From the IMG/VR virus record IMGVR_UViG_3300017593_000998, positions 1 to 12,529 of that record: a stretch of 12,529 nucleotides of DNA. One strand, written 5' to 3'. Shown in pieces: positions 1 to 12,529 of the stretch. Positions within the stretch are counted from its first letter, which is position 1. Every line of letters starts with the position of its first letter. The translations under genes were made by a program, and so were the position numbers. Under the pieces are notes generated by a model, which searched no databases, was not told where the DNA came from, and saw only the letters and a program-made list of their open reading frames with translations.

Positions 1-1013
1 TCGCCACCGCACGACTCAACGCACTGGTCGTAGCTGTCCATCGCCGACTGGACGAAGTTGAGGTAGTACTTGAAGTTCTCGGAGCGCCTCGATTCCATCC
101 TATCAAAGGTCACGCACACGGTGGCCACTATGAGGGCCACGAGGATTAGTGCCACGATGTACCCCGGAATTGGCAGTCCGAGCCCGCCGACACGGCGCAC
201 CGGCATGTAAACTATGTATCCGTCGCTCGTCTCCTCGACGTACGGCCCGGTGACGGCCTTTCCAGAGTCCGTAGTGTAGGGCGTCGGGTCAAGCGCCAGC
301 CCGAAGCCCGCCAGCAGGTTCTGGATGTCGTCAATCTGGCCCTTTATCTTGCGCTCGTAGACGTACTCGGCCACCGAGCTGAAGCCCGGAATCTTGTAAA
401 CGATGCCCTCCGGCTTCTTGTAGTAGAACTTGAACACGTCCCTGTCGGCGGTGAGCGTGGTGAACGGCATATCGAGGAGCCTTGCCTCGTAGCCGACCCA
501 GTAGTAGCCGTCCGGGATGACTACCGTTTGCAGGTCCATGCACCCAAGTACCGGGTCGTAGCGCGTGCACACCTGCAACTGCCTGGTCTTTAGGTTGGAG
601 CTCGGGTAGCGGCCCCACATGACGCCCGACTTCCACTCCCTATACTGCGTTTCGAGCGGCCTGTCCTCCGGCTTGTTCAGCCCGGCGTAGAGCAGGTGGG
701 TCGCCGTCTTGTAGTCCACGAGCAGGACTGGAAACATGGTGGCGTACTGCCTGCCCTGCTCGTCCGTCTTGACGTAGTACTGGAGGAAGATACGGTGGAC
801 GTTCGGCGAGTAGCGCACCCTTATGTCGCCGATGACCTTCTCCTTGTACGTGCTGAGCACCTGCGACGGGATCTGGAAGGTCTCCGGGTCAAAGGGGACG
901 TACATCACAGTGCCCCAGCCCCCCACCTTGAAGAGGTTGAGCGCTGGCGCGTCAGTAGGTTCAAGGGGCGGGCTGACCGCTATCAGCTTACCCTCCTTAA
1001 CCAGCATGGTCAT
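1..1013 (-). CDS. Membrane protein, >337 aa, truncated by the window edge; contains a diverged copy of the W/Y-rich repeat domain and a TM helix (absent from the ORF track)
   Basis: ATG at 1013 after GGGGGAGGCGGTGA, 3 nt past the upstream stop. The frame is open to the window edge: MTMLVKEGKLIAVSPPLEP...LLYAGLNKPEDRPLETQYREWKSG...DGYYWVGYEARLL...GLPIPGYIVALILVALIVATVCVTF (TM)...DSYDQCVESCGG. Confidence 0.9.
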   Translation of the reverse strand, partial: MTMLVKEGKLIAVSPPLEPTDAPALNLFKVGGWGTVMYVPFDPETFQIPSQVLSTYKEKVIGDIRVRYSPNVHRIFLQYYVKTDEQGRQYATMFPVLLVDYKTATHLLYAGLNKPEDRPLETQYREWKSGVMWGRYPSSNLKTRQLQVCTRYDPVLGCMDLQTVVIPDGYYWVGYEARLLDMPFTTLTADRDVFKFYYKKPEGIVYKIPGFSSVAEYVYERKIKGQIDDIQNLLAGFGLALDPTPYTTDSGKAVTGPYVEETSDGYIVYMPVRRVGGLGLPIPGYIVALILVALIVATVCVTFDRMESRRSENFKYYLNFVQSAMDSYDQCVESCGG

Positions 1014-1016
1014 AAC

Positions 1017-1448
1017 TCACCGCCTCCCCCTAGTTCCAGCGTAGTCGAGCGCCAGCAGGATTAGGGCGTAAGCGCCGAGAAGCTTCAGCATCCCAATCAT
1101 GTTGCTCTTGCTGTCAACTGTCAGCTTTGCGGGGTACTGGACGAGGTACCACAAACCGTCGCTCTGGCAGTACTGCCTCTCCAGCTCAACGCCGTTCATC
1201 CAGTTCTGCACAATCTGGTCAACCGTATGGTCGGGTGGCTTGGAGGGGCTCTTGTAAATGACGCGCACCTTTGAAGGGTCGCCGTAGATTGTCAAATGAG
1301 CCCCCATCACGTCCGGGTTTACCTGCTTAACTATGTCGGTAACGTCAATTATTGGGCTGGTCTGGTTCGCCCATCTCACAAGGCGCGGGCTGTTCTTGTA
1401 GGTGTTCACCATCCCGCTTATGAGCGTCTCGACGCTACACTCCACCAT
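1017..1448 (-). CDS. 143-aa protein: one copy of the W/Y/C-rich repeat domain plus a C-terminal membrane anchor
   Basis: RBS GGAGGTGA 5 nt before ATG. Clearly homologous to the N-terminal domain of 2354..4390 (WANQxSP, DVT, LTIYGD, NWxxGVExERQYCQxDGxWY). Ends MIGMLKLLGAYALILLAL followed by RGRR. Confidence 0.9.
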   Translation of the reverse strand: MVECSVETLISGMVNTYKNSPRLVRWANQTSPIIDVTDIVKQVNPDVMGAHLTIYGDPSKVRVIYKSPSKPPDHTVDQIVQNWMNGVELERQYCQSDGLWYLVQYPAKLTVDSKSNMIGMLKLLGAYALILLALDYAGTRGRR

Positions 1449-1460
1449 GCTATCACCTCC

Positions 1461-1928
1461 TCAGCCGAACAGCAGTATGCCGCCGATAATCAGGGGCAGG
1501 AGCAGGTTGCCGCCCTCCTCCTCAGCGGGCGCCTGTGCCTCCCCCGTCGTCTCCGGTGTCTTTGTCGCCGTGCCCTGTATGGTGACGACGAAGCTGTCCC
1601 CGGCAATCTTCTCGCCGTCGGGCCCCCTGAACTCGACGACGAACCGCACCGGCCCGCTCACCGGCACGGCGTTACTGGGGCAAGTGATTGGGTAACCCGT
1701 CACCGTGTAGCCCTCGACGACGGTGCAGTAGGGCACCTGGACTGGAATCTCGACGTAGAGCGGCGGCTGGAGGTCGAGGACGGGGCTGGTCTGCCACTCA
1801 AGGCCGGCGCCCCTGACGACGAAGTACCCGCTGACCGGTGGCTGTGCGTAGTCGAGGACGACCTGGATGTTCATGACTTCGCCCGACCGATAGACAGACC
1901 TGTCGGGCCTCGCTGACATTACTACCAT
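1461..1928 (-). CDS. 155-aa protein: complete Ig-like domain, acidic linker and C-terminal TM anchor
   Basis: RBS GGAGGTGG. Ig-like opening PDRSVYRSGEVMNIQV. Last two strands GPVRFVVEFRG and EKIAGDSFVVTI. One Cys pair. Ends in hydrophobic LLLPLIIGGILLFG. Confidence 0.85.
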   Translation of the reverse strand: MVVMSARPDRSVYRSGEVMNIQVVLDYAQPPVSGYFVVRGAGLEWQTSPVLDLQPPLYVEIPVQVPYCTVVEGYTVTGYPITCPSNAVPVSGPVRFVVEFRGPDGEKIAGDSFVVTIQGTATKTPETTGEAQAPAEEEGGNLLLPLIIGGILLFG

Positions 1929-1944
1929 CTTTCACCACCTCCTT

Positions 1945-1999
1945 TGAAGGCTGGGGGCCCCCACCGTGGACGGCGGAGGGTCAGCCTCCGGCTCCTTCA
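1945..1999. other. GC-rich, highly self-complementary intergenic segment
   Basis: TGAAGG (1945-1950) and CCTTCA (1994-1999) enclose the palindrome TGGGGGCCCCCA (1952-1963), CCGTggACGG (1964-1973) and CGGAGG-gtcag-CCTCCG (1974-1990). Confidence 0.45.
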
Positions 2000-2332
2000 G
2001 ATTGGCACAGCGTAGTCCTCCGGAACGTACATACTGACGCTAACTGACCCGGTGTACGTTCCTGAAGTCGTCGGGGCCGTGAAGGTGAACGATTTGCTCC
2101 CTCTGCCTTTAGAGCCGACTGATATAGTGCCGCTCTGTGTCTTTCCGAATAGCTTGGCTATAATGGAGAAGTTTGCTGAAAACGGGTTGGGGTTGTCCAC
2201 TGTAACAGTTACCGTCACGGGCTCCCCCGGGGCAACTGCCGTTTTGTTTAGGGCTACGTCGAAGCTACCTTTTTGGGCCACCGGCTTCACGGTTACGCTC
2301 ATAGACCTGGTTCCCAGGCTAATCCACCCCAC
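1997..2332 (-). CDS. 111-aa protein: N-terminal putative donor strand plus a CARDB/Ig-like domain apparently lacking its last strand
   Basis: RBS GGGGGTGA upstream. Starts MGWISLGTRSMSVTV. Ig pattern LNKTAVAPGEPVTVTVTVDN...KSFTFTAPTTSGTYTGSVSVSMY, then only VPEDYAVPI*. Confidence 0.88.
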   Translation of the reverse strand: MGWISLGTRSMSVTVKPVAQKGSFDVALNKTAVAPGEPVTVTVTVDNPNPFSANFSIIAKLFGKTQSGTISVGSKGRGSKSFTFTAPTTSGTYTGSVSVSMYVPEDYAVPI

Positions 2333-2353
2333 TCATATCACCCCCTACAATTT

Positions 2354-4390
2354 TTAGTAATACGCGTAAAGCTCGACCTTAACCCCATGCTCACCCACCT
2401 TAACATCCGGGGGGACTGTTATTGGGGCCTCGATTATCGTCGGGCTTGTGGTTGCAGTGACCTCTTCTGACTCGTAGTGCCTGCCGAATGCGTCAATGCC
2501 GAGCTTGAACTTTAGACTACCCGGCGCCTCCCAGTTGACTTTTGCTATTATTTTCAGGGTGTCGCCGGCCGCTACTGTGGTCTTGTCAACGCTGGCCTCC
2601 CAGCCGATTGTTGGAGCTGTTACGTAAACCTGCTTTGACATTGCATAGAACCCACTATCAGAGTATCTAAGCAATATCAGCGTGAGCGTGTGGTAGCCAG
2701 TTGATAGTGGTGGTAGCTTTGCAACTTTCGTGAACCTTCTCTGCCCGGCCTTCCAAGCGTCGTAGTTGACCTCTACCTGGTCAACCAGCTTGCCGTCCAC
2801 GAATAGCTTCGCGCCCCAGGGCCTTTCGTAATGTGTCACGTACCCTCCAACGTCATAGTTGTAAGCCACAACTCTTACGTAACCCTCAACCCCAAACTCT
2901 ACTGTCCCATCGCTCCTTATATTTAGTATTGGAGTCGCCCTGGGTGCATTGTACTTAAATTCGGCCGGTATCTTGACCCAGTACCACTTTCCGCTCTTTG
3001 AAGAGTACATTCTTTCCATTTCGTAGCCTTCCAGCCAGCCCTTGACCACCTTAGTGCAGAAAGTATAACCATCGCTGTACCTGTCGGGCGGTTTGTCCCA
3101 GCCGTATTCAATGACTTCAATCTGGCTCGGCCTGTCTAGGTAGAGCTTCACCGTGCCGCCACTGGAGTAGTTGTCGTCTGCGTATCTTAGGCGGGTTCCG
3201 AATACAGTTATTTCGTCCAAGTATTCATAAGTTGGGTACTTTCTGTTCATCGTTGACTTCAGCTTGCTCTCGACGTTTATTGTCGGGGTCTTGCTCCCGT
3301 AGTAGGAGACGAGCGAGTTAACGAAGTCTTGGACAGAAGGCTCCTGGGTTCCCGGGATGACCCATGAGTACTGTGCACTCTCGTCCTCAACCCAGCCACC
3401 GCTGTAAAGCTCCACGAGGCCCTTGAGCGTGTACTTTCCGGGCAGGTTTGGCATCTTGAAGGTGAATGAGCCAGAAGTGCTCTTACCACTAGCAAGGTAG
3501 TACTCCTTCGAATACACCTGGACGACCTGAGAGTTCGGCTGTACCAGGAGAAACCTAAGCCTGAATTTGTAGCTCTTGTCCCAGCCGTTGGTGTGCGTCC
3601 AGTTTACAGTCACGGTCTCTCCAAGGCCGGGGTTGGACGGGCTAAGCTTGAAGGAGAACCTTTTCACCGTTACTGCCTCAGTCTCTATGTCGAGCTTGCA
3701 CGGGTAGAGAACCCAGTACCACTTTCCAGTCTTACTGCACTGTACCCTCTCCCACTCCTGGCCAGCCATCCAGTTCTCAACGATGTTCTTCAGCGCCTCA
3801 GTGCCGTACTTCTCAATGACGGCCGGCCTGCCGTCATAGTACTTATCTGGCTTGGTGTCGTACGGGCCGATTATCTTCTGGGGCTTGCTACGATAGACTG
3901 TAAGAGTGCCCCTTATGACCTTCGGCTGGACCACGTACTGGTCAACAATGCCAGTCACGTCAACAACCGCGTCCTGCTGAACAAAGTCATTCAGAACGCA
4001 GGGTAGGGTTAGGGTGCCCTGGACTTCGAGCTTGCACGGGTAGATGACCCAGTACCACTCGCCGTCCTCCTGGCAGTACTGGCGCTCGAACTCGACGCCT
4101 GCCAGCCAGTTGTGGAGGATGTTCCACCTCGCCCTGTCGCCGTACACGCCCACGTCGGCCGGCCTGCCGTCCGGGTACGTGGTGGGTTTTGTGGAGCCGG
4201 CCTTGACGATTTTTATCCTCGCAAGGTCGTCGCCGTAAATGGTAAGGGTGGCCTTGGTGACCTTTGGGCAGACCGCCCTGACCGTCTCGGTGACATCAAG
4301 GACTGGGGAGTACTGGTTAGCCCAGCTAATGGCAGTCTTGGAGTAGTTGTTCACCATTCCGTCCCTGAATATTTTAGCGTCGCACCCCAC
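2354..4390 (-). CDS. ~678-aa modular surface or spike protein: repeat-repeat-Ig-repeat-Ig-Ig (last Ig incomplete)
   Basis: Start moved to GTG at 4390: it follows RBS GAGAGGTGA, and MGCDAK parallels MVECSV of the 143-aa paralog. Three copies of the W-x-x-G-x-E-x-E-R...G-x-W-Y-W-V domain and three Ig-like segments. Ends GEHGVKVELYAYY*. No signal peptide or TM. Confidence 0.92.
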   Translation of the reverse strand: MGCDAKIFRDGMVNNYSKTAISWANQYSPVLDVTETVRAVCPKVTKATLTIYGDDLARIKIVKAGSTKPTTYPDGRPADVGVYGDRARWNILHNWLAGVEFERQYCQEDGEWYWVIYPCKLEVQGTLTLPCVLNDFVQQDAVVDVTGIVDQYVVQPKVIRGTLTVYRSKPQKIIGPYDTKPDKYYDGRPAVIEKYGTEALKNIVENWMAGQEWERVQCSKTGKWYWVLYPCKLDIETEAVTVKRFSFKLSPSNPGLGETVTVNWTHTNGWDKSYKFRLRFLLVQPNSQVVQVYSKEYYLASGKSTSGSFTFKMPNLPGKYTLKGLVELYSGGWVEDESAQYSWVIPGTQEPSVQDFVNSLVSYYGSKTPTINVESKLKSTMNRKYPTYEYLDEITVFGTRLRYADDNYSSGGTVKLYLDRPSQIEVIEYGWDKPPDRYSDGYTFCTKVVKGWLEGYEMERMYSSKSGKWYWVKIPAEFKYNAPRATPILNIRSDGTVEFGVEGYVRVVAYNYDVGGYVTHYERPWGAKLFVDGKLVDQVEVNYDAWKAGQRRFTKVAKLPPLSTGYHTLTLILLRYSDSGFYAMSKQVYVTAPTIGWEASVDKTTVAAGDTLKIIAKVNWEAPGSLKFKLGIDAFGRHYESEEVTATTSPTIIEAPITVPPDVKVGEHGVKVELYAYY
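3690..4059. repeat. 34-bp direct repeat (32/34 identical) at 3690-3723 and 4026-4059; a 17-bp part (3711-3727) recurs at 2976-2992
   Basis: tcgagcttgcacgggtaga(ga/tg)acccagtaccact, encoding the WYWV(L/I)YPCKL ends of the repeat domains. Confidence 0.85.
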
Positions 4391-4395
4391 TGCTA

Positions 4396-4557
4396 TCACC
4401 TCTCCCTAGACATTAGGGCTATCGCCAACCCAGCAGCACCAAGCACTAAGAGCAGGCCAGACCCCTTGTCACCAGTCGGCGAAGGCGTTGGGGAGGGGGT
4501 CGGTGTAACGACCTCCACCGAGAACGTCTTTGAACCAACTGGATACCAGCTAGCCAT
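4396..4557 (-). CDS. 53-aa micro-protein: putative donor strand, Pro/Thr linker and TM anchor (absent from the ORF track)
   Basis: RBS GGGGGTGG 4 nt before ATG. MASWYPVGSKTFSVEVVTPTPSPTPSPTGDKGSGLLLVLGAAGLAIALMSRER*. Its stop lies in the RBS of the next gene, so it fills the gap exactly. Confidence 0.88.
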   Translation of the reverse strand: MASWYPVGSKTFSVEVVTPTPSPTPSPTGDKGSGLLLVLGAAGLAIALMSRER

Positions 4558-4569
4558 TATACCACCCCC

Positions 4570-4677
4570 TCAGTAGTAGGCCTCCAGCCGGACTGAACCC
4601 TGGTAGGTTCCCGGGTTCTGCGGTGCGGTGAACGTGAATGTATGGTCCCAACCACGTGCCACGTCGCCATCCAGCAT
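4570..4677 (-). pseudogene. Frameshifted or internally deleted paralog of the 111-aa Ig-like subunit
   Basis: ATG at 4670 gives MATWHVVGT (donor-strand-like). A different frame (ATG 4677) gives MLDGDVARGWDHTFTFTAPQNPGTYQGSVRLEAYY*, whose end matches SFTFTAPTTSGTYTGSVSVSMY of 1997..2332. Confidence 0.65.
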
Positions 4678-4711
4678 CCCCCCTTTTTGTTGTACGTGTA
4701 ACTAAACTGGT

Positions 4712-5035
4712 TTAACCAAACATGTGGTTTAACGCCCAGATTAGCAGCCCGCTGGATATAGCAATTGAGATTATAACAGTGGCCCCTTTTACCTTGTCTC
4801 GAAAGGATTCCAGTTGCTCGACTTTAAGCTCCAGTTCTTTTATCCTCTGGTCGGTGTCTGCCTGGTACATTTCCACCATCTCCTTCAGTTCGTCATTGTT
4901 TTTTTCCAGCATGCTAATGATTTCATCGAGCCTGCTCTTAACCCATTCAAGGTCAGTAGATAGCTTGGCGATTGCCACCCCCATATCCATCATTTTTTGG
5001 CTGAGGCCGTTTCCGGAGTTCTCCCCGCTCCCCAC
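4712..5035 (-). CDS. 107-aa coiled-coil protein with C-terminal TM helix (architecture like XhlA/holin-type viral membrane proteins)
   Basis: RBS GGGGGCGG before GTG. Heptad-like LSTDLEWVKSRLDEI...IKELELKVEQLE, then hydrophobic ATVIISIAISSGLLIWAL. Confidence 0.8.
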   Translation of the reverse strand: MGSGENSGNGLSQKMMDMGVAIAKLSTDLEWVKSRLDEIISMLEKNNDELKEMVEMYQADTDQRIKELELKVEQLESFRDKVKGATVIISIAISSGLLIWALNHMFG

Positions 5036-5060
5036 GCTACCGCCCCCTTTACGCCGTTGG

Positions 5061-5348
5061 TCAGTCCCAGTCCTCCATCTCGGAGCGCTGGTCAGTGAGG
5101 CTCTGGTGCAGGACGTCGTGGAGCTGGGCCACGTCGAGCTTCAGCGCCTCCACGTCGTTGCGGAGCCTGGCGACCTCCTCGCTGAGCTGGCGGGCTTCCC
5201 TCTGCAAGTCCATGACCATGCTCTCAACCAGCTCGACCTTACCGTTGCTGACAGCTGAGCCGACCCTGCTGAACAGCCGGTACATGACCAGCGCCACGAG
5301 CGTCCCGCCGGCCAGCACCGAGACGAAGGCCCCCGTGTCAAACATCAC
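5061..5348 (-). CDS. ~95-aa protein with N-terminal TM helix and coiled coil
   Basis: AFVSVLAGGTLVALVMY, then heptads LQREARQLSEEVARLRNDVEALKLDVAQL. Overlaps the upstream stop. Start at GTG 5348 or ATG 5345. Confidence 0.8.
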   Translation of the reverse strand: MMFDTGAFVSVLAGGTLVALVMYRLFSRVGSAVSNGKVELVESMVMDLQREARQLSEEVARLRNDVEALKLDVAQLHDVLHQSLTDQRSEMEDWD

Positions 5349-5712
5349 TGCGCACCGCCCCCAGTGTTATCTTTTTCCTCAGCCAGCCGTCGGAGAGCGT
5401 TATGGTCACTCTGTGGCCGGCGAACTCCTGTGCCGCCAGCCACACCGTCGCCTCGTCGCACACTTCCAGCTCCACCGAGCCGTGCGCCTCCTGCTGACCG
5501 TCGCCCTCTATCAGGATGATGAAGTCGGTGCCAGGCACGTCAATCCCGACGTTCACGCACTTGAAGTACGGCCTTATCCAGACCCCGAATATCAAGCCGC
5601 CGCTCTTCGTCATCCTGACCTCGTTGCCCTCGACGCCTAGCAGTTTGTACTCTGCTGGCCCACGCCCGGAAAGGAAGTAAAGGAGCCGGCGGAGGAGTTC
5701 ACCGAACCTCAT
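5338..5712 (-). CDS. 124-aa hypothetical protein, beta-rich with an amphipathic N-terminus
   Basis: Fills the gap in the operon; starts 6 nt after the upstream stop. No family recognised. Confidence 0.7.
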   Translation of the reverse strand: MRFGELLRRLLYFLSGRGPAEYKLLGVEGNEVRMTKSGGLIFGVWIRPYFKCVNVGIDVPGTDFIILIEGDGQQEAHGSVELEVCDEATVWLAAQEFAGHRVTITLSDGWLRKKITLGAVRSDV

Positions 5713-5718
5713 AGCGCA

Positions 5719-6189
5719 TCACGGGAACGTTACTGTGACGTAGATGTCAAGCAGGATTGAGCTGTCCTTCGTTATGGCCGGGTCGATGGTCACGTGGTTG
5801 AACAGGGTTCCGGTAGTGTAGTCGTTGCCGTCCGTGTGCTCGTAGATGCCGGCCTCGGTGTAGGTGTAGCCGTTCGCGTCCTCCGGCAGGTAGCGGACGT
5901 AGTACTGGACTGTGTTGTTGCTCACGGTCACCTGTCCTGTCTTGGCAGAGCTGGGAACGGCGGTGAACAGGCCGGTGTCGTTTTCGCTCGGCGTCCCCGA
6001 GCCGGTTCCGAGGACGAGGAACCAGTTCGAGGAGCCCTGGCCCTGGCCCCACGCCTGGGCAAACATCTGCTTGGCGGCGGTCGTCAGGACGTTCTTCCTC
6101 TCCACAACGTTTACAACTTCGCCGGTCTCGGCGTCCCTGGCCACGAACTTCCAGGTCGCAACCGCCCCGACGGTTTCCCCAACCTTCAT
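5719..6189 (-). CDS. 156-aa virion protein, phage tail-collar/fibre-base-like (DUF3751-like), paralog A
   Basis: RBS GGGGGTGA. Motif chain NVLTTAAK...LVLGTGSGTP..NDTGL...EDANG...TEAGIY...GTLF...ITKD...LDIYVTV, typical of this widespread phage structural family (recognised by eye). Confidence 0.75.
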   Translation of the reverse strand: MKVGETVGAVATWKFVARDAETGEVVNVVERKNVLTTAAKQMFAQAWGQGQGSSNWFLVLGTGSGTPSENDTGLFTAVPSSAKTGQVTVSNNTVQYYVRYLPEDANGYTYTEAGIYEHTDGNDYTTGTLFNHVTIDPAITKDSSILLDIYVTVTFP

Positions 6190-6202
6190 AACATCACCCC
6201 CC

Positions 6203-6886
6203 TTATGGCAGTATTTTTATTGTGACATAAACGTCGAGTATGATGTCGGGCGTCTTCTCAATGCTCTGAGGGAGTAGGGCGTGTTCGAAGAGCACACCCG
6301 CCGTGTAGCGGTCGGGCGGGATGTAGTACTCGGCGTAGCTGTAGTCGCCGACCTGGTACCACTTCGGCGGTATGTTCTCGTAGATGCCGACCTCAGTGAA
6401 CGTGTAGCCGTTCAGCTCCTCGGGCATGTAGCGGACGTGGTACTGGAAGCCCCTGACCCCGCCCGTGCCGTCGAGGTACGTCAGGTCGGCGTCCGAGCCG
6501 TAGGGGAACGGCGTTATGTTCACGTGCCAGCCGCTCTGGTCGTGGGTGATGCTTATGGCCGCCCCGTCCTGGCCCTCCCCACGGGCGCTCTCGGGTACGG
6601 CCTGGAACAGGTCAGTGTCGCTCACGTCAGGCGTCCCGCTCCCGGTGCCGAGGACGAGCGCCCAGTACGGGCGGACATAGTAGCCGATGTCGTTTGGGCA
6701 GATAGGGTTTGAGGCCGGGTTGAGCCGTTTGGCCACGTACTTTCCCGTGAGCCAGGCCTGCCGGAGCAGGTCAGCGCCGGCGTTTGTTATGACGTTCTCG
6801 GTCGTTACCTCCTGCACCTTGCCCGTGCGGACGTTCGTCGCCACGACCCGGACGACGCCCTTAACTCCAAGCTCATCTACCCTCAT
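6203..6886 (-). CDS. 227-aa virion protein, tail-collar/fibre-base-like, paralog B with three insertions
   Basis: Start moved to ATG 6886 (RBS GGGGGTGG, directly after the upstream stop at 6888). Shares LVLGTGSGTP, AVPxSA, YxVRYxPExxNGYTxTExGIYE and ILLD/IILD with paralog A. Confidence 0.78.
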   Translation of the reverse strand: MRVDELGVKGVVRVVATNVRTGKVQEVTTENVITNAGADLLRQAWLTGKYVAKRLNPASNPICPNDIGYYVRPYWALVLGTGSGTPDVSDTDLFQAVPESARGEGQDGAAISITHDQSGWHVNITPFPYGSDADLTYLDGTGGVRGFQYHVRYMPEELNGYTFTEVGIYENIPPKWYQVGDYSYAEYYIPPDRYTAGVLFEHALLPQSIEKTPDIILDVYVTIKILP

Positions 6887-6887
6887 A

Positions 6888-8096
6888 TCAACCACCCCCG
6901 GCGTAGCGTTCAAACTTATTCAAGGTATAGTTTGTCGCCTCAGGCAGGCTCATGACGGATGGGTCGCTCTCGTCGGTCGTGTTGTTTGGGTTCAGCTCCA
7001 CGAAGAACCTCGTCTCGCTGTCAATGCCTATCCAGATGACCGCTTGTGGTGTTGAAGTGTCCCAAGTCTCGATGTAGTACGGCAGGCTGTAGCGTGCTGA
7101 GGCATACGCAATTCTAATGTCCGAGCCGTCAGCGTTTGCTTTTATGAAGTCAAAGTTCGAGCCGTCGAGGTCAATTGCAACTTGGAAGTGCTCTAGGTCA
7201 TAGTTGTTCGGGTTGGTGATTGTTATCTTACGGCGGTAGAGCCATCCGGAGATGTCGCTTGATTCTTCTTCGCCTACAACAATAGTTGGCTCTTGCTCGG
7301 CATACTTGCGGACACGAACCCAATCAATAAGCGTCTCCATACTTGCATCGTATGCACTTTTCTGAAATATCATCACGTAACCAGAGAAAGCATTTGTCTG
7401 CGTAATACTCGCTGTATTACCATCCCAATATCCTATATGTATATTCCCATCTGTCTTTATTCCTACTTGATGCCATTCGTTGCCCGTAATTGTCGCCAAC
7501 TCGCTTGATACCACTGAATTTCCGTCGTTAGAGACTATCCTTGTCGGATAACCCGAGCGGTATTTTAATTCCAGTCTTACGAGTGGTGCTTGCTCTGATG
7601 TCTGCGATGACGATAGTTCTAAGTGTACAGTATATGAACTCTTTAGCATAACCCTTGCCTCAACTACAAGAGGTTGTGTGAATGTGCGTTGTGTCGCCAA
7701 ATAGATTTTATTTGCAGCCCCTATACTTGTCTTAATGTCAAGTATGCTGTCTGATACTGTAATCGATGTCGAACCTTCTTCTACTAGTGTCCACTTTGTT
7801 GTGTCAACCGATGAACCCTCAAAATCATCATATAAGTCAAACACCTGCTCTGGGTCGCTCTCGCTCACCGCTGAGGGGTTTCCGTAGTAAACATACAAAT
7901 CAACGCTACTGTTAGCAGGGATTTTTGGCACTTTGACCCATACTTTTCCCTGCCCGTTTTGAGCGTCCCATTTTTCTATCCAGTACGGGAGTTTCCACGG
8001 CAAGCTCCACACCCTAACCGCTTCCCTCTTATTCTGAGCGTCGTCAAAAAACCTTTGAGCCGTAACCGTCAACTGCACCCTTTGAGTCGCCATCAC
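6888..8096 (-). CDS. ~401-aa DUF2341-containing protein with a central concanavalin/LamG-like beta-sandwich; candidate receptor-binding protein
   Basis: DUF2341-type motifs LPYWIEKWD...VWVKVPKIP...LYVYYGNPSA..SD...VF..YDDF, DWVRVRKY...EP, and WLYRRKITI...FQV.IDLD...FDF.KA..DGSDIR. Confidence 0.85.
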   Translation of the reverse strand: MMATQRVQLTVTAQRFFDDAQNKREAVRVWSLPWKLPYWIEKWDAQNGQGKVWVKVPKIPANSSVDLYVYYGNPSAVSESDPEQVFDLYDDFEGSSVDTTKWTLVEEGSTSITVSDSILDIKTSIGAANKIYLATQRTFTQPLVVEARVMLKSSYTVHLELSSSQTSEQAPLVRLELKYRSGYPTRIVSNDGNSVVSSELATITGNEWHQVGIKTDGNIHIGYWDGNTASITQTNAFSGYVMIFQKSAYDASMETLIDWVRVRKYAEQEPTIVVGEEESSDISGWLYRRKITITNPNNYDLEHFQVAIDLDGSNFDFIKANADGSDIRIAYASARYSLPYYIETWDTSTPQAVIWIGIDSETRFFVELNPNNTTDESDPSVMSLPEATNYTLNKFERYAGGG

Positions 8097-8104
8097 TCAC
8101 CACC

Positions 8105-9079
8105 TCACGTCACGCTATATTCGGCATACCACTCGCTTATGTCAAACGCACCCGTTCCGGCAGTCGTGGAGTAGTACTCCAGGGTGTCTAAGCTGTCTTG
8201 GGTTTCTTGAGGCGTTAGGGTCTGCACGGATACCACGTTTAGCGTTAGTTCGTCATAGGTGCTCTGCTGTTCGCTTATGCTGGAGGACATCATCACCTGA
8301 TATTCGGCGTACCACTCGCTTATGTCAAACGGCGTGCTGGCGGGCCCCGTTGATGTCAGCACCCTATCATGTGCATACACCGACTCGGCAAAGGCCCTGA
8401 TGACCAGCGCCTCATCGTCCTGCGGGACGTAGCCGGCCGGTATGTCGTCAGACCACTGGCGCTCGTCGAACCTCAGCACCTCGGCGGAGGCCGTGCTGGT
8501 GCCGAACGCCTCGCTTGTCTGTGCGGTCTCATCGAAGGTCAGCGTGACGGCCTGCGCCTGGTAGGTTGATATGCTGTCCTCGGGCACTACTGGCTCGTCA
8601 AAAGAGGGCGTGAGTATCTGGCCCGACCACACCTCGAAAGAAACCGAGTCGTCAATCGTCTCATCGAACGCCTGCACCACCACGTCGGCGGTCGAAACGG
8701 ATATTGAGGTGCCCGACTGCTGGGCTTCATCAAAGTATCTGCGCACGGCGTCGGCGGTCGTGTAGCTCAGGCCGTCGGTGCTGGTCTGCTCCTCTTCCAG
8801 CGCCCGAATTACCAGCGGTCTTGTCACGGCACCCACGTCTTCTTGTAGGACTTCAATTAACTCCTTAGCAATGTCGTCGTACGTGGCCACCACCACGGCG
8901 TCCCCGGCGCTCGCCATCTCACGGACGGTGTAGATGTATCGGTCTCTGATGACCACGAGCGTTATGTCGCCGCTGTGGTGCACTTCGGCCTCAACTGCCT
9001 TGCTGAGCAGGTCAATTAACCTCCTCGGCCCGAGCCTCGTACTGCCAACCTTCAGCACCGACGGCCAGCGCCCATTCAT
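8105..9079 (-). CDS. 324-aa acidic protein with about nine to ten ~22-aa repeats; candidate spike/fibre shaft or scaffold
   Basis: FDE recurs five times at exact 22-aa spacing, with further degenerate units. FDISEWYAEY occurs twice near the C-terminus. Confidence 0.85.
   Translation of the reverse strand: MNGRWPSVLKVGSTRLGPRRLIDLLSKAVEAEVHHSGDITLVVIRDRYIYTVREMASAGDAVVVATYDDIAKELIEVLQEDVGAVTRPLVIRALEEEQTSTDGLSYTTADAVRRYFDEAQQSGTSISVSTADVVVQAFDETIDDSVSFEVWSGQILTPSFDEPVVPEDSISTYQAQAVTLTFDETAQTSEAFGTSTASAEVLRFDERQWSDDIPAGYVPQDDEALVIRAFAESVYAHDRVLTSTGPASTPFDISEWYAEYQVMMSSSISEQQSTYDELTLNVVSVQTLTPQETQDSLDTLEYYSTTAGTGAFDISEWYAEYSVT
8117..8331. repeat. 32-bp direct repeat (31/32 identical) at 8117-8148 and 8300-8331
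   Basis: atattcggc(a/g)taccactcgcttatgtcaaacg, 183 bp apart and in frame, encoding FDISEWYAEY. Confidence 0.9.
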
Positions 9080-9082
9080 GCC

Positions 9083-9415
9083 TCAACCCACCCACATGAC
9101 GTAAATCTTCTGCGCCGTGCTCTGGCTGACGACGTAAACCTTCCCGAGGTTGTCAATCACGATGTCAACGCTCTCGCCAGGGTCGAGGGCAAAACCTGTT
9201 CCAGAGCTTACTGAGCTGTCGAAGCCGATGTAAACGGCGTCCGTGTTGCCCTTGTCCGCCTTGATGGTGACCATCTTCACCTCCAGCGCCCCGAGGGCGG
9301 TCGGCGTCGTGCTGACCGTGAACTGGAACGTCCCGCCCTTCGAGGGCGAGCTCACGGCCCCCGCAACCGCCTGCTCCAACAGGTCGTAGTCAATCCTTGT
9401 GGACTTACCGAGCAT
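9083..9415 (-). CDS. 110-aa small jelly-roll-like virion protein (vertex/spike-base type)
   Basis: RBS GAGGTGGTGA. The pattern VTIKA..GN...VYIG...V..G.GF.L.PGES..I.IDNL.KVY is one I associate with small viral beta-barrel proteins. Confidence 0.75.
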   Translation of the reverse strand: MLGKSTRIDYDLLEQAVAGAVSSPSKGGTFQFTVSTTPTALGALEVKMVTIKADKGNTDAVYIGFDSSVSSGTGFALDPGESVDIVIDNLGKVYVVSQSTAQKIYVMWVG

Positions 9416-9426
9416 CTTTCACCACC

Positions 9427-9987
9427 TCACGGCAGGAACCCCTCGTACTCCCTTATTATCCTCGGCGCCGGGGCCGGCAGTCCGGGCGTGGGCGGCTGTG
9501 CTGGCACCTGTACCTGCAACTGCGGCATCAGCGCCCTGAGCGACCCTATGAACAAATCCATGTTGGTGACCCTGATGAGCAGGACCTCGTAGTTCAGCGT
9601 GGCGTCGCTTGAGCCGCCGATAAGCTCAATCCTCATCCTGCCCTTGATGGCCAGCGGCGGGTTCGGCGAGAGCTCCACGGCGTACTCGTTCGTGCCCGGC
9701 GAATAGACCGCAACGAAGGGCATGGTCGAGGTGAAGGTGTAGCCCTTGCCCTCCAGCTCACTCGCTATCAGCCGGAACTCCGTGGTGCTACCGAAGGCCG
9801 GGTCGTACTCAATCCTCAGCCCTGCGTCCGGCACGTTGGAGGTCACCCTTGCCCCGATGAACCACCCTGCCTCCTCGTCGGGTGAGGAGTAAACCTCCTT
9901 CTTCTTGCCCGCCTCGACCGGCTCGGTGTCCACGTACCGTATTTCCGTCCAGCCCTCAAGGAGCGGGAGCATACTCAGCAGGTCCAT
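9427..9987 (-). CDS. 186-aa beta-rich protein with a Pro-rich tail; candidate penton or minor capsid protein
   Basis: Start moved to ATG 9987 (MDLLSMLP; RBS GGAGGAGTGA, 4 nt after the upstream stop). Alternating strands GWFIGARVTS, GLRIEYD, YAVELSPNPPL, GRMRIELI, NYEVLLIRV. The fold is inferred. Confidence 0.7.
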   Translation of the reverse strand: MDLLSMLPLLEGWTEIRYVDTEPVEAGKKKEVYSSPDEEAGWFIGARVTSNVPDAGLRIEYDPAFGSTTEFRLIASELEGKGYTFTSTMPFVAVYSPGTNEYAVELSPNPPLAIKGRMRIELIGGSSDATLNYEVLLIRVTNMDLFIGSLRALMPQLQVQVPAQPPTPGLPAPAPRIIREYEGFLP

Positions 9988-9991
9988 GTTA

Positions 9992-10564
9992 TCACTCCTC
10001 CCACCATTCAATTCTGACGCAGTACTTCGCAGTCTTGTCGGACGTGTTCTCAACCTCTATGTATATGCCGTGGCCCTCCAGTATCTGCCCTGCCATGCCT
10101 CTGGTCGCCGGCGCCCCTGTGGCCCACTTGCCGGAACCGCCGGGCAGTAGGGTCTCGGTGTACTCCGTGGTGTAACCACTGTACGTTCCGCCGTGCTCGA
10201 ACACCACTACCGACGTGGCGTTGCCGCCAACGAGCTTTCCAAGCACAGGTATCGCCGTGCCGCTGGAGTCAATCGTCGGGTCGTGGTGTATCCTGACAAC
10301 GCCCTCTGCCCCGCCGAACACCAGCAGGGCCTTGACGTAGAGCGACTTGCCGCTCCCCTGCGGGTTGATGAAGACGAAGCCGTGGGTGTCGCCGGAGTCA
10401 ATGTCCACTACCTTGGCCGCCGCAAAGCCCTTGTCAGCCATGACGATTGAGCTCCACACGTCGTCGGTCTTAGCCGTGTCGGCCACGACTATCTTGTCGT
10501 TGATTTCTGCAACGTTGGGGTCAGAGCGGAAGGCGCCCGTTTTCATCACCTCCGGGCGCCTCAC
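9992..10564 (-). CDS. ~184-190-aa beta-sandwich virion protein (NPxGSG...WWEE pattern, reminiscent of DUF6143)
   Basis: FINPQGSGKSLYVK and C-terminal VRIEWWEE. Start uncertain (GTG 10564 overlapping the upstream stop, or ATG 10546). The family resemblance is from memory and unverified. Confidence 0.7.
   Translation of the reverse strand: MRRPEVMKTGAFRSDPNVAEINDKIVVADTAKTDDVWSSIVMADKGFAAAKVVDIDSGDTHGFVFINPQGSGKSLYVKALLVFGGAEGVVRIHHDPTIDSSGTAIPVLGKLVGGNATSVVVFEHGGTYSGYTTEYTETLLPGGSGKWATGAPATRGMAGQILEGHGIYIEVENTSDKTAKYCVRIEWWEE
10531..10561 (-). promoter_or_regulatory. 9-bp GC-rich hairpin enclosing the RBS and ATG of the ~190-aa gene
   Basis: Minus strand AGGCGCCCG-GAGGTGATGAAAA-CGGGCGCCT, beginning at the last base of the upstream stop codon. 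Confidence 0.5.
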
Positions 10565-10872
10565 TCAAGCACGTACGTTATCGTGATGTGGACATCGCTG
10601 GCGGCGTCGGCGACCGCCTTGAGCTCGAACCCCCTGTCGAGGTCGTAAATCATCGAGTTGTTGTTTATGTGCGAGGAGCTCTGGGCGAGCGGTATGACTG
10701 CCAGGGTTTTGCTGACGCTCCCGTCCGGCGAAACCTGCCTCAGCGTTATCTTCACGTCGGCGGTCCCGACGTTGTAGGCCTCTATCATCTTCACGACTAC
10801 CTTCCTGTGCTTCGGCGGCTTCACGATGGAAACCTCATCGGTCGTGGTCAGCTCAACGTGCTTGGTCGGCAT
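10561..10872 (-). CDS. 103-aa small jelly-roll-like virion protein
   Basis: RBS GGGGGTG. About eight short strands (KVVVKMIEAYN, VKITLRQ, TLAVIPL, IYDLDRG, ELKAVAD, VHITITY). Confidence 0.75.
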   Translation of the reverse strand: MPTKHVELTTTDEVSIVKPPKHRKVVVKMIEAYNVGTADVKITLRQVSPDGSVSKTLAVIPLAQSSSHINNNSMIYDLDRGFELKAVADAASDVHITITYVLE

Positions 10873-10875
10873 TCA

Positions 10876-11532
10876 TCACACCCCCGTACCCATCCTCTCG
10901 TTCCAGAGCTTGGCGGCGTAGTTCATCAGGTCGGAGCCAACCAGCTTGACCAGCCACTGCGGGGCGCTGTACGGCTCAAGGAACGTGTATATCTTGCACT
11001 TCTTCTTGCCGTCGATGAGCGCCTCGATGTCCTTGGTGTCCCTAACGACCCTGTACGTGTACTTGGCCACGTGGAAGGCGAGCATGGCGTAGATGTCGTC
11101 GGTGTCCGGGTTGTGGACGTTGAAGCTCGGGTAGAGGTCCTGGAAGGTTATGAGTTCACTCTTGGCGTCCGGCTCCTCGAACGGGCTGGTAACGCCGTCA
11201 AGCCACTTGGTCGCTCCGGGGACCCTCCTCGTGCCCCTGAGGTTGAACCTGTCCACCTGCGGCGGGAAGCGTAGGTAAACCTCTGCAACCTCCGGGGCGA
11301 CGCCGACGAAGGCCTGGAGGATGAACCTCTGCTGTTCTGGGTCAAGGATGTGGTCGTTGTACTCGTTCTTGGGCTCGAACCAGTCGCTGGTCTGGCCTGC
11401 CGAAACCTTGCCGACCTCATACGGCTCGTAGGTGACAATCTCCCTGCCGGTTATTCTGAAGAACACGGGGCCTTCCCTGAAGGCCACGGCCAGATGGTGC
11501 CCTGGCTTCAGAAACTCAGGCTTCTCATACAC
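10876..11532 (-). CDS. 218-aa hypothetical virion protein directly downstream of the candidate major capsid gene
   Basis: Start moved to GTG 11532 (GGAGGTG plus 6 nt); the track start at 11541 lies inside the RBS. Strong GC3 bias, beta-rich core, helical C-terminus. Confidence 0.85.
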   Translation of the reverse strand: MYEKPEFLKPGHHLAVAFREGPVFFRITGREIVTYEPYEVGKVSAGQTSDWFEPKNEYNDHILDPEQQRFILQAFVGVAPEVAEVYLRFPPQVDRFNLRGTRRVPGATKWLDGVTSPFEEPDAKSELITFQDLYPSFNVHNPDTDDIYAMLAFHVAKYTYRVVRDTKDIEALIDGKKKCKIYTFLEPYSAPQWLVKLVGSDLMNYAAKLWNERMGTGV

Positions 11533-11611
11533 GGCTAACACCTCCTTCGGGTGCTTTTAAAGTGCCGAGAACAGTCGTCTCGGCCTTCTCTCTCGTCGGC
11601 CTTCCGTTCAC
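11525..11611 (-). CDS. Possible 28-aa micro-ORF MNGRPTREKAETTVLGTLKAPEGGVSRV
   Basis: GTG at 11611 preceded by GGGGTGG; the stop overlaps the next start (GTGTATGA). Could be chance. Confidence 0.25.
   Translation of the reverse strand: MNGRPTREKAETTVLGTLKAPEGGVSRV
11554..11584 (-). promoter_or_regulatory. Possible TATA box (TTTAAAA) with an adjacent 7-7-7 inverted repeat
   Basis: TTTAAAA at 11561-11555, about 25 nt before the GTG. GCCGAGA-N7-TCTCGGC at 11564-11584. No purine-rich BRE. Confidence 0.3.
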
Positions 11612-11639
11612 CTTTGCACCACCCCTTCTCTCTCGTCGG
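11584..11639. repeat. Perfect 16-bp direct repeat ccttctctctcgtcgg at 11584-11599 and 11624-11639
   Basis: Read directly; 40-bp spacing, in the largest intergenic gap. Confidence 0.9.
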
Positions 11640-11647
11640 GGTTTGTT

Positions 11648-11658
11648 AAAAAGAAAAA
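11648..11658 (-). terminator. Archaeal oligo-T terminator TTTTTCTTTTT
   Basis: Begins 10 nt after the stop of 11669..12352; stands out in GC-rich DNA. Confidence 0.7.
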
Positions 11659-11668
11659 GGTTTCAGGT

Positions 11669-12352
11669 TCAGAAGTTGGCCTTGAGGAACCTGCCGCGTC
11701 CAACGACAACGCCGAGGAGCTTAATCTTGCCGGTGGTCGGGGTGCCGCTGTCGTAGTCCGGGCTGTGGACCTCAATCTTGAAGTACTCCTTGGGGAGCAC
11801 CGGTATGGCGTTGAAGTTCCAGGCCGGAACGTCGTTCCTGTTGTCAGTGAGGATGGCGTTGCTGACATCGAGCGGCAGGAGGCTCCTCTGGCCGACCTGG
11901 ACGCGTATTCCGTCGGTCCTGGCGGTGATGGTGTCGCCGTCGTAGAGGTCGATGATGCCGAAGACTATCATACCAACGTCGTCGTTGAGGCTACCCTCGG
12001 CGAGGGTGACCCACTCGGTGGCGTAGGTTATCTTGAAGTAGGCGCCGTCGGCGGTGACGGCTGAGCCAAGGAGGCTGTTGCCACCGTTGTCCTTGAGGTG
12101 CGCCGGCCTTACCGGGGCAAAGCCGAGCTCCATGTCCTCGGCGAGCTGGCCGCCGAAGGTCGGGTTTCCGAGGGCGAACTTGACGGCCTCGACGAAGCCC
12201 CTTATCTGGTTCTTGTAGGTCTGAAGGAGCTCATAGACAACTCCGTCCTTCGGGCCGAAGAGGTTGTCAATCTGGACGCTGAACTTGGCCTCCTCCTTCC
12301 CGACGAGCGGGGTGGCGTTGAGGTCCCTATCGATACTCTCAAACCTGACCAT
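11669..12352 (-). CDS. 227-aa candidate major capsid protein (helical N-terminus plus beta-rich, possibly single jelly-roll domain)
   Basis: Start moved to ATG 12352 (GGAGGTGA plus 5 nt). Very strong GC3 bias, its own terminator, and position near the start of the structural block. The CDS is solid; the capsid role is inference only. Confidence 0.6.
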   Translation of the reverse strand: MVRFESIDRDLNATPLVGKEEAKFSVQIDNLFGPKDGVVYELLQTYKNQIRGFVEAVKFALGNPTFGGQLAEDMELGFAPVRPAHLKDNGGNSLLGSAVTADGAYFKITYATEWVTLAEGSLNDDVGMIVFGIIDLYDGDTITARTDGIRVQVGQRSLLPLDVSNAILTDNRNDVPAWNFNAIPVLPKEYFKIEVHSPDYDSGTPTTGKIKLLGVVVGRGRFLKANF

Positions 12353-12365
12353 CTTTTTCACCTCC

Positions 12366-12529
12366 TCAGTACAGGAACTCCTCCTCAACCGGTGCGGGGG
12401 CTGGCTGGGCCGGGGCCACCGGAGTAACAGTCAGGGTGACTGGCTGGGCCGGGGCGTAGGTGCTCATGGCCGCCTGCTCCCAGGTGAGTCCGAGGCTGGC
12501 GCCGACCTTGTTGGCAAGGTCATCAGGGC
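12366..12529 (-). CDS. C-terminal part of an upstream protein with a Pro/Ala-rich tail (absent from the ORF track)
   Basis: ...PDDLANKVGASLGLTWEQAAMSTYAPAQPVTLTVTPVAPAQPAPAPVEEEFLY*. The stop abuts the next RBS. APAQP is encoded by a 16-bp repeat at 12401-12416 and 12440-12455. Confidence 0.8.
   Translation of the reverse strand, partial: PDDLANKVGASLGLTWEQAAMSTYAPAQPVTLTVTPVAPAQPAPAPVEEEFLY

What the first reader, a model, noticed from the sequence alone, without database searches (positions are those of the whole stretch)
470..4390. Unrecognised ~120-aa W/Y/C-rich domain present five times in three genes
Seen: a shared pattern DVT...[AG]xLT[IV]Y...KP...W-x-x-G-x-E-x-E-R-x-x-C-x-x-x-G-x-W-Y-W-V-x-Y-P-[AC]-K-L in the 143-aa protein and three times in the 678-aa protein (the third copy has Ser for Cys). 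A diverged fifth copy lies in 1..1013: LLYAGLNKPEDRPLETQYREWKSG and DGYYWVGYEARL align with VIYKSPSKPPDHTVDQIVQNWMNG and DGLWYLVQYPAKL, with an insertion carrying its own Cys pair. The domain is used both directly TM-anchored and on an Ig stalk. Inference: a possibly new adhesin, glycan-binding or homotypic lattice module, perhaps disulfide-stabilised.
Basis: partly seen in the sequence, partly recalled or inferred. Interest (0 to 1): 0.72.

Follow-up and report, generated by a model that had tools for sequence, protein, structure and literature searches.

The report
New repeated domain in archaeal-virus proteins
Three neighbouring genes of an uncultivated archaeal virus carry four clear copies and one diverged copy of a ~115-residue domain that matches no known protein family or solved structure; it is probably a surface-exposed binding unit of the virus particle.

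Summary
The 143-aa protein (pB) aligns to three places in the 678-aa protein (pE), with BLASTP E-values of 8e-28, 5e-14 and 3e-11. The third copy lacks both paired cysteines.

The fifth copy, in the truncated gene at 1..1013 (pA), is a real but partial relative. Profile-profile probability is 94.9% (E 4e-8), against 1.1% at best for 31 controls. It covers only the C-terminal half of the domain and contains a roughly 28-residue insert carrying a Cys pair.

The family is small: 58 clusters among 1.84 billion proteins. It has no hit in Pfam, NCBIfam, PHROGs or PDB sequences. An AlphaFold model with pLDDT 94 has no Foldseek neighbour in PDB or BFVD (TM 0.24 or lower).

Most members lack a signal peptide. 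Many end in a single transmembrane helix. Others combine the domain with Ig-like, CARDB or PKD modules, including secreted archaeal surface proteins.

In the window the genes follow fibre-like genes in what looks like a virion module.

My best reading, which is inferred rather than shown, is a disulfide-braced module on the virion surface that binds the host envelope. A role in docking pE onto the anchored pB and pA remains a serious rival.

The parts
2354..4390 (-). pE gene: 678 aa with no signal peptide and no TM helix. Layout is D1-D2-Ig-like-D3-beta-rich-Ig-like.
   Evidence: ORF. Start at GTG 4390 from orthologues beginning M-P-C and an upstream GGTGAT. Orthologues P0001-P0011.
4001..4390 (-). 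Domain copy 1 (pE residues 1-130), full length, with the Cys pair plus extra cysteines
   Evidence: BLASTP to pB E 8e-28; HMM envelope 1-130
3665..4000 (-). Domain copy 2 (pE residues 131-242). It lacks about 18 residues of the N-terminal helix and first strand but keeps both paired cysteines.
   Evidence: BLASTP to pB E 5e-14; alignment; Cys positions
3422..3649 (-). Ig-like (CARDB-like) beta-sandwich between copies 2 and 3
   Evidence: Pfam CARDB 18.0 bits against a cut-off of 22.7, so below threshold. BLASTP to the 111-aa pD, E 6e-4.
2930..3346 (-). Domain copy 3 (pE residues 349-487), without the Cys pair (Ser at the second position)
   Evidence: BLASTP to pB E 3e-11; alignment; HMM envelope
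2480..2653 (-). Second Ig-like stretch near the pE C-terminus, paralogous to pD
   Evidence: BLASTP pD against pE, E 3e-4
1997..2332 (-). pD: 111-aa Ig-like protein (BatD/CARDB-like, just below the Pfam cut-off)
   Evidence: Pfam BatD 23.4 bits against a cut-off of 24.1
1461..1928 (-). pC: 155-aa protein with a Thr/Glu/Pro/Ala-rich linker followed by a hydrophobic C-terminal end. It does not carry the domain.
   Evidence: Sequence. No domain hit in the six-frame HMM scan.
1017..1448 (-). pB gene: 143 aa, made of the domain followed directly by a C-terminal TM helix and a basic tail
1098..1445 (-). Domain copy 4 (pB residues 2-117), the reference copy. Predicted fold: helix, strand, strand, helix, strand, strand, helix, strand, strand.
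   Evidence: AlphaFold pLDDT 94.1, pTM 0.77
1047..1103 (-). pB C-terminal transmembrane anchor (residues 116-134)
   Evidence: Hydropathy 1.86; AlphaFold helix 115-140
1..1013 (-). pA gene, cut off by the window edge. 337 of 405 aa are present (full length is P0078). It has an N-terminal ectodomain, a TM helix, a Cys-rich helical hairpin and a second TM helix.
474..728 (-). Diverged fifth copy (pA residues 96-180, window numbering), aligning to domain positions about 50-110
   Evidence: hhalign probability 94.8-94.9%, E 4-5e-8; controls 1.1% or lower; HMM 11.5 bits
540..569 (-). Cys pair C149/C158 inside the beta-hairpin insert of the fifth copy
   Evidence: Conserved in most pA homologues. 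The hairpin is strands 143-151 and 155-163 in P0078 numbering, which is 2 lower than window numbering.
105..161 (-). First TM helix of pA (residues 285-303)
   Evidence: Hydropathy 2.84; AlphaFold helix from 282

Best explanation
SHOWN:
- The stretch 470-4390 encodes a real and previously unclassified protein domain of about 110-130 residues.
- It occurs three times in the soluble 678-aa pE, once in the tail-anchored 143-aa pB, and once in the two-TM protein pA, in a diverged, insert-bearing form detectable only over its C-terminal half.
- The predicted fold is a compact alpha/beta unit: three helices and six strands, ending in a long beta-hairpin that carries the W-x-x-G-x-[ED]-x-x-R ... C ... 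[WY]-Y-W-V-x-Y-P-x-x-L signature.
- The element is an uncultivated archaeal virus (IMG/VR UViG).

INFERRED:
- The N-terminal Cys and the Cys after the E-x-E-R strand form a bracing disulfide.
- pE, pD, pC, pB and pA, together with the two small coiled-coil TM proteins upstream, are components of the virion surface.
- pB and pA sit in the viral membrane through C-terminal or internal TM helices. None of these proteins has a signal peptide, so the domain never crosses a membrane. It faces the cytoplasm during synthesis and ends up on the outside of a particle whose membrane forms inside the cell.
- There the domain acts as a multivalent binding unit for a conserved component of the archaeal cell envelope, either glycan or S-layer. 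The same domain does this job on secreted PKD/Ig-rich surface proteins of some archaea.
For: Reality of the domain and size of the family:
- Pairwise E-values 8e-28 to 3e-11.
- 58 clusters at E 1e-3 or better among 1.84e9 representatives, 38 of them at 1e-10 or better.
- The signature is kept in the most distant members.

No known relative:
- Pfam, PHROGs, NCBIfam and the PDB sequence profile are all negative.
- The pLDDT-94.1 model has a best Foldseek E of 0.16 in PDB and 0.048 in BFVD, with TM 0.24 or lower.

Disulfide: Cys co-occurrence is 51 both, 1 first only, 21 second only, 30 neither. Copy 3 has lost both.

Surface or binding role:
- Distant members are fused to four PKD domains (P0067), to CARDB/NPCBM_assoc/Big domains (P0075), or to an InlB B-repeat plus thioredoxin (P0062).
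- Some of these have N-terminal signal or TM segments.
- Two adjacent PKD proteins carrying a C-terminal copy lie in an archaeal cluster of surface-protein genes (S8 peptidase, O_anti_polymase) with the tRNA-modification genes Trm56 and TtuA on the same contig.

Virion-module context:
- The genes follow two fibre-like paralogues. These hit the Pfam phage tail-collar fibre N-terminal family (E 5.5e-4) and phrog_5417/18275, and have homologues in betalipothrixviruses.
- A DUF2341 protein upstream has weak relatives in rudiviruses.
- In L001 the pE orthologue lies 1.3 kb downstream of a 590-aa protein with short tail-fibre-like matches.

Modularity:
- Copy number is 1-4 among pE relatives.
- Related contigs carry different mixes of pE-, pB- and pA-type genes.

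Mosaicism: against the related contig L007, pD, pC and the 3' end of pE are 100% identical in DNA. The domain-bearing parts are 64-88% identical in pE and 73-77% in pB; pA averages about 75-80%, with two poorly aligned windows.

Topology:
- Most members lack an N-terminal hydrophobic segment, and many have a single C-terminal TM helix.
- Envelopment inside the cell is established for a filamentous archaeal virus (Baquero et al. 2021, PMC8364153, cited in PMC10791045).
Against: - No experiment or virion proteome exists, and the virus type and host are unknown. pE, pA and two other window proteins have no match in deposited phage or archaeal-virus genomes.
- No lectin, CBM or adhesin fold was matched.
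- Across ten pE orthologues, copies 1 and 2 are the most conserved parts (73% and 66% mean identity). The Ig-like and C-terminal parts are more variable (43-58%). That is the pattern of a virion-proximal attachment end rather than a variable receptor-binding tip.
- The residues conserved across all copies could be purely structural.
- A cytoplasmic disulfide is expected mainly in hyperthermophiles, but amino-acid composition gives only about 46 C. This estimator is crude because it was calibrated on whole proteomes.
Confidence: 0.42

Rival explanations
1. Docking or assembly module. The domain binds itself or its paralogues. The membrane-anchored copies in pB and pA form the base onto which the soluble pE is docked through its conserved N-terminal copies 1 and 2. 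The variable Ig-like and C-terminal parts of pE would then contact the host.
For: - Anchored and soluble versions are encoded side by side in the window and in L001, L004 and L007.
- Copies 1-2 are the best conserved part of pE and sit at its N-terminus, while the C-terminal half varies most. Phage fibres show the same pattern.
- An often unpaired third Cys (the YPCKL position, in 58% of instances) could make intermolecular links.
Against: - L008 has pB and pA but no pE. L010 has a single two-copy protein and no detected partner.
- Cellular homologues carry the domain on secreted PKD proteins with no obvious anchored partner.
- No oligomer prediction could be run.
Confidence: 0.3
2. Intracellular role. 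The tail-anchored proteins insert into the host cytoplasmic membrane with the domain facing the cytoplasm. They would act in assembly-site formation, egress or superinfection exclusion, not on the particle surface.
For: - There are no signal peptides, and the C-terminal anchors are the classic tail-anchor layout that leaves the N-terminal domain in the cytoplasm.
- Two small coiled-coil TM proteins lie next to the cluster.
Against: - Homologues with signal peptides and PKD/CARDB modules point to an extracellular setting.
- The covarying Cys pair suggests a disulfide.
- The neighbouring genes are fibre-like.
Confidence: 0.12
3. Small enzyme domain, for example glycan-cleaving, that uses the conserved acidic residue and arginine of the W-x-x-G-x-[ED]-x-x-R strand.
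For: An acidic residue, an Arg and an Asp (in the DVT motif) are conserved in 86-93% of instances. Virion-associated depolymerases are common in viruses of prokaryotes (established knowledge).
Against: - No structural or sequence similarity to any hydrolase.
- The second Glu of E-x-E-R is not kept in distant members.
- Three tandem copies in one protein are typical of binding modules, not catalytic domains.
Confidence: 0.05
4. Chance resemblance or compositional artefact: the W/Y-rich motifs recur without common descent.
For: Only the fifth copy is weak by pairwise comparison, with E-values between 0.05 and 0.5.
Against: - E-values of 8e-28 to 3e-11 for the four clear copies.
- Hundreds of bits against orthologues.
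- For the fifth copy, hhalign gives 94.9% against 1.1% or lower in 31 controls.
Confidence: 0.01

Closest known systems
Modular receptor-binding or fibre proteins of prokaryotic viruses, built from small binding domains and Ig-like (CARDB, Big, PKD) modules
   Same: - Location beside fibre-like genes.
- Tandem small domains interleaved with Ig-like beta-sandwiches.
- Copy-number variation among orthologues.
- Recombination mosaic between close relatives.
   Different: - The repeated domain has no sequence or predicted-structure relative among known fibre, lectin or CBM domains.
- The Ig-like assignments are below Pfam thresholds.
- Paralogues are directly membrane-anchored.
Tail-anchored surface proteins of viruses enveloped in the cytoplasm. 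Examples are the vaccinia mature-virion attachment proteins H3 and D8, whose surface proteins get disulfides from a cytoplasmic viral redox pathway (my own knowledge, not tested here), and the intracellular envelopment of the lipothrixvirus SIFV (Baquero 2021, PMC8364153).
   Same: - No signal peptide, with the N-terminal domain followed by one C-terminal TM helix (pB and many homologues).
- A probable disulfide in a domain made in the cytoplasm.
- A thioredoxin-fold module or gene is present in some relatives (P0062, L011).
   Different: - No sequence or fold relation.
- Envelope formation, virion location and topology are unknown for this virus.
- This is an analogy of mechanism only.
C-type lectin-like domain (a lead recalled from memory because of the W-x-x-G-x-E ... 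C ... G-x-W ... C spacing)
   Same: Similar size (about 120 aa), an aromatic/acidic motif before a Cys, and an alpha/beta composition.
   Different: - No Pfam Lectin_C hit.
- No C-type lectin chain among the 50 best Foldseek matches listed in PDB, and all of those have TM 0.23 or lower.
- The order of secondary-structure elements and the Cys pattern differ.
- Not a member.
Cell-envelope anchoring or binding modules at the ends of secreted surface proteins (for example SLH domains or CBMs in bacteria)
   Same: In an archaeal chromosome fragment, two adjacent PKD-repeat proteins end in this domain. P0067, whose N-terminus was examined, has an N-terminal hydrophobic signal-like segment and no C-terminal TM helix. 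This is the position typical of such modules.
   Different: No homology to SLH or to any CBM family in Pfam. The ligand is unknown.

Membership tests
The new domain family itself (defined here by the HMM of 90 instances) | Signature D-V-T ... L-T-[IV]-Y ... K-P ... W-x-x-G-x-[ED]-x-x-R ... C ... [WY]-Y-W-V-x-Y-P-x-x-L over about 110 residues | tested here: met
   pB and pE copies 1-3 have domain i-E-values of 1e-46 to 2e-56 against the four-copy profile built from these same copies. Independent support comes from pairwise BLASTP and from orthologues scoring up to E 1e-43 per domain. Conserved columns are listed.
The new domain family itself | Fifth copy (pA) matches the whole domain | tested here: inconclusive
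   Only positions about 50-110 align (hhalign 94.9%, E 4e-8). The N-terminal half gives no sequence signal, although the order of predicted helices and strands in pA 17-181 resembles that of pB. No tool could superpose the two models.
The new domain family itself | Bracing disulfide between the N-terminal Cys and the Cys after the E-x-E-R strand | not testable with these tools
Pfam CARDB / BatD Ig-like domains (the 'Ig stalk') | Score above the Pfam gathering threshold | tested here: not met
   pE 251-326 scores 18.0 bits for CARDB against a cut-off of 22.7. pD scores 23.4 bits for BatD against 24.1. An Ig-like fold is likely but family membership is not shown.
C-type lectin-like domain | CTLD fold and Lectin_C profile match | tested here: not met
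   No Pfam hit. No C-type lectin chain among the 50 best Foldseek PDB matches listed, and all of those have TM 0.23 or lower.
Tail-anchored membrane proteins | No N-terminal signal or TM segment, and a single TM helix within about 30 residues of the C-terminus | tested here: met
   In pB the domain starts at residue 2, hydropathy peaks at 116-134 of 143 residues, and AlphaFold predicts a helix at 115-140. The same layout is seen in many single-domain homologues. Insertion pathway and topology were not tested.
Virion structural or host-recognition module | Proteins present in virions, with recognised capsid or fibre genes nearby | tested here: inconclusive
   Neighbouring genes are fibre-like: Pfam Phage_tail_fib E 5.5e-4 (below cut-off), phrog_5417 E 1e-17 (function unknown), phrog_4176 tail fibre E 1e-5 to 2e-4, and betalipothrixvirus homologues. 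No capsid protein was recognised and no proteomics exists.

The most novel reading that the evidence does not exclude
The domain is a new protein fold shared by archaeal viruses and archaeal cell-surface proteins, and it binds a conserved component of the archaeal envelope. On the virus it reaches the particle surface without crossing a membrane: tail-anchored proteins are inserted from the cytoplasm into an envelope built inside the cell, with their disulfide formed in the cytoplasm. That would be an archaeal counterpart of the poxvirus mature-virion strategy.
Probability: 0.22. Interest if true: 0.75.

Novelty: categorically new. Interest (0 to 1): 0.55.

Why it matters
Most genes of archaeal viruses have no known relatives, and for nearly all uncultivated archaeal viruses the proteins that recognise the host are unknown.

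This domain offers a compact, confidently modelled unit that recurs in about 58 protein clusters. It links viral membrane proteins, a large fibre-like protein and secreted archaeal surface proteins.
- If it binds an envelope component, it would be a handle for predicting virus-host contacts in hydrothermal archaea.
- It would also be a new binding scaffold, possibly a thermostable one.
- If the tail-anchor topology is right, it would show how an archaeal virus decorates an internally formed envelope.

"Categorically new" applies to the protein family and its predicted fold. The likely biological role, a modular surface protein of a virus, is a familiar kind.

Tried and rejected
- **C-type lectin lead.** I recalled this from the motif spacing. 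Pfam and Foldseek do not support it.
- **Foldseek of the pA model.** It returned pentameric ligand-gated ion channels at E 2e-4 to 2e-2, but with TM 0.10-0.19 and rmsd above 20 A. I treat these as an artefact of a beta-rich ectodomain followed by helices.
- **N-terminal Cys as a lipidation site** (M-G-C or M-P-C starts). Rejected, because the internal copy 2 keeps this Cys and it covaries with the second Cys.
- **Identifying the virus.**
  - megablast of the whole window and tblastn of pE, pA, the 221-aa and the 239-aa proteins against deposited phage and archaeal-virus genomes found nothing.
  - Only the 156-aa fibre-like protein (betalipothrixviruses) and the DUF2341 protein (rudiviruses, a Methanomicrobiales caudovirus) had weak relatives.
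- **IMG/VR scans.** They returned only the window's own contig, IMGVR_UViG_3300017593_000998.
- **GTDB genome scans.** The first found nothing and the second found one unclassified archaeal MAG. Alignment A3 was too diverse for the pattern scanner.
- **PDB sequence searches.** The domain profile and four window proteins gave nothing meaningful.
- **Literature searches.** Searches for the sample accessions and for tail-anchored archaeal virus proteins found nothing relevant.
- **Growth temperature from composition.** The estimate was about 46 C, too crude to settle whether cytoplasmic disulfides are expected.
- **Source samples.** The labels SPET22-1 and REYS20-1 look like deep-sea hydrothermal studies. 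This is my guess and is not verified.

Full report
**Layout of the window.** All plausible genes are on the minus strand. Most are preceded by a GGTGAT-type Shine-Dalgarno motif. In the direction of transcription, the region of the finding holds:
- pE (2354-4390, 678 aa)
- pD (1997-2332, 111 aa)
- pC (1461-1928, 155 aa)
- pB (1017-1448, 143 aa)
- pA (1-1013, cut by the window edge)

The window is the whole IMG/VR contig IMGVR_UViG_3300017593_000998.

**Copies 1 to 4.**
- BLASTP of pB against pE gives three independent matches with E-values of 8e-28, 5e-14 and 3e-11.
It also shows Ser for Cys in the third pE copy.
- Copy 2 is shorter, lacking about 18 residues of the first helix and strand.

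**The fifth copy.**
- Pairwise similarity of pA to the other copies is weak.
- I collected pA homologues from genes next to pB homologues and from a database search. The full-length pA is 405 aa (P0078).
- Profile-profile comparison of the pA family with the domain family gives 94.9% probability and E 4e-8. It covers pA residues 93-178 and domain positions about 50-110.
- Controls are clean: a reversed pA alignment gives 0.6%, and the best of 30 column shuffles gives 1.1%.
- The domain HMM independently hits six other pA-family members at the same place, and the pA HMM hits pB orthologues.
- The alignment skips a roughly 28-residue insert that carries a Cys pair conserved in most pA homologues. 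AlphaFold models this insert as a beta-hairpin.
- The N-terminal half of the domain gives no sequence signal in pA, although the order of helices and strands is similar.
- I therefore accept the fifth copy as homologous. It is demonstrated only for the C-terminal half.

**Is the domain known?**
- Sequence libraries are all negative. Pfam (window proteins and all 31 members of alignment A3), PHROGs, NCBIfam and a profile search of PDB sequences give nothing.
- AlphaFold2, run on a 31-sequence alignment, models pB with mean pLDDT 94.1 and pTM 0.77. The model is helix 6-18, strands 23-28 and 31-35, helix 37-43, strands 47-54 and 62-67, helix 76-84, strands 87-94 and 99-113, then the TM helix.
- Foldseek finds no neighbour. 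The best E is 0.16 in PDB and 0.048 (45 columns) in BFVD, with all TM-scores 0.24 or lower.
- AlphaFold DB and ESM Atlas could not be searched.

**Size and spread of the family.**
- A profile of the four copies finds 58 clusters (at 50% identity) with E 1e-3 or better among 1.84 billion representatives. Of these, 38 are at 1e-10 or better.
- Nearly all come from metagenomes. No member examined carries an informative name: the only named one is annotated as a hypothetical protein in a Thorarchaeota MAG.
- Distant members keep the signature.
- The core shared by all is roughly domain positions 27-110. The N-terminal helix with the first Cys is an extension seen mainly in the viral subgroup.

**Architectures.**
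- Many members are single-domain proteins that start with the domain at residue 1-5 and end with one TM helix and a basic tail.
- Others have an N-terminal Ig-like module, then the domain, then a TM helix.
- pE-type proteins have 1-4 copies interleaved with Ig-like modules and no TM helix.
- A few have N-terminal signal or TM segments and known extracellular modules: P0067 has four PKD domains, P0075 has CARDB/NPCBM_assoc/Big domains, and P0062 has an InlB B-repeat plus thioredoxin.

**Genomic contexts.**
- P0023 and P0054 lie on 31-kb and 51-kb contigs of small unannotated genes that look viral.
- P0067 and its neighbour, both PKD proteins ending in the domain, lie in an archaeal chromosomal cluster of surface-protein genes. 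The cluster has a 1470-aa S8 peptidase and O-antigen-polymerase-like genes, and Trm56 and TtuA lie on the same contig. The same gene is found in one unclassified archaeal MAG.

**Cysteines.**
- Across 103 domain instances, the N-terminal Cys (column 3) and the Cys after the E-x-E-R strand (column 93) occur together 51 times. Column 3 occurs alone once, column 93 alone 21 times, and neither 30 times (Fisher p 3e-11, not corrected for relatedness). Some of the 21 are cases where the N-terminal part was not aligned.
- This fits a bracing disulfide, and copy 3 has lost both.
- A third Cys, in Y-P-C-K-L, is present in 58% of instances and has no regular partner.

**Context in the window.**
- Upstream of pE lie two small coiled-coil proteins with one TM helix each.
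- Next come two paralogous fibre-like proteins of 156 and 236 aa. They hit phrog_5417 (E 1e-17), score sub-threshold against the Pfam tail-collar fibre family, and have homologues of about 32% identity in betalipothrixviruses such as AFV9 ORF164.
- A 402-aa protein has two DUF2341 domains and weak relatives in rudiviruses.
- In L001 a 590-aa protein with short tail-fibre-like matches lies 1.3 kb upstream of the pE orthologue.
- No capsid, terminase or portal protein was recognised, so the virion type stays unknown.

**Variation.**
- Related contigs hold different sets of domain genes:
  - L001: a pE type plus two single-domain genes
  - L004: a two-copy pE type plus a pA type
  - L007: pE, pD, pC, pB and pA types (its near-identical partial counterpart L006 holds pC, pB and pA)
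  - L008: pB and pA types only
- Against L007, DNA identity is 100% across window 1557-2456, which covers pD, pC and the 3' end of pE. It falls to 64-88% in the domain-bearing parts of pE and 73-77% in pB. pA averages about 75-80%, with two poorly aligned windows. This is a clear recombination mosaic.
- Across ten pE orthologues, however, copies 1 and 2 are the most conserved regions (73% and 66% mean identity). The Ig-like, middle and C-terminal parts range from 43% to 58%.

**Interpretation.**
- What is shown: a real, repeated, unclassified domain with a confident predicted fold; a tail-anchor layout for pB; the absence of signal peptides; and fusion partners that are extracellular modules.
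- What I infer: the cluster encodes virion surface components. The domain is exposed on the outside of a particle whose membrane is acquired inside the cell, so it needs no translocation. It binds a conserved envelope component of the host.
- Intracellular envelopment is documented for the lipothrixvirus SIFV (Baquero et al. 2021, PMC8364153, cited in PMC10791045). The analogy to poxvirus tail-anchored attachment proteins rests on my own knowledge.
- The main rival is that the domain docks soluble pE onto membrane-anchored pB and pA. The conservation pattern favours this rival. The contigs that lack a partner, and the cellular homologues, count against it.
- Two minor rivals are a cytoplasm-facing role in the host membrane and an enzymatic role.
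- Composition suggests only moderate thermophily, about 46 C. This weakens, but does not exclude, the idea of a disulfide formed in the cytoplasm.

**Verdict.**
- The domain family and its predicted fold appear new against every library available here. Its likely role, as a module of viral and archaeal surface proteins, is of a familiar kind.

Noticed in passing
window 1557-2456, against L007:1758-2629 and its flanks: There is a sharp recombination mosaic with a related contig from another sample. DNA is 100% identical over about 900 bp (pD, pC and the 3' end of pE), flanked by 64-88% identity in pE and 73-77% in pB; pA averages about 75-80%.
   Followed up: partly
window 5719-6189 and 6203-6913: Two paralogous fibre-like proteins of 156 and 236 aa. 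They hit phrog_5417/18275 and are sub-threshold for the Pfam tail-collar fibre family. Homologues of about 32% identity exist in Acidianus betalipothrixviruses (AFV9 ORF164), where their function is also unknown.
   Followed up: partly
window 6888-8096: A 402-aa protein with two DUF2341 domains (E 8e-35). It has weak tblastn relatives in the rudiviruses SBRV1 and SIRV4 and in a Methanomicrobiales caudovirus.
   Followed up: partly
window 8105-9079: A 324-aa acidic, Ser/Thr-rich protein with internal repeats. A 39-nt unit encoding F-D-I-S-E-W-Y-A-E-Y occurs twice at 90% identity, 183 nt apart, and there is a recurring F-D-E motif. No family hit was found.
   Followed up: partly
pA family: P0078 residues about 330-350; the start of this segment lies at window 1-30: Between the two TM helices of pA lies a helical hairpin carrying four cysteines (two Cys-x3-Cys motifs), kept in most homologues. 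It could hold two disulfides or a metal site on the opposite side of the membrane from the domain.
   Followed up: no
domain column 106 (Y-P-C-K-L), for example pE copies 1 and 2 at window 4001-4390 and 3665-4000: A third Cys is present in 58% of domain instances with no regular partner inside the domain, so many copies have an odd number of cysteines. It may be a free thiol or form intermolecular links.
   Followed up: partly
window 4712-5035 and 5061-5348: Two small coiled-coil proteins, one with a C-terminal TM helix and one with an N-terminal TM helix, lie just upstream of pE. The first has a 60%-identical homologue (DUF7201-like) at the same relative position in L008.
   Followed up: no
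window 9427-10053 and 9992-10564: The 208-aa and 190-aa ORFs overlap by 62 nt as listed. The 208-aa ORF probably starts at a later ATG. It is the only other window protein besides pE and pB with a relative in L001 (28% identity).
   Followed up: no
window 11669-12388: The 239-aa protein has a short, weak phmmer match to Fcp1-type CTD phosphatases in PDB (E 1.4e-4, 24.6 bits, about 65 residues). It is probably spurious.
   Followed up: no
L001:1-1956 and L004:13642-14865: An S8 peptidase gene lies near the structural module in two related contigs. In L001 it sits next to an IS605 OrfB/TnpB-like gene. Whether these genes are viral or belong to host flanks was not resolved.
   Followed up: no

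Follow-up and report, generated by a model that had tools for sequence, protein, structure and literature searches.

Ig-like domains split at gene boundaries suggest strand complementation between predicted spike proteins of an uncultivated virus

In the chaperone-usher pili of Gram-negative bacteria (type 1 and P pili), Ig-like subunits lack the C-terminal G strand, and the groove is filled by an N-terminal extension of the next subunit, a process of donor-strand complementation and exchange. The tip subunit is acceptor-only and carries extra binding domains, and the order of subunits is set by gene-encoded specificity. Archaeal threads (Saci_0406, with the putative cap Saci_0405) and archaeal bundling pili also assemble by donation of an N-terminal tail strand to the next subunit, without a bacterial-type chaperone or usher, and a neighboring co-expressed gene supplies a terminal subunit (bioRxiv 10.1101/2022.04.26.489512; PMC12337348). 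In SpyTag/SpyCatcher, an engineered split of the CnaB2 Ig-like domain, the last strand is a short separate peptide that docks back and rebuilds the fold. Literature searches for a donor-strand system in a virus found none.

Here we analyzed a window of 12,529 nt, the whole stretch of IMG/VR virus record IMGVR_UViG_3300017593_000998, from an uncultivated and unclassified virus. A preliminary description proposed that three ORFs end right after the F strand of an Ig-like domain and three begin with a related strand. The sequences on which it was based are present on the minus strand, and the observation was confirmed, except that the window contains two intact donors and two intact acceptors rather than three of each. 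The features are as follows:

2354..4390 (-), tip protein gene, 678 aa from GTG 4390 (the mechanical ORF from GTG 4399 gives 681 aa)
2357..2611 (-), putative acceptor, the C-terminal Ig-like domain of the tip protein (residues 597-681 in 681-aa numbering)
3356..3673 (-), internal complete Ig-like domain, the covalent reference form
2333..2353 (-), spacer of junction 1
1997..2332 (-), adaptor gene, 111 aa
2282..2332 (-), putative donor strand of the adaptor (residues 1-17, MGWISLGTRSMSVTVKP)
4396..4557 (-), anchor gene, 53 aa, with its putative donor strand (residues 1-17) at 4507-4557 and a membrane helix (residues 35-49) at 4411-4455
4562..4693 (-), pseudogene remnant of a 102-aa-type adaptor gene
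1461..1928 (-), gene for a 155-aa protein with an Ig-like domain that has its own last strand, a linker and a C-terminal membrane helix
1017..1448 (-), gene for a 143-aa protein with one domain X and a C-terminal membrane helix

The tip protein gene ends ...ELYAYY, with TAA at 2356-2354. Its likely true start is GTG 4390, preceded by the ribosome-binding site GGAGAGGTGAT, in agreement with the 678-aa gene call. The AlphaFold2 (AF2) model of this protein (mean pLDDT 89.3) shows, in order, an orphan domain X, a second domain X, a complete Ig, a third domain X, a beta-sandwich, and a C-terminal Ig that lacks strand G. Domain X, an alpha/beta domain, had no Pfam or PDB match by sequence, and fold searches with the whole 681-aa model returned only generic multi-Ig proteins. 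In the internal Ig, strand F comprises residues 321-332, the turn is SGG, and strand G is W336-I348, so that the covalent F-turn-G form lies at 3356-3451. In the C-terminal Ig, the last strand is 674-680 and the chain stops after F. This C-terminus is conserved in 8 of the 13 aligned homologs as ...TLYYE or ...TLYAYY.

The adaptor gene starts at GTG 2332, 5 nt after the ribosome-binding site GGGGGTGAT (2345-2337), and its product begins with the missing W-x3-G-x5-S-V-x-V strand (motif score 23.5 bits). W3 and G7 are among the most conserved columns of the family. The AF2 model (pLDDT 92.8) contains six strands (23-28, 38-46, 53-61, 64-72, 77-85 and 96-101), with an Ig core without a G strand, followed by a conserved 10-residue tail (residues 102-111, YVPEDYAVPI). 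This tail makes the acceptor status of the 111-aa protein less clear; it might cap its own groove. Best fold matches are Ig-like/CARDB domains. The 53-aa anchor consists of the putative donor strand (32.2 bits), a Pro/Thr linker, one membrane helix and the basic tail SRER. The 155-aa protein, on reading of its sequence, is the covalent counterpart of acceptor plus anchor, and has a homolog of 152 aa in the related locus L025. The 143-aa protein has no donor strand, unlike its 164-175-aa relatives.

We next examined whether the stops could be errors or be read through, with one long multi-Ig protein as the real product. Junction 2 is in frame with a single TGA, which closes a 35-aa ORF 12 nt before ATG 4557 of the anchor gene, and one fused relative exists (P0096, see below). 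However, the 21-nt spacer of junction 1 carries two further in-frame stops (TAG, TGA) after the TAA, so read-through is excluded at this junction. Junction spacers in this and related loci are 1-22 nt long and lie in different phases, and each has a GGTG-type ribosome-binding site and a start codon, with up to three stops; some related loci have overlapping genes. The loci come from many samples and assemblers. Read-through or recoding was therefore rejected as very unlikely.

The preliminary description counted MATWHVVGT (4670) among the ORFs that begin with the strand and ...EAYY* (4570) among those that end after strand F. Comparison with the adaptor gene of L025 showed that these 37-aa and 35-aa ORFs (4570-4677) are the 5' and 3' ends of one internally deleted gene, and they were rejected as a third functional donor/acceptor pair. 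Window positions 4693-4643 are 77% identical to the 5' end of the L025 gene (E 1.6e-6), and 4641-4562 are 69% identical to its 3' end (E 2.4e-4). The ribosome-binding site and first 9 codons (frame of 4670) abut the last ~26 codons (...FTAPQNPGTYQGSVRLEAYY*, frame of 4677), with about 209 nt missing and the junction near 4642. The same 154-nt interval is present in loci L015 and L017.

To investigate whether the layout is conserved, diverged metagenomic loci (numbered with the prefix L) were compared, and it recurs in at least 13 of them. The gene order is 556 aa, 102 aa and a 60-aa anchor in L007; ~670 aa, ~220 aa and ~165 aa in L004, L006, L012 and L019; 682 aa, 111 aa and 175 aa in L018; 193 aa, 108 aa and a ~50-aa anchor in L022; 106 aa and a 56-aa anchor in L023; and 102 aa, 89 aa and a 51-aa anchor in L025. 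L008 and L011 are more distant variants. Equivalent anchors of 38-60 aa occur in L007, L011, L022, L023 and L025. These anchors consist of nothing but the strand, a low-complexity linker and a membrane helix, so the conserved strand has no domain of its own to fold with.

A donor-motif matrix built only from non-window sequences gave 9 hits of at least 14 bits in six frames of 8 loci. All 9 were at gene N-termini just after the previous stop, against 0 hits in 106,651 shuffled positions. Over 14 loci there were 22 N-terminal hits, 20 of them at most 56 nt downstream of an acceptor-type C-terminus. The type of acceptor tail covaries with donor residue 3 (AYY with W in 8 of 8, DLGG with V in 4 of 4, and YYE with F, Y or S in 4), although the loci are related to each other and these counts are not independent. 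The adaptor family is broad, with 337 profile hits that include about 15 clusters (at 50% identity) of 94-126-aa proteins with a donor N-terminus, about half of them ending ...AYY. The adaptor profile, including its donor part, aligns colinearly to internal positions of covalent multi-Ig proteins, directly after an AYY-type F strand, where the segment is the G strand of the preceding domain. In P0096, a natural fusion, the two parts are joined through a Gly-rich spacer that reads like a translated ribosome-binding site.

The motif could in principle have another role, such as a sorting, processing or glycosylation signal, or a ligand for a host strand-exchange pilus, with the acceptor domains being stable six-stranded folds. 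There is no direct evidence for binding, and hosts of this kind of virus may carry donor-strand filaments such as archaeal threads (bioRxiv 10.1101/2022.04.26.489512). This reading is unlikely, because the motif is homologous, residue for residue, to the F-G turn and G strand of covalent family members, and because of the covariation of its residue 3 with the upstream tail.

Alternatively, the N-terminal strand may complete the Ig domain of its own protein in cis, the gene order being only a trace of an ancestral tandem-Ig gene that broke up. Monomeric pilins self-complement in vitro, and residues 1-20 of the 111-aa model have a pLDDT of about 85 although unpaired, which suggests a defined position, so that some packing against its own domain cannot be excluded. 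However, DSSP assigns no strand to residues 1-17, the anchors and the 164-220-aa proteins carry the strand without any Ig domain next to it, the strand belongs to the preceding domain in covalent relatives, and acceptor-only proteins would be left permanently incomplete. We consider this alternative improbable.

The interpretation in the preliminary description was supported in part. Its core idea holds, in that Ig-like domains are split at gene boundaries and the N-terminus of the next protein corresponds to the missing strand. The roles it assigned (678 aa as acceptor-only tip, 53 aa as donor-only membrane base) fit relatives that encode tip, adaptor and anchor in that order (L007, L022, L023), whereas the filament that would follow from its suggestion that the 111-aa protein could self-polymerize is less likely in this window than a discrete spike.

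Our preferred explanation, to which we assign a probability of about 0.7, is that the region encodes a modular surface spike whose subunits are joined non-covalently by beta-strand complementation of Ig-like domains cut exactly in the turn between strands F and G. In this view, the tip protein is the distal part, with three copies of domain X, possibly for receptor binding. The N-terminal 15-17 residues of the adaptor would supply the missing strand of its C-terminal Ig, and the adaptor's own Ig would probably be completed by the N-terminal strand of the 53-aa protein, which would tie the assembly to a membrane. No chaperone or usher would be involved, the partners being supplied by adjacent, separately translated genes. 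Splitting inside the domain would let tips, adaptors and anchors be exchanged as cassettes between related viruses. In this window, the anchor gene lies upstream of the tip gene, behind a dead adaptor gene, so the pairing of the 111-aa acceptor with the 53-aa donor is a guess, and the anchor could instead bind the tip directly. Our analysis establishes the split, its conservation, its homology to covalent domains, and the missing strand in the models. Insertion of the strand in trans, including its fit and orientation in the groove, the pairing of donors with acceptors in this window, any self-association into a filament, location on a virion envelope (and a virion membrane itself), and the function of the tip are inferences.

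A further possibility is that the 102-111-aa adaptors, having both donor and acceptor, polymerize head to tail into a true filament on the particle, with an acceptor-only protein at the tip and the small anchor at the base, as in a chaperone-usher pilus but without the assembly machinery. The adaptor has the architecture of a pilin, with an N-terminal extension and an Ig domain lacking strand G. L025 encodes a 102-aa adaptor, an 89-aa acceptor-only Ig and a 51-aa anchor but no large tip, and both acceptors end in nearly the same residues, so nothing obvious prevents self-pairing. One acceptor type also accepts different donors in different loci. On the other hand, the 102-aa-type gene in this window is a pseudogene, the 111-aa type has the extra tail, and loci with two junctions use two different tail/donor types, which argues for ordered 1:1 pairing. 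The filament reading is therefore doubtful. If viruses of this lineage did build pilus-like filaments or spikes on a membrane-bearing particle purely by complementation between products of adjacent genes, with a membrane-anchored donor peptide as the base and no assembly machinery, which is likewise unlikely but not excluded, the 102-aa-class adaptors would be the first viral "pilins". This might explain the very stable thin filaments seen on some spherical archaeal viruses.

To investigate kinship with known viruses, the GenBank phage and archaeal-virus set was searched by megablast and tblastn. No match was found for the whole window by DNA, nor for the 681-aa, 239-aa, 111-aa or P0037 proteins, and there was no tblastn hit to Pyrobaculum spherical virus. 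PHROGs gave only weak tail-fiber-like families for neighboring genes. The viral origin rests on the IMG/VR label and these weak hits; no capsid or packaging gene was identified. A pattern scan of GTDB genomes with the tip-protein alignment found no relative, and the single donor-pattern hit, in an Anaerolineales MAG, is a chance 25-codon ORF.

If confirmed, strand complementation in this virus would extend the principle from cellular pili to virus particles, and show that it can work without a chaperone, an usher or secretion signals, simply by cutting a domain at a gene boundary. It would also explain how these viruses swap receptor-binding tips, adaptors and anchors as cassettes; the pseudogene in the window and an anchor remnant in L010 are consistent with such turnover. 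The donor and acceptor segments would further provide natural peptide/domain docking pairs that might serve as protein-engineering connectors, comparable to engineered split Ig domains.

Comparison with chaperone-usher pili shows that the models share the Ig-like subunit lacking strand G, and a conserved N-terminal motif is present, whose action as a donor strand is inferred. However, no PapD-like chaperone or usher family was found by Pfam in any of the 19 window proteins scanned. The N-termini (MGCDAK..., MGWISLG... and MASWYPVG...) have no hydrophobic leader by inspection, and no membrane helix was seen in the tip protein. In the inferred assembly, the base is a donor peptide fused to a membrane helix, the partners are different proteins from adjacent genes rather than a homopolymer, and the context is viral. 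A profile of 19 adaptors searched against all PDB chains gave a best E-value of 0.011, to designed Ig proteins, and no pilin, including solved thread or bundling-pilin chains. Archaeal thread subunits are secreted with a cleaved signal peptide, form long homopolymers and are cross-linked by isopeptide bonds, whereas the assembly inferred here is heteromeric and membrane-anchored, and the conserved K/R at donor position 9 argues against a conserved isopeptide bond.

The fold is that of CARDB/BatD-type Ig-like domains and tandem-Ig surface proteins. Best structural matches include the CARDB domain of Pyrococcus PF1109 (TM about 0.6), and the profile hits giant tandem-Ig proteins, in which every domain is covalently complete. 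Pfam scores were below the curated cut-offs (CARDB, PF07705, 18.0 and 14.5 bits against 22.7; BatD, PF13584, 23.4 against 24.1), including weak hits to residues 251-326 of the tip protein. In the modular receptor-binding proteins and tail-fiber adaptors of tailed phages, conserved N-terminal docking segments likewise allow distal binding modules to be swapped between related viruses, but phage fibers usually dock through trimeric N-terminal domains rather than by completing a partner's Ig fold, and the inferred base here is a membrane anchor, not a baseplate. Lastly, the split in SpyTag/SpyCatcher is man-made and locks by an isopeptide bond, whereas the one described here is natural, recurrent in a virus lineage, and probably non-covalent.

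All plausible genes of the 12,529-base window, a complete IMG/VR contig (IMGVR_UViG_3300017593_000998), lie on the minus strand. Read in that direction, the region of interest contains the following features:
5035-4712, minus strand, a 107-aa coiled-coil protein with a C-terminal membrane helix
4677-4570 and 4670-4557, minus strand, two short overlapping ORFs in a 154-nt interval
4557-4396, minus strand, a 53-aa gene
4390-2354, minus strand, the large gene
2332-1997, minus strand, a 111-aa gene
1928-1461, minus strand, a 155-aa gene, with a C-terminal membrane helix
1448-1017, minus strand, a 143-aa gene, with a C-terminal membrane helix

The preliminary description, in which Ig-like domains were proposed to be split at gene boundaries, was correct in its observation, as all of the peptides it listed were found at their places in the sequence. 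The large gene ends in ...ELYAYY followed by TAA. The 21-nt spacer that follows contains two more in-frame stops and the ribosome-binding site GGGGGTGAT, 5 nt before the GTG of the 111-aa gene. The 53-aa gene starts 12 nt after the TGA of the 35-aa ORF, again behind a GGGGGTGG site. The large protein most likely starts at GTG 4390 (678 aa), which has a well-spaced ribosome-binding site and matches the 678-aa gene call.

To test whether the domain is really cut, the large protein was modelled with AlphaFold2 on an alignment of 14 homologues, giving a confident model (mean pLDDT 89.3). The internal Ig-like domain has strand F at residues 321-332, a three-residue turn (SGG) and strand G at W336-I348. 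The C-terminal Ig-like domain (597-681, in the numbering of a 681-aa ORF) ends with a strand at 674-680, and the chain stops there. The 111-aa protein, modelled from 19 sequences (pLDDT 92.8), has six strands between residues 23 and 101 and no seventh strand, and residues 1-17 are not assigned as a strand. Its best structural matches are Ig-like/CARDB domains, while the Pfam hits to CARDB/BatD are sub-threshold. The donor segments begin with the same Trp that opens strand G in the covalent domain, and the cut therefore lies exactly in the F-G turn.

The large protein also contains three copies of an orphan alpha/beta domain of about 115 aa ("domain X", with conserved Cys and an ERQxC...GxWYWVxYPC motif; 4010-4387, 3674-4003 and 2942-3346, minus strand). 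A fourth copy is present in the 143-aa membrane-anchored protein (1113-1448, minus strand), and the domain also occurs in the 160-220-aa proteins of relatives. Sequence searches of Pfam and the PDB did not reveal any match for this domain.

Homologs of the large protein, 51-71% identical over their full length, mostly keep the same abrupt C-terminus, and their contigs (numbered with the prefix L) show the same logic. In L004, L006, L012 and L019, a ~670-aa protein ending ...TLYYE is followed by a ~220-aa protein (donor strand, domain X, Ig ending ...DLGG), and then by a ~165-aa protein (donor strand, domain X, hydrophobic tail). L018 encodes proteins of 682 aa and 111 aa, then a donor-bearing 175-aa protein. 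L007 encodes a 556-aa protein, a 102-aa adaptor ending ...EAYY, and a 60-aa anchor. L008 and L011 contain more distant versions of the same arrangement. A search with a DNA pattern for one donor variant recovered three further metagenomic loci: L022, with 193 aa, 108 aa and a ~50-aa anchor in that order; L023, with a 106-aa adaptor followed by a 56-aa anchor; and L025, with a 102-aa adaptor, an 89-aa acceptor-only Ig and a 51-aa anchor. The only GTDB genome hit to the donor DNA pattern, in an Anaerolineales MAG (L021, 6144-6173), is a 25-codon ORF and appears to be a chance match. The spacers range from overlapping genes to 22 nt in different phases, always with a ribosome-binding site, so these are separate polypeptides. 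In four relatives (L004 7943-8000, L012 2396-2448, L006 1426-1477, L019 4932-4982), a conserved A/T-rich box (AAAATAAAAATAAAG-like) lies about 25-30 nt upstream of the tip gene start. The box resembles an archaeal TATA element, and is the only hint to the host domain.

To investigate the occurrence of the donor motif, a position matrix was built from 13 donor segments, none of them from the window, and run over all six frames. In 8 loci, the matrix gave 9 hits of at least 14 bits, all at gene starts directly after the previous stop, whereas none was found in 106,651 shuffled positions. Over 14 loci, there were 22 N-terminal hits. Twenty of these lay at most 56 nt downstream of an acceptor-type C-terminus, and the other two followed the coiled-coil membrane protein. 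One of the two internal hits is a covalent G strand. The type of acceptor tail tracks donor residue 3 (AYY with W in 8 of 8, DLGG with V in 4 of 4, and YYE with F, Y or S), as expected if the two chain ends meet in the rebuilt hairpin, although the loci are related and the counts are not independent.

We next searched a profile of the adaptors against 1.84 billion representative proteins, which gave 337 hits. These include about 15 distinct clusters of 94-126-aa proteins with the donor N-terminus, about half of them ending ...AYY, as well as acceptor-only small proteins and giant tandem-Ig proteins. Locally, the profile aligns from its first positions to internal segments of covalent relatives (P0030, P0074, P0120), immediately after an AYY-type F strand. 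In another protein, P0096, the acceptor and the donor are fused through a Gly-rich spacer followed by Met, which reads like a translated ribosome-binding site. Fused junctions had been named beforehand as a refutation, on the assumption that they would mean that the stops are errors. The stops are clearly not errors, and the rare natural fusion, which links the two parts, instead shows that the donor belongs to the upstream domain.

The proposed third donor/acceptor pair, in the 154-nt interval, is a pseudogene. Window 4693-4643 matches the 5' end of the intact adaptor gene of L025 (77% identity, E 1.6e-6), and window 4641-4562 matches its 3' end (69%, E 2.4e-4). About 209 nt are missing between them, which shifts the frame. 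The N-terminal peptide MATWHVVGT is exactly the N-terminus of the intact adaptors P0059 and P0070. The same remnant is present in two other contigs, one from another sample, so it is not an assembly slip. Intact relatives (L023, L025) have the order coiled-coil protein, adaptor, anchor, which is the order seen here with a dead adaptor. A second case of a decayed module in this virus group is found in L010, where the spacer after the 452-aa gene (7215-7283) still encodes the last eight codons (FGILYSKE) and the stop of an anchor like the 95-aa one upstream. In addition, a contig from the same sample as the window (L016, Ga0187538_167024) equals window 4503-6146 joined to the reverse complement of window 1-4571, so that the 69 nt at 4503-4571 are present twice, inverted. 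The breakpoints lie at the ribosome-binding site of the anchor gene and inside the 156-aa gene, and this is either an assembly chimera or a real inversion variant.

The interpretation in the preliminary description is supported in part. In the most likely mechanism, the tip protein (678 aa) is completed by the N-terminal strand of the 111-aa adaptor, and the adaptor is probably completed by the 53-aa anchor, although the anchor may instead bind the tip. The only conserved extramembrane element of the anchor is the strand, and its helix and basic tail would fix the complex in a membrane, possibly a virion envelope. The anchors have no domain of their own to fold with, and this is the strongest argument for insertion in trans. 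The 155-aa protein (complete Ig, linker, helix) is the covalent counterpart of acceptor plus anchor. The conserved tail of the 111-aa family (YVPEDYAVPI) may cap or latch the groove, and the 102-aa-class adaptors may or may not polymerize. Our evidence is entirely computational: the position of the cut, its conservation, the homology to covalent domains and the strand missing from the models are shown by it, while insertion of the strand in trans, the pairing and stoichiometry of the subunits, polymerization and the nature of the membrane remain inferences.

The window and L016 further encode a run of proteins with a C-terminal membrane helix and a basic tail but no signal peptide (window 4712-5348 and 1-1007, minus strand; L016 5207-6424). 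These comprise 95-aa and 107-aa coiled-coil proteins, the 53-, 155- and 143-aa proteins, and a 405-aa protein that is cut off at the window end, and suggest tail-anchored membrane proteins of a particle. The neighboring genes look like further attachment proteins (5719-6189, 6203-6913 and 6888-8096, minus strand). The 156-aa and 236-aa proteins are paralogs with weak phage tail-collar-fibre hits (PF12571 below cut-off; phrog_5417 and phrog_18275), and the 402-aa protein has two DUF2341 domains (E 7.6e-35). A 324-aa protein (8105-9079, minus strand) repeats the motif FDISEWYAEY once internally and once at its C-terminus, between Ser/Thr/Gln-rich stretches, and has no family match.

No related gene was found in any deposited phage or archaeal virus genome. 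The collection searched includes archaeal viruses such as Pyrobaculum spherical virus, which shows no similarity. Literature searches found no described viral system of this kind. Chaperone, usher and signal peptides are absent, and no solved pilin is similar in sequence. The system is therefore not a member of the families of chaperone-usher pili or of archaeal threads and bundling pili (bioRxiv 10.1101/2022.04.26.489512; PMC12337348), although the principle inferred here is that of these cellular filaments.

What the first reader, a model, noticed from the sequence alone, without database searches (positions are those of the whole stretch)
4396..4557. Unannotated 53-aa peptide made of only a beta-strand, a Pro/Thr stalk and a membrane anchor
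Seen: a good RBS, exact packing between neighbours, and three parts: MASWYPVGSKTFSVEVV, TPTPSPTPSPT, and GLLLVLGAAGLAIALM plus a basic tail. There is no folded domain. Inference: a minimal adaptor that tethers anchor-less Ig-terminated proteins to a membrane and terminates the chain. Its ratio to the 111-aa subunit could set fibre length.
Basis: partly seen in the sequence, partly recalled or inferred. Interest (0 to 1): 0.8.

Follow-up and report, generated by a model that had tools for sequence, protein, structure and literature searches.

The report
Conserved viral micro-protein: docking strand plus membrane anchor
The 53-codon ORF is a real, conserved gene of uncultivated archaeal-type viruses; it most likely fastens fibre proteins, whose last Ig-like domain lacks a strand, to a membrane, but no binding or membrane insertion has been shown.

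Summary
The ORF at 4396..4557 (minus strand) exists as described. It has an N-terminal beta-strand motif, a Pro/Thr stalk, a 17-19-residue apolar segment and a basic tail. Its Shine-Dalgarno site is as good as those of its neighbours.

It is a real gene. Small proteins of 45-60 aa with the same four parts occur in five divergent clades (about 30% identity). Each has its own ribosome-binding site and sits directly after a gene that ends in an Ig-like domain.

The N-terminal motif W-x-x-[VIL]-G-x-[KQR]-x-h-x-V-x-V occurs only at protein N-termini in these loci, in four protein architectures. AlphaFold models show that the terminal Ig-like domains of the 681-aa and 111-aa proteins stop after strand F. 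An internal paralogous domain has a seventh strand.

Each locus where the set is visible has one acceptor without a donor strand, one adaptor with both, and one donor with a hydrophobic end. Binding, topology, which membrane, and any role in fibre length are all untested.

The ORF just upstream (4570..4677, 35 aa) is the 3' remnant of an Ig gene. The only link to cultured viruses is a neighbouring gene with homologues only in enveloped betalipothrixviruses.

The parts
4396..4557 (-). 53-aa micro-protein gene. Residues 1-17 are the N-terminal docking strand (Nte), 18-33 the Pro/Thr/Ser stalk, 34-49 the apolar segment, and 50-53 the basic tail SRER.
   Evidence: Homologues in five clades.
4558..4569 (-). 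12-nt spacer GGGGGTGGTATA carrying the Shine-Dalgarno site of the micro-ORF. It keeps the micro-ORF in frame with the upstream remnant.
   Evidence: Identical in L013.
4570..4677 (-). 35-aa ORF that is the 3' remnant (strands E-F, ending EAYY-stop) of a 102/111-aa-type Ig gene. It is probably a relic. Its G-run abuts the ATG with no spacing.
   Evidence: tblastn of the 111-aa protein (aa 66-102) against window 4689..4576 gives 47% identity, E 4e-5. The 35-aa ORF against 111/102-aa genes gives E 1e-5 to 9e-7. Against L013 it shows 3 nonsynonymous and 0 synonymous differences. SD.
2354..4390 (-). 678/681-aa multi-domain protein with three 'WANxYSP' domains, one internal 7-strand Ig-like domain, and one C-terminal 6-strand Ig-like domain ending ...VELYAYY-stop. 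It has no N-terminal motif, so it is the proposed orphan acceptor or tip.
   Evidence: AlphaFold model at pLDDT 89.3.
1997..2332 (-). 111-aa protein with the N-terminal motif (MGWISLGTRSMSVTV) plus a 6-strand Ig-like domain. Proposed adaptor, acting as both donor and acceptor.
   Evidence: AlphaFold model at pLDDT 90.7, six strands, no G.
1461..1928 (-). 155-aa protein with a beta-rich domain, then a further strand, an acidic/Thr stalk and a C-terminal apolar segment. By sequence it looks like an in-cis version of 'Ig + strand + stalk + anchor'. It was not modelled.
   Evidence: Only a weak, non-significant match to the micro-protein (E 1.3).
1017..1448 (-). 143-aa protein with one WANxYSP domain plus a C-terminal TM segment and an RGRR tail. 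It corresponds to the 164-178-aa proteins of relatives but lacks their N-terminal motif.

Best explanation
The ORF encodes a small C-terminally anchored membrane protein made of four parts.

- **Docking strand.** The first ~17 residues (W4, G8, T11, V14 and V16 are invariant) form a beta-strand. It is proposed to insert, in trans, at the open edge of an Ig-like (CARDB-type) domain that ends a partner protein right after strand F, supplying the missing seventh strand.
- **Stalk.** The Pro/Thr stalk acts as a spacer.
- **Anchor.** The apolar segment and basic tail hold the complex on a lipid membrane.

In this window the likely partners are the 111-aa adaptor and, through it or directly, the 681-aa multi-domain fibre or adhesin protein. 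The micro-protein would be the membrane-proximal end of a short non-covalent chain: tip, adaptor, anchor.

**Shown**
- The gene is real and conserved.
- The motif is strictly N-terminal and shared by four architectures.
- The terminal Ig-like domains lack strand G in the models.
- Donor and acceptor counts balance in every locus where the set is visible.

**Inferred**
- That the strand binds those domains.
- That the apolar segment spans a membrane, and which membrane it is: a virion envelope made inside the cell, as in lipothrixviruses, or the host membrane.
- The topology.
For: 1. **Five clades keep the same layout while the stalk sequence is free to change.** These are the window and L013 (53 aa), L016/L019/L021 (45 aa), L006/L022-24/P0016-20 (54-60 aa), P0037 (59 aa) and P0038 (57 aa).
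   - Within the 54-60-aa clade the stalk carries indels and replacements. The anchor differs only by synonymous changes.
2. **Each copy has its own SD and start codon.** Each lies 3-47 nt after a gene whose product ends right after an Ig-like F strand.
3. **The motif is strictly N-terminal.** A regular expression for it, run on 244,000 residues of six-frame translation, hit 20 distinct sites. All were 0-3 residues from a start codon on the coding strand.
   - The four architectures are: motif+Ig; motif+WAN+Ig; motif+WAN+Pro-rich+hydrophobic tail; motif+stalk+TM.
   - In L019 the first 10 residues of the Ig protein and of the micro-protein are identical.
4. **The terminal Ig-like domains lack a strand in the models.** In the large protein the internal domain has strands A-G, with G at residues 333-345 starting with W after a Gly turn. 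The C-terminal domain has six strands and the chain ends at 678. The 111-aa protein also has six strands.
5. **Donors and acceptors balance.** In every locus where the set is visible there is one acceptor-only protein, one donor+acceptor protein and one donor-only protein with a hydrophobic C-end. A donor-only protein has no domain of its own to complement, so its strand can only act in trans.
6. **The apolar segments are hydrophobic enough for a membrane.** Kyte-Doolittle means over 17 residues are 1.9-2.6, and the tails carry net +1 to +2.
7. **The neighbourhood suggests a membrane-containing particle.** A neighbouring gene (156 aa) has homologues only in enveloped betalipothrixviruses. The module also encodes four other small TM proteins.
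Against: - **No direct test exists.** There is no complex model, proteomics or binding data.
- **The 111-aa model does not show the strand.** Residues 1-17 have about 85 pLDDT but no assigned strand, so the model shows neither cis nor trans pairing.
- **No significant similarity to a cis G strand.** A position-specific score built from the N-terminal motifs does not rank the cis G strand of the internal Ig domain first (rank 2-4, z about 3).
- **The cognate partner here is truncated.** In this window the upstream gene, presumably the original partner, is reduced to 35 codons.
- **Many relatives lack a micro-ORF.** Six related locus types do (L002, L005, L008, L009, L012, L014).
- **No partner has a signal peptide,** so the compartment where docking would happen is unclear.
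- **Virus type and host are unknown.** No capsid, portal or terminase hit was found, and nothing in 185,579 genomes.
Confidence: 0.5

Rival explanations
1. The shared N-terminal motif is a general docking or targeting peptide. It would be recognised by one common receptor site on the particle or an assembly factor, as with capsid-targeting or cargo-loading peptides, and not by the open Ig-like domains. The micro-protein would still be a membrane-anchored bearer of that peptide.
For: The motif is shared by four unrelated architectures. The AlphaFold model of the 111-aa protein does not pair it as a strand. It has no significant similarity to a cis G strand.
Against: This does not explain why the terminal Ig-like domains all stop after strand F. 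It does not explain why donor-bearing genes so regularly follow acceptor genes, or why donor and acceptor counts balance.
Confidence: 0.17
2. The micro-ORF is mainly the C-terminal extension of the upstream Ig protein. It would be produced by occasional read-through of the intervening stop, giving a minor form with an in-cis seventh strand, stalk and membrane anchor, as in the read-through coat extensions of some RNA viruses. Alternatively it is the evolutionary product of splitting such a gene.
For: In four of five clades the micro-ORF is in frame with the upstream gene, separated by one stop and 1-4 codons (gaps of 12, 9, 3 and 3 nt). The chance of four or more in five is about 0.045 (my arithmetic). 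The window's 155-aa protein has that layout in one chain.
Against: - The 54-60-aa clade is out of frame, with gaps of 43-47 nt.
- Every copy has its own SD and start.
- TGA is the ordinary stop of 16 of 19 genes here.
- In this window read-through would join only a 35-aa fragment.
- Other donor genes after acceptor genes are in frame only about half the time (note).
- A split-gene origin is compatible with the main explanation.
Confidence: 0.1
3. It is a small membrane protein with a role unrelated to fibre docking, such as lysis or egress, superinfection exclusion, or an envelope component. Its N-terminus would resemble the Ig protein's only because it arose by duplication of that gene's 5' end.
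For: It lies next to other small TM and coiled-coil genes, including a 95-aa protein with an N-terminal TM segment plus helices, the layout of pyramid-forming egress proteins (review PMC10791045). Small membrane proteins beside receptor-binding genes are known in phages (my own knowledge).
Against: The N-terminal motif stays conserved across clades that share only about 30% identity, while the stalk drifts freely. That argues the strand itself is under selection.
Confidence: 0.13
4. In this particular genome the ORF is a non-functional leftover of the rearrangement that truncated the upstream Ig gene.
For: - The upstream partner is a 35-codon remnant.
- Several relatives lack the micro-ORF.
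- The only near-identical second copy (L013) is 98-99% identical in DNA, so it says little.
Against: The ORF, SD and motif are intact. Against L013 it shows 2 synonymous and 1 nonsynonymous change, whereas the remnant shows 0 and 3 (tiny numbers). The family is clearly functional elsewhere.
Confidence: 0.1

Closest known systems
Donor-strand complementation fibres: chaperone-usher pili with their terminator subunit, type V pili with a lipid-anchored anchor pilin, archaeal threads and bundling pili
   Same: Ig-like subunits lack the last strand. A short N-terminal extension with alternating apolar residues belongs to the next subunit. There is a tip protein without an extension, and a last subunit that ends the chain and fixes it to the envelope. 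Known systems are from my own knowledge, plus the archaeal thread preprint 10.1101/2022.04.26.489512 and PMC12337348 listed.
   Different: - The proposed terminator has no Ig domain at all. It is only strand, stalk and TM.
- No component has a signal peptide.
- No chaperone or usher gene is present.
- The genes are viral.
- There is no sequence or fold match to pilins: Foldseek gives only generic CARDB and glycosidase Ig-like domains.
- Strand exchange itself is not shown.
CARDB / BatD (DUF11-like) Ig-like domains
   Same: The partner domains match these profiles weakly: BatD E 9.7e-5 and CARDB E 0.0035-0.04. The 111-aa model aligns to the CARDB domain of PF1109 with TM-score about 0.6.
   Different: All hits fall below Pfam's gathering score. 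The match covers profile positions 9-83 of 101, leaving the last strand unmatched.
C-terminal sorting or anchor signals (PGF-CTERM/archaeosortase, LPXTG/sortase)
   Same: A Thr/Pro-rich stalk, then an apolar helix, then a basic tail at the very C-terminus.
   Different: - No PGF-CTERM or other archaeosortase model matches.
- LPXTG_anchor is below its cut-off, and matches only this copy.
- There is no conserved motif before the helix across clades.
- There is no N-terminal signal peptide.
Small viral membrane proteins that tie vertex or spike complexes to a viral membrane (such as the vertex-membrane linker of PRD1-type viruses), and small N-out coat proteins inserted without a signal peptide (Pf3-type)
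   Same: Size, a single TM segment, a basic C-tail, and a proposed linking role between a protein complex and a membrane (my own knowledge).
   Different: There is no sequence relation, and the virion type here is unknown.

Membership tests
Donor-strand complementation (DSC) fibre systems | The acceptor Ig-like domain lacks its C-terminal (G) strand | tested here: met
   AlphaFold models show six strands in the C-terminal domain of the 681-aa protein and in the 111-aa protein. The internal paralogous domain has seven. This is a prediction, not an experiment.
Donor-strand complementation (DSC) fibre systems | An N-terminal extension of another subunit occupies the groove in trans | not testable with these tools
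   Only single chains can be modelled, and concatenated or read-through sequences are not accepted. Indirect support comes from the motif being strictly N-terminal and from donor-only proteins existing.
Donor-strand complementation (DSC) fibre systems | Secretion signal on the subunits plus a dedicated assembly machine (chaperone/usher, Tat, sortase and the like) | tested here: not met
   By inspection of the sequences, no protein of the module has an apolar N-terminal signal segment. No such machinery appears in Pfam, PHROGs or NCBIfam hits.
Donor-strand complementation (DSC) fibre systems | Sequence or fold homology to known pilins | tested here: not met
   Foldseek against the PDB gives only generic Ig-like domains with E above 1e-3. 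Sequence searches of the PDB for the big protein and the 324-aa protein found nothing. The 111-aa protein was not searched by sequence.
PGF-CTERM / archaeosortase or LPXTG / sortase sorting signals | Match to the curated signal model, including the signature motif before the helix | tested here: not met
   NCBIfam gives no archaeosortase-type hit. LPXTG_anchor scores 14.3 bits against a cut-off of 15.9 in one copy only, and no motif is conserved across clades.
Single-pass C-terminally anchored membrane proteins | One apolar segment of about 17-21 residues within about 10 residues of the C-terminus, and no signal peptide | tested here: met
   Apolar runs are 14-21 residues, and 17-residue Kyte-Doolittle means are 1.9-2.6 in all five clades. 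No dedicated TM predictor was available.
Lipothrixviridae (enveloped filamentous archaeal viruses) | The family's major capsid proteins and shared core genes | tested here: inconclusive
   Only the 156-aa protein matches AFV3/6/7/8/9 (31-33% identity, E 1e-12). The large protein and two other proteins gave no match. Capsid genes were not identified in the 12.5-kb window or in 20.7 kb of a related contig.

The most novel reading that the evidence does not exclude
A virus builds its attachment apparatus by trans strand complementation between separately encoded pieces, and ends the chain with a 45-60-residue peptide that is nothing but the donor strand on a stalk with a membrane anchor. This would be the first donor-strand system in a virus, assembled without secretion signals or chaperone/usher machinery, and the smallest known terminator or anchor subunit. 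It could tie terminal fibres to the envelope of a lipothrixvirus-like particle that acquires its membrane inside the cell.
Probability: 0.3. Interest if true: 0.85.

Novelty: new variant of a known kind. Interest (0 to 1): 0.62.

Why it matters
How enveloped archaeal viruses fix their terminal fibres to the lipid envelope is unknown. The origin of that envelope is also still open (review PMC10791045).

A conserved micro-protein that pairs a docking strand with a membrane anchor would give a concrete, testable link between fibre and envelope. It would also extend strand-complementation assembly, known from bacterial and archaeal pili, to viruses in a minimal form.

The case also shows that gene callers skipped this 53-codon ORF, although it belongs to a conserved family.

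Tried and rejected
- **My own frame error.** I first gave the 35-aa ORF as 4570-4676, which is the wrong frame. The Pfam result for it and the 'p35' rows are therefore void. It was redone with 4570-4677.
- **Nucleotide search.** The region against GenBank phages gave no match.
- **Collection scans.**
  - Viral-contig scans with the large protein and with the Ig family returned only the window's own contig.
  - Two genome-collection scans found nothing, so no host was identified.
- **PDB sequence searches.** The 324-aa protein and the large-protein profile gave nothing.
- **Foldseek.** Both models gave only generic Ig-like chains.
- **PSSM test.** Scoring the N-terminal motif against the large proteins, to test homology with a cis G strand, was not significant.
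- **Sorting signal.** Rejected.
- **TGA recoding.** Rejected, because TGA ends 16 of 19 genes.
- **RNA element.** No Rfam family and no tRNA.
- **Tailed-virus reading.**
  - Weak tail-fibre PHROG and Pfam hits exist for the 156- and 236-aa proteins.
  - The 1436-aa protein of the related contig is primase-like and not a tape measure, and no capsid, portal or terminase was found.
- **Is the 324-aa protein a capsid protein?** It is a repetitive protein, so this was not pursued.
- **Literature.** No virus or phage donor-strand fibre system was found, and sample names were not traceable.

Full report
**1. The observation**

The window is the whole IMG/VR contig UViG_3300017593_000998.

- All convincing genes lie on the minus strand and tile it tightly. 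About 11.1 of 11.4 kb is coding, and most gaps are 3-25 nt.
- The ORF ATG 4557 ..
- Its upstream sequence, gagggggtggtata-ATG, fits the contig's own Shine-Dalgarno (SD) pattern as well as the sites of accepted genes do.
- The large downstream gene most likely starts at GTG 4390, not 4399. That start gives MGCDA, which aligns with MPCDA of all relatives, and the database copy is 678 aa.
- So the two genes are separated by 5 nt. The micro-ORF's last codons (AGG GAG AGG TGA) are at the same time the next gene's SD.
- The apolar segment is hydrophobic enough for a membrane span, with a 17-residue Kyte-Doolittle mean of 2.27. The tail is basic.
- Pfam, PHROGs-type context and NCBIfam give no family. 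A sortase-type anchor model scores below its cut-off.
- The antisense ORF 4112..4576 (+) is one of many chance ORFs in this 58% G+C sequence.

**2. Is it a gene?**

ORF length alone means nothing here, so I looked for relatives.

*Finding relatives through the large protein*
- The 681-aa protein has 15 relatives in metagenomes. I fetched their contigs.
- A near-identical strain (L013, 98-99% DNA identity outside one swapped segment) keeps the ORF with one replacement.
- Two distant loci carry a small ORF with the same layout.
  - L016/L019/L021 (large protein 44% identical) have a 45-aa ORF between a 112-aa Ig gene and the large gene. This is the same synteny as the window.
  - L006 and L022-24 (43% identical) have a 58-60-aa ORF after a 102-aa Ig gene that follows the large gene.

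*Profile searches*
- A profile of these ORFs found six small proteins at E 1e-13 to 1e-27 in 5.8 billion clusters.
- An exhaustive HMMER scan of 1.84 billion representatives found two more clades. These are P0037 (59 aa, E 2.8e-6) and P0038 (57 aa, E 3.6e-4).
- Both lie 3 nt after a gene ending in an Ig-like domain.

*Pattern of conservation*
- Across clades W4, G8, T11, V14 and V16 are invariant. The stalk is always Pro-rich but unalignable. The apolar segment and basic tail are always present.
- Within the 54-60-aa clade the stalk shows indels and replacements, while the anchor differs only by synonymous changes.

This is the pattern of a translated gene with two constrained ends. I put the probability that the family is a real protein-coding gene at about 0.9 or higher. 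The exact window protein is absent from the protein collection, so gene callers skipped it.

**3. What lies around it**

- **A truncated Ig gene upstream.** The 35-codon ORF at 4570..4677 is the 3' end (strands E-F, ending EAYY-stop) of a 102/111-aa-type Ig gene.
  - It abuts the preceding coiled-coil/TM gene and has a poorly spaced G-run before its ATG.
  - Against L013 it shows three nonsynonymous and no synonymous changes, whereas the micro-ORF shows one and two. The numbers are tiny.
  - So this lineage has truncated the gene that, in L019, precedes the micro-ORF intact.
- **Relatives without a micro-ORF.** Six related locus types have none. In five of them (L002, L005, L008, L009, L012) a small coiled-coil or TM gene is followed by the large gene after 52-66 nt. 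In L014 the small TM gene overlaps the called start of the large gene.
- **The same frame as the remnant.** The micro-ORF is in frame with the remnant: one TGA, then four codons. The same holds in three other clades but not in the 54-60-aa clade.
  - TGA is the normal stop here, used by 16 of 19 genes.

**4. The N-terminal motif is a module**

- A regular expression for the motif, run over all six frames of all loci (244,000 residues), hit 20 distinct sites. Every one was 0-3 residues from a start codon on the coding strand.
- It heads four architectures:

| Architecture | Size |
|---|---|
| Motif + Ig-like domain | 102-112 aa |
| Motif + WANxYSP domain + Ig-like domain | 217-220 aa |
| Motif + WANxYSP domain + Pro-rich linker + hydrophobic tail | 164-178 aa |
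| Motif + stalk + TM (the micro-proteins) | 45-60 aa |

- In L019 the first ten residues of the Ig protein and the micro-protein are identical.
- The window's micro-protein N-terminus is closest to that of the L022-type 102-aa protein. The remnant also ends EAYY like that type.

**5. The partner domains lack a strand**

- AlphaFold2 with family alignments gave confident models: pLDDT 90.7 for the 111-aa protein and 89.3 for the large protein.
- In the large protein the internal Ig-like domain (residues 245-345) has seven strands. The F-G hairpin runs ...LVELY-SGG-WVEDESAQYSWVI.
- The C-terminal Ig-like domain (residues 594-678) has six strands, and the chain ends one residue after strand F (...VKVELYAYY).
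- The 111-aa protein also has six strands.
- Its first 17 residues are placed with about 85 pLDDT but are not assigned as a strand. The monomer model therefore shows neither cis nor trans pairing.
- The 102-aa, 220-aa and P0037/P0038-neighbour proteins likewise stop right after the G-x-Y-x-G-x-V-x-V strand.

**6. Bookkeeping across loci**

Each locus where the set is visible holds one acceptor-only protein, one protein with both motif and open domain, and one donor-only protein with a hydrophobic C-end. The acceptor-only protein is the large protein, which has an open terminal Ig and no motif.

| Locus | Acceptor only | Donor + acceptor | Donor only |
|---|---|---|---|
| Window | 681 aa | 111 aa | 53 aa |
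| L006/L022 | 556 aa | 102 aa | 60/58 aa |
| L007/L008 | 682/670 aa | 111 aa | 175/178 aa |
| L002/L005/L009/L014 | about 670 aa | 217-220 aa | 164-172 aa |
| L019 | large protein (cut by contig end) | 112 aa | 45 aa |

- A donor-only protein cannot complement itself, so its strand must act in trans if it acts at all.
- In the window, the 143-aa homologue of the 164-178-aa proteins has lost the motif but has a true TM segment. The micro-protein may have taken over the donor role there. This is inference.

**7. Mechanism**

- The best-supported reading is a strand-donating membrane tether. The N-terminal strand fills the open edge of a terminal Ig-like domain. The Pro/Thr stalk spaces it from the membrane, and the C-terminal helix with its basic tail anchors it.
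- The chain could run large protein, 111-aa, 53-aa. Alternatively the 53-aa protein could bind the large protein directly, as L026 suggests: there the micro-ORF follows a large-protein-type terminal domain by 3 nt.
- Topology is open.
  - The charge distribution favours N-out/C-in.
  - No partner has a signal peptide, which favours a cytoplasm-facing N-terminus on a tail-anchored protein.
- The only tie to cultured viruses is the 156-aa protein, which is homologous only to ORF164-type proteins of betalipothrixviruses AFV3/6/7/8/9.
  - Those viruses are enveloped and carry terminal attachment structures. At least one of them gains its envelope inside the cell (review PMC10791045). That setting would reconcile signal-less partners with a membrane anchor.
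  - This is a single-gene link. No capsid genes were identified, and the related 26.6-kb contig shows an HTH gene and a 1436-aa primase-like protein.

**8. Comparison with known systems**

- It works like donor-strand complementation fibres, which have a tip without an extension, subunits with extensions, and a terminator or anchor.
- It is not a member of any such family. It has no signal peptides, no assembly machinery and no homology to pilins, and the strand exchange itself is untested.
- It is not a PGF-CTERM or LPXTG signal.
- A terminator reduced to the donor strand plus an anchor has, to my knowledge, not been described. Two literature searches found no donor-strand system in a virus.

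**9. Verdict**

The fibre-length idea has no support.
- Novelty: a new variant of a known kind, if the mechanism holds.
- Interest is moderately high at 0.62, because the family is real, conserved and unannotated. It also offers a direct experimental handle on how fibres are fixed to an archaeal virus membrane.

Noticed in passing
window 4570..4677 (-): A 35-codon ORF that is the 3' remnant of a 102/111-aa-type Ig gene, ending EAYY-stop. It is in frame with the micro-ORF, separated by one TGA and four codons. Against L013 it shows 3 nonsynonymous and 0 synonymous changes.
   Followed up: yes
window 2635..3231 (-), inside the 681-aa gene; L013: The near-identical strain L013 is 98-99% identical in DNA everywhere except this roughly 600-nt stretch, which is about 65% identical. 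That marks a swapped module in the middle of the large protein, as expected for a host-recognition protein.
   Followed up: partly
window 5061..5348 (-): A 95-aa protein with an N-terminal TM segment followed by helical or coiled-coil sequence. This is the architecture described for the pyramid-forming egress proteins of archaeal viruses. No homology test was done.
   Followed up: no
window 1..1016 (-): A long ORF runs off the low end of the window (at least 338 aa, so the ORF listing does not show it). It is homologous to the 414-aa protein that follows the micro-ORF in L006 and L025 (shared YVPFDP.. motif) and has a TM segment near its end.
   Followed up: partly
window 1017..1448 (-) compared with L007 2458..2985 and L002 7697..8191: The 143-aa protein starts exactly at the 'EC' that follows the N-terminal motif in its 164-178-aa relatives. 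It has therefore lost the motif, and it carries a full TM segment where they have a short hydrophobic tail.
   Followed up: partly
window 5719..6189 (-) and 6203..6913 (-): Two paralogous proteins (156 and 236 aa) with weak tail-collar or tail-fibre profile hits. The 156-aa protein has homologues only in betalipothrixviruses AFV3/6/7/8/9 (ORF164 of AFV6), at 31-33% identity.
   Followed up: partly
window 8105..9079 (-): A 324-aa protein built of repeated acidic Ser/Thr-rich units, each closing with ..DISEWYAEY... It is 34% identical to a 344-aa protein of L027 and has no family.
   Followed up: no
window 2354..4390 (-); L002, L007 and others: A roughly 110-residue domain (W-A-N-x-Y-S-P ... T-I-Y-G-D ... 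E-W-E-R-Q-x-C ... Y-W-V-x-Y-P-C) with conserved cysteines. It occurs three times in the large protein and once in the 143-, 164-178- and 217-220-aa proteins. It has no Pfam or PDB match.
   Followed up: partly
L027 3968..8278: The related 26.6-kb contig encodes a 1436-aa protein with a primase-type PHROG match and an HTH_24 protein, but has no recognisable capsid, portal or terminase gene.
   Followed up: partly
window 9427..10053 and 9992..10564 (-): These two ORFs overlap by 62 nt as listed. The start of the downstream one (TTG 10053) is probably called too early.
   Followed up: no

What the first reader, a model, noticed from the sequence alone, without database searches (positions are those of the whole stretch)
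4570..4677. Collapsed Ig subunit: donor-strand start and acceptor end joined out of frame
Seen: MATWHVVGT and HTFTFTAPQNPGTYQGSVRLEAYY* are adjacent but in different frames at GGG ACC AT ACA TTC. Adding one base gives the 33-aa MATWHVVGTHTFTFTAPQNPGTYQGSVRLEAYY, in register with MASWYPVGSKTFSVEV. About 70 residues are missing relative to the 111-aa paralog. Inference: either a deletion between two TFT-like microhomologies, a variable locus that gains and loses modules, an assembly collapse of tandem Ig units, or a frameshift-dependent mini-peptide.
Basis: partly seen in the sequence, partly recalled or inferred. Interest (0 to 1): 0.6.

Follow-up and report, generated by a model that had tools for sequence, protein, structure and literature searches.

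The report
Deleted, frameshifted small Ig gene remnant
In this archaeal-virus contig from a hydrothermal vent, a roughly 102-106 aa immunoglobulin-like surface-protein gene has lost its middle by a real out-of-frame deletion, and intact relatives suggest it belonged to a set of proteins that clip together by lending each other a beta-strand.

Summary
On the minus strand, 4670-4645 encodes MATWHVVGT. From 4644 to 4570, a frame shifted by one base encodes HTFTFTAP...EAYY plus a stop.

These are the two ends of a conserved gene of 102-106 aa. Syntenic relatives L011, L013, L016 and L018 carry it intact at the same position, between a coiled-coil membrane protein and a 51-60 aa 'strand + linker + membrane anchor' mini-gene. 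The window lacks 208-220 nt, which is 3n+1.

The junction is not an assembly artefact. It is identical in contigs from at least six assemblies or runs, in strains 0.2-5.5% diverged. An intact relative co-occurs in the same samples. There is no slippery site, and one strain has lost a conserved Tyr, so this is most likely a dead remnant.

The module around it is the more interesting part:
- The Ig cores end in YY* and appear to lack a last strand.
- In one homologue that strand is fused in cis.
- A complex prediction puts the anchor's N-terminal strand antiparallel to the Ig C-terminal strand (0.65 against a best control of 0.02).

This points to donor-strand coupling of virus membrane proteins, but the evidence is predictive only.

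The parts
4645..4670 (-). Retained 5' end of the broken gene: the ancestral ATG plus 8 2/3 codons (MATWHVVGT), which is the first half of the conserved N-terminal strand motif.
   Evidence: A co-occurring relative's contig matches only these 26 nt and then continues with codons for KTLSVTVEQ (loose end at 4645). L018 carries the same continuation.
4570..4644 (-). Retained 3' end: the last 24 codons (HTFTFTAP...VRLEAYY) plus the ancestral TGA stop. It lies in a frame shifted by one base relative to the start.
   Evidence: BLASTP against P0169 gives 17/24, E 3e-11.
4644..4645 (-). Deletion junction. The window lacks 208 nt relative to L011 and 220 nt relative to L018, both 3n+1.
   Evidence: DNA alignment A5. 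No indel variant at this place in contigs of runs X1, X2 and X3. Identical in L005-L010 and L012.
4671..4690 (-). Degenerate ribosome-binding site of the broken gene. It contains the secondary ATG (4675-4677) that opens the 35-aa frame-B ORF.
   Evidence: Comparison with L011 and L018 upstream regions (GGAGGTGGTG in relatives, AGGGGGGATG here). One-base length variation in the G run at 4684-4688 between strains.
4396..4557 (-). A 53-aa mini-gene: N-terminal strand motif (MASWYPVGSKTFSVEV), Thr/Pro linker, and a C-terminal membrane anchor. It is conserved and intact.
   Evidence: Orthologues of 51, 56 and 60 aa directly follow an ...AYY* Ig gene in L011, L018 and L016. Complex prediction with the L011 pair.
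4712..5035 (-). A 107-aa coiled-coil protein with a C-terminal membrane segment. It is the upstream syntenic marker.
   Evidence: Homologues precede the intact gene in L011, L013 and L018.
2354..4399 (-). A 681-aa multi-domain protein whose C-terminal Ig-like domain ends ...ELYAYY*.
   Evidence: Its C-terminal domain is 41% identical (E 4e-15) to the Ig domain of the L011 249-aa protein. That protein continues with a cis strand, linker and anchor.
1997..2332 (-). The intact 111-aa paralogue: N-terminal strand MGWISLGTRSMSVTV plus an Ig core. It may act as a redundant adaptor.

Best explanation
The stretch 4570-4677 is the dead remnant of a small structural gene of an archaeal virus.

Shown:
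- The ancestral gene encoded about 102-106 aa: an N-terminal strand motif (M-A-x-W-H-x-V-G-x-K...V-x-V), a short Pro-rich linker, and a CARDB-like Ig core ending ...LEAYY*.
- An internal deletion of 3n+1 bases (about 208-220 nt) removed residues 10 to about 78-82 and shifted the frame. Neither the start nor the end can now give a folded domain.
- The deletion is real and old enough to be shared by strains up to about 5% diverged. The gene is therefore dispensable in this lineage.

Inferred:
- In intact relatives the Ig core lacks its last strand.
- That strand is supplied in trans by the N-terminal strand of the next protein, ultimately by the 51-60 aa tail-anchored mini-protein encoded just downstream. 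Separately encoded modules would thus be tethered to the viral or host membrane by donor-strand complementation.
- In the window, the 111-aa paralogue encoded after the 681-aa protein may take over the lost adaptor role. The chain would be 681 C-terminal Ig, then the 111-aa protein, then the 53-aa anchor.
For: Reading of the frames.

Intact orthologues at the syntenic place:
- L011, 102 aa.
- L013, 103 aa.
- L016, 102 aa.
- L018-L021, 106 aa, from the same samples as the window.
- A wider family of 101-106 aa proteins.

Deletion and its reality:
- Protein alignment A2 places the window's two pieces on orthologue residues 1-9 and 79-102.
- DNA alignment A5 gives 208 or 220 missing nt.
- Junction-spanning contigs with no indel come from runs X1, X2 and X3, covering two studies.
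- The same junction is in JGI 3300017593, JGI 3300010330, ENA ERZ23499183, ERZ23499206 and ERZ27245762, and Logan SRR5214151.
- Strains with the junction differ by 0.2-5.5% overall.
- Three substitutions fall in the remnant. All are non-synonymous in both ancestral frames, and one replaces the conserved Tyr of GTYxG.

Strand model:
- Ig-core-only proteins (86 and 88 aa) and strand-only anchors exist.
- The motif occurs once on an Ig protein and once on an anchored protein in each relative.
- The fused homologue reads YY-NGK-strand-linker-TM. AF2 gives it an extra hairpin strand (194-205) at pLDDT 84-93, within a domain that aligns over 92-100 residues to complete Ig-like sandwiches (Z 10-11, rmsd 2.3-2.9).
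- AF2 of the 102-aa protein gives a six-strand core and an unstructured N-terminal 21 residues.
- Complex prediction of the 86-aa core with anchor residues 1-30 scored 0.65, against 0.02 for the best of 3 controls. That mark was reached by 51 of 78 solved complexes and 2 of 108 mismatched pairs. The runs agree in at least 97% of contacts and the partner's pLDDT is at least 72. Anchor residues 2-19 lie antiparallel to core residues 72-86.
Against: - Only contigs, not raw reads, could be laid, so rare longer alleles in the same strain cannot be excluded.
- The immediate parent sequence is unknown. The exact size and mechanism of the deletion are therefore inferred from relatives that are only 45-70% identical in this gene.
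- The remnant's divergence between strains (3%) lies within the range of neighbouring genes (0.3-10%), so relaxed constraint is not demonstrated statistically.
- The strand-complementation part rests on predictions and a fusion argument.
- A pass in the complex test does not say which family member binds. The tested pair is from L011, not from the window.
- No signal peptide is visible on these proteins, unlike known donor-strand pilins.
Confidence: 0.85

Rival explanations
1. Assembly artefact: a collapse or chimera of tandem or co-occurring Ig genes created the junction, and the real genome has an intact gene.
For: The contig is metagenomic. A related virus sharing the first 26 nt co-occurs in the same samples. 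One contig of the same sample (L005) does carry an odd inverted junction nearby.
Against: The same junction appears in SPAdes-type scaffolds, k141 contigs, Logan contigs and JGI contigs from at least six assemblies and at least two studies. The spanning contigs are 782-1663 nt long, and their depth equals that of the flanks. No repeat longer than a few bases links the two sides. Strains that differ at other sites share the junction.
Confidence: 0.03
2. The remnant is still used. It could be a 33-aa product made by -1 frameshifting, or the separate 35-aa or 37-aa ORFs. For example, an F-G hairpin peptide might cap or compete for donor strands, or the ORF might serve as a translational-coupling leader for the 53-aa gene.
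For: The remnant has persisted in diverged strains. The frame-A stop TAA overlaps the ATG of the 53-aa gene (TAATG). The ancestral start and part of its G-rich ribosome-binding site remain.
Against: The junction G GGA CCA is not an X XXY YYZ slippery site. About 70% of the domain is missing. The three substitutions between strains change the amino acid in both frames and remove the conserved Tyr. The frame-B ATG sits directly against the G run with no spacing, and it arose by mutation of the old ribosome-binding site. No relative has such a short gene.
Confidence: 0.07
3. The deletion was not internal to one gene. It fused the start of a 102-type gene to the end of a second, downstream Ig-core gene, as in L011 where a 102-aa and an 86-aa gene lie in tandem before the anchor. 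In that case about 500 nt and two genes were lost.
For: L011 has exactly this tandem. The remnant's 3' flank (TACTACTGAGGGGGTG...ATG) is nearer to L011's 86-to-51 junction than to its 102-to-86 junction.
Against: The closest relatives, L018 and L016, have a single gene before the anchor. The remnant's last 24 residues are nearer to the 106- and 102-type proteins (17/24 and 15/24) than to the 86-type (12/24) (the last two are counted by eye from alignment A2).
Confidence: 0.2
4. The proteins do not exchange strands. The N-terminal motif is an ordinary cis strand or an unrelated signal such as targeting or assembly. The mini-proteins are then independent small membrane proteins, and the broken gene was simply one more decorative Ig protein.
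For: All support for strand donation is predictive. Topology would also allow cis pairing of the N-terminal strand. The Pfam matches to CARDB and BatD are below threshold and say nothing about assembly.
Against: Proteins exist that consist of nothing but the motif, a linker and an anchor, and they are always encoded next to ...YY* Ig genes. Ig cores without the motif exist (86, 88 and 107 aa). There is the cis-fused homologue. The complex score is well above its controls. The motif region is unstructured in the monomer model.
Confidence: 0.35

Closest known systems
Donor-strand complementation filaments: bacterial chaperone-usher pili, and archaeal threads (PMC9715654), bundling pili (PMC12337348) and cannulae (bioRxiv 10.1101/2024.12.30.630787)
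   Same: The subunits are Ig-like and appear to lack a final strand. They carry an N-terminal extension predicted to insert next to the C-terminal strand of another subunit. Subunit genes are clustered.
   Different: Here the genes are viral. No signal peptide is visible. The chain would end in a tail-anchored mini-protein that is only strand, linker and membrane segment. The partners are heterologous modules, including a 681-aa multi-domain protein, rather than a homopolymer. No chaperone or usher is seen. Nothing has been shown experimentally.
CARDB / BatD-like Ig beta-sandwich domains (Pfam PF07705, PF13584; PF1109 CARDB structure 3idu/2kl6)
   Same: The fold class is shared. These are the best Pfam and Foldseek matches of the paralogue and orthologue. 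The profile search also finds many large archaeal and bacterial proteins with repeated domains of this kind.
   Different: Scores are below the Pfam gathering thresholds. The core is a single free-standing domain of about 80 aa ending YY*, with six predicted strands instead of seven.
Ordinary viral pseudogenes: internal deletion plus frameshift in a dispensable accessory structural gene
   Same: Both ends are retained, the middle is lost and the frame is broken. The remnant lies within an operon and is carried by a viable lineage.
   Different: Nothing unusual as a pseudogene. What stands out is the family that it reveals.
Betalipothrixvirus (AFV3/6/7/8/9) genomes
   Same: The 156-aa protein four genes upstream has homologues at 31-33% identity in these enveloped filamentous archaeal viruses. 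The estimated genome size of about 40 kb is similar.
   Different: No other protein tested matched. The habitat is a marine hydrothermal vent, not an acidic hot spring. No capsid protein was recognised, so family membership is open.

Membership tests
Unnamed family of 101-106 aa 'MATWH...LEAYY*' small Ig proteins (P0041, P0046, P0050, P0079, P0161-P0169) | N-terminal motif M-x-x-W-x-x-[VI]-G-x-K followed by a strand | tested here: inconclusive
   The first 9 residues are present and match. The rest of the strand is deleted.
Unnamed family of 101-106 aa 'MATWH...LEAYY*' small Ig proteins | C-terminal FTFTAP...G-x-V-x-LEAYY followed by a stop | tested here: met
   17/24 identical to P0169, E 3e-11. 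Alignment A2.
Unnamed family of 101-106 aa 'MATWH...LEAYY*' small Ig proteins | Position between the coiled-coil membrane protein and the strand-plus-anchor mini-gene | tested here: met
   Synteny with L011, L018 and partly L013 and L016.
Unnamed family of 101-106 aa 'MATWH...LEAYY*' small Ig proteins | One open frame of about 102 codons encoding the whole Ig core | tested here: not met
   208-220 nt are missing and the frame is shifted. This is a remnant, not a member in working order.
Pfam CARDB (PF07705) / BatD (PF13584) | HMM score at or above the gathering threshold | tested here: not met
   The 111-aa paralogue scores 23.4 on BatD (cut-off 24.1) and 14.5 on CARDB (cut-off 22.7). The 35-aa ORF has no hit.
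Pfam CARDB (PF07705) / BatD (PF13584) | CARDB-like beta-sandwich fold | tested here: inconclusive
   The best Foldseek match of the 102-aa model is PF1109 CARDB, with E 3e-3 and TM 0.57.
Donor-strand complementation assemblies | Incomplete Ig-like fold lacking one strand | tested here: inconclusive
   AF2 gives six strands in the 102-aa core and seven in the cis-fused homologue. The latter's full range aligns to complete sandwiches at Z 10-11. These are models only.
Donor-strand complementation assemblies | N-terminal extension of one subunit inserted beside the C-terminal strand of another | tested here: inconclusive
   Complex prediction scored 0.65 against 0.02 for the best of 3 controls. 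The mark was reached by 51 of 78 solved complexes and 2 of 108 mismatches. Contacts agree at 97% or more and the partner's pLDDT is at least 72. The pairing is antiparallel with residues 72-86. This is a prediction, and on the L011 pair.
Donor-strand complementation assemblies | Secreted subunits (signal peptide) and dedicated export or assembly factors | tested here: not met
   The proteins start directly with the strand motif, with no hydrophobic leader (read from the sequences). No usher or chaperone family appeared in the Pfam scans.
Donor-strand complementation assemblies | Formation of a polymer or stable hetero-oligomer | not testable with these tools
   Needs biochemistry or cryo-EM.
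Programmed -1 ribosomal frameshift sites | Slippery heptamer X XXY YYZ at the shift point | tested here: not met
   The junction reads G GGA CCA.

The most novel reading that the evidence does not exclude
A group of hydrothermal-vent archaeal viruses builds membrane-anchored surface assemblies from separately encoded parts by chaperone-free donor-strand complementation. A tail-anchored mini-protein of 51-60 aa, consisting only of a donor strand, a Pro-rich linker and a membrane segment, holds an adaptor made of a donor strand plus an incomplete Ig core. That adaptor in turn holds a large protein ending in an incomplete Ig domain. Modules are fused, split, duplicated and lost between relatives. 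The window catches one adaptor just after its loss, with the 111-aa paralogue taking over. This would be the first virus-encoded donor-strand coupling system.
Probability: 0.4. Interest if true: 0.7.

Novelty: new variant of a known kind. Interest (0 to 1): 0.4.

Why it matters
The broken gene by itself is an ordinary pseudogene. It does show that this adaptor is dispensable in one lineage, and that the contig is correctly assembled at this point.

Its value is as a pointer. The two surviving ends define the conserved donor and acceptor elements of an uncharacterised family. The relatives offer natural split, fused and deleted versions of the same module. If strand complementation is confirmed, it would extend a mechanism known from bacterial and archaeal pili to virus membrane proteins. 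It would also give a simple, heat-stable 'strand tag plus Ig core' pair from hyperthermophile viruses, and explain how these viruses swap surface modules.

Tried and rejected
Searches that gave nothing:
- Scans of viral contigs found no relatives. These used the 681-aa and 107-aa proteins, the relative's junction sequence, a degenerate N-terminal pattern and a YY*-ribosome-binding-site pattern.
- A metagenome-contig scan with the degenerate N-terminal pattern found nothing.
- The genome search could not resolve L016 to a held genome, so the host lineage remains unknown.
- PHROGs gave only tail-fibre-like hits for the 156- and 236-aa proteins.
- The 239-aa protein has no match in isolated phage or archaeal-virus genomes.
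- No RNA run holds the stretch, so expression could not be examined.

Ideas considered and dropped:
- In-frame stop read-through. Frame B and the 53-aa gene are in the same frame, separated by TGA plus 4 codons, and the same holds in L011. This is explained by the conserved ribosome-binding-site spacing. At the 681-to-111 junction further in-frame stops intervene. No alternative genetic code was used.
- A site-specific invertible segment to explain contig L005. No inverted repeats exist at its ends.
- A 33-aa third-frame ORF (4550-4651). All three strain substitutions are synonymous in it, but three sites are too few to mean anything.

Full report
**What the window is.** The window is a complete IMG/VR record of 12,529 nt. 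It is linear, and CheckV estimates it is about 32% of a genome. The best-holding runs are labelled hydrothermal vent metagenome, and a weaker holder is labelled marine metagenome. All long ORFs lie on the minus strand in a tight operon-like array. Pfam recognises little: DUF2341 in the 402-aa protein, weak tail-collar-fibre matches, and sub-threshold CARDB/BatD Ig matches. The 156-aa protein has homologues at 31-33% identity in betalipothrixviruses. Several proteins end in a single membrane segment. The most economical reading is a membrane-containing archaeal virus, but its family is open.

**The observation.** On the minus strand, an ATG at 4670 opens frame A, which begins MATWHVVGT and then reads nonsense to a TAA at 4557-4559. 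An ATG at 4677 opens frame B, the 35-aa ORF 4570-4677. Its first 11 residues are meaningless and its last 24 are HTFTFTAPQNPGTYQGSVRLEAYY, followed by TGA. The two meaningful pieces meet at GGG ACC ATA CAT TC.

**What it was.**
- A homologue of the upstream 107-aa coiled-coil protein (61% identity) led to a 16.5-kb JGI contig, L011.
- L011 has an intact 102-aa gene at the same position. It starts MATWHTVGTKTFYIDV and ends ...TFTFTAP...GKVTLEAYY*.
- A profile search of 1.84 billion representatives and a word search with the family alignment found about twenty such proteins of 101-106 aa.
- The closest is P0169 (106 aa). It is encoded on 10.8-39.8 kb contigs read here (L018-L021; the longest contig on record is 42.4 kb) from the very samples that hold the window.
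- P0169 is the source of the 'loose end' seen at 4645 in runs X1 and X2. That contig shares 4645-4670 with the window and then continues with codons for KTLSVTVEQ.
- Protein alignment A2 places the window's pieces on orthologue residues 1-9 and 79-102.
- DNA alignment A5 shows 208 nt missing relative to L011 and 220 nt relative to L018. Both are 3n+1, which explains the frame shift.
- The C-terminal piece matches P0169 at 17/24, E 3e-11.
- The frame-B ATG lies inside what is the ribosome-binding site in relatives (GGAGGTGGTG there, AGGGGGGATG here). MLDGDVARGWD is therefore not an ancestral coding frame, and no relative conserves it.

**Is the junction real?**
- Logan contigs assembled run by run span the junction with no insertion or deletion. 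X1 has 782 nt with 0 differences, X2 has 1581 nt with 7 differences, and X3 (from another study) has 1663 nt with 31 differences. The only indel in X3 is in the G/C run at 4684.
- The identical arrangement is present in two further JGI contigs of the source sample, in JGI 3300010330, in three ENA assemblies and in a Logan contig.
- Three haplotypes share the junction. Strains carrying it differ from the window by 0.2-5.5% overall and by up to 8% in the 681-aa gene.
- The two sides share no repeat that could cause a collapse.
- The deletion is therefore real and fixed in a lineage, and it predates the divergence of these strains.
- Caveat: contigs cannot exclude rare longer alleles.

**How the deletion arose.** The immediate parent is unknown. 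In L018 the right flank reads ...ACCACC|CACACT. If the parent had ACC at both sides, an in-frame microhomology deletion would give GGGACCCATACA. The window has GGGACCATACA, one C fewer. A deletion spanning two tandem genes, as L011 has, cannot be excluded. I put that at about 0.2.

**Is the remnant functional?** There is no slippery heptamer at the junction. About 70% of the domain is gone. The three substitutions between haplotypes (4646, 4604, 4601) change the residue in both ancestral frames. They turn the conserved Tyr of GTYxG into Cys in L008, L010 and L012. The remnant's divergence is not statistically distinguishable from that of its neighbours. I conclude it is a pseudogene, with about 0.07 left for some residual use such as coupling translation into the 53-aa gene, whose ATG overlaps the frame-A stop.

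**The module it belonged to.** The downstream 53-aa ORF (4396-4557) is not a fragment. It consists of MASWYPVGSKTFSVEV, a Thr/Pro linker and a membrane anchor. Orthologues of 51, 56 and 60 aa with the same three parts directly follow an ...AYY* Ig gene in L011, L018 and L016.
- Ig cores without the N-terminal motif also exist: 86 aa in L011, 88 aa in L018, and P0125.
- In each relative locus the motif occurs on one Ig protein and on one anchored protein.
- L011 also has a 249-aa protein whose Ig domain is 41% identical (E 4e-15) to the C-terminal domain of the window's 681-aa protein. Where the window's protein stops at ...LYAYY* and the next gene starts MGWISLGTRSMSVTV, the L011 protein continues YY-NGK-LVGSKSVSVTVEV, then a linker and an anchor. 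This is a natural fusion of the proposed partners.

**Structure predictions.**
- AF2 folds the Ig domain of the fused 249-aa protein at pLDDT above 90. The extra strand (194-205) forms a hairpin with the last core strand.
- The whole range 108-207 aligns to complete Ig-like sandwiches over 92-100 residues (Z 10-11, rmsd 2.3-2.9).
- The 102-aa orthologue folds into a six-strand core (mean pLDDT 88). Its first 21 residues are not in a strand and have pLDDT 65-72. Its best PDB match is the PF1109 CARDB domain, and the match is weak (E 3e-3).
- The one complex prediction allowed used the L011 86-aa core with residues 1-30 of its 51-aa anchor, and it supports binding. The score was 0.65, against 0.02 for the best of 3 controls. 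That mark was reached by 51 of 78 solved complexes and 2 of 108 mismatched pairs. The runs agree in at least 97% of contacts and the partner's pLDDT is at least 72.
- In that model, anchor residues 2-19 run antiparallel to core residues 72-86 and touch residues 4-17.
- This is the model's own confidence, not a measurement, and it does not say which family member is the true partner.

**Proposed mechanism.** This part is inferred, at about 0.5-0.6. Ig cores ending in YY lack a final strand. The N-terminal strand of the next module supplies it. The chain ends in the tail-anchored mini-protein.
- In L016 the gene order mirrors such a chain: the 559-aa protein, then the 102-aa protein, then the 60-aa anchor.
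- In the window, the cognate partner of the 53-aa anchor is the broken gene.
- The 111-aa paralogue is encoded right after the 681-aa protein, as the 102-aa gene is after the 559-aa protein in L016. It could link 681 to the anchor, which would explain why the loss is tolerated.
- Known analogues are chaperone-usher pili and the archaeal threads, bundling pili and cannulae (PMC9715654, PMC12337348, bioRxiv 10.1101/2024.12.30.630787).
- The differences are a viral origin, no visible signal peptide, heterologous partners and a strand-only anchor.
- A text search found no report of donor-strand coupling in archaeal virions. That is a limited library and not proof of absence.

**Verdict.** The interpretation as a collapsed subunit produced by deletion is supported. 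Assembly collapse is rejected and a frameshift peptide is unlikely. As a feature it is an ordinary pseudogene. As a lead it exposes a probably new variant of donor-strand assembly.

Noticed in passing
L005 1-1660 (JGI 3300017593 contig Ga0187538_167024); corresponds to window 4503-6144 joined to minus-strand 4573 downward: A strain-variant contig from the source sample joins the + strand up to about 6144 (inside the 156-aa gene, leaving a 141-aa ORF) to the inverted sequence starting at the ribosome-binding site of the 53-aa gene. About 70 nt are present twice in inverted orientation. Only 2-3 nt of microhomology (GA/CGA) lie at the junction, and the window has no inverted repeats there. It is either a fold-back chimera, perhaps from amplification or assembly, or an illegitimate inversion in a defective genome.
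   Followed up: partly
window 6888-8096 (402-aa DUF2341 protein), 5719-6189 and 2354-4399: Divergence between strains is very uneven. The covered end of the DUF2341 gene differs by 13-17%. The 156-aa gene differs by up to 10.6% and the 681-aa gene by up to 8%. Neighbouring genes differ by less than 1%. This mosaic pattern suggests recombination or diversifying surface proteins.
   Followed up: no
window 2354-4399 and 1017-1448: The 681-aa protein carries three copies of a domain of about 110 aa (...SWANQYSP...NW..G.E.ER..C...G.WYW..YP.KL). The same domain occurs alone with a C-terminal membrane anchor in the 143-aa protein. DNA repeats spaced 336 nt apart mark two of the copies (D7, D16). Homologues in L016 have the domains in a different order.
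   Followed up: no
window 5719-6189 and 6203-6913: Two paralogous proteins resembling tail-collar fibres share 75-77 nt DNA repeats (D1, D2). The 156-aa one has homologues at 31-33% identity in Betalipothrixvirus genomes of Acidianus and matches PHROG 5417/18275.
   Followed up: partly
window 4550-4651 minus strand: All three substitutions between haplotypes inside the remnant (4646, 4604, 4601) fall on third codon positions of a third-frame 33-aa TTG ORF and are synonymous there. With three sites, the chance of this for any one frame is about 1 in 9.
   Followed up: partly
window 1011-1032, 1926-1947, 8091-8112, 9413-9434: A repeated motif lies upstream of several genes. On the coding strand it reads GAGGTGGTGA(A/G)(A/T)GATG. 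It is a strong Shine-Dalgarno-like site at a fixed distance from the start codon (family D6).
   Followed up: no
window 3-1013, 1017-1448, 1461-1928, 4396-4557, 4712-5035: At least five proteins in a row end in, or carry near the C-terminus, a single hydrophobic segment followed by a few charged residues, and have no N-terminal signal peptide. These look like tail-anchored proteins. If the membrane forms inside the cell, their bulk would sit on the cytoplasmic, virion-outer face.
   Followed up: no
L013 3815-4678 (287-aa protein): One relative has a protein that carries both the N-terminal donor motif (MAEWHVVDTKSFGVNV) and a C-terminal Ig domain with a cis-fused strand, a Gly/Pro linker and an anchor. 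It could be both donor and self-complemented anchor.
   Followed up: no

What the first reader, a model, noticed from the sequence alone, without database searches (positions are those of the whole stretch)
9083..12352. Run of different beta-barrel-like proteins after an unrecognised capsid candidate: possibly an undescribed archaeal virus lineage
Seen: six consecutive beta-rich proteins (227, 218, 103, ~190, 186 and 110 aa). The first is set apart by a strong RBS and its own terminator. It is short for a double jelly-roll MCP, and I see no HK97-like or spindle-virus hydrophobic MCP features. Inference: a single-jelly-roll icosahedral virus, comparable in design to Halopanivirales or Portogloboviridae, but I cannot match it to either by sequence.
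Basis: inference. Interest (0 to 1): 0.62.

Follow-up and report, generated by a model that had tools for sequence, protein, structure and literature searches.

The report
Structural genes of unclassified archaeal virus
The six small genes are real and open the virion-building gene block of an unclassified hot-vent archaeal virus whose relatives have 34-39 kb genomes. The first two proteins are a conserved jelly-roll-type pair and the best capsid candidates, but the shape of the virus particle is not established.

Summary
The six ORFs exist as described: 227, 218, 103, 184, 186 and 110 aa, all on the minus strand. The window is a fragment of a virus. Relatives with the same gene order include two complete IMG/VR genomes of 39.2 and 33.8 kb.

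- **p2 (218 aa):** the model is weak but jelly-roll-like.
- **Conservation:** p1 and p2 are the best-conserved proteins and travel as a pair in distant lineages. p0-p3 form the core. p4-p6 are mosaic and replaceable.
- **Downstream genes:** a DUF2341 lectin and fibre-like proteins are shared with betalipothrixviruses.
- **Hallmark genes:** the complete relatives have no TerL, portal, HK97 capsid, FtsK or A32 ATPase.
- **Databases:** no Pfam, PHROG, PDB or GenBank-phage relative was found for p1 or p2.

The [quoted passage not shown] reading is partly supported. An icosahedral single-jelly-roll virion is plausible but unproven. A filamentous or membrane-based virion, with capsid proteins encoded just upstream of the window, is a serious rival. 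The 2026 preprint family "Shabalaviridae" could not be excluded.

The parts
12366..12527 (-). p0: C-terminal 53 aa of a conserved 143-153-aa protein. It has a Gly-rich hydrophobic N-terminal half (outside the window), then a Pro/Ala/Val-rich linker, then a conserved acidic-aromatic C-terminal tail.
   Evidence: Full-length homologues sit directly upstream of p1 in every relative. Sequence character and conserved tail. No Pfam or PHROG hit.
11669..12352 (-). p1, 227 aa: three N-terminal helices plus a jelly-roll beta-sandwich. It is the best major-shell-protein candidate.
11533..11668 (-). p1-p2 spacer. It holds a T-rich tract right after the p1 stop (about 11648-11659), two exact 16-nt direct repeats (11584-11599 and 11624-11639), a hairpin (11564-11584), a TTTAAAAG TATA-like box (about 11554-11561) and the GGAGGT site of p2.
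   Evidence: Read. Repeats. Hairpin. Function as archaeal terminator plus promoter is inferred, not tested.
10876..11532 (-). p2, 218 aa: beta-rich with C-terminal helices. It is the most conserved protein of the module and the constant partner of p1.
10561..10872 (-). p3, 103 aa: third conserved core protein, fold untested.
   Evidence: 43-57% identity in relatives. hhalign 99% to the L017 homologue. Only a sub-threshold CARDB (Ig-like) hit, E 0.039.
9992..10546 (-). p4, 184 aa: variable accessory structural protein with a conserved WWEE C-terminus.
   Evidence: 28-39% identity in relatives and relocated in L011. Replaced by 513 unrelated bases in a variant in run X6. C-terminus.
9427..9987 (-). 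p5, 186 aa: variable accessory protein with a Pro-rich linker and an invariant C-terminal GFLP.
   Evidence: 28-43% identity. C-terminal motif in all six homologues compared.
9083..9415 (-). p6, 110 aa: small accessory protein.
   Evidence: 44-86% identity in four relatives and absent from L011, L013 and L017. Weak hit to phrog_30212, E 1e-3. Relatives carry an extra 141-aa gene before it.
8105..9079 (-). p7, 324 aa: acidic repeat-bearing protein of variable length (322-496 aa in relatives).
6888..8096 (-). p8, 402 aa: lectin-like protein with two DUF2341 (ConA-like) domains. Probable host-glycan binder. It lies in a low-GC, highly polymorphic stretch.
   Evidence: Pfam DUF2341, E 7.6e-35. Similar to AFV9 ORF1170 residues 630-756, E 1e-8. 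GC 0.456 at 7001-8000. Many variants and joints in reads. A beta-helix protein occupies this part of the module in L011.
6203..6886 (-). p9, about 227 aa from the ATG at 6886: fibre-like protein, paralogue of p10.
   Evidence: hhalign p9-p10 probability 100%. PHROG 18275, 5417 and 4176 'tail fiber protein'. AFV9 ORF164, E 7e-14.
5719..6189 (-). p10, 156 aa: fibre-base-like protein, homologue of betalipothrixvirus ORF164.
   Evidence: phrog_5417 E 1e-17. Pfam Phage_tail_fib N-terminal domain E 5.5e-4, below cut-off. 31-33% identity over 95% of its length to eight Betalipothrixvirus records.
3..5712 (-). Rest of the late module: p11; p12 and p13 (coiled coils with TM anchors); p14 (TM); p15 (681 aa, weak Ig-like CARDB hit); p16 (Ig-like, BatD-like); p17 (C-terminal TM); p18; p19 (truncated; its family has a 300-aa domain plus two TM segments).

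Best explanation
The window is a fragment of the late (virion) gene block of an uncultivated dsDNA virus of a hyperthermophilic vent archaeon, probably Thermococcales-like. Complete relatives have circular-mapping genomes of about 34-39 kb.

**Replication and DNA-modification genes in relatives.** A giant primase-domain protein, a UvrD helicase, DpdA and a DNA methylase.

**Conserved head of the late block.** Three small basic proteins and the hydrophobic p0 are followed by p1, p2 and p3.

**Most likely roles (inferred).**
- p1 and p2, both jelly-roll-type and always paired, build the outer protein shell.
- p1 is made in excess, through a terminator placed after its gene.
- p3 is a further core shell or vertex component.
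- p4-p6 are exchangeable accessory parts, such as vertex, cement or spike-base proteins.
- p7-p10 (DUF2341 lectin, fibre-like paralogues) bind the host surface.
- The membrane-anchored proteins downstream, together with p0, suggest a lipid layer.

No packaging ATPase or portal exists. The genome would therefore be condensed by the basic proteins and enclosed during assembly, as in Portogloboviridae, rather than pumped into a preformed capsid.

**Shown versus inferred.** Shown: gene reality, conservation pattern, the p1 fold class, absence of hallmark genes, and shared fibre genes. Inferred: the capsid role of p1 and p2, icosahedral shape, a membrane, the packaging mode and the host.
For: - **Gene reality and synteny.**
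- **Complete relatives.** G001 is 39,192 bp and G002 is 33,792 bp. Both have terminal repeats and CheckV 100%.
- **Circular map.** G001's repeat is 127 nt. The MEGAHIT k141 contig of the same genome is 14 nt longer, so both repeats equal assembler k-mers.
- **p1 fold.**
- **p2 model.**
- **Conservation.** p1 and p2 are the most conserved proteins, at 63-73% identity against 28-42% for p4 and p5. They are paired in distant lineages.
- **T-rich tract after p1.**
- **No hallmark genes.** TerL_ATPase, Terminase_6N, Phage_capsid, Phage_portal, FtsK_SpoIIIE and Pox_A32 are all absent in six-frame searches of both complete genomes. The only Walker A motif in G001 is in the UvrD helicase.
- **Primase domain.**
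- **DpdA, UvrD and methylase.**
- **Basic upstream proteins and p0.**
- **TM proteins.**
- **Lectin and fibre genes.**
- **Origin and codon use.** Vent metagenomes. AGR makes up 67% of Arg codons, and ATA is the commonest Ile codon at GC3 0.76.
- **Portogloboviridae design.** PMC8459092.
Against: - BFVD matches are mostly to minor-tail and fibre proteins.
- The three best ESM Atlas shape matches (TM 0.58-0.75) are unnamed clusters labelled mainly Uroviricota.
- The p2 model is of low confidence.
- Distant p1 relatives lie in cellular-looking neighbourhoods. One is alone between TiaS and SMC-ScpAB in L014. One is with p2 next to sugar-biosynthesis genes in L016.
- p3-p6 and the upstream proteins were not folded.
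- No evidence of icosahedral symmetry, of a membrane or of the host was obtained.
Confidence: 0.45

Rival explanations
1. The virion is not an icosahedral jelly-roll shell. It is filamentous (Adnaviria-like), spindle-shaped or pleomorphic and membrane-based. Its true major capsid proteins are the small basic proteins (144-176 aa) and/or the hydrophobic p0, encoded just upstream and mostly outside the window. On this reading p1-p6 are terminal, fibre or envelope-associated proteins.
For: - p9/p10 and p8 are homologous to the adjacent ORF164 and ORF1170 of betalipothrixviruses, whose genomes are 38-41 kb.
- Three conserved basic proteins (pI 9.2-10) and a Gly-rich hydrophobic protein precede p1 in all relatives.
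- Many membrane-anchored proteins are present.
- There is no packaging ATPase.
- The p1 fold resembles CBM and receptor-binding heads of tail proteins.
- p1 relatives occur in cellular contexts.
Against: - hhalign finds no similarity between the upstream proteins or p0 and the AFV9 capsid proteins ORF167 and ORF204, with probabilities below 8%.
- No Pfam or PHROG hit supports it.
- p1 and p2 are the most conserved proteins of the module, unlike receptor-binding proteins.
- Lectin and fibre genes move between morphotypes in Thermococcales viruses (PMC12934983).
Confidence: 0.28
2. The contig belongs to, or is a large-genome sister of, the candidate family 'Shabalaviridae' (Catchpole et al. 2026 preprint). 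That family comprises tailless icosahedral Thermococcales viruses whose nine-gene core holds seven jelly-roll proteins, with a double jelly-roll capsid protein nested among them. On this reading the lineage is already described.
For: - The preprint's description fits: a run of conserved single-jelly-roll proteins interrupted by a slot holding either a beta-helix protein or a DUF2341 ConA protein.
- The same alternation is seen here, with DUF2341 in the window, L010 and L012, and a beta-helix in L011.
- Several related contigs bear sample names beginning REYS or JOHN, which may tie them to that preprint's authors' vent metagenomes. This is my reading of the names, not a tested link.
Against: - Shabalaviruses are 15-16.7 kb circles with MCM or AEP replication modules and ParB-like genes. 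The complete relatives here are 33.8 and 39.2 kb and carry a giant primase protein, UvrD and DpdA.
- Neither p1 nor p2 models as a double jelly-roll.
- p19, the largest conserved protein left, is a two-TM membrane protein.
- No sequences of that family were available for comparison.
Confidence: 0.15
3. The element is not a virus. It would be a plasmid-like element, or p1-p3 would encode a cellular or element-borne surface or intracellular assembly, for example jelly-roll pilus-like fibres.
For: - No viral hallmark gene was recognised.
- The preprint classed communities without a recognisable capsid protein as probable plasmids.
- p1 and p2 relatives occur in cellular-looking loci.
Against: - A long one-directional block holds more than 20 small structural-type genes with lectin, Ig-like and fibre domains.
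- Homologues occur in bona fide archaeal viruses.
- DpdA-type DNA modification is present.
- IMG/VR and CheckV treat the relatives as complete viral genomes.
- No conjugation or partition genes were seen among the proteins scanned.
Confidence: 0.08

Closest known systems
Portogloboviridae (Sulfolobus polyhedral virus 1)
   Same: - It is a hyperthermophilic archaeal dsDNA virus with a circular genome.
[quoted passage not shown] No packaging ATPase is described there, and its absence is from my own knowledge of the family.
- Here there is also a pair of jelly-roll-type proteins, basic proteins next to them, membrane proteins and no ATPase.
   Different: - Genomes are 34-39 kb against 20 kb.
- This lineage has its own primase and helicase, whereas SPV1 has no replication genes.
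- The host habitat differs (marine vents against terrestrial Sulfolobales).
- The SPV1 genome was not in the searchable collection, so VP1 and VP10 were not compared.
'Shabalaviridae', candidate family of Thermococcales viruses (PMC12934983, preprint 2026)
   Same: A run of small conserved jelly-roll proteins. A variable slot holding a DUF2341 lectin or a beta-helix spike. Vent Thermococcales setting.
   Different: That family has 15-16.7 kb genomes, a double jelly-roll capsid protein like chaacvirus MCP-2, and MCM/AEP and ParB-like genes. None of these was found here. Sequence comparison was not possible.
Halopanivirales (Sphaerolipoviridae, Matsushitaviridae; realm Singelaviria)
   Same: Two adjacent capsid-candidate genes with jelly-roll-type folds. 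Membrane proteins lie in the structural block.
   Different: There is no FtsK-HerA packaging ATPase. No P23-77 or HCIV-1 capsid chain appears among the 50 best structural matches of p1 or p2.
Betalipothrixvirus (AFV3, 6, 7, 8, 9; Adnaviria)
   Same: Homologues of p9/p10 (ORF164) and of the DUF2341 region of p8 (ORF1170) are adjacent in AFV9. Genome size is similar at 38-41 kb. There is no packaging ATPase.
   Different: No other gene is shared by BLAST. No similarity to the two alpha-helical capsid proteins was found. Those genomes are linear with inverted repeats, whereas these map as circles.

Membership tests
Caudoviricetes (Duplodnaviria) | HK97-fold major capsid protein | tested here: not met
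   The p1 and p2 models are sandwiches with no HK97 match. Pfam Phage_capsid is absent in six-frame searches of G001 and G002.
Caudoviricetes (Duplodnaviria) | Large terminase and portal | tested here: not met
   TerL_ATPase, Terminase_6N and Phage_portal are absent from both complete relatives. The only Walker A motif is in UvrD. Very divergent versions cannot be excluded.
Halopanivirales (Singelaviria) | FtsK-HerA superfamily packaging ATPase | tested here: not met
   FtsK_SpoIIIE and Pox_A32 are absent. No spare P-loop protein exists in G001.
Halopanivirales (Singelaviria) | Two vertical single-jelly-roll capsid proteins encoded side by side | tested here: inconclusive
   p1 and p2 are adjacent, always paired and jelly-roll-like. 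There is no specific match to P23-77, HCIV-1 or SH1 proteins. The complex prediction gave no answer.
Portogloboviridae | VP4/VP10-type single-jelly-roll shell proteins | tested here: inconclusive
   [not shown]
Portogloboviridae | Circular genome of about 20 kb, VP1 nucleoprotein, Sulfolobales host | tested here: not met
   Relatives are 33.8-39.2 kb and come from vent metagenomes. VP1 homology was not testable because the record is not held.
Varidnaviria, including 'Shabalaviridae', 'Yamaviridae' and STIV-like viruses | [quoted passage not shown] | tested here: inconclusive
   p1 and p2 each model as one sandwich. p19 is a membrane protein. p7, p15 and the remaining proteins of the relatives were not folded.
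'Shabalaviridae' | 15-16.7 kb circular genome with a nine-gene core | tested here: not met
   Complete relatives are 33.8 and 39.2 kb. The core could not be compared because no sequences were available.
Adnaviria (Lipothrixviridae) | Pair of alpha-helical DNA-wrapping capsid proteins | tested here: inconclusive
   hhalign of the four upstream families against AFV9 ORF167 and ORF204 gave probabilities below 8%. No structure models were made. Only fibre and lectin genes are shared.

The most novel reading that the evidence does not exclude
A family-level or higher lineage of hyperthermophilic archaeal viruses with these features:
- circular genomes of 34-39 kb;
- a giant primase protein;
- a shell built from a previously unseen pair of jelly-roll proteins (p1 and p2), assembled without any packaging ATPase around a protein-condensed genome.

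This would be a Portoglobovirus-like design arising independently in Thermococcales-type hosts. Relatives of the capsid pair also sit in archaeal chromosomes. That would give a test case either for capsid proteins recruited from cellular jelly-roll proteins or for capsid proteins taken over by cells.
Probability: 0.25. Interest if true: 0.75.

Novelty: new variant of a known kind. Interest (0 to 1): 0.55.

Why it matters
Until recently only spindle-shaped viruses and pTN3-like elements were known for Thermococcales. Icosahedral archaeal viruses that lack a packaging motor are known only from Portogloboviridae.

A well-conserved p1/p2 family now has 51 sequence clusters and two complete genomes, yet no Pfam, PHROG or PDB relative. 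It is a concrete target for structure determination and for defining a new virus family.

p1/p2 homologues in cellular-looking loci bear on how capsid proteins arise from, or return to, cellular genes.

If the lineage turns out to be one of the families named in the 2026 preprint, the finding is mainly an annotation of its structural module.

Tried and rejected
- **Pfam and PHROGs.** Scans of all 20 window proteins gave nothing above threshold for p1-p6.
- **GenBank phages and plasmids.** tblastn of p1, p2 and two distant p1 relatives against 50,697 phage records found no match. Megablast of the window against phages and plasmids found none.
- **PDB sequences.** Profile searches with 16- and 35-sequence p1 alignments gave only chance hits or none.
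- **IMG/VR.** Scans with two distant relatives found none.
- **ESM Atlas feature search of p2.** Scores were 0.82 or lower and uninformative.
- **Paralogy.** All-against-all hhalign of the window's families found only p9-p10 related. p1-p6 are not detectable paralogues.
- **Complex prediction of p1 with p2.** No answer (score 0.00, below the mark). This is neither for nor against binding.
- **Cluster look-ups for names.** None carried a useful name.
- **SPV1 genome fetch.** The record is not held.
- **tRNA and Rfam scans.** Nothing found.
- **Bacterial promoter and terminator scan.** No more sites than in shuffles.
- **p19 as a hidden double jelly-roll capsid protein.** Rejected, because the family is a two-TM membrane protein.
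- **Giant upstream protein as portal or terminase.** Rejected, because it carries a primase domain and no Walker A motif.

Full report
**What is in the window**

The 12.5-kb window is a whole contig held as a virus record. All its genes run on the minus strand in one tight block. The six ORFs of the finding are confirmed:
- p1: 12352-11669, 227 aa.
- p2: 11532-10876, 218 aa.
- p3: 10872-10561, 103 aa.
- p4: 10546-9992, 184 aa.
- p5: 9987-9427, 186 aa.
- p6: 9415-9083, 110 aa.

Upstream, the contig starts inside another gene, p0. Downstream follow:
- p7, 324 aa, acidic and repeat-bearing.
- p8, 402 aa, with two DUF2341 lectin domains (E 7.6e-35).
- The paralogues p9 and p10, which are fibre-like.
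- Coiled-coil proteins with membrane anchors, and Ig-like proteins.
- A truncated membrane protein, p19.

p1 has a good Shine-Dalgarno site, but so do most genes here. What does set p1 apart is the only sizeable gap in the six-gene run. It is a 127-nt spacer that begins with a T-rich tract directly after the stop. It also holds two exact 16-nt direct repeats, a hairpin and a TTTAAAAG box before p2.

**Relatives and genome type**

p1 has 16 close clusters (58-71% identity) in the large protein collection. All are from metagenome contigs and have the same gene order. Two relatives are complete IMG/VR genomes with terminal repeats and CheckV 100%: G001 at 39,192 bp and G002 at 33,792 bp.

G001's repeat is 127 nt. 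An independent MEGAHIT k141 assembly of the same genome is 14 nt longer. Both overlaps therefore equal assembler k-mers, and the genome maps as a circle of about 39.07 kb. This is inference.

G001 encodes:
- a 1679-aa protein with a primase domain (phrog_19458, E 1e-34);
- a UvrD-type helicase;
- DpdA;
- an N6/N4 DNA methylase.

Six-frame Pfam searches of both complete genomes find no TerL_ATPase, Terminase_6N, Phage_capsid, Phage_portal, FtsK_SpoIIIE or Pox_A32. The only Walker A motif in G001 is in the helicase.

The window itself is held by hydrothermal-vent metagenome runs from several studies. Codon use looks hyperthermophile-archaeal to me: AGR is 67% of Arg codons, and ATA is the commonest Ile codon despite GC3 0.76. 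That reading rests on my own knowledge, and the host is not proven.

**The proteins**

p1 was folded with a 16-sequence alignment and gives a confident model (pLDDT 83, pTM 0.81). It has three N-terminal helices followed by an 11-strand sandwich. All structure searches return jelly-roll-class sandwiches without a clear winner:
- Foldseek on PDB: birnavirus VP2, Cry domain III and CBMs at E about 4e-4, TM about 0.3.
- BFVD: minor-tail and fibre proteins.
- ESM Atlas: three unnamed clusters with real shape similarity (TM 0.75, 0.61, 0.58), whose few labelled members are mostly tailed-virus labelled.

The fold class is therefore established. A capsid role is not.

**Conservation pattern**

- p2 (65-73% identity) and p1 (63-67%) are the most conserved proteins.
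- p3 is intermediate (43-52%).
- p4 and p5 are poorly conserved (28-42%).
- p6 is absent from some relatives.
- L011 has other genes, including a beta-helix protein, between p3 and its p5- and p4-like genes.
- Contigs of public runs show variants with p4 swapped for unrelated sequence, an extra gene before p6, and p3-to-p6 joints.

An exhaustive profile search finds 51 clusters of p1 relatives, most of them 205-254 aa. None hits PHROGs or PDB. In distant members a p2 homologue again follows (hhalign 99.4-100%).

The unit is therefore p0-p1-p2-p3, with p1 and p2 as a constant pair. It is not six equivalent barrels.

**Counter-evidence to a simple capsid reading**

- Some distant p1 relatives lie in cellular-looking loci. 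One is alone between TiaS and SMC-ScpAB on a 39% GC contig. One is with p2 beside nucleotide-sugar genes.
- p9/p10 and part of p8 are homologous to the adjacent ORF164 and ORF1170 of betalipothrixviruses. Those are filamentous enveloped viruses with 38-41 kb genomes.
- Upstream of p1, every relative has three basic proteins (pI 9.2-10) and the Gly-rich hydrophobic p0. In a filamentous or spindle virus these would be the natural capsid candidates.
- hhalign finds no link to the AFV9 capsid proteins. That test is weak at this evolutionary distance.

**Literature**

A 2026 preprint (PMC12934983) mined vent metagenomes for Thermococcales viruses and names 19 candidate families. Several related contigs carry sample names beginning REYS or JOHN. 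I read these as possibly from that preprint's authors' samples, but this was not tested.

Its 'Shabalaviridae' resemble this module in words. They have nine core genes, seven of them jelly-roll, and a slot with a beta-helix or DUF2341 protein. But they have 15-16.7 kb genomes, a double jelly-roll capsid protein and MCM/AEP replication modules. Communities without a recognisable capsid protein were set aside there as probable plasmids. I could not compare sequences, so whether this lineage is one of those families, or one of the set-aside communities, is open.

The Portogloboviridae profile (PMC8459092) gives the nearest known design: two single-jelly-roll shell proteins, a membrane and a nucleoprotein core.

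**Verdict**

p1 is a jelly-roll protein. With p2 it is the best shell candidate (about 0.45-0.5), but the virion shape is unproven. The comparison with Halopanivirales fails on the ATPase. The comparison with Portogloboviridae holds only as an analogy.

The lineage has no relative among isolated viruses and no family assignment that I could verify. I rate it a new variant of a known kind, of moderate interest.

Noticed in passing
window 11584-11599 and 11624-11639 (p1-p2 spacer); hairpin 11564-11584: Two exact copies of a 16-nt direct repeat lie 40 nt apart, between the T-rich tract after p1 and a TATA-like box before p2. They may be a regulator-binding site controlling read-through into p2. 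Read variants show small indels and skips exactly here.
   Followed up: partly
window 5719-6886 (p9, p10) and 6888-8096 (p8); L018 (AFV9) 28414-33366: p9 and p10 are paralogues homologous to ORF164 of five betalipothrixviruses. p8's DUF2341 region matches the neighbouring ORF1170 of AFV9. A lectin-plus-fibre cassette is therefore shared between a vent virus and Sulfolobales filamentous viruses.
   Followed up: yes
window 7001-8000, inside p8: GC drops to 0.456, against 0.58-0.62 around it. This stretch also has the densest read polymorphism and several skip joints (7316-7854). It looks like a hypervariable or recently exchanged receptor-binding segment.
   Followed up: partly
C-termini of p0 (window 12366-12400), p5 (9427-9470) and p4 (9992-10010), and their homologues: Three conserved short C-terminal tails follow flexible linkers. 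p0 ends in acidic residues plus an aromatic-x-aromatic motif after a Pro/Ala-rich linker. p5 always ends in GFLP after a Pro-rich linker. p4 ends in WWEE, or YWED in L011. They may be docking peptides for assembly.
   Followed up: no
L014 3949-4596; L016 3568-5040: Distant p1 relatives occur in cellular-looking contexts. In L014 one sits alone between TiaS and SMC-ScpA-ScpB on a 39% GC archaeal-type contig. In L016 one sits with a p2 homologue between UbiA/PKD genes and a nucleotide-sugar biosynthesis cluster. They may be provirus remnants or cellular homologues of the pair.
   Followed up: partly
L003 2755-7794 and homologues in L011, L012, L013, L015, L017: A giant protein of 970-1867 aa has a primase domain near its N-terminus and about 1000 residues with no recognisable domain and no Walker A motif. 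It is always placed directly before the basic-protein genes and p0-p1.
   Followed up: partly
window 8105-9079 (p7): This acidic protein (pI 4.1) has an internally repeated FDISEWYAEY-type motif and repeated FDE segments. Its length varies from 322 to 496 aa among relatives.
   Followed up: no
run X6-X8 ('organism A', one sample): Runs labelled with an organism name rather than 'metagenome' hold a related variant at about 90-95% identity on a 3.2-kb contig. In it p4 is replaced and an extra 402 nt sits before p6. This may point to an enrichment or culture that carries the virus.
   Followed up: partly
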